A DNA stretch of 32,706 bases from Burkholderiales bacterium (lineage in GTDB: Bacteria; Pseudomonadota; Gammaproteobacteria; Burkholderiales; Thiobacteraceae). The notes beneath the pieces are model-generated. The model saw only the letters and a program-made list of their open reading frames with translations. It searched no databases and was not told the DNA's origin. Location: NCBI GenBank assembly GCA_037478575.1, contig JBBFMG010000001.1, positions 1,787 through 34,492 of the forward strand, given 5' to 3'. Each line of letters opens with the position of its first letter. Within the stretch, counting starts at the first letter, position 1. Of this stretch, positions 1 to 32,706 are shown in pieces. The translations under genes and the position numbers were made by a program.

Positions 1-720
1 CGTGTGCCCTACAACGACGTGGAGGCGGCGCGCCATGCGGTGGACCACAACCCCAACATCGTCGCGATTCTGGTGGAGCCGGTGCAGGGCGAGGGCGGCA
101 TCAACATTCCCAGCCCGGACTATCTCACCGGACTGCGCCAGCTCTGCGACGAGAAGGGTCTGCTGCTCATGCTGGACGAGGTGCAAAGCGGCATCGCCCG
201 CACCGGTACCTGGTTTGCCCACCAGCACGCGGGCATCAAACCCGACGTGATGGCGCTGGCCAAGGGCTTGGGGGGCGGGGTGCCCATCGGCGCCTGCCTC
301 GCCCGGGGACCGGCAGCGGAGGTATTCAAGCCGGGCAATCACGGTTCCACCTTCGGCGGCAATCCCCTGGCCTGCGCGGCGGGCTTGACGGTGCTGCGCG
401 TCATCGAGGAGGAGAGGCTGCTGGAGAACGTGATGCGCGTGGGCAGCTACCTGCGCGACGGTCTGGCGGCCGGGCTCAAGGACGTGCCGGGCGTGGTGCA
501 GGTGCGCGGCCACGGCCTGATGGTGGGCATCGAGCTGGACCGGCCGTGCGGCGAGATCGTCACGCGCGCCCTGGAGCAGGGGCTGCTGGTCAACGTCACC
601 TCGGACCGCGTCGTGCGCCTGGTGCCGCCCCTGATCCTGCGCGAGGACGAGGCTCAGCATCTCATCGACGGCCTGGTGCCCGTGATCCGGGCCTTTCTGG
701 GCGCGGCCGCCACGGCCTGA
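1..720 (+). CDS. argD: Acetylornithine aminotransferase, class III PLP enzyme (5' end outside window)
   Basis: Motifs EPVQGEGG, LDEVQSGIARTG, PLP lysine in ALAKGLGGG, HGSTFGGNPLAC; directly upstream of argF. Confidence 0.93.
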   Translation, partial: RVPYNDVEAARHAVDHNPNIVAILVEPVQGEGGINIPSPDYLTGLRQLCDEKGLLLMLDEVQSGIARTGTWFAHQHAGIKPDVMALAKGLGGGVPIGACLARGPAAEVFKPGNHGSTFGGNPLACAAGLTVLRVIEEERLLENVMRVGSYLRDGLAAGLKDVPGVVQVRGHGLMVGIELDRPCGEIVTRALEQGLLVNVTSDRVVRLVPPLILREDEAQHLIDGLVPVIRAFLGAAATA

Positions 721-729
721 GGAGGCGCC

Positions 730-1668
730 ATGCCACAACAGCAGCCGATCAAGCATTTCCTGCAGTTCAAGGATTTCACCCGCGAGGAGTTCGAGTACCT
801 GTTCCAGCGCACGCGCTGGATCAAGGAACAGTTCAAGGCCTACAAGACCTATCACCCGCTGCACGACCGCACGCTGGTGATGATCTTCGAGAAGGCGAGC
901 ACGCGCACACGTCTGTCTTTCGAGGCGGGCATGCACCAGCTGGGCGGCGCCGCCATCTACCTCAACACACGCGACTCCCAGCTGGGCCGCGGCGAGCCGG
1001 TGGAGGACGCGGCCCAGGTGATCTCCCGCATGTCGGACATCGTCATGATCCGCACCTTCGAGCAGGAGATCATCGAGCGCTTCGCGCGCCATTCCCGGGT
1101 GCCCGTGATCAACGGCCTGACCAATGAATACCATCCCTGCCAGATCCTGGCCGACATCTACACCTACATCGAGCACCGCGGTCCCATCCAGGGCAAAACG
1201 GTGGCCTGGATCGGCGATTCCAACAACGTGTGCAACACCTGGCTGCAGGCGGCCGAGGTGTTCGATTTCAACGTCCACGTCTCCACCCCGCCCGGCTACG
1301 AAGTGGAGCCGGAGCGCGCCGGGCTGTATGGCACCGACCACTACGAGCAGTTCGCCGATCCCATGGAGGCCGCCCGAGGTGCCGATCTGGTGACCACCGA
1401 CGTGTGGACCAGCATGGGCTTCGAGGCGGAGGACGAGGAACGGCGCCGCGCCTTCGCCGACTGGCAGGTGGACGCGGACATGATGCGCGTGGCCAAGCCC
1501 GATGCCCTGTTCATGCACTGCCTGCCCGCCCACCGGGGCGAAGAGGTGGCGGCGGAGGTCATCGACGGCCCGCAAAGCGTGGTGTGGGACGAGGCGGAGA
1601 ACCGCCTGCACACCCAAAAGGCACTTTTGGAATACCTCCTCCTCGGCCGCATCGAGAGCCCGAAATGA
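730..1668 (+). CDS. argF: Ornithine carbamoyltransferase
   Basis: STRTRLSFE carbamoyl-phosphate motif, HPCQ, SMG, HCLP, EAENRLH; GGAGG RBS. Confidence 0.97.
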   Translation: MPQQQPIKHFLQFKDFTREEFEYLFQRTRWIKEQFKAYKTYHPLHDRTLVMIFEKASTRTRLSFEAGMHQLGGAAIYLNTRDSQLGRGEPVEDAAQVISRMSDIVMIRTFEQEIIERFARHSRVPVINGLTNEYHPCQILADIYTYIEHRGPIQGKTVAWIGDSNNVCNTWLQAAEVFDFNVHVSTPPGYEVEPERAGLYGTDHYEQFADPMEAARGADLVTTDVWTSMGFEAEDEERRRAFADWQVDADMMRVAKPDALFMHCLPAHRGEEVAAEVIDGPQSVVWDEAENRLHTQKALLEYLLLGRIESPK

Positions 1669-1898
1669 ACATCGTCTATTTCCGCGACATGGATGCCCTC
1701 TACATCGAGCTCAAGCCCCGCGAGGCGGAAACCGCCTGGGAGCCGGCACCCGGCATCACCATCAACTATGCCGCCAACGGCGAACCGGTGGGCATCCAGA
1801 TCGACCAGGCCAGCGAGCGCGTGAACCTGGATTACCTCAACGTCGGCAACTTCCCCGGCCAGGTGGACGTGCTGACCAAACAGAATCCCACCCACTGA
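1665..1898 (+). CDS. DUF2283-like small protein (77 aa)
   Basis: ATG overlaps the argF stop (ATGA); MNIVYFRDMDALYIEL...INYAANGEPVGIQI matches the DUF2283 pattern Y-x(4)-D-ALYI...G-x-x-VGIEI. Confidence 0.75.
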   Translation: MNIVYFRDMDALYIELKPREAETAWEPAPGITINYAANGEPVGIQIDQASERVNLDYLNVGNFPGQVDVLTKQNPTH

Positions 1899-1907
1899 GG
1901 CTTTGCC

Positions 1908-3125
<1,218 letters not shown>

Positions 3126-3134
3126 GGATCGGCC

Positions 3135-3446
3135 ATGTCCCAATTCGACAACGTTTCGGTAGTCAAGAAGGCCAATATCTACTTCGACGGCAAGTGCGTT
3201 TCCCACACGGTGCTGTTTCCGGATGGCACGCGCAAGACCTGCGGCGTGATCTTTCCCAGCACCCTCACCTTCACCACCGGCGCGCCGGAGCGCATGGAAA
3301 TCAACGCCGGTGTGTGCCGGGTGCGCCTCGCCGGCGAGGACGAGTGGAAAACCTATCGTGCCGGGGAGTCGTTCGACGTGCCCGGCAACAGCCAGTTCGA
3401 CATCGAGACCCTGGAGACACTGGATTACGTCTGTCACTTCGGATAG
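3135..3446 (+). CDS. ppnP: Pyrimidine/purine nucleoside phosphorylase (DUF1255)
   Basis: [13 protein letters not shown]...GVIFP...F-T-APERMEI...F-VPGNS-F, YVCHF; 103 aa. Confidence 0.9.
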
Positions 3447-3473
3447 AGGATCGCTGCCTGACAGGAGACAATC

Positions 3474-4052
3474 ATGACCACGCTCGCGGTTGTCAAAAAG
3501 AAAGGCCAGATCGCCATCGCGGCGGACACCCTCACCAAGTGGGGCACCACCAAGGAATCCGCAACCTACATCGCCAACCACGACAAGATCATTCGCGTCG
3601 GCGACAGCTACATTGCCATCACCGGCACCACCACTTTCAACCTCATCCTGCGTGACTATTTCGCGGGCCTGGAGGCGCCGCCCCGGCTCGATTCGGTGCA
3701 GGCCATCTTCCGCACCTGGCAGGAGCTCCACGCCGCCATGAAGGAACGTTACTTCCTCAATCCCGCGGAGGACAAGGAAGACGATCTGGAAAGCTCGCGC
3801 ATCCATGTGCTCATCGCCAATCCGCACGGCATCTTCGGTGTCGGTGCCCATCGCACCGTGCAGGAGTTTTCCCGCTTCTACGCCTACGGTGCAGGCAGTG
3901 AATACGCCATGGGCGCGCTGTGGGCGTCCTACGACAATCCCAAGCTGGATGCCCACGCCCTGGCGCGGCTCGCCATCGAGTGCGCCATCGAGTTCGACGA
4001 CAGCACGGGAGCGCCCATCACCAGTCACGTGCTCAAGGAAGCACGTCGCTGA
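3474..4052 (+). CDS. Proteasome beta/HslV-like Ntn hydrolase, probably the betaproteobacterial proteasome homologue (BPH) type
   Basis: N-terminal M-T-T (Thr1 nucleophile after Met removal), IAAD(17), K-I motif, [14 protein letters not shown] and AIEFDDSTG correspond to beta-subunit motifs; no hslU nearby. Confidence 0.82.
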
Positions 4053-4065
4053 TCCAGGAGGAAAC

Positions 4066-4551
4066 ATGCCTTCCTTCGACATCGTTTCGGAAGTCAACAG
4101 GCAGGAAGTCCGCAATGCCGTGGACCAGACCAACAAGGAAGTCGCCAACCGCTTCGACTTCAAGGGTTCGGATGCCCGTGTCGAGCAGGCCGACTACGTG
4201 CTGACCGTCTATGCCGACGACGAATTCAAGCTGGACCAGGTGCAGGACATCCTCAATGCCAAGCTGATCAAGCGCGGCATCGACATCAAATGCCTGGAAC
4301 TGGGCAAACCTGAGAAGATCAGTGGCAACAAGGTGAAGCGCACGGTCACGGTGAGAACGGGCATCGAGACCGAGCTCGCCAAGAAGATCGTCAGGCTGAT
4401 CAAGGACAGCAAGCTCAAGGTGCAGGCCAGCATCCAGGGCGAGACGGTGCGTGTGTCCGGCCCCAAGAAGGACACGCTGCAGGAAACCATTGCCCTGGTG
4501 CGCCGCTCCATCACCGACTTCCCGCTGCAGTTCACCAACTTCCGCGACTAA
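4066..4551 (+). CDS. yajQ: YajQ family nucleotide/c-di-GMP-binding protein
   Basis: [10 protein letters not shown]...NRFDFKG...KVQASIQG...PLQFTNFRD; AGGAGG RBS. Confidence 0.96.
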
Positions 4552-4560
4552 GGAGGCATC

Positions 4561-5118
4561 ATGGCCCGCGTACTGGTTCCGCTCGCCGAAGGTTTCGAGG
4601 AACTGGAGGCCGTCACCATCGTCGATCTGCTGCGCCGCGCCGGCGTGGAAGTGGTCACCGCAGGGCTTCAGCCCGGCCCGGTGAAGGCCAGCCGCGGTAC
4701 GGTGCTCATCCCGGACACCACCCTCGACCAAGCCCTTGCGGATGACTACGACATGGTGGTGCTGCCGGGCGGCATGCCCGGCGCAAAACACCTCAACGAG
4801 GATGCCCGGGTGAAGGATCTGCTGCGGCGCATGGCCGATGCCGGCAAGTTCACGGGCGCCATCTGCGCCGCCCCCATGGTGCTGGCGGAAGCCGGGCTGC
4901 TGCACGGACGCCGGGCCACGAGCTATCCGGGCTTCGTGGACAGAATGGGGCTAGCGGACGTGACCTACGTGAACGAGCCGGTGGTGCAGGACGGCAAGGT
5001 CATCACCTCGCGCGGACCGGGCACCGCCATGGACTTCGCCCTGACCCTGATCGAAGTGCTCGCCGGGCCGGCGAAACGGCAGGAAGTGGAAGCCGCCCTG
5101 CTGCGCCCCGCGCGTTGA
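4561..5118 (+). CDS. DJ-1/PfpI family glyoxalase/deglycase (ThiJ/YajL-like)
   Basis: GFEELEAVT, VLPGGMPG, catalytic Cys in AICAAP, ITSRGPGTA. Confidence 0.92.
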   Translation: MARVLVPLAEGFEELEAVTIVDLLRRAGVEVVTAGLQPGPVKASRGTVLIPDTTLDQALADDYDMVVLPGGMPGAKHLNEDARVKDLLRRMADAGKFTGAICAAPMVLAEAGLLHGRRATSYPGFVDRMGLADVTYVNEPVVQDGKVITSRGPGTAMDFALTLIEVLAGPAKRQEVEAALLRPAR

Positions 5119-5152
5119 AAGCCGGCAGGCGGCGTGTGCGGCCGGGCCGCGC

Positions 5153-5860
5153 TCATTGGGCGAGCCCGGCGATCCAGCGACTGTAGAGGCGCTCGGCGAT
5201 GGCGTTGAGCTGGGCGATACGCTCGTCCAGATCCGCGCGGATCGCTTCCGGTGTTTGCACCGCCGGCCCGCCCGCCGCGGCGATCTCCTCGGCGCCCACC
5301 GTGCACCAGGTTTCCACCATCTCCCGCGTCATTTCCACGTGACATTGCATGCCCAGGTGGGGACCGAGCACGTAGGCCTGGTTGGCGCAAAAGGGCGATT
5401 CCAGGATGCGGGTCGCCCCCTCGGGCAGGGTGAACGTCTCGCCATGCCAGTGGAAGGCCAGAAAACGCCGGGGCGCATCGCCGAACCACCGGTGCGCCTC
5501 GGGATTGTCCAGGACCCGAACCTCGCCCCAGCCAATCTCCTTGACCGGATTGGGCCCCACGCTGCCACCCAGCGCCCGGGCCATGAGTTGGCCGCCCAGG
5601 CAATGGCCCAGCACGGGAACCCCGCGGTCGACCGCTTGGCGGATGAGTCGCAGCACGGGGGGAATCCAGGGCAGATCATCGTTGACACTCATGGGCCCGC
5701 CCATGAACACGAGACCCGAAAAGGCCGATACATCTTCCGGGACGGGCGCACCGGCATCGATGGGAATCAGCGTCATGGGCAGACCCCGACCCGAAAGAAA
5801 GCTGGCAAAATAGCCGGGGCCCTCGGTGGGCGCATGTCGGAACACTGCAACCGGTTTCAC
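5153..5860 (-). CDS. Class I glutamine amidotransferase-like protein
   Basis: GTG start (VKPVAVFRH), MGGPMSVND, nucleophile GHCLGGQL, WHGETF, QCHVE triad. Confidence 0.9.
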   Translation of the reverse strand: MKPVAVFRHAPTEGPGYFASFLSGRGLPMTLIPIDAGAPVPEDVSAFSGLVFMGGPMSVNDDLPWIPPVLRLIRQAVDRGVPVLGHCLGGQLMARALGGSVGPNPVKEIGWGEVRVLDNPEAHRWFGDAPRRFLAFHWHGETFTLPEGATRILESPFCANQAYVLGPHLGMQCHVEMTREMVETWCTVGAEEIAAAGGPAVQTPEAIRADLDERIAQLNAIAERLYSRWIAGLAQ

Positions 5861-5872
5861 GGGAGACCTCGC

Positions 5873-6532
5873 ATGGGAACGCAAACCAGCAGCCATTTTA
5901 CAGTGTGGATCCCGATCGTCCTGCTGGCGGCCAGCACACCGGCCTGGGCCACGGACATCGAGGTCACGGGACTGTTCGCCAACAAGGCCATGGTCTCCAT
6001 CAATGGCGGTCCACCGCGGGTGATGAGTGCAGGCCAGATTTCCCCTGAGGGTGTGAAACTCATCAGCGCCGATTCCAACGGTGCCGTGTTCGAGGTGGAT
6101 GGCCAGCGCAAAAAGGTGGGCATGGGCCAGCGCATCGCCACCAGCTTCGCGGGCGGCGGCAAACCCACGGTGAAGCTGGTCGCCGACAGCGGCGGACATT
6201 TCTCCACCATGGGCTCCATCAACGGCCGGCCCATCCGCTTCCTCGTGGACACCGGGGCCACCATGGTGTCCTTCAGCAGCACCACCGCCCGCCAGTTCGG
6301 CATCGATCTCGCCCAGGCGCCCCAGGGCATGGTCTCCACCGCCGGCGGCATGGTGCGGGCGTGGAAGGTTACCCTGGACAACGTGAAAGTCGGCGCCATT
6401 TCCCTCAATTTCGTCGAGGCCACGGTGGTGGACAACCTTCCGGACGGCTTTGCCCTCCTGGGCAACAGCTTCCTGTCGCGCGTGCAGATGAACCGCGAAG
6501 GCAACGTGCTGACCCTGACGCAGACCTACTGA
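5873..6532 (+). CDS. Exported clan AA (retropepsin-like) aspartic protease, TIGR02281-like
   Basis: Signal-peptide-like N-terminus, FLVDTGAT catalytic motif, ALLGNSFL; start could be the downstream GTG (about 5903). Confidence 0.88.
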   Translation: MGTQTSSHFTVWIPIVLLAASTPAWATDIEVTGLFANKAMVSINGGPPRVMSAGQISPEGVKLISADSNGAVFEVDGQRKKVGMGQRIATSFAGGGKPTVKLVADSGGHFSTMGSINGRPIRFLVDTGATMVSFSSTTARQFGIDLAQAPQGMVSTAGGMVRAWKVTLDNVKVGAISLNFVEATVVDNLPDGFALLGNSFLSRVQMNREGNVLTLTQTY

Positions 6533-6581
6533 AGACAGCGCCCCTGGCCCGTGCCACGCCTCACCGGATAGGCCCGTTCCT

Positions 6582-7694
6582 ATGAGTTTCGAAGCAGTGC
6601 TCCGGTGGGAGGATGGGCAGGCCACACACCGTGAGCGGCTGATCCTGCCGGAATGGGCATTGGCCACCGACGCCACCCTGATCCAGGCGCGTGCGGCCAT
6701 GGCATCCTTGCCGCAGGTCACACGCGACCCGCAGCCCTGGATCACCCCGGTGGGGCTGCCGCCCCACACCCTCCCGCGTCAGGACTTTCGCCTGGGGATC
6801 GCGCCCATTCCGGGGCGCCATTACCCCCGCCAGGCTTTTCACGGCCTGGCGGAGGGCAGGCGGGACTTGCGTCCCTGCCGGCTATTGGCGTGTGACGGGA
6901 CGCGCCTCGTGGTGGATCTCAACCATCCCCTGGCGGGACGTGCCGTGCAACTCACCCTGCAGGCAAGCACCCAGGAAGCCGCGGCCTCGCGCTTCCCGGA
7001 ACTCTTTGCCGGCCCCGGCATGCAGGCCCCTCCCAACCAGGCGGACGCCTGCTACCTTCCCGAGGGCGCCTTAAGCCGCGGAGACGAAGCGCCGGACGCG
7101 GTCTTCTACGGGCGACCGCGGCTCGTCCATCATCTCGACGCGGCTTGCCGCGGCGCGCTGGCACAGCTGTATGCCCGGTTTCTCGAGCCGGGCGCACGCG
7201 TGCTGGACATCATGTCCAGCTGGGAAAGCCATCTGCCCGAAAGCCCGGCCGACCTCAATGTCACGGGGCTGGGCATGAACGCTGCCGAACTGGCAGCCAA
7301 TCCCAGGCTGAGCAAGCGGGTGGTGCACGACCTCAACCGGGTGCCGCAGTTGCCCTTCGCCGACGGCCGCTTTGACCTCGTCCTTTGCACAGCCTCCGTG
7401 GAATACCTGGCAAACCCGGCTGCGGTCTTCGCCGAGGTGCGACGCGTGCTGAGGCCCGGCGGCCAGTTCGTGGTGACGTTTTCCGACCGCTGGTTCCCCA
7501 CCAAGGCGATCCGGGTGTGGGGCGAGCTGCATCCCTTCGAGCGCCTGGGCCTGGTCCGGTGGCTGCTGGAACAGGCCGGCTTCACCGGGCTTCATACCGA
7601 GACCCTGCGGGGTCTGCGTCGCCCGGTGGACGATCCCTACGCCGGCCAGCGCGACTTCAGTGATCCCCTGTTCGCGGCCTGGGGCAGCGCATGA
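6582..7694 (+). CDS. Class I SAM-dependent methyltransferase with N-terminal FKBP/SlyD-like segment
   Basis: VVDLNHPLAG (FKBP C-terminal motif); FYGRPRLVHHLD, VLDIMSSWESH, LPFADGRFDLVLC, RVLRPGG, FSDRWFPTKAI. Confidence 0.8.
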   Translation: MSFEAVLRWEDGQATHRERLILPEWALATDATLIQARAAMASLPQVTRDPQPWITPVGLPPHTLPRQDFRLGIAPIPGRHYPRQAFHGLAEGRRDLRPCRLLACDGTRLVVDLNHPLAGRAVQLTLQASTQEAAASRFPELFAGPGMQAPPNQADACYLPEGALSRGDEAPDAVFYGRPRLVHHLDAACRGALAQLYARFLEPGARVLDIMSSWESHLPESPADLNVTGLGMNAAELAANPRLSKRVVHDLNRVPQLPFADGRFDLVLCTASVEYLANPAAVFAEVRRVLRPGGQFVVTFSDRWFPTKAIRVWGELHPFERLGLVRWLLEQAGFTGLHTETLRGLRRPVDDPYAGQRDFSDPLFAAWGSA

Positions 7695-7812
7695 CTGCAA
7701 TGGCAGGCCGTTACGGTCGGGGCCGAGGCGGCTGGCGCTAACCTGCGCCCCCTTGGCAAGAGCATGGGAGGGGAACGGCCTCTGGCGCCCATCGGCAAGC
7801 ACCAAATGGTCT

Positions 7813-7835
7813 GTCGAGGCTAAAGCCGCTCCCAC
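7813..7835 (-). repeat. Single GTGG/GTAG-type REP-like palindrome
   Basis: Minus strand GTGGGAGCGGCTTTAGCCTCGAC: GTGG tetranucleotide plus imperfect palindrome around TTTA. Confidence 0.55.
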
Positions 7836-7855
7836 GAGGTGTGTGAAGCGACGTC

Positions 7856-8229
7856 CCCCGCAGGCGGGGACTTCGAGTCACGCAGCAAGCCGCTTGGTCT
7901 TGTCCCGTTCGATGAGGGCGTAGGCCGAGTGATTGGGAATGGAGGAGAAGTCTCCCGCCGGCGGGCGGAGCAGGGGCCCCGCCTGGGCGGGGATGCGACC
8001 CCGCAGGCGGGGACTTCGAGTCACGCAGCAAGGCGTCGGGTCTTGTCCCGTTCGATCAGGGCGTAGGCCGAGTGGTTGGGAATGGAGGAGAAGTCTCCCG
8101 CCGGCGGGCGGAGCAGGGGCCCCGCGGAAGCGGGGATGCGACCCCGCAGGCGGGGACTTCGAGTCACGCAGCAAGCCGCTTGGTCTTGTCCCGTTCGATC
8201 AGGGCGTAGGCCGAGTGATTGTGAATGGA
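7856..8229. repeat. 143-bp-period tandem repeat (about 2.6 units): 66-bp copy of the folE2 3' end plus a 77-bp palindromic element
   Basis: CCCCGCAGGCGGGGACTTCGAGTCACGCAGCAAG starts at 7856, 7999 and 8142; gene-end copies at 7878-7943, 8021-8086, 8164-8229; elements at 7944-8020 and 8087-8163. Confidence 0.95.
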
Positions 8230-8976
8230 CTCGAAGTTCTCCGCCTCCACCACGTAGGCATCGATGCGCGGATCCCGGTCGAGGGCGGCAGCCACGTCGC
8301 GCACGATGTCTTCCACGAACTTGGGATTGTCGTAGGCCCGTTCCGTGACCCATTTCTCGTCCGGCCGCTTGAGCAGGCCGAAAAGTTCGCAGGATGCCTG
8401 CTCCTCCGCCACACGGATCAGGTCCTCGATCCACACAAAGGTGTTGGCGCGTGCGGTAATGGTGACGTGGGAGCGCTGGTTGTGGGCACCGTAATCGGAA
8501 ATCTTCTTGGAGCAGGGACACAGGCTGGTGACGGGCACCACCACCTTCATGGTCTGGCGGAACGCGCCCTTTTCGATGGCACCGATGAAGGTGACTTCAT
8601 AATCCATGAGGCTCTGCACGCCGGACACGGGCGCGGTCTTGTTGACGAAATAGGGGAAGGTCATTTCGATATAGCCGGATTCCGCCTCCAGGCGCGTGAC
8701 CATCTCCCGCAGCATGTGCTCGAAGTTCTCCACGGAGATCTCCCGCTCGTAGGAGTTGAGGATCTCCAGGAAGCGGGACATGTGGGTGCCCTTGAAGTGA
8801 TGGGGCAGATAGACGTACATGTTGAACACGGCCACGGTGTGCTGGGCACCGGCGCTCTTGTCGGCCACCCGGATGGGATGGCGCACGGACTTGACGCCCA
8901 CCTTGTCGATGGCGATCTGGCGGGTATCGGCCGAGGACTGCACGTCGGCCATGGGCAGGGTTTCGCACTGGTTCAT
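8164..8976 (-). CDS. folE2: GTP cyclohydrolase I type IB (FolE2)
   Basis: [50 protein letters not shown]. Confidence 0.97.
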
Positions 8977-9026
8977 GGGGGAATCCTTCTGCTGATGGGG
9001 CGGATCCGGGGCGTGCCCGAATGAGC

Positions 9027-10913
9027 TCAGGAGTTGACAGTATAAGCGAGCTCAATTCCCGAGTAAATAGCTCGGGTATGATTTTGTACGGCTGCCACCA
9101 CCCCGGCGGCATTGAGCCCCAGCTCGGCCAGAAGCCCCGCCGGATCCCCGTGCTCCACGAACCGGTCGGGCAGTCCCAGCTGTAGGACCCGCTTCACAAT
9201 TCCCTGTTTTTGAAGGGATTCCAGGACCGCACTGCCGGCCCCGCCCTGGATCACGTTCTCCTCCAGGGTGACCAGCAGGTCATGGGACTGCGCCACCTCC
9301 CGGACCAGGTCGTCGTCCAGGGGTTTCACGAAGCGCATGTTGACCACGGTGGCGTCCAGTTCCTCGCCCGCAGCCAGGGCCGGCGCGAGCATGCTGCCGA
9401 AAGCGAGCAGGGCGGTTTTCCTGCCGTGGCGCCGGACCTCGCCCCTGCCCACCGGCAGGGCCTGCATCTGCCGTCGCTCCGGCACTCCCACCCCGGCACC
9501 GCGGGGATAGCGCACCGCCGTGGGACCGTCCAGGGTATAGGCGGTAAAGAGCATCTGCCGGCATTCGTCCTCGTCGGAGGGCGCGAGAATGGTCAGGTTG
9601 GGAATGCAGCGCAGGAAGGACAGGTCGAAGGCGCCGGCATGGGTCGGGCCGTCCGCGCCCACCAGCCCCGCCCGGTCGATGGCCAGCATCACAGGCAGGT
9701 TCTGCAGGGCGATGTCGTGGATGAGCTGGTCGTAGGCGCGCTGGAGGAAGGTGGAATAAATGGCCACCACCGGCTTGAGGCCCTCGCACGCCAGTCCCGC
9801 CGCGAAAGTGAGCGCGTGCTGCTCGGCGATGCCCACGTCGTGGAAGCGGTCCGGAAAACGTTCGGAGAAGGCCACCATGCCCGACCCCTCACGCATGGCC
9901 GGGGTGATGGCCACCAGGCGCGGGTCCTGTTCGGCCATGTCGCACAGCCAGTCGCCGAACACCTGGGTGTAGGTGCGCGCGGCGGATGCCTTGCTTGCCA
10001 CCCCCTGCTGCGGGTTGAAGCGCGCCACGCCGTGGTAGAGGCAGGGATCGTCCTCGGCCAGCTTGTACCCCTGCCCCTTCCTCGTGACCACGTGCAGGAA
10101 CTGGGGACCTTCCAGCCGCCGGATGTTGGACAGCGTGTCGATCAACACGTCCAGGTCGTGGCCGTCGATGGGGCCCACGTAGTTGAACCCGAATTCCTCG
10201 AACAGCGTGCCGGGCGTCACCATGCCCTTGAAGTGTTCCTCGGCTCGCCGCGCGAATTCGCGGATCGGGGGCAGCGCCTTCAGCACCTCGCCGCCCCGGC
10301 GCCGCACCTCGGTATAGAAACGGCTGGAAAGCAGGCGCGCCAGATAGTTGGTGAGGGCGCCCACGTTGGGCGAGATGGACATCTCGTTGTCGTTGAGGAT
10401 GACCAGGAGATTGGCGTCGGACGCTCCCGCATTGTTCAGGGCCTCGAAGGCCATGCCGCCGGTGAGCGCACCGTCGCCGATGATGGCCACGGTGCGGCGT
10501 TCCGAACCGGCCCGCTTCGCCGCCACCGCCATGCCCAGCGCCGCAGAGATGGAGGTGCTGGAATGACCGGTGCCGAAGGTGTCGTAGGGACTTTCCTCGC
10601 GCTTGGGGAAACCGGCGATACCGCCGCGCTGGCGCAGGGTGGCCATGGCCTCGCGCCGGCCGGTCAGCACCTTGTGCGGATAGCTTTGGTGCCCCACGTC
10701 CCACACCAGGCGGTCGTCCGGCGTATTGAACACGTAATGCAGGGCGATGGTGAGTTCCACCGCGCCGAGATTGGAGGCGAGATGGCCGCCGGTGCGCGAC
10801 ACGGTCTCCACCAGGAATTCGCGCAGCTCGGCAGCGAGCCGCGGCAGCTCCCGACGCTCCAGCTGACGCAGCTGGGCAGGGTCGTCGATGCGCTTGAGCA
10901 GGGAATCCGGCAT
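9027..10913 (-). CDS. dxs: 1-deoxy-D-xylulose-5-phosphate synthase
   Basis: [27 protein letters not shown] motif, [22 protein letters not shown]. Confidence 0.98.
9039..9079 (-). promoter_or_regulatory. Putative sigma70 promoter for folE2 inside the dxs 3' end, with a 25-bp palindrome over the -35 box
   Basis: Minus strand TTTACT(9067-9062)-N17-TATACT(9044-9039); palindrome ATACCCGAG-CTATTTA-CTCGGGAAT (9079-9055); AT-rich patch in GC-rich DNA. Confidence 0.6.
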
Positions 10914-10915
10914 GT

Positions 10916-11827
10916 TCAAAAACGGCGCAGCACGATGAAATCGGCGATTTCCCGCAGGCGCTGGGCGCGCTTCCCGAACGGGGCCAGGGCGGCGACGGCC
11001 TCGTCGCGCATTTCCTGCGCCAGCCGGCGCGCTTCGGCCAGCCCCAACAGGCTCACATAGGTGGGCTTGTTCTGCTCGGCATCCTTGCCGGCAGTCTTGC
11101 CCAGGGTGGCGGTGCTGGCCTCGGCATCGAGCACATCGTCCACCACCTGGAAGGCCAGCCCCACGAACTTGGCGAAATGGTCGAGGCGGCCCACGTCAGC
11201 CTCGGGGAGGTTGCCACACAGGGCGCCCAGCATGACCGAGGCGCGGATCAGGGCCCCGGTCTTGTGCACGTGCATGAACTCCAGCTCGGGCAGGGTGAGA
11301 TGCTTGCCCACGCTGGCAAGATCGATGGCCTGGCCACCGGCCATGCCCCGGGAACCCGCAGCCACCGCTAGCAGCGCCACCATCTCCAGCTGGCGCTGGG
11401 GATCGTCGGCCAGGGGATACTGGGCCAGCAGCTGGAAAGCCAGGCTCTGCAGGGCATCACCCACCAGGAGGGCCGTGGCCTCGTCGAATTCCACGTGCAC
11501 GGTGGGCTTGCCCCGGCGCAGGACATCATCGTCCATGCAGGGCAGGTCGTCGTGCACCAGGGAATAGGCGTGGATCAGCTCCACCGCGCAGGCCACCACC
11601 TCCACCCGGTCCGGATGGGCGCCGGCCACCTCGCCTGCACCAAAGGCCAGCAGCGGTCTCACCCGCTTGCCGCCCCCCAGCACGGCATAGCGCATGGCCT
11701 CGTGCAGGCGCACCGGGGCAATGTCGGAGGCAGGCAGATGGCGCGCGAGCGCCTCTTCCATGCGTGCCTGCAGGCGATGGGCCCAGTCTTCGAAGGCGGG
11801 GGAGACGATCACGCGGGCGTCGTTCAC
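10916..11827 (-). CDS. ispA: Farnesyl/geranyl diphosphate synthase
   Basis: [43 protein letters not shown]; GTG start overlaps the xseB stop. Confidence 0.96.
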
Positions 11828-12057
11828 TTGGCTGCTTCGCCGGAGAAGGGCTCCAGCCCGCCGGATTCGGTGAGGATGCGCACCTGCTGCTCCGCATCCT
11901 GCAACTGCTGCTGGCAGAGTTTGAGGAGCTCGGTGCCGCGCTTGTAGGCGGCCAGGGAATCCTCCAGGGAAAGCTGCCCGCTCTCCATGCTGGCGACGAT
12001 CTTCTCCAGCTCCGCCAGCGCGGCCTCGAAACTCGGCGCTTTGGACGATTTGCTCAT
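11824..12057 (-). CDS. xseB: Exodeoxyribonuclease VII small subunit
   Basis: SFEAALAELEKIV-MESG-LSLEDSL-Y-RG-L-C-L-AEQ; canonical xseB-ispA-dxs order. Confidence 0.96.
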   Translation of the reverse strand: MSKSSKAPSFEAALAELEKIVASMESGQLSLEDSLAAYKRGTELLKLCQQQLQDAEQQVRILTESGGLEPFSGEAAK

Positions 12058-12213
12058 CACGGGCCCTGCACAGAAAAGGGACTAAAAGTACCCCAAGCGG
12101 GGGGCGCCGGTCAATCGAGCCACCGGCGCAGGCCTGCCCCGCAGCCGCCCCGGGCACGGGTGTCCCAACCAAGCCCGGGTCTTGATTTTGCAACACTATC
12201 CGTGACATTGCCC

Positions 12214-12242
12214 TTGCCCGGGGCAGAAAATTCGGACATAAT
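12214..12242 (+). promoter_or_regulatory. Putative sigma70 promoter of the Rieske oxygenase gene
   Basis: TTGCCC-N17-CATAAT about 70 bp upstream of the ATG at 12314. Confidence 0.45.
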
Positions 12243-12313
12243 GGTCGCCTTACGGTCCGGCTACGCCGGCCGCCCGGGGTATTGATCCAACGCGTTCATT
12301 CCGTCAGGGGCCT

Positions 12314-13417
12314 ATGTCCGACCTTTCCACCACCAGCGCGCTCGAGCGCACCCCCACCCAGCTTCCCATCGACTGGTATTTCGATCCGAAGATCTACGAG
12401 CTGGAGAAAAAACTCCTGTTCGACCAGGGGCCCGGCTACGTGGGCCACGCGCTGATGGTGCCCAACGCCGGCGACTACCAGGTGCTGGACTGGATGAACA
12501 AGGGCAAGGTCATCGTCAACACCGGCCAGGGCATCGAGCTGTTGTCGAACGTCTGCCGCCACCGCCAGGCCCTGATGCTCAACGGCCGGGGCAACACGCG
12601 CAACATCGTCTGCCCGCTGCACCGCTGGACCTACGATCTGTCGGGCCGGCTCATGGGCGCGCCCCAGTTCGCCGGCAATCCCTGTTTGAACCTGGAACGC
12701 ACGCCCCTTGCCAACTGGAACGGCATGCTGTTTGCGGGCCCGCGCGACGTGGCGCGCGATCTGGCCGGACTGGGCGTGGCGGCCGAGCTCAGCTTCGAGG
12801 GCTACATGCTGGACCGGGTCCACATCCAGCCCTACAACTTCAGCTGGAAGACCTTCATCGAGGTCTATCTCGAGGACTACCACGTGGTGCCCTTCCACCC
12901 GGGGCTCGGCCATTTCGTCAACTGCGACGAGCTCAAATGGGAATTCGGCGAGTGGTACAGCGTGCAAACGGTGGGGATCGCCGACGCCCTCGCCAAGCCG
13001 GGCACGCCGGTGTACCGCAAGTGGCACGAACAGGTGCTGCGCTACGACGAGGGCCGGCTGCCCGCCCATGGTGCCATCTGGCTCACCTATTACCCGAACA
13101 TCATGGTGGAGTGGTATCCCCACACCCTGGTGGTGAGCACCGTCTGGCCCACGGGCATCGAATCCTGCGTGAACGTGGTGGAGTTCTACTACCCCGAGGA
13201 CATCGTGCTGTTCGAGCGGGAGTACGTGGAAGCCGAGCAGGCCGCCTACCAGGAAACCGCGGTGGAAGACGAGGAAATCTGCCAGCGCATGCAGGACGGG
13301 CGCAAAGCCCTGTGGCTGCGGGGCGCCGACGAGGTGGGACCCTACCAGTCGCCCACCGAGGACGGCATGCTGCATTTCCACGAGTTCCTGCGGCGCCAGC
13401 TCGAGCCCCATCTGTAA
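12314..13417 (+). CDS. Rieske non-heme iron oxygenase alpha subunit (ring-hydroxylating family)
   Basis: Rieske C-R-H...C-P-L-H; mononuclear Fe ligands EDYH-x4-H and EDEEIC. Confidence 0.92.
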   Translation: MSDLSTTSALERTPTQLPIDWYFDPKIYELEKKLLFDQGPGYVGHALMVPNAGDYQVLDWMNKGKVIVNTGQGIELLSNVCRHRQALMLNGRGNTRNIVCPLHRWTYDLSGRLMGAPQFAGNPCLNLERTPLANWNGMLFAGPRDVARDLAGLGVAAELSFEGYMLDRVHIQPYNFSWKTFIEVYLEDYHVVPFHPGLGHFVNCDELKWEFGEWYSVQTVGIADALAKPGTPVYRKWHEQVLRYDEGRLPAHGAIWLTYYPNIMVEWYPHTLVVSTVWPTGIESCVNVVEFYYPEDIVLFEREYVEAEQAAYQETAVEDEEICQRMQDGRKALWLRGADEVGPYQSPTEDGMLHFHEFLRRQLEPHL

Positions 13418-13509
13418 CCCGCCCGCCGCGCCTTGACGCCGGGCATACCAAGATCGCCACGAGCCGCGCCCGCCCTTTCCGTGCCTGTCTGTCTGCGCGC
13501 TGAAGCCCC

Positions 13510-14355
13510 ATGAAATCCGGCTGGATGCTGGTGGCCGGGTTTCTGTTCGCCCTGATGGGCGTATTCGTCAAACTGGGCGCGCGCCATTTCTCCGCGGCGG
13601 AACTGGTGTTCTACCGCTCCCTGATCGGCCTCGTCGTCATCTACGCGATCGTGCGGCAGCAGCGTCTGAGCCTCGCCACGGCGCATCTGCGCATGCATCT
13701 TTGGCGCGGGCTGTCCGGCTTCCTCGCCCTGATGCTGTTCTTTTACGCCATCAGCACCCTGCCGCTGGCCACCGCCATCACCCTCAACTACACCTCGCCC
13801 CTGTTTTTGGCCCTGCTGCTGAGCCTGGTCCTGCGCCGGAAACCGGCCTGGTGGCTGATCGCGACCCTGTTGCTGGGTTTCGTGGGTGTCGTGCTCCTGC
13901 TCAATCCCCGTTTCCATGGCACGGACTTCCTGCCCCGCCTGCTGGGTCTGGCATCGGGTTTCCTCGCCGGGGTGGCCTATCTCAACGTCCGACAACTGGG
14001 CGCGGCGGGCGAACCGGAATGGCGTGTGGTGTTCTACTTCACCCTGGTGTGCACCGTTGGCGCGGGGTTCTGGATGCTGGTGCACGACTTCCACGGGCTT
14101 GGCTGGGGCGATCTGCCCCTGCTCCTGGGCCTCGGGCTGACCGCCACCCTGGCGCAACTGGCCATGACCCGCGCCTACCGGCTGGGCCATCCGCTGGTGG
14201 TGGGCAGCCTGGCCTACAGCACGGTGGTCTTCGCCAGCCTATTCGGCATCGTCCTGTGGGGTGAGGTGCTTGCGCCCGTGTCGTGGCTGGCCATCGCCCT
14301 GATCGTCGCCAGCGGCGCCATCAGCAGCGCCGTCACCAGCCGCAGGCCAGCCTGA
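13510..14355 (+). CDS. DMT/EamA family transporter
   Basis: About 10 hydrophobic segments, FYAISTLPLATAITLNYTSPLF, LWGE. Confidence 0.92.
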   Translation: MKSGWMLVAGFLFALMGVFVKLGARHFSAAELVFYRSLIGLVVIYAIVRQQRLSLATAHLRMHLWRGLSGFLALMLFFYAISTLPLATAITLNYTSPLFLALLLSLVLRRKPAWWLIATLLLGFVGVVLLLNPRFHGTDFLPRLLGLASGFLAGVAYLNVRQLGAAGEPEWRVVFYFTLVCTVGAGFWMLVHDFHGLGWGDLPLLLGLGLTATLAQLAMTRAYRLGHPLVVGSLAYSTVVFASLFGIVLWGEVLAPVSWLAIALIVASGAISSAVTSRRPA

Positions 14356-14421
14356 CCCGCCCTTGCCGGGCCAGGGTCCGGGTTCTTACAATGGCCTGTC
14401 GGTTTTCTCCCGGGCAGCCCC

Positions 14422-14766
14422 ATGATCAGCGTCTCCGTAAACAAAAACGTCGTCATCCTCTCGGTTCTGGGTGAATTCACCCTCGACGATTTCAGGCAGT
14501 TCGAGGAGCATGTGCTGTATGCCTCGAAGCTGGGACCGGTCAACCTGCTCATCGACCTAAGGGACATGGTGGGCTACACCCTGGACGTGGTGTGGGAGGA
14601 GATCAGGTTCTCCCGGGCACACCAGTACGACTTCGACAAGGTGGCGGTGGTGACGGACAACCAGTGGGTGGCGTGGAGCGCCTGGCTGCAGCGCCTGTTC
14701 GTGGATGCGGACATCGAGGTATTCGAGGACTACGATGAGGCGATGGCCTGGGTGGCTGCGGAGTGA
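14422..14766 (+). CDS. STAS/SEC14 (SpoIIAA-like) domain protein
   Basis: G-FTLDDF, LLIDLRD, KVAVVTD-W, F---DEAMAW pattern. Confidence 0.85.
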   Translation: MISVSVNKNVVILSVLGEFTLDDFRQFEEHVLYASKLGPVNLLIDLRDMVGYTLDVVWEEIRFSRAHQYDFDKVAVVTDNQWVAWSAWLQRLFVDADIEVFEDYDEAMAWVAAE

Positions 14767-14943
14767 CCGTCCGGCACCAGCCGCGCCTGTGGCGTGGGTA
14801 CAGGTGATCGAGGCCGGCAAGAAGGCAGGCCACCCATGAGCTTCGCCACGATGCGCCCGGTCTCGACCCGCAACCCCGAGCAGCACGACCGACAGCTTGG
14901 GCGCTTGCCCGCTGTCGCGATGGGACTCCGCCGGTGTTGCCCC

Positions 14944-14978
14944 GCCCGTCTCTCCCCACAAGGCGGGGAGAGACGGGC
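14944..14978. repeat. Perfect 14-bp-stem hairpin (CTCTCCCC/GGGGAGAG-type palindrome), possible terminator between convergent genes
   Basis: GCCCGTCTCTCCCC-ACAAGGC-GGGGAGAGACGGGC; no clear U-tract. Confidence 0.6.
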
Positions 14979-15050
14979 AAGCCGTCATCTTAGTTCCAGC
15001 GGTTTTTTCGCAACGCCCCGCATGCGCCGCAGGAAACCGGTAGCGTGCCT

Positions 15051-15554
15051 TTAGCGTTGCACCAGGCGTGGGCCCAGGGGTACCAACGCAGCGTCGCGCA
15101 GGCCGTTGAGGACCGCCTCGCCGTCCGGCGAGACCTTTAATTCACCCCACCTGGCCGCCTCATAAAGATTCCCCTGCCCTTCCTGGAAGAAGAACGTGTC
15201 GGGCTGGATGAACACACTCTCGCCGCCCTTCACGAATCGGATCAGCGCCTGATCCGGCCGCAGCGCTTCGCCCGTCTTGTGAATGTGATCGAACACTGCC
15301 CGGCCCGCGCCGTCCAGCCGCACCACCGCCAGTCCCTCGCCGTAGAATTGGGAGGGCAGTGAGGCACGAATATCCTCGCTGAGCCGGTACCTGAGAAGCA
15401 TGTAGTGGCCCTGCATCTGCCAGCTCGGATCGAGCGGCGCGAGCTCCAGGAGCACAGTGCGTCCCCTGACCAGTACTCGTTCCTTTTCCCAGATGCCGTA
15501 GTTCACCACCAAGAGCACGACCAGGGCCATACCCCACAGCAGTTTAGTGCGCAT
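15051..15554 (-). CDS. GDYXXLXY domain membrane-anchored protein
   Basis: N-terminal TM, G-TVLLELAPLDP---QGHYMLLRY, FFFQEGQG-YE-A-WGEL-V---G-AVL. Confidence 0.85.
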   Translation of the reverse strand: MRTKLLWGMALVVLLVVNYGIWEKERVLVRGRTVLLELAPLDPSWQMQGHYMLLRYRLSEDIRASLPSQFYGEGLAVVRLDGAGRAVFDHIHKTGEALRPDQALIRFVKGGESVFIQPDTFFFQEGQGNLYEAARWGELKVSPDGEAVLNGLRDAALVPLGPRLVQR

Positions 15555-16686
15555 CGAGCGCCTCCCTTTTGGAAAGCTGTTTGAAAATCACCCAGCGCAG
15601 GCCAAGCAGCACCGCGCCGCTGCCCACGAGGGCCACCGATTTCAGCAGCAGGGGCAGGGACAGGCTGTAGTAGTAGGCGCTGAGGAATACTGCCAGAAAC
15701 ACCAGCGCGATCCCCATGAGCAGCCGGTTTCCGCGGCGGAAGCCCAGCAGCAGCACGGTCAGGGCGGCAATGAGCCCTGGCGCGCGCAGCGCCGGCAATA
15801 AAAGCAGCAAAACCGCGCCATAGGCGGACAGCGCAAAGGCGCCAAAGGGCGGCAAGCCGCGCTCCTTCAACAGCGTGTGCACCAGGTACAGCAGCCCGGC
15901 GCCGAGGAGGATTGCGCTTGGCCACATTGGCCCCCAGAAGAACATACCCCCCGGCCAGCCGTACTGGAACGGGTATGCCGACGGCAGCAGCAGGCCGAAC
16001 AGACCAATGACCAGGCCATAGGCGATGGGGCGCAGCAACCGCGCAGGGCCGGGGCTGGCACAGGCGGTCTCCCTGAGCCAGAGGCGCATCGACACGATGC
16101 CGAGCACGCCTGGCAGCGCGAAGACAGGCAGGAGCACGAGCGCGCCGTCGCTTGCCAACACCAAATTCTCAGGCCACCACCAGATGGAGGCCAAGAACAG
16201 CATCTGGATGGCGAAGACGGCGATCAGGGTCGACAGGACACGGTGGGCCTGGTCGACATAGAACACGATGAGGAGGACCTGCATCAACAGCACCAGCAGC
16301 GCGGAGCCCTCCACGTCGATAGGCTGCACGCCGAGCACCACCAGCACCTGCCCGGTGAGGCTTGCGGCGAGCGCCAGCTGGTTGAAAAAAGTACCCCGCT
16401 GCTCGCGCCGCAGCAGGATCGCCCCGCCCAGCAGCAGGATACCGAAAGGCAGCAGATCCGACACGGAAGGCATACCCGATTCGGAAAGGAAAAGCGTCAC
16501 CAGGAAAAAGCCCGTGAGAAACAGCGCCGCCAGCCACCCGCCGAACCCCGCCAGTATCCGCAGATACCAGGGCGTGGCCGTGGCGGGGCCGGATAACGCC
16601 TCTGCCGCCCGGGCCGCGCCGGACGCATCGAGCCGGCCTTCCTCGACCAGCACAGCCAGCACCGCGTTCACGCTGCGTGAGCTCAT
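15544..16686 (-). CDS. DUF4401-like multi-pass membrane protein
   Basis: PWYLRILAGFGGWLAALF, QLALAASLTGQ, YYYSL-LPLLLKS; ATG overlaps the upstream stop (ATGA). Confidence 0.8.
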   Translation of the reverse strand: MSSRSVNAVLAVLVEEGRLDASGAARAAEALSGPATATPWYLRILAGFGGWLAALFLTGFFLVTLFLSESGMPSVSDLLPFGILLLGGAILLRREQRGTFFNQLALAASLTGQVLVVLGVQPIDVEGSALLVLLMQVLLIVFYVDQAHRVLSTLIAVFAIQMLFLASIWWWPENLVLASDGALVLLPVFALPGVLGIVSMRLWLRETACASPGPARLLRPIAYGLVIGLFGLLLPSAYPFQYGWPGGMFFWGPMWPSAILLGAGLLYLVHTLLKERGLPPFGAFALSAYGAVLLLLLPALRAPGLIAALTVLLLGFRRGNRLLMGIALVFLAVFLSAYYYSLSLPLLLKSVALVGSGAVLLGLRWVIFKQLSKREALDAH

Positions 16687-17675
16687 ACCCCTTCCCCCCA
16701 GCGACGGGCCGTCCGCCGCAGCCACGAGACCGCAGCGCCTGTCATCAGCATCACCAGCAGCCCCAGTGACAGCAGCCCGGACCCGATGTCAAGCCATCCG
16801 TATTCGAACACGCCATGACCGACAAAGGCGGTGACGACGACGATGGCCTGCAGCGCCAGCGCCGCAAGCATGAACAGGTCGCGCCGCCAGGTGCGATACA
16901 CCCATACGCCGAACGCGGTAACGCCGAACCAGACAAAGGGCACCAGTAGCGTGTAGCGATGGAAGATCCAGGTCACCATCCAGGGCGTGAGGTTGCCGAG
17001 AACCATCAGCGCAACCACCCGGGGCATCCAGCGCCCGGACAGCCACGGCCTGCGGGCCGCAAAGAGTTCGCAGGCTGCCAGCGCCGCGATATTGAGCGCC
17101 ACAGGGATCCCCACTGTTGCCCACCCCAACAAAAGGCTAAAAGTGAAAGCATCGTCGGACACAAGCCACCGCACCACCGCCAGATTGGCGAGCACCAGCC
17201 ACAGCAGCCACAGGGCTGCGGAGTGGCCGATGATTACCCAGGGCGTGATGAGCATCCCCCAGGTGAGAAACAGCTCGTAGGAATCGGCGCCGGTCTGGTA
17301 GGTCTGTCCGTAGAGAGCCAGCAGCACGCCCGGCAGCACCGCCGCGCCCAGCAGCGCGGCACGCCCGCCCCGGGAATCCGGCCCGAGGCGCCAGGCCAAC
17401 GCGACCGCGCCGAGCAAGGCCGCCTCCACCAGGCCAAATTTGGCGAAGCGATGGAGCGCCGCCCAGTTGTAGGCGAAGAAATACACGATGCCGGCCAGCA
17501 CCAGCACCGCCCCCAGCCCGGCCAGCAGCCAGTCCAGGAAACGACGCCAGGCGGCCACATCGGGGGTGATGCCGGCGAGCGCGAGGGCGCGCTCGAAGGC
17601 GTCTGCGTCGAGGATGCCGGCGTGGTAGAGCTCCCGCAGACGGCGCGCCGTGGCGGGCTGCTGGAGTGCTTGCAC
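16683..17675 (-). CDS. DUF2157-like multi-pass membrane protein
   Basis: GIVYFFAYNWAAL-RFAKF, LLALYGQTYQTGAD-YELF-W; GTG start with GGAGG RBS. Confidence 0.85.
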   Translation of the reverse strand: MQALQQPATARRLRELYHAGILDADAFERALALAGITPDVAAWRRFLDWLLAGLGAVLVLAGIVYFFAYNWAALHRFAKFGLVEAALLGAVALAWRLGPDSRGGRAALLGAAVLPGVLLALYGQTYQTGADSYELFLTWGMLITPWVIIGHSAALWLLWLVLANLAVVRWLVSDDAFTFSLLLGWATVGIPVALNIAALAACELFAARRPWLSGRWMPRVVALMVLGNLTPWMVTWIFHRYTLLVPFVWFGVTAFGVWVYRTWRRDLFMLAALALQAIVVVTAFVGHGVFEYGWLDIGSGLLSLGLLVMLMTGAAVSWLRRTARRWGEGV

Positions 17676-18069
17676 GGGGTTCCTCCCTGTTACCCGATTG
17701 TCATGGCAAGAGGTGATGCGGATGAAATATACGCCAAACGCAAGAAGAATGCCAAAGGAATAACTGGCCGGGCAGGAATCGGCCTGTGTGGACCGGCGGA
17801 CGAAAGGCCGTGGTGGAAACACCCCGAGCCCGGGATTGCGGTCCCGTTGCGCGGGCCACGCCCGGGGCGGATCGCCGACAGCGCCTCACTGACCCCTTTC
17901 CAGGACGCAACAGTGAATAGGTGGCAGCCGGCTGCCATCCCGCGCAACCCGAATCAGGCATGGTACAGGGCGTCCCAAGCGATACCAGCGGGAGGGCAGG
18001 ACACGGCGGCGCAGCGGCCCGCCCGGTTCAGGCGCGGCAGTGCGCCGCCGAAGGGGCGCGGTCTAAGGA

Positions 18070-18926
18070 GAGACGACAGACCGCCTCGACATAGGCCAGG
18101 CGGTTGGCAGACGACCCGCAAGCTTGGCGCCGTCTCCCTTTGGGCAAGCCGGGCCGACTGACAGCCGCCGACAAACGGAATTATGGACACTGGCCCGTGT
18201 GGGCAAACTCATTGCCCACGAATTCGGGCCCTCATACAGCAACATCCATGTCATGCGCCTGTTGGGCGAACTGGGATTCTCCTGCCAGAAACCGTAGAAG
18301 CGCGCGCTGCAGCGCGACGAGGCCGCCATTGCCGAGGGGAAGGCCAAACGCTGGCCTCTGTTCAAAAAAAACCCGGCGCGAGGGGCGCACCGTTGTCTTC
18401 ATCGACGAATCGGGATTGAGCGAACGGCCTACCCGGGTGCGCACCTGGGCGCCCAAGGGGCAAACCCCGGTGCTGCCATACAGCTTCACCTGGCAGCCGC
18501 TCGCCCCCATTGCCGGCGTGACCTTCTGGAACTTCTGCTTCCGGCTCTTCCCCGGCAGCATCAAGAGCCCACAGCTGGTCGAGTTTGTGAGCGCGCTCAT
18601 GCGCCAAGGGCAGGCTGCTGATCGTCCGGGACGGCTTCAAGGCCCACAAGAACCGGTTGGTGCGCGACTTCGTCGAGTCCCAGGGAGACCACATCGTCCT
18701 TGACTGTCTGCCGGCCTACGCGCCGGAACTCAATCCGGTCGAGTATGTCTGGGGCTATCTCAGGAACCGGGAGATCGCCAACTGGTGCGCCGCGAATCTC
18801 CATGAGGTCGGCGACTTCGCCCGGTGCCGGCTCAAATCCATGCAGCGCCGCCCCAAGCTGGTCTCCGTATTCTGGAAACAGGCGGAATTGCCGATCGGAT
18901 GTCATCTAGTTACGTAACACTCAATA
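18070..18926 (+). mobile_element. Degraded IS630-family element (transposase pseudogene, left end missing)
   Basis: HTH remnants (RQTAST*ARRL; ELWTLARVGKLI...LGFSCQKP*KRA), A8 slippery run 18364-18371, DDE motifs FIDESG, TWAP-G-TP, LPAYAPELNPVEYVW; in-frame stops and frameshifts; ends at TA 18925-18926. Confidence 0.88.
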
Positions 18927-19370
18927 GGTCTTGTACGGCAGGAATTTCCCGCTCATTACGATCTTCACCCGATCGCCCTTGGGATCCGACTGGCGCTGGA
19001 TGTCCATGCTGAAGTCGATGGCGCTCATGATGCCGTCTCCGAATTCCTCGTGGATGAGCGCCTTGATGGTTGTGCCGTAAACCTGGATCAGCTCGTAGAA
19101 GCGGTAGATCAGCGGGTCGGTGGGCACGGCCGTGGGCAGCGAGCCCTTGTACGGCACCTCCTGCAGCTTCTCTACGGCCTCTGCCGGCAGATCCAGCAGC
19201 TTGCCGATGACGGTGGCCTGCTCCTTATCGAAAGTCATCTGGCCCATCAGGCCGGCGGTCGTCCATTCCTTACTCTGGCCGACCTCCTTAGCGATATCCG
19301 CAAAAGTCAGGCCTTTCTTCTTTTTGGCGGAAAGGATCATTTCGGTAACATCTGTGCGGTTCATGCTCAT
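18921..19370 (-). CDS. cynS: Cyanate hydratase (cyanase)
   Basis: PTDPLIYRFYE, IHEEFGDGIMSAIDF, GKFLPYK. Confidence 0.98.
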   Translation of the reverse strand: MSMNRTDVTEMILSAKKKKGLTFADIAKEVGQSKEWTTAGLMGQMTFDKEQATVIGKLLDLPAEAVEKLQEVPYKGSLPTAVPTDPLIYRFYELIQVYGTTIKALIHEEFGDGIMSAIDFSMDIQRQSDPKGDRVKIVMSGKFLPYKTY

Positions 19371-19413
19371 AGCTCCTTGCGTCTTGAATTTGGTTTGGAC
19401 TTGCTCTTTGGTT

Positions 19414-20346
19414 TCACTCGTTCACCAGGTGGAGGTTGGGTTTGGTCCCCCGCGGGGGCTCGGCCTCCGTGGCAGTCTCGCCCAGAGGCTTCTCGCTCAG
19501 GCCTGGCGTCACATGCGGCGGATTCATCGTGTCGTAGCCGGCTGTGGCTTCAGCGGTGAACTGTTTTGAGCGCGTCACCAGGAAATCCACCAGATGGTTA
19601 CGGATGCGATAGTACTGGGGGTCCTTGTGGATGGCGTGGCGGCTGCGCGGACGCGGCAGGGTGTTGACCACGATCTCGGCGATCTTCGCATTCGGCCCGT
19701 TGGTCATCAGGATCACCTTGTCGGAGAGCAATATCGCCTCGTCCACGTCGTGGGTGATCATGAACACGGTCTGGTGCGTCTCGGCCCAGATCTTCAGGAG
19801 CTCGTCCTGGATCACGCCGCGGGTCAGCGCATCCAGTGCGCCGAAAGGCTCGTCCATCAGCAGCATCTTCGGCTCGATGGAAAAGGCGCGCGCGATGCCC
19901 ACCCGCTGCTTCATGCCACCAGAAAGCTCAGCCGGCTTCTTGTGCTCGCTGCCGGTGAGACCGACTAGGTCGATGTACTTCTGGCAGTGGGTGCGCACGG
20001 CATCCCCCTTGATGTCCGGGTAGCGCGCCCTCACCGCGAACTCGATGTTCTTCCTCACCGACAGCCATGGCATGAGCGCGTGGCTTTGGAACACCACGCC
20101 GCGGTCCAGACTCGGCCCCTTTACTTCGCGCCCGTCCATGAGCACCACGCCGGAACTGGCCTCCTCCAGCCCTGCCAGTACATTGAGGAGCGTGGACTTA
20201 CCGCAGCCGGAGTGTCCGAGGAGGCAGACGAACTCACCCTTGGCTATGCCGAAGTTGATATTGTCGAATACGGTCAGGGCCTTGCCGCCGCGCGGAGCCG
20301 GATAGACCTTGCCCAACCGCTCTACCTTGAGAAAATCCTTGTGCAT
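19414..20346 (-). CDS. Cyanate/nitrate-type ABC transporter ATP-binding protein (CynD/NrtD-like)
   Basis: GHSGCGKST, LSGGMKQR, LLMDEPFGALD, ITHDVDEA, MTNGP. Confidence 0.93.
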   Translation of the reverse strand: MHKDFLKVERLGKVYPAPRGGKALTVFDNINFGIAKGEFVCLLGHSGCGKSTLLNVLAGLEEASSGVVLMDGREVKGPSLDRGVVFQSHALMPWLSVRKNIEFAVRARYPDIKGDAVRTHCQKYIDLVGLTGSEHKKPAELSGGMKQRVGIARAFSIEPKMLLMDEPFGALDALTRGVIQDELLKIWAETHQTVFMITHDVDEAILLSDKVILMTNGPNAKIAEIVVNTLPRPRSRHAIHKDPQYYRIRNHLVDFLVTRSKQFTAEATAGYDTMNPPHVTPGLSEKPLGETATEAEPPRGTKPNLHLVNE

Positions 20347-20355
20347 GTCGTTCCC

Positions 20356-21195
20356 CTATTCGCGGTAGGTCACCACCTTTTGCAGCGCGCCGAACACCAA
20401 GTCCAACACCACGCCTACCAGGCCGATCGTCAGAATCGCGAAAATCACGTTGGTGATTGACAGGTTGTTCCACTCGTTCCAGACGAAATAGCCAATCCCC
20501 GTGCCGCCCACCAGCATTTCGGCGGCCACGATTACCAGCCACGCGATGCCCATGGAGATGCGCATGCCGGTGACGATGGTGGGTGCGGCCGCCGGCAGGA
20601 TCACCTGCAGCGCCGTGCGCAGGGGACTCACTTCCAGCGTCTTGGCCACGTTCAGCCATTCCCGCTTGACCGATGCGACGCCGTAGGCCGTGTTGATCAA
20701 CATGGGCCACAGGGAGCAGATGAAGATCACGAAAATTGCCGACATGGACGAGTCCTTGATGGTGTACAGGGCCAGCGGCATCCACGCCAAGGGCGAGATA
20801 GGCTTAAGCAACTGCACGTAGGGGTTGAGCGCCTTCTGCATCACCGGCGACATGCCCATGAGGAAGCCGAGCGGAATGGCCACCAGCGCCCCGAGGAAAA
20901 AGCCGGTCAGCACACGCGCCAGGGAGTAGGAAAGCTGGATGCCGATACCCTTGTCGTTAGGGCCATTGTCGTAGAACGGATCGGATATCTGCTCAACGAA
21001 GGTTTTGCCCACCTGCGATGGCGTCGGCATGCGCGCCTGATGCTGGCCTCCTCCCATGAGCGCCGCGTATTCGGCGCTGACACCGGCTTTCGGCGTGGCC
21101 GCCTTGGACAGGGTGGCGATGTGCCAGCCTAGCAGTAACACCGCCAACAGCAGCAGCGAGACGATGCCCGCCTTGAGATTGAGGGATCTGTCCAT
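20356..21195 (-). CDS. Cyanate/nitrate-type ABC transporter permease (CynB/NrtB-like)
   Basis: PFYDNGPNDKGIG, PISPLAWMP, WLVIVAAEML, IGYFVWNEWNN. Confidence 0.93.
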   Translation of the reverse strand: MDRSLNLKAGIVSLLLLAVLLLGWHIATLSKAATPKAGVSAEYAALMGGGQHQARMPTPSQVGKTFVEQISDPFYDNGPNDKGIGIQLSYSLARVLTGFFLGALVAIPLGFLMGMSPVMQKALNPYVQLLKPISPLAWMPLALYTIKDSSMSAIFVIFICSLWPMLINTAYGVASVKREWLNVAKTLEVSPLRTALQVILPAAAPTIVTGMRISMGIAWLVIVAAEMLVGGTGIGYFVWNEWNNLSITNVIFAILTIGLVGVVLDLVFGALQKVVTYRE

Positions 21196-21197
21196 AA

Positions 21198-22556
21198 TTA
21201 CACCCTTCGGATCGCAAAGGATTTGAGGTACTCCTCGGGCTTGGCCGGATCGAACACCTTACCCATGATGATGTGCTTGGCGTAGTTCTCCTTCGGCGCC
21301 ATCAGCCCCAGCTCGGCCATGCGCCTGCGCGCATCGGTGGCCTTGAACACCTCTTCTGCGACTTGCTTGTAGTTGACGTCGCCCTTGATGTAGCCCCAGC
21401 GCTTCATCTGGGTGAGGATCCACATTGCCATCGACTGCCACGGGAAGGGATCGAAATCCACCCGGTCTGGCACGTTGCGCACCTGGCCCAGGCCGTCGGC
21501 GAACTTGCCGCTCATGACCTGCTCCAGTACCGGAATCGGCTGGTTGAGATAGTTCGCCGGCGCAATCGCCTTGATGATCTCCGCGCGATTCTCCGGCTTG
21601 TGCGCGTAGTCGGTGGCACTGGCGATAGCCCGGAACAGGGCGGCGAAGGTGTTCGGATAAGTCTTGTAGAAGCCTTCCTGCACGCCGAACGCGCAGCACG
21701 GATGGCCGTCCCAGATGTCGCGCGACAGGGTGTGGATGAAGCCAACCTCCTCGAACACCGCGCGCTGGTTGAAGGGCTCGGGGCCGAGGAAGCCGTCGAT
21801 GTTGCCGGCGCGCAGATTGGCCACCATGTCCGGCGGCGGCAGGATGCGGATCTCGATGTCCTTGTCCGGATCCAGGCCATGCTCGGCGACGAAATAGCGG
21901 AGCAGCAGATTATGGATGGAGTAGTCGAAGGGAATGCCGAATTTCATGCCCTTCCACGACTTGGGATCCATCTTGCCCTTGTGCTTTAGGTGCAGGGTGA
22001 TAGCCTGGCCGTTGATGTTCTGGATCGAGGCCACGTCCACGGCCTGCGGTGCCGAACCCACGCCCATAGACATTGCCAGCGGCATGGGGGAGAGCATGTG
22101 CGAGGCGTCGTATTCCTTGTTTATCACCTTGTCGCGCACCACGGCCCAGCCCGCGGTCTTGATCAGGGAGACATTCAGGCCCTCGCGTGCGTAGAAGCCC
22201 ATGGGCCCGGCCATGATCAGCGGCGTGGCACAGGTGATCGGCACGAAGCCGATCTTCAGATCCTTCTTCTCCGGCGGCGCCTTGTCGGCCGCCAATGCGG
22301 TGGCGGCCCCAAGCGGGAACAGGCTCGAAATCGCGGCGAAGGCCGTCCCTGCGCCGACTGCACGCAAGAAATTCCGGCGCGTCTGGTCCCTCGGGAACAA
22401 GGCGCGCATCACCGCCTGCTCCACCAGCCGGCCCAGGCGCTGCTCTTCTTCCTGCATGGTGGCACGGTCGTGCTCATCGGCGGAAGCATGCCGCCCGCAG
22501 CTGCAGCCGCCGGCGAGTTTTACCTCGGGGTCAAACGGATTGTCGAATGCGGACAT
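21198..22556 (-). CDS. CmpA/NrtA-family substrate-binding protein (CynA-like)
   Basis: Twin-arginine TRRNFL, KIGFVPITCATP, PEPFNQRAV, WDGHPCC, FDPFPW; co-transcribed with cynS. Confidence 0.92.
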   Translation of the reverse strand: MSAFDNPFDPEVKLAGGCSCGRHASADEHDRATMQEEEQRLGRLVEQAVMRALFPRDQTRRNFLRAVGAGTAFAAISSLFPLGAATALAADKAPPEKKDLKIGFVPITCATPLIMAGPMGFYAREGLNVSLIKTAGWAVVRDKVINKEYDASHMLSPMPLAMSMGVGSAPQAVDVASIQNINGQAITLHLKHKGKMDPKSWKGMKFGIPFDYSIHNLLLRYFVAEHGLDPDKDIEIRILPPPDMVANLRAGNIDGFLGPEPFNQRAVFEEVGFIHTLSRDIWDGHPCCAFGVQEGFYKTYPNTFAALFRAIASATDYAHKPENRAEIIKAIAPANYLNQPIPVLEQVMSGKFADGLGQVRNVPDRVDFDPFPWQSMAMWILTQMKRWGYIKGDVNYKQVAEEVFKATDARRRMAELGLMAPKENYAKHIIMGKVFDPAKPEEYLKSFAIRRV

Positions 22557-22622
22557 AGTCAGGTCCTTTCACAGAGCTGTTTGAAGTTGGCGCAAGACTT
22601 CGGCGCCTCTGCCCAGCTGCCA

Positions 22623-22639
22623 AGCACGTTCCATGCCAA
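22623..22639 (-). promoter_or_regulatory. sigma54 (-24/-12) promoter of the cyn operon
   Basis: Minus strand TTGGCATGGAACGTGCT: GG-N10-GC spacing, about 65 bp upstream of the start codon. Confidence 0.75.
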
Positions 22640-22736
22640 TTTGTTCGATGTAGTAGGAAGTTGTTAACAATCCGAGTGTTGCCCGCCGAGGCCCGACACT
22701 GGCCTTCCCAGCGCCCTGCAGGTGTTGACTTAGCTG

Positions 22737-22773
22737 CGCACTGTTTTGGTGCTCCTGTGCCCGAAATGGTGCG
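22737..22773. promoter_or_regulatory. Tandem NtrC-box-like sites
   Basis: CGCACTGTTTTGGTGCT (GCAC-N7-GTGC, 22737-22753) and a weaker GTGCCCGAAATGGTGCG (22757-22773), 100-135 bp upstream of the sigma54 promoter. Confidence 0.6.
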
Positions 22774-22876
22774 CGGTAGCGTCTGTTTAAGCGATCCGAC
22801 CTCCACGCCGGCGTTGCGTCATACTATTTGCATCTCGTCTGTAAACATCATGAACGCATGACGGAGTACCGTTCCC

Positions 22877-24460
22877 GTGCCAGCGCGCAAGAAATCCGCC
22901 TCTCCCCCTCTCGCTCCCGCTGAACAACTCAAGGATGCCGAACTGCTGGTCTTGCGCGAAATTGGCAAGCTCATGGGCCGCAGCCTGGACGAGGGTTTGG
23001 TGATGCGCGAGATCTTGCACCTGCTCTCGGAATTCCTGGGCCTAAATCGCGGCCGCATCGTGGTGCCGGACGGCGACACCGGCGAGTACTGCATCAAGTA
23101 CGCCTACGGCCTCACCGCACAAGAGATCCGCCGCGGCCGCTACAAGGAAGGCGAGGGCGTGACCGGCCACGTGATACGCAGCGGGGAGACGGTAGTCGTG
23201 CAGGATATCGACAGCGATCCACGCTTTCTCGCGCGGGCGGTAGAACGCGCGACACTGCCCAAAGAAACGGTCTCGTTTATCGCGCTACCGATTCGGCAGG
23301 AGGAGCGCATCGTCGGCATGCTGGGCGTGCACCGCCTGCGTCGCGGTCGACGCGCCCTAGCAGACGACCTTCAGCTGCTCCGGATCGTCGCCGCCTGGAT
23401 CGGGCAGATCATGCGCCTTAATCAGCTAGTCAAAGAGCGCACGGCGCGCCTGGAGCAGGAGAATCGCGAACTGAAATATGCCCTGGAGCACAGCTCCGTC
23501 GGCTACGCTACCTTTGGCATCGTCGGCGAATCGCCGCTCCTGCACCGAGCGCTGCAGCAGCTCAAGCAGGTAGCCGCCACAGACGCGACGGTGCTGCTAA
23601 CGGGAGAATCGGGCACGGGGAAAGAACTGTTTGCGCGTGCGCTCCACCTCGCGAGCCCGCGGCGCGACCAGCCCTTCGTCAAGGTCAACTGCGGCGCGAT
23701 CCCGGAGAACCTGTTCGAGTCTGAGCTGTTCGGCCACGAAAAGGGCGCCTTCACCGGGGCCAGCGCCGCGCGCGCCGGCTATTTCGAGCAAGCGCAGGGT
23801 GGCACCATTTTCCTGGACGAGGTAGGCGAGTTGCCGCTTGCAATGCAGGTCAAGCTGCTGCGCGTGCTGCAGGAGGGCGTGGTGCGACGCCTGGGCGGAC
23901 GCAAGGAGATTCCGGTCAGCGTGCGCATTGTCGCCGCCACCAACCAGGATCTGCAGAACCTGGTGGCGCAGGGGAGATTTCGCCTCGACTTGTTCTATCG
24001 CCTCAATGTCATTCCCATCCGGCTGCCTTCGCTGCGCGAGCGGCGCGAGGACGTGCGCGCCTTGGTGCGCTATCACCTGAACCAGATCAACCAGCTCTAT
24101 CAGCGCAGCGTCAGCCTGGCGCCGGAGGCGCTGGAGCGGCTGGCCGCCTATGCCTGGCCGGGCAACATCCGCCAGCTGCGCAATGTGCTGGAGCGGCTGG
24201 TGCTGCTTGCCGGTGCCCAGGTGGTCCACGCCGAGGAAGTCGAGGAGGTGCTGGCAGCGGAGCAGTCGCTGTTGCCAGCGGTCGCTGCGTCCCTGCCGTC
24301 GGTCGGCGTGCGAACCTACCAGCCGGTCCAATGGCACGAGCGCCAGCAGATCGAGCGCGCCCTGGCGGAGACTCAGGGCAACAAGTCGCGGGCGGCTCAG
24401 CTACTGGGCCTGACGCTGCGCCAGCTCAACTATCGTATCAAGGTTCTCGGTCTCGACTGA
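22877..24460 (+). CDS. GAF-AAA+-Fis sigma54-dependent activator (NifA-like architecture, CynF-like context)
   Basis: GAF (GEGVTG), [39 protein letters not shown]-terminal [14 protein letters not shown]. Confidence 0.93.
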
Positions 24461-24574
24461 AGCCGGCACGAAGTGTTAACAATCTGCTGACCAAGCCGGC
24501 GGCATATCTGCCGCTCGGTTCCGCTTCGACGCGGTAAGCATTTGCATTAGCGTCGATTTTTTTCCCCATCGACT

Positions 24575-24591
24575 CTGGCACGGCAGTTGCA
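24575..24591 (+). promoter_or_regulatory. sigma54 (-24/-12) promoter of the OsmC/ACAD/DUF302/rubredoxin operon
   Basis: CTGGCACGGCAGTTGCA, near-perfect TGGCAC-N5-TTGCA consensus, 60 bp before the ATG at 24651. Confidence 0.88.
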
Positions 24592-24650
24592 ATATGGAAG
24601 GTGTCCTTTAAGGACCATCGTTTCCGCAACCATTGCAAAGGAGTCACTTC

Positions 24651-25193
24651 ATGTCCGAAGCCGCCGTTCTCAAGCTGCAAACCCCGCTCGCCCCAATCGA
24701 CAAGCAGGGTCTCGCCGGCCTTGCCGAAAAGGGCAAGGCCAATCCGCAGGCGGTCGTCACCCTTAAGGCCAAGACCGTGTGCGAAGGCAAATTTCGCAAT
24801 CTGAACTTCATCCGCACCCTCCCTGCCCACGTGATCGACGAGCCTCCGCACCTGCTCGGCGACGATACCGCACCCAACCCGTCCGAGGCCGTGCTGGCGG
24901 CGCTTGGCTCCTGCCTCTCGGTGGGGCTGCACGCCAATGCCGTTGCGCGTGGCATCCAGCTCACCAAGCTGGAGCTGGAGCTGGAAGGCGATATCAACGT
25001 GACCGCTGTGTGGGGCGTGGGCGACCTGGACCCGGCCAAACCGCTTGGCTTCACTGCCGTGCGCGTGAAGGTCCATCTGGAAGGCGACGCCAGCCCTGCC
25101 GAGCTCGAAGATCTGGTCAAACACTCCAATACCTGGTCGCCGGTAGCCAACACCCTGCGCAATCCTGTGAACGTGGAAGTGAAGCTGGGTTGA
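24651..25193 (+). CDS. OsmC/Ohr family protein
   Basis: IDEPPHLLGDDTAPNPSEAVLAALGSC...SPVANTLRNPV; AAGGAG RBS. Confidence 0.9.
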   Translation: MSEAAVLKLQTPLAPIDKQGLAGLAEKGKANPQAVVTLKAKTVCEGKFRNLNFIRTLPAHVIDEPPHLLGDDTAPNPSEAVLAALGSCLSVGLHANAVARGIQLTKLELELEGDINVTAVWGVGDLDPAKPLGFTAVRVKVHLEGDASPAELEDLVKHSNTWSPVANTLRNPVNVEVKLG

Positions 25194-25239
25194 ACTGTCG
25201 TTGCGCCATGCCGTTCCGGCATGGCGCCCATAGGAAGGA

Positions 25240-26394
25240 ATGATCATGCAGGCAAAAGCACGCACTTCCCGCCCCCCGCTCGGGGCGGAAGCATTACCCG
25301 GACTGGGCGAGCTTATCCGCACCGAGCTCGCGCCCAAGACCGCCGACATCGATCTCAATGGCGAGTATCCCGCAGCCTTCATGCGCCGCCTCGGCGAGCT
25401 GGGCGGCTTTGCCGGCGCCGTGTCGCTTGCCCACGGCGGCCAGGGTGCCGGCCTGTCCCAGGTGATTCGCGTCATCAGCCAGATATCCGAGGAATGCATG
25501 TCCACCGGCTTCCTCGTCTGGTGCCAGACCGCCTGCGCCTGGTATCTGGAAAACACCGTCAACGACGCGCTGCGTGCGCGCATGCTGCCGCTGGTGGCCT
25601 CTGGAAAAGTGCTCGCCGGCACCGGCCTGTCCAACCCCATGAAGGCCTGCGCCGCCATTGAGGAAGTGCGGCTCAAGGCCGAGCGCGTCAATGGCGGATA
25701 CCGCATCAACGGCACCCTGCCCTGGGTGTCCAACATCGGCCCCGGCCATGTGTTCGCCTGCGGCGCCGGCGTGGCGGGCGAGCCCGGGCTGCTGGTGAGC
25801 CTGGTGTCCTGCGACGCGCCCGGCATGACGCTCAACCAGAATGCGCACTTCGTCGCGCTAGAAGGCAGCAACACATTCGCCTGCCAGTTTCGGAATGTAT
25901 TCGTCGCTGACGCCGACGTGATCGCGCATCCGCGCGAATTTGTCGGGTTCGTCACGCGCATTAAGGCCGGCTTCATCCTGGCGCAGATGGGGATGGGGGT
26001 GGGGCTGGTCAGGGCTTGTGTGGAGATGATGGTGCAGTCCAACAAAACCCTGGCCCATGTCAACCGCTTCATCGACGACCAGGCAGAGGACATCGAACAG
26101 GAGCTTACCCGCGTTGAGTGTCTCACCTACGCCCTGGCCGACGCAGCCTACGCCCAGCGCGACGACGCGCGCCTGCGCGAAGTGCTGGAGCTGCGCATCG
26201 CCGGCTCCGAGCTGGCGCTCAGGGCCGCCAGTGCGGCCATGCTGCACTTGGGGGCCAAGGGCTACCTGCTACGCAACCCGGCCCAGCGCCGGCTGCGCGA
26301 GGCCTACTTCATCGCCATCGTCACACCCGCCATCAAGCATCTGAAGAAAGAGCTGTACGACATGGAGCACGCCAGCGTCTGCTGCGCGGCGTGA
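25240..26394 (+). CDS. Acyl-CoA dehydrogenase-fold flavoprotein, atypical
   Basis: GGYRING-LPWVSN, LHLGAKGY, QRRLREA; lacks the usual IYEGT catalytic Glu; C-terminal CCAA. Confidence 0.85.
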   Translation: MIMQAKARTSRPPLGAEALPGLGELIRTELAPKTADIDLNGEYPAAFMRRLGELGGFAGAVSLAHGGQGAGLSQVIRVISQISEECMSTGFLVWCQTACAWYLENTVNDALRARMLPLVASGKVLAGTGLSNPMKACAAIEEVRLKAERVNGGYRINGTLPWVSNIGPGHVFACGAGVAGEPGLLVSLVSCDAPGMTLNQNAHFVALEGSNTFACQFRNVFVADADVIAHPREFVGFVTRIKAGFILAQMGMGVGLVRACVEMMVQSNKTLAHVNRFIDDQAEDIEQELTRVECLTYALADAAYAQRDDARLREVLELRIAGSELALRAASAAMLHLGAKGYLLRNPAQRRLREAYFIAIVTPAIKHLKKELYDMEHASVCCAA

Positions 26395-26423
26395 TGTAAG
26401 CGACTCAAACAGGAAAGAAGCCA

Positions 26424-26825
26424 ATGAAAACATTCACCGTCAAACTCGATGTGAACAAGACCGTCAGCCGCCTGAGCGAAGCCGTGGCGGACTTCCCCAT
26501 GGGCCTGGTGGCCCACATCAATGGCCAGGCCAACTGCGCCAAGCGCGGCGTGCAGGTGCCGGCCGACCAGATCCTGGAAGTCTTCCGCCCGGATTTCGCG
26601 GTGCGGGTATGGAAGGCGGAAAAGGCGGCCGGCATCGACATCCCGCTGCGCATCCACTGCTACGATGCCGGCAACGGCCACACTACCGTGGCGTTCCGCA
26701 CAGCGCAGGAAGTCTTCGCCCCCTACGCCAACCCGGACCTCGACAAGATCGGGCATGAACTCGATGTCATCTTCAACGAGCTGCTGAACACCCTGCAGCC
26801 CTACCTCGCGAAGGAGGCCGCATGA
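26424..26825 (+). CDS. DUF302-like protein
   Basis: [26 protein letters not shown] pattern; AGGAAAG upstream; stop overlaps the rubredoxin ATG. Confidence 0.75.
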
Positions 26826-27016
26826 CGACCGCAACGGCAACGCAGGTGGCCTACCGCCGCTGGATGTGCATGGTCTGCGACTATGTGTACGACGAGGCCC
26901 TGGGCGATCCGGAGCACGGCCTCGCGCCGGGCACCCGCTTCGAGGACATTCCGGACGATTGGGTCTGCCCGGATTGCGGGGTCGGTAAGGACGACTTCGG
27001 CCTGCTCGACGAATAA
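26822..27016 (+). CDS. Rubredoxin
   Basis: [39 protein letters not shown]; AAGGAGG RBS. Confidence 0.96.
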
Positions 27017-27025
27017 TGTGGCCGG

Positions 27026-27621
27026 TCAACGCACCCCGACCAGGGTGCGGTTGTTGGCCGGCATCGCGACGTCCCCCACCAGGCGCAGGCCCTGCGCCCG
27101 CGCCAGCGCGTCCACCGCCTCGAAGTCGCGAATACCGGATAGTGGGTCGCGGTTCTTCAGCCAGCCGTCGAAGTTGCGGTTGGAATCGGACGTGTAGGCG
27201 CCGCCGTAGTTGAACGGACCATACGCCGGGAGCCTGCCGCCCGGCCCGAGCACCCCGCAGATGAAGTCGAAGGCCCGCTCCACCGCCGCCCAGCTCATGA
27301 TGTGCAGGGTATTGGCGCTGAAGATGCATCGAATTTTCGTTGCGGCCACGTGTCGGCGCGGAGCATATCTTGCTCCAGCGGCGGCAGCACGTTGGCCAGC
27401 ACCGCCTCTTTAAGCCAGAGCCGGATGCCTTCATAGTTGGCCGCGAGGTCTGCAGTCTGCCAGCTGAGGTGCGGCAACTGCGCCGCGAAGTACACGGCAT
27501 GCTGAGGGGCGCCACTGCCGATCTCCAGCACCCGGCGCGCGGCGGCAAAATGCTCGCGCAGCACGGCGAGGATGGGTTCCTTGTTGCGTTCGCAGGATTC
27601 CGAGAAAGATTTGGGATTTTG
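27026..27621 (-). pseudogene. DUF938-family SAM methyltransferase pseudogene
   Basis: SCERNKEPILAVL, VLEIGSG-QHAVYFA, then a 1-nt frameshift near 27325 to FSANTLHIMSW, YGPFNYGG-TSDSN-FD-WL, MPANN; no start codon at the expected position. Confidence 0.85.
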
Positions 27622-27632
27622 ACAGCTCGCTG

Positions 27633-27736
27633 ACCACGGGGAGTACGGGGAAAGCGTTTCGCTGGGCTTGAACCCACGTGGCTGGCGATTTTCGAACCTC
27701 CACGGTTTCCCCCGTCTGCCCCGTGTCCCCGTGCTT
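27633..27736. repeat. Imperfect inverted repeat of CACGGGG/CCCCGTG modules
   Basis: ACCACGGGGAGTACGGGGAAA (27633-27653) versus TTTCCCCCGTCTGCCCCGTGTCCCCGTGCTT (27706-27736). Confidence 0.55.
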
Positions 27737-27793
27737 AACCAACTCCTCTTGCGCGGTTGGACGCACCATCGAACGCGCAGGTAGAATCAGCGG

Positions 27794-29083
27794 ATGCACT
27801 ACCTAACCAAAGCCGGGATTGATTCTATCCTGTTATGTCTGATTTGGCTGGTCGCGCTCCCGTCAGCCCTGGCCCAGACCCAGCAGATCTTCAGCCGCTA
27901 TCAGGACCGCGTGGTGCAGGTGCGCATCCTGGAAGCGTCCTCCGGTGCCAAGGCCGGTGTGGGCTCCGGCTTCGTGGTCAGCGCCTCCGGCCTCATCGTC
28001 ACCAACTATCACGTCATCGCCGATCTCGTCCACAAGCCCGGGCTCTATCGCGGCGAGGTGCTCACTGCCACCGGCCTGCTCGCGCCCCTGCGCCTGGTCA
28101 ATTTCGACGTGGTGCACGATCTGGCCCTGGTGGCCACGGATATCGCCTTCCCGCGCCACCTGACGCTGGCCACGGGGCCGGTGGCCATCGGCGAGCGCCT
28201 CTATTCCATCGGCACGCCCCTGGATCTCGGTTTCACCATCGTGGAAGGCACCTACAACGGCCTGCTGGAACATTCCCTTTACGAAAAGATCCACTTCACC
28301 GGCTCCATCAATCCGGGCATGAGCGGCGGTCCCGCGCTGTTGGCCGATGGCCGGGTGGTGGGCGTGAACGTGGCCACGGCGGGCAACCAGGTGAGCTTTC
28401 TGGTGCCCGCACGCTACGTGGCGGAGCTGCTGGCGCGCACCCCGGGCATCGCGCCCCTGGAGCCGGGCGCTGCGCAAGCCCTGTTGCAGCGTGACCTGGT
28501 GGCCAATCAGGCCCGTTACATGGAACGCCTGCTGGCACGGCCGCTGCCCACCGTTCCCCTCGGGGATTACCGTGTACCGGGCCTTGTGGCGCCTTTTCTG
28601 CGCTGCTGGGGGGATGCCGAACACGATCCGTCCAATGTCTATGAACAGGTCACACAGCAGTGCTCGTCCGAGGACGACATCTATCTGTCACGCACCCAGC
28701 AGACGGGGATGGTGCATTTCCAGCACGTGTTCGTCGCGGGACGCAACATCAATCGCTTCCGCTTCTATGCCCTGTACCAGGCCCAGTTCAACCAACCCTA
28801 CGAGAAGATTCCCGCGGAGCGGGAGGATGTGTCGCGCTTCGCCTGCCACACCGACTTCGTGCGCCATGGCAGCCTGGATTTCAAGGCCGCCCTGTGCCTG
28901 CGCCGCTACAAGAGGCTGCCGGGCCTGTACGATGCCGTGCTGCGTGCCGCCACCCTCGACCACAACACGCGGGGCCTGGTCACCACCTTAGTGCTGGCGG
29001 GGGTCAGCGCCGACAATGCGCACCGCTTTGCGCGCCATTACCTGGAAAGTTTTGCTCAGGAGAGAAGGCCGTGGAAACGGTGA
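27794..29083 (+). CDS. Exported trypsin-like (S1) serine protease with a Cys-containing C-terminal domain, no PDZ
   Basis: Signal peptide (ALA-Q), GSGF, TNYHV, HDLAL, INPGMSGGP catalytic triad. Confidence 0.9.
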   Translation: MHYLTKAGIDSILLCLIWLVALPSALAQTQQIFSRYQDRVVQVRILEASSGAKAGVGSGFVVSASGLIVTNYHVIADLVHKPGLYRGEVLTATGLLAPLRLVNFDVVHDLALVATDIAFPRHLTLATGPVAIGERLYSIGTPLDLGFTIVEGTYNGLLEHSLYEKIHFTGSINPGMSGGPALLADGRVVGVNVATAGNQVSFLVPARYVAELLARTPGIAPLEPGAAQALLQRDLVANQARYMERLLARPLPTVPLGDYRVPGLVAPFLRCWGDAEHDPSNVYEQVTQQCSSEDDIYLSRTQQTGMVHFQHVFVAGRNINRFRFYALYQAQFNQPYEKIPAEREDVSRFACHTDFVRHGSLDFKAALCLRRYKRLPGLYDAVLRAATLDHNTRGLVTTLVLAGVSADNAHRFARHYLESFAQERRPWKR

Positions 29084-30039
29084 TGGTGGCGGAAGTGCTG
29101 GACAAGTCCGGGCGGGTGCACAGCCGCCTGCGCCTGGAGCGCTTTCCCGTTTCCATCGGGCGCGGCTACCACAACGACATCATCCTGGACGACGAATTCG
29201 TGTCACCGGACCACGCCCGCATCGAGCTCGACGAGGCAGGCCAGCCGGTGGTGGTGGACCTCGACAGTGACAACGGCACCTATGTGCTGCCCCGGCTCAC
29301 CCGCATCACGCGCCAGCCCCTGGGGAGTGAAACCCTGCTGCGCCTGGGCCACACCCTGATCCGCCTGCGCAGCGCCGACTACCGGGTGCCCCCCGCGCGC
29401 CGCGACAGCCTGGGCCTGACCCGCGCCACACGCTGGCTCACCCAGGGGGCAGGGGCGGCGCTGGCCTATGGCACGGCGCTCGCGCTGATCATCCTCGATC
29501 ACTATCAGGGCAGTGCCGAGGTGGTGAGCCCGGAGCAGCTGCTCCTTGCGGCCCTGTCCATCGCCCTGGCGATTCCCGTGTGGGCCGGGCTGTGGGCACT
29601 GGTCAGTCGCAGCTTTGCCCACCATGCCTACTTCGTGCCCCATCTCGCCATCGCCAGTGCCGCAGTCGTGGCCTTTTTCGCGCTGGACACCCTGGGTCAG
29701 TACTATGCCTTTGCGTTTTCCGCGGGACTCTCGGCGGATCTGCTCTTCCAACTGGTGACCGTCCTGGTCTCAGCGGCCGCCCTGTACGGCCACCTGCGTT
29801 TCGCCACCCTGCTCACACCGCGGGTCATCGGCACCACGGCGCTCCTGACGGCCGTGGTGCTGGTGGGCATGACGGGTTTCAGCGATTACGTGGGCAGCCT
29901 GGAATTCAGCGACGACCTGCCCTACCCCGGAGAACTCAAACCACCGGCCTTCGCCTTCACGCAGCCCAAAACGCCTGCCCGCTTCGCCGAAGACGCAAAG
30001 GCCCTTCTCCCGGCCCTGGACGCGGGGGAGCTGGATTGA
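29071..30039 (+). CDS. FHA domain-containing membrane protein
   Basis: IGRGYHNDIILDDEFVSPDHARI, DLDSDNGT FHA motifs followed by about 5 TM helices; AGGAG RBS, overlaps the protease stop. Confidence 0.9.
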   Translation: METVMVAEVLDKSGRVHSRLRLERFPVSIGRGYHNDIILDDEFVSPDHARIELDEAGQPVVVDLDSDNGTYVLPRLTRITRQPLGSETLLRLGHTLIRLRSADYRVPPARRDSLGLTRATRWLTQGAGAALAYGTALALIILDHYQGSAEVVSPEQLLLAALSIALAIPVWAGLWALVSRSFAHHAYFVPHLAIASAAVVAFFALDTLGQYYAFAFSAGLSADLLFQLVTVLVSAAALYGHLRFATLLTPRVIGTTALLTAVVLVGMTGFSDYVGSLEFSDDLPYPGELKPPAFAFTQPKTPARFAEDAKALLPALDAGELD

Positions 30040-30148
30040 CTCGATTCCCGCAGCGCCGCTCCCAAAGCGCCGGCAGGGGGCATGGCGGGCGTCTTTGCCT
30101 GCCTTGACAGGGAAACGGCGCGGGGCGTCGAGTCCGGCTCAGGGCGTT

Positions 30149-30649
30149 TCAGGAAGGCAGCCAGGGATATTTGTCCCACAGTTCCGGATGGGCCCAGTAC
30201 TTGGCGTTGAACCACTCGGGTGCGGGCTTGTAGGTGAAAAGGTCGAACTTGTACAGATGGAACAGCTGTCCCGCCTCCTTCCAGGCGCCGGCCTCTTCCA
30301 TGCCGAGGGCGATGAAGTCGTTCGCCGTCCACGGATCCTTCCCAGCGCCCAAGGCGATGCGCACATACAGCCGCTGGGTGTGAACATCCCGCAACCGCGC
30401 AAGCAGCCGCACGGCCTCCGGTTTTGCCAGGGCTTCCACGACGCCGGCGACGAAGACGAGATCGAAGCGGGCATCCTGCGCGACGGATTGCAGCCAGGGC
30501 GGAGACTCCACCAGGGTGAGGGTGACGGCGGGCGCCAAGGCAGGTAGATCAGCCTGGGCGAACGGCCCCAGGGCCAGCAGGCTGCGCGGTTTCACGCTGG
30601 CCATCACCGGCTCGAGCGCGGCGGCACAGGGGGAATCGGGCACGGTCAT
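30149..30649 (-). CDS. DUF6231-like protein
   Basis: LLARLRD, W---DFIALG, Y-FDL-TYKPAPEWFNAKYWAHPE-WDKY; GAGGAG RBS. Confidence 0.75.
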   Translation of the reverse strand: MTVPDSPCAAALEPVMASVKPRSLLALGPFAQADLPALAPAVTLTLVESPPWLQSVAQDARFDLVFVAGVVEALAKPEAVRLLARLRDVHTQRLYVRIALGAGKDPWTANDFIALGMEEAGAWKEAGQLFHLYKFDLFTYKPAPEWFNAKYWAHPELWDKYPWLPS

Positions 30650-30653
30650 CTCC

Positions 30654-31703
30654 TCAGGGCGTGGAACGTCGATACAGGCGCTGCGCATTCTCGTGGCCCA
30701 CGCGGCGTGCCAGCTCGGCCGGCAGCTGCTCGACGATGGAGACCGTGGGCTCCAGCAGGGAGCCGGCGCGCCGCCGTCCCAGATCCGTGGTGCGGTAGAA
30801 CTCGTCGCTGCCGATCATGAAGCGGTCCGGAAACTCGGCGATCAACGCCACCCATTCCTCCTTGAGGCGCCCCTCGGCATCCAGGGGACGATTGAATACG
30901 GGCCGCGGGAATACCGCCTCCAGACTCAGGTAGAGATTCGGGTGCCGTGCGAGAAGTTCCCGCGTGCGCGCCACGGTGCGGGTGCCCAGCCAGTCCCAGC
31001 CGCAGTGGACCCACACGATGCGCGCGCCGCGGTTGTGGGCAAGCAGGCGTTCGAAGGCTGCCAGGTTGGGCGACAGCATCGACGGATTGGGCGGTGACTT
31101 CAGGATGGGAATGGCGGGCAAGGGCATTTCCTGCGGCACGGCTTCCATGTGCAGATCGATGACGAGCCCATGCGCCGCGGCGATATCCGCCAGCAGCAGC
31201 AACAGTTCGTGATCCGGCGGCGCGTAGAGGTAAGGATGATTGGCATGAAAGTTGGCGAATCCGAAATGCAGCGCCGCCATCTCGCCGAAGCCCGCGGCGC
31301 CGGCAGCTATGATCGCCTCGGCGCGCTTGCGGAAGCGCGCCCGCAGCGCCTCGTCCGTCCTTCCCGCGGCCACGGCTTCCTGGATCATGACGTTGAGCGA
31401 CCCGCCGCCGCCGAGAAAGGCGAAACGGTCCGGGTAACGCCGGACGACGGGGAGCAGCTCCTCGTAGTCGTAGTAGAAGCGCCGTCCTGCCGCCTGCGGC
31501 GTGGGCAAGAGCACCGACCAGGCGATGCCCAGACGGTCCATTTCCGCGATGGCCTGCTCCGCCGCCACACCGAATCCGGCCGTGCTGAAACCGCCAGGAA
31601 CCGCCTGGTCCAGGTGGACGTGGGTATCCACATGTCCGCCGGCCACGGCGATGCCCGCCGCCAAGGTCAGCCAAACTCCAACTACGCGCGAAAGCCCGTT
31701 CAT
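30654..31703 (-). CDS. Exported amidohydrolase-superfamily metalloenzyme
   Basis: Signal-peptide-like N-terminus, VDTHVH, GFGEM, IDLHME, WVHCG, RFMIGSD. Confidence 0.85.
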   Translation of the reverse strand: MNGLSRVVGVWLTLAAGIAVAGGHVDTHVHLDQAVPGGFSTAGFGVAAEQAIAEMDRLGIAWSVLLPTPQAAGRRFYYDYEELLPVVRRYPDRFAFLGGGGSLNVMIQEAVAAGRTDEALRARFRKRAEAIIAAGAAGFGEMAALHFGFANFHANHPYLYAPPDHELLLLLADIAAAHGLVIDLHMEAVPQEMPLPAIPILKSPPNPSMLSPNLAAFERLLAHNRGARIVWVHCGWDWLGTRTVARTRELLARHPNLYLSLEAVFPRPVFNRPLDAEGRLKEEWVALIAEFPDRFMIGSDEFYRTTDLGRRRAGSLLEPTVSIVEQLPAELARRVGHENAQRLYRRSTP

Positions 31704-31788
31704 CCTTCCCTCCCGAGGCCCGGGTATCCGAAGTTAGCGCCGATATCTCTTCATAAGGATTAACTGGAGCATATAACCCAATGATTTA

Positions 31789-31817
31789 TTGCATTTTGTA
31801 AACAAAGCCGCTATGCT
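31789..31817 (+). promoter_or_regulatory. Putative sigma70 promoter of the ParA gene
   Basis: TTGCAT-N17-TATGCT in an AT-rich divergent intergenic region. Confidence 0.55.
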
Positions 31818-31860
31818 GGCCCCGAGCCGGATCCCTTCCGGCAGGGGAGAGGTCTCTGCA

Positions 31861-32640
31861 ATGACCATCATCACCGTATTCAACCAGAAAGGCGGCGTTG
31901 GCAAGACGACGACCAGCCTCAATCTGGCCGCGGCCATGGCCGCGCGCGGGCAGCACCCGCTGCTCATCGACCTCGATCCCCAGTCCCACCTCACCCGTAC
32001 CCTGGGTGTGAGCATAGACCGGAGTGAAGAGAGCATCTATGCCTTTTTCCAACGCAGCCGGACCCTCGCCGATCTGGTGCGCACCGCCCCCAACGGCATC
32101 CGGCTGATTCCCGCCCACCTGGACCTGGCCAAGGCCGATGCGGTGTTCGGCAAGAGCTACAACATCGTCACGCGGCTCGCCGGCGCCCTGCGCGCCGAAA
32201 CCTTCGGCAGCGGGGAGGAACCGGTGGTGATCGACTGCAGCCCGATGCTCGGTGTGCTCTCCCTCAACGCGCTGTTTGCCTGCGATCTGGTGCTGGTGCC
32301 GATCTCCACTGATTTCCTCGCGCTCAATGGGGCAAGCCAGGTGGAAAAGACCCTCAAGGCCCTGGAGCATGTCCTGAAGAGGCGCCTGCCGCGCCGCTAT
32401 CTGCTCACCCGTTTCGACCGGCGCCGGCGCATGGCACGGGAAATCCTCGAAGCGGCACGACGGCAGTTTGGCGAGGACGTCTGCGCCACCACCATCTGCG
32501 AGGACGTGCGCGTGGCGGAGAGCCCGGCCCTCATGAAAAGCGTGTTCGAGCACGCGCCCAACTGCCGGGGGGCGCGTGACTATCTGGCCTTTCTGGAAGA
32601 GCTGCTGAACACCGGCTTCGCCCGTGAGAAGGCGGCCTGA
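31861..32640 (+). CDS. ParA/Soj family ATPase (orphan)
   Basis: NQKGGVGKTT deviant Walker A, IDLDPQ, IDCSP, VAESP. Confidence 0.92.
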   Translation: MTIITVFNQKGGVGKTTTSLNLAAAMAARGQHPLLIDLDPQSHLTRTLGVSIDRSEESIYAFFQRSRTLADLVRTAPNGIRLIPAHLDLAKADAVFGKSYNIVTRLAGALRAETFGSGEEPVVIDCSPMLGVLSLNALFACDLVLVPISTDFLALNGASQVEKTLKALEHVLKRRLPRRYLLTRFDRRRRMAREILEAARRQFGEDVCATTICEDVRVAESPALMKSVFEHAPNCRGARDYLAFLEELLNTGFAREKAA

Positions 32641-32645
32641 ACACG

Positions 32646-32706
32646 TCAACCCCAGGTTTCCAGCGTTTCCCGGATCTGCGGCAGCGCGGTGAAGGCCGCG
32701 CTGCCG
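32646..32706 (-). CDS. Probable 3' end of a convergent gene that starts beyond the window
   Basis: Open frame GSAAFTALPQIRETLETWG-TGA with GC3-rich codons, stop at 32646-32648. Confidence 0.4.
   Translation of the reverse strand, partial: GSAAFTALPQIRETLETWG

Follow-up and report, generated by a model that had tools for sequence, protein, structure and literature searches.

What process could leave three successive copies of the 3' end of one gene, each in frame and each parted from the next by a hairpin? This question is raised by the window, the whole 32,706-nucleotide stretch of DNA that was analysed from the genome designated G000, in which Tandem Repeats Finder reports a single array (7856-8229; period 143, 2.6 copies, 93% matches, no indels). 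The array includes the end of folE2, an intact GTP cyclohydrolase gene (Pfam PF02649, E 4.7e-102).

Structure of the folE2 array

The initial annotation described 66-bp folE2 end pieces at 8164-8229, 8021-8086, and 7878-7943. Its coordinates, the 143-bp periodicity, the retained frame and TGA stop codon, and the codon differences that it listed are all correct: CAC>CCC (H>P) is common to both extra copies, the middle copy (8021-8086) additionally has AAT>AAC, AAG>CGA (K>R), and CGG>CGC, and the last copy (7878-7943) has CTG>CTC. The 77-bp spacers are structured, as it claimed; both form a long imperfect hairpin that folds far better than shuffled sequences (z -5.1 and -4.7), and they differ only in a 4-nt loop. 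The periodicity was thus right, but the division into a 66-bp end and a 77-bp spacer was not, because the duplication begins 8 bp deeper in folE2, at 8237 (the gene reads ACTTCGAGTCC, the copies ACTTCTCCTCC). The repeat unit therefore consists of 74 bp of gene end and 69 bp of element. Both extra copies also have TCC in place of the GAG of the gene. Moreover, CAC>CCC is not the mere junction change for which it had been taken, but removes a histidine that is present in 17/17 other genomes in which the folE2 end was read. The features of the array are as follows.

8164..8976, minus strand: folE2, GTP cyclohydrolase, the intact host gene (open reading frame and Pfam match)
8164..8237, minus strand: working gene end, 74 bp (sequence; identity step 22 nt from the core at 17/17 sites)
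8237-8228, minus strand: segment matched by the arm, the first 10 nt of the working end, ACTTCGAGTC (sequence)
8156..8165, minus strand: target-complementary arm of element 1, GACTCGAAGT, a perfect 10-nt complement of 8228-8237 that overlaps the stop codon
8095..8163, minus strand: hairpin element 1, 69 bp, with arm, left stem, core, and right stem (fold z -5.1; core family)
8117-8141, minus strand: conserved core of element 1, loop TTCC; the right stem terminates 22 nt from the core
8021..8094, minus strand: extra gene-end copy 2, with GAG>TCC, H>P, two silent changes, and K>R (sequence comparison)
7952..8020, minus strand: hairpin element 2, the same as element 1 save for the loop CCAG; core 7974-7998, arm 8013-8022 (sequence, fold)
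7878..7951, minus strand: extra gene-end copy 3, with GAG>TCC, H>P, and one silent change (sequence comparison)
7856..7879, minus strand: truncated third element, arm and left stem only, without a core (repeat finding; same truncation in relative G004, locus L021)

The array thus ends in an arm and left stem, followed by a REP and a methyltransferase gene. This methyltransferase gene (6582-7694, Pfam) and the REP, of the GTGGGAGCGGCTTTAGCC type (7818-7835), separate the array from an aspartic protease gene, which in most relatives comes immediately after folE2; G004 has the same insert of methyltransferase gene and REP. REPs of the GTGGGAGCGGCTTTAGCC type are abundant in G000 and surround a RAYT gene on contig C50. 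Elsewhere in the window, 18104-18917 resembles by its motifs what is presumably a frameshifted IS630-type transposase gene, for which a Pfam search of one reading frame gave no hit.

An assembly artefact, the possibility left open by the initial annotation, was ruled out. Exact or near-exact contigs cross the copy-specific junctions of the array in runs X1, X4, and X5, which come from three studies (one of them possibly the source sample; among the contig pieces listed, none covers the whole array), and relative G098, assembled in 3 contigs, has arrays of 4 and 3 cores. The second element region is without cover in run X6, which is not evidence for a lower copy number.

The initial annotation suggested that the copies might be displaced or captured alleles. 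For the window alone, three separate captures are not supported: the two extra copies share H>P and GAG>TCC, implying descent, at least in part, from one displaced copy; the displaced folE2 copy of G004 is without the H>P change. Most likely, one displaced copy was later duplicated, and the middle copy and the loop were most likely altered through recombination or local mutation. Because all three window copies are followed by an element arm, the original folE2 end of this host may be lost.

A family of hairpin elements at gene boundaries

The hairpins share a conserved core, TCGCATCCCCGC-N3-5-GCGGGGCCC followed by CTGCTCC, with locus-specific arms. Exact cores occur in 27/401 genomes of the order and in 16/168 genera, at 1-7 per genome, and a reversed control gave 0 matches. 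Among 229 fetched loci, the core lies at gene boundaries next to housekeeping genes. These loci comprise 120 from a species collection (16/64 parts, with ~490 stretches estimated), nearly all titled Betaproteobacteria, and 109 from metagenomes. A nearby duplication accompanies only 62/219 unique cores.

As the initial annotation had proposed, the element is flanked elsewhere by duplicated ends of other conserved genes, at 17 sites overall, including rho and a phage-like gene in G000 itself. On contig C49 of G000 (positions 1-260, L061), a core lies between duplicated rho ends, of which the second is decayed, and the contig breaks within the array; the arm of this element matches 11 nt of the G000 rho gene at the end of contig C296. 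On G000 contig C356 (L062) and on viral contig L038, it is a small gene in a phage-like context whose end the element has duplicated, which implies that it can ride on phages. By its motifs we take this gene to be zinc-finger-like, in a Mu-like phage context; a Pfam search of it gave no hit. The 77-bp element had no match in plasmid and phage record collections. A variant core with a different inner hairpin has the same layout, and the gene end is duplicated likewise (L459).

Copy number at folE2 varies among relatives, as had been suggested: most have no element, G010 has two ends, G004 at least two, and G000 three. The element was found in 3/20 folE2 loci read (G000, G004, and G010), an arm remnant in G001, and empty loci in the rest. 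In genus g2, 11/12 genomes lack the element at folE2.

We conclude that the folE2 repeat is one case of a family of hairpins in Betaproteobacteria that lie between copies of the first or last 60-110 bases of genes. The family, whose members contain no gene and replace the ends of genes, is real and widespread, and it is apparently undescribed; no account of such an element was found in the open-access literature searched. DNA of <150 bp without a gene thus occupies the ends of essential genes (folE2, rho, kdsA, ilvD, nuoA-nuoB) across a bacterial order, and may provide a route for exchange of gene termini between species. The element also accounts for broken contigs and spurious C-terminal ORFs at such loci.

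A fixed boundary 22 nt from the core

With the core in one orientation, the layout is gene, gene end, arm, left stem, core, right stem, second gene end. The sites with this layout include 3' ends of folE2, rho (two sites), ilvD, a LUD-domain gene, ferredoxin (two sites), two phage genes, and a gene that we read as rlmN from its motif; 5' ends of genes in the opposite direction, namely kdsA (two sites), hypD, a DUF4442 gene, an S4-domain gene, and livG/F; and one REP. The core therefore lies on the sense strand at 3' ends and on the antisense strand at 5' ends, and 30 sense 3'-end loci agree with 26 antisense 5'-end loci in the orientation of the core within the layout.

At 17/17 distinct sites, the second gene-end copy begins 22 nt from the core. 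Identity between copies rises from 10/17 sites at +21 to 17/17 at +22 (one locus per site), and across 50 loci (12 others were left out of this profile) from 0.52 to 0.94 at the boundary, with a dip at +26 to +29 and further dips at each third base. Only positions +32 to +72 were used to fit the register, and the step at +22 was therefore not imposed. In folE2, we infer a crossover between 8238 and 8237 at the working end. The boundary is followed by AC in 7/17 sites (background 0.04). The right stem shows no copy of gene sequence from upstream of this boundary (identity 0.16-0.42 at +14 to +19).

The same end point recurs in an inverted doublet of ~175 bp, which has two core types and no gene end, and which ends at +22 in most of the 9 cases listed. 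Such doublets lie at unrelated sites between 3-10-bp repeats (GCC/GCGCC; L169, L165, L200, L202, L234, L460, and L463); in L169 the doublet is in frame inside what we take to be an aminotransferase-like gene.

The left and right stem halves of a given element fold better together than as chimeras (only 1/300 chimera sets fold as well). This folding and the co-variation of left and right stems would be compatible with recombination as a folded single strand. Which strand folds better is independent of transcription, and at 25/30 3'-end loci the transcribed strand is the one that folds less well. Because the layout is also independent of the direction of transcription, the underlying process is most likely at the DNA level.

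These observations bear on a reading at the RNA level, in which the hairpin is kept for a role in the transcript (processing, stability, or translation coupling), the arm pairs with mRNA, and the duplications are by-products. The strong fold is in its favour, and so are ~99 loci at operon junctions such as nuoA-nuoB, often with 108-114-bp units that bring in a fresh ribosome-binding site, where selection on expression may maintain them. The identical layout at sense 3' ends and antisense 5' ends speaks against it, as do the poorer folding of the transcribed strand and the lack of an Rfam match: Rfam 15 covariance models gave a best E of 0.94 in the window and no match on the element in 20 loci, so that a known structured RNA was also rejected. 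Nor does it account for the sharp +22 boundary or for two coding-selected copies (see below), and we consider it improbable. The initial annotation mentions neither the arm nor the fixed 22-nt boundary nor the occurrences at 5' ends; together, these features point to a DNA-level process.

The arm matches the start of the duplicated end

Just before the left stem, the element has an arm complementary to the bases with which the duplicated end begins. Over the 17 sites, the longest perfect complement between arm and target averages 8.6 nt, compared to 4.6 nt in permuted pairings (0/5000 as high), and complements of >=7 nt occur in 32/48 loci versus 12/591 control windows. The complement falls mostly 3' of the boundary (mean 6.0 nt vs 1.9 nt). 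Moreover, the folE2 arm tracks synonymous changes of the allele in its own host, with 9.5 nt of complement to its own allele and 7.8 nt to others (17 loci, 0/5000); with one locus per allele, the corresponding count is 103/5000. The trend for rho arms is in the same direction and is not significant (4 loci, 403/5000). The arm matches the working gene poorly, over 4-5 nt, in L138, L281, L233, and L282, and in the exceptions L104, L082, L138, and L281 either the displaced copy fits better or the fit is poor.

Silent differences between gene-end copies

First and last copies at 44 loci differ by 140 silent and 48 amino-acid-changing codons, where a neutral silent share would be ~0.25; 25 loci lean to silent and 11 to changing differences, with 8 ties. 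This count leaves out 3 loci without a frame and 15 junction-type or REP loci, its loci are not independent (kdsA and folE2 dominate), and L007 entered it as 0:2 in the wrong frame, where counting by hand gives 5 silent and 0 changing differences in 15 codons. Individual silent:changing counts include 8:1 for ilvD, 10:0 for folE2 L224, and 9:0 for kdsA L233. The excess implies that in many loci both copies were once working gene ends of different lineages. The initial claim that the copies were once under coding selection is thus supported for the family, but not by the window alone, where the silent excess gives P 0.05-0.11.

As to which copy is older, a G or C third base, as is typical of the host, is commoner in the displaced copy (67 vs 38 cases), the displaced copy of G010 has a terminator-like downstream flank as in empty relatives, and the displaced end appears, on weak grounds, to be native in G289; dating in G010 favoured neither copy. 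A GA>TC change recurs in displaced folE2 copies of several lineages, for which a single old event with later spread through recombination is as good an explanation as repeated integration.

The copy history bears on plain slippage beside a REP-like palindrome followed by neutral decay; the initial annotation had not expected simple slippage and neutral decay to give this pattern. The weak silent excess in the window, the two damaging changes common to both extra copies, and decayed copies at L027, L134, L160, and L175 would agree with slippage. The 140:48 silent excess and the geometry at 17 sites, with its fixed boundary and target-matching arm, refute it as the origin of the first duplication, and as a full account it is highly improbable. 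Slippage or unequal exchange nevertheless probably explains the step from two to three copies in the window.

A stronger rival is a MITE-like hairpin inserted by an enzyme or by repair, whereby 60-110 bp of target are duplicated on the spot and the arm is copied from the target; no gene end is carried in, and later interspecies recombination gives the silent differences. Restriction-modification inserts provide a precedent for long variable duplications, of ~45-50 bp (PMC2853133). Identical copy pairs exist (L022, L038, the first two copies of L137, and L277), the recurring GA>TC suggests one origin per site, and the doublet form has only 3-10-bp repeats. In G000 and G004, an arm is present again behind the last copy, as duplication that included the arm would give. 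Against this, no arm follows the stop codon in empty relatives, and none is present behind the last copy in G010, L023, or L105. On-the-spot duplication also leaves the complementarity of arms to different host alleles unexplained, and still requires an enzyme that measures 22 nt from the core. We consider it unlikely, if less so than the RNA-level and slippage readings.

Search for the mobilising enzyme

The claim that no recombinase adjoins the element was upheld. The flanks of the 229 loci contained no tyrosine recombinase or Y1 transposase by tblastn with G000 proteins, a search of limited sensitivity, and 142 flanking proteins contained no recombinase by NCBIfam. G000 (96.6% complete) encodes just two tyrosine recombinases of XerC/D size, neither linked to the element, and no reverse transcriptase (PF00078). 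The integron integrase (TIGR02249) was not found in G000 or G001; it is present in 23/27 carriers of the element and 25/33 other genomes, and is thus not enriched. No circle or empty-site junction was found among the contigs of four runs. Likewise, no autonomous or cargo-bearing form was found in 67 metagenome loci without a duplication, where a second copy was sought at a distance, or around the variant core in 9 genomes, and a relaxed viral scan for an autonomous form gave chance matches almost exclusively.

Other candidates in G000 were rejected. Two RAYT-like Y1 proteins and one IS110 at a contig end are unlinked to the element, and a stand-alone GIY-YIG gene has no such hairpins beside it. 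Group I guide and ribosomal-bypass readings were dropped on the grounds of geometry, the occurrence of both orientations, and the lack of a reverse transcriptase.

Proposed mechanism

On balance we favour an account in which a gene-less hairpin of ~70 bp with a target-complementary arm inserts by site-specific strand exchange and brings with it a replacement gene end, and we hold this to be somewhat the more probable case. The simplest mobile unit would be the gene end plus the hairpin, and strand exchange would take place on folded single-stranded DNA with a catalyst encoded elsewhere. The carried end would restore the gene, and the old end would be displaced beyond the hairpin. If the unit were circular single-stranded DNA, base pairing between the arm and the opening 4-12 nt of the carried end would lengthen the stem so that it spans the junction; at folE2, the predicted 143-bp circle would have the right stem joined to ACTTCGAG with the allele of the gene itself. 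The junction would then lie within a helix, double-stranded-like and at a set distance from the core, much as in a folded integron attC site. A core-bound protein could cut one strand at this set distance and exchange it for that of the chromosomal site, with homology of ~6 nt required only 3' of the cut. Homology of this length 3' of the cut corresponds to the polarity and length of the overlap of tyrosine recombinases, and IS200/605-type enzymes read bases 5' of the cut, so that a tyrosine recombinase would fit better than an IS200/605-type enzyme.

A new target could come about if an arm-like sequence within an adjacent gene served as the left end. A finished unit could spread between strains by homologous recombination, with the gene body on one side and the displaced end on the other, which would explain the shared GA>TC change. 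Units would multiply in tandem, and arrays would grow by duplication and recombination. For the window, homologous recombination and tandem multiplication of an existing unit is the most likely source of the three copies.

A more specific version, which we offer tentatively as possible rather than probable, is a DNA-guided insertion system, in which the constant core binds one recombinase, the variable 5-12-nt arm names the target, and the carried end renders insertion harmless to essential genes. If so, a change in the arm alone would retarget insertion with the protein unchanged, and over repeated rounds species would exchange alleles of their gene termini and ribosome-binding regions. With its fixed 22-nt geometry and target-matching arm, the element offers a precise substrate for finding the enzyme; should the arm determine the target, this enzyme would be a DNA-guided recombinase that can be reprogrammed.

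Comparison with known systems

Integrase-mobilised islands and prophages integrate into gene ends (tRNA genes, ssrA, icd) and restore them. The hairpin elements resemble them in having a working end at the gene, a displaced end beyond the insert, a sharp crossover, silent differences, and a damaged displaced copy. Cases of integration into tRNA genes are described (PMC2853133). Unlike islands, the element is a hairpin of ~70 bp without cargo, and no integrase was found among the window ORFs, the 229 loci, or the 142 flanking proteins. Moreover, islands use one fixed attB, whereas a single core is found here at 17 unrelated sites, at both 5' and 3' ends, with a locus-specific arm.

In integrons, attC sites contain RYYYAAC ... 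GTTRRRY boxes and the crossover is at G|TT. No such boxes are present at the boundaries of the 17 sites, where the AC seen at 7/17 is otherwise replaced by variable bases. The attC site is described as a folded single-stranded site of which one strand is exchanged and which replication resolves (PMC3458562). Both attC cassettes and the present elements have an imperfect hairpin right behind a stop codon, with the structure conserved and the sequence variable, and an arm that complements the beginning of the unit, and both occur in tandem arrays. Unlike attC cassettes, the units here are ends of chromosomal genes, and integron integrase is not enriched in their carriers.

Yeast WHO elements at FBA1 also act on a gene end: each event gives the gene a new 3' end and displaces the earlier ends downstream, where they form an array, and spread is proposed to occur via homologous recombination with the displaced end as homology (PMC7282813). 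Gene-end replacement, an array of displaced ends, and a displaced end usable as homology are thus common to both. WHO elements, as presented there, encode their own endonuclease and have one main target, unlike the 69-bp hairpin, which has no coding capacity and many targets. In addition, the arm of the hairpin still matches the restored gene, so that the replacement end is not a resistance allele as in WHO elements.

REP/REPIN sequences and MITEs are similar in being small, gene-less, GC-rich palindromes at gene boundaries, in forming inverted doublets, and in occasional in-frame insertion (PMC2817692, PMC10969869). In contrast to REP/REPIN sequences, the element has neither a GTAG/GTGG head nor a RAYT next to it, is present in few copies per genome, and has allelic gene-end copies of 60-110 bp, and it differs from MITEs in having one fixed end and a 60-110-bp allelic copy in place of terminal inverted repeats with a short fixed duplication. 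The GTGG-type REPs of G000 form a family separate from the hairpin element. Inserts with long target duplications likewise have long variable direct repeats and no mobility gene; their repeats are near-identical and the insert is a restriction-modification unit, unlike the allelic repeats and the hairpin with a target-matching arm found here (PMC2853133).

A diversity-generating retroelement was rejected, as G000 has no PF00078 match and the changes are not A-specific. In the bridge or seek RNA of IS110/IS1111 elements, two guide segments, one for each side of the core, pair with opposite strands of the target. An RNA loop of this kind was rejected because the right stem is no copy of the upstream gene and the sole IS110 gene of G000 is unlinked to the element. 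The core shares a CCCCGC-N4-GCGGGG hairpin and five flanking bases with a CRISPR repeat on G000 contig C243 (100-330); this may reflect chance or common ancestry. A type I-E CRISPR or solitary repeat unit, in which a spacer with a target-matching seed follows the repeat, was rejected because, as read from the sequence, the matching arm lies 13-22 nt beyond the expected 8-nt handle. In its working the element resembles an island that restores its host gene, and possibly an attC cassette, but it fails a defining feature of every known family tested. Should a known integrase, or a transposase that makes long duplications, prove to be its enzyme, the element would fall within known kinds.

Junction subtype and other loci

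A junction subtype lies antisense between coupled operon genes, with 108-114-bp units that supply a new ribosome-binding site and start a short reading frame, ATGAGCAG..., in arrays of 3-4 with varying loops. Examples are G000 contig C39 (950-1500, L058), an array that by motif appears to lie after murG, and L310, L311, L328, and L329; nuoA-nuoB is the site in ~10 loci. In L064, L090, and L198, the element interrupts the start of what by motif is presumably an hsdM-like pseudogene, and this start is not duplicated. In L070, L072, L077, L117, and L237, the element is inserted into other repeat families, part of which is duplicated. In L028 (680-900), a variant core follows a tRNA gene together with a degenerate partial copy of the tRNA, and the arm matches the T-arm region.
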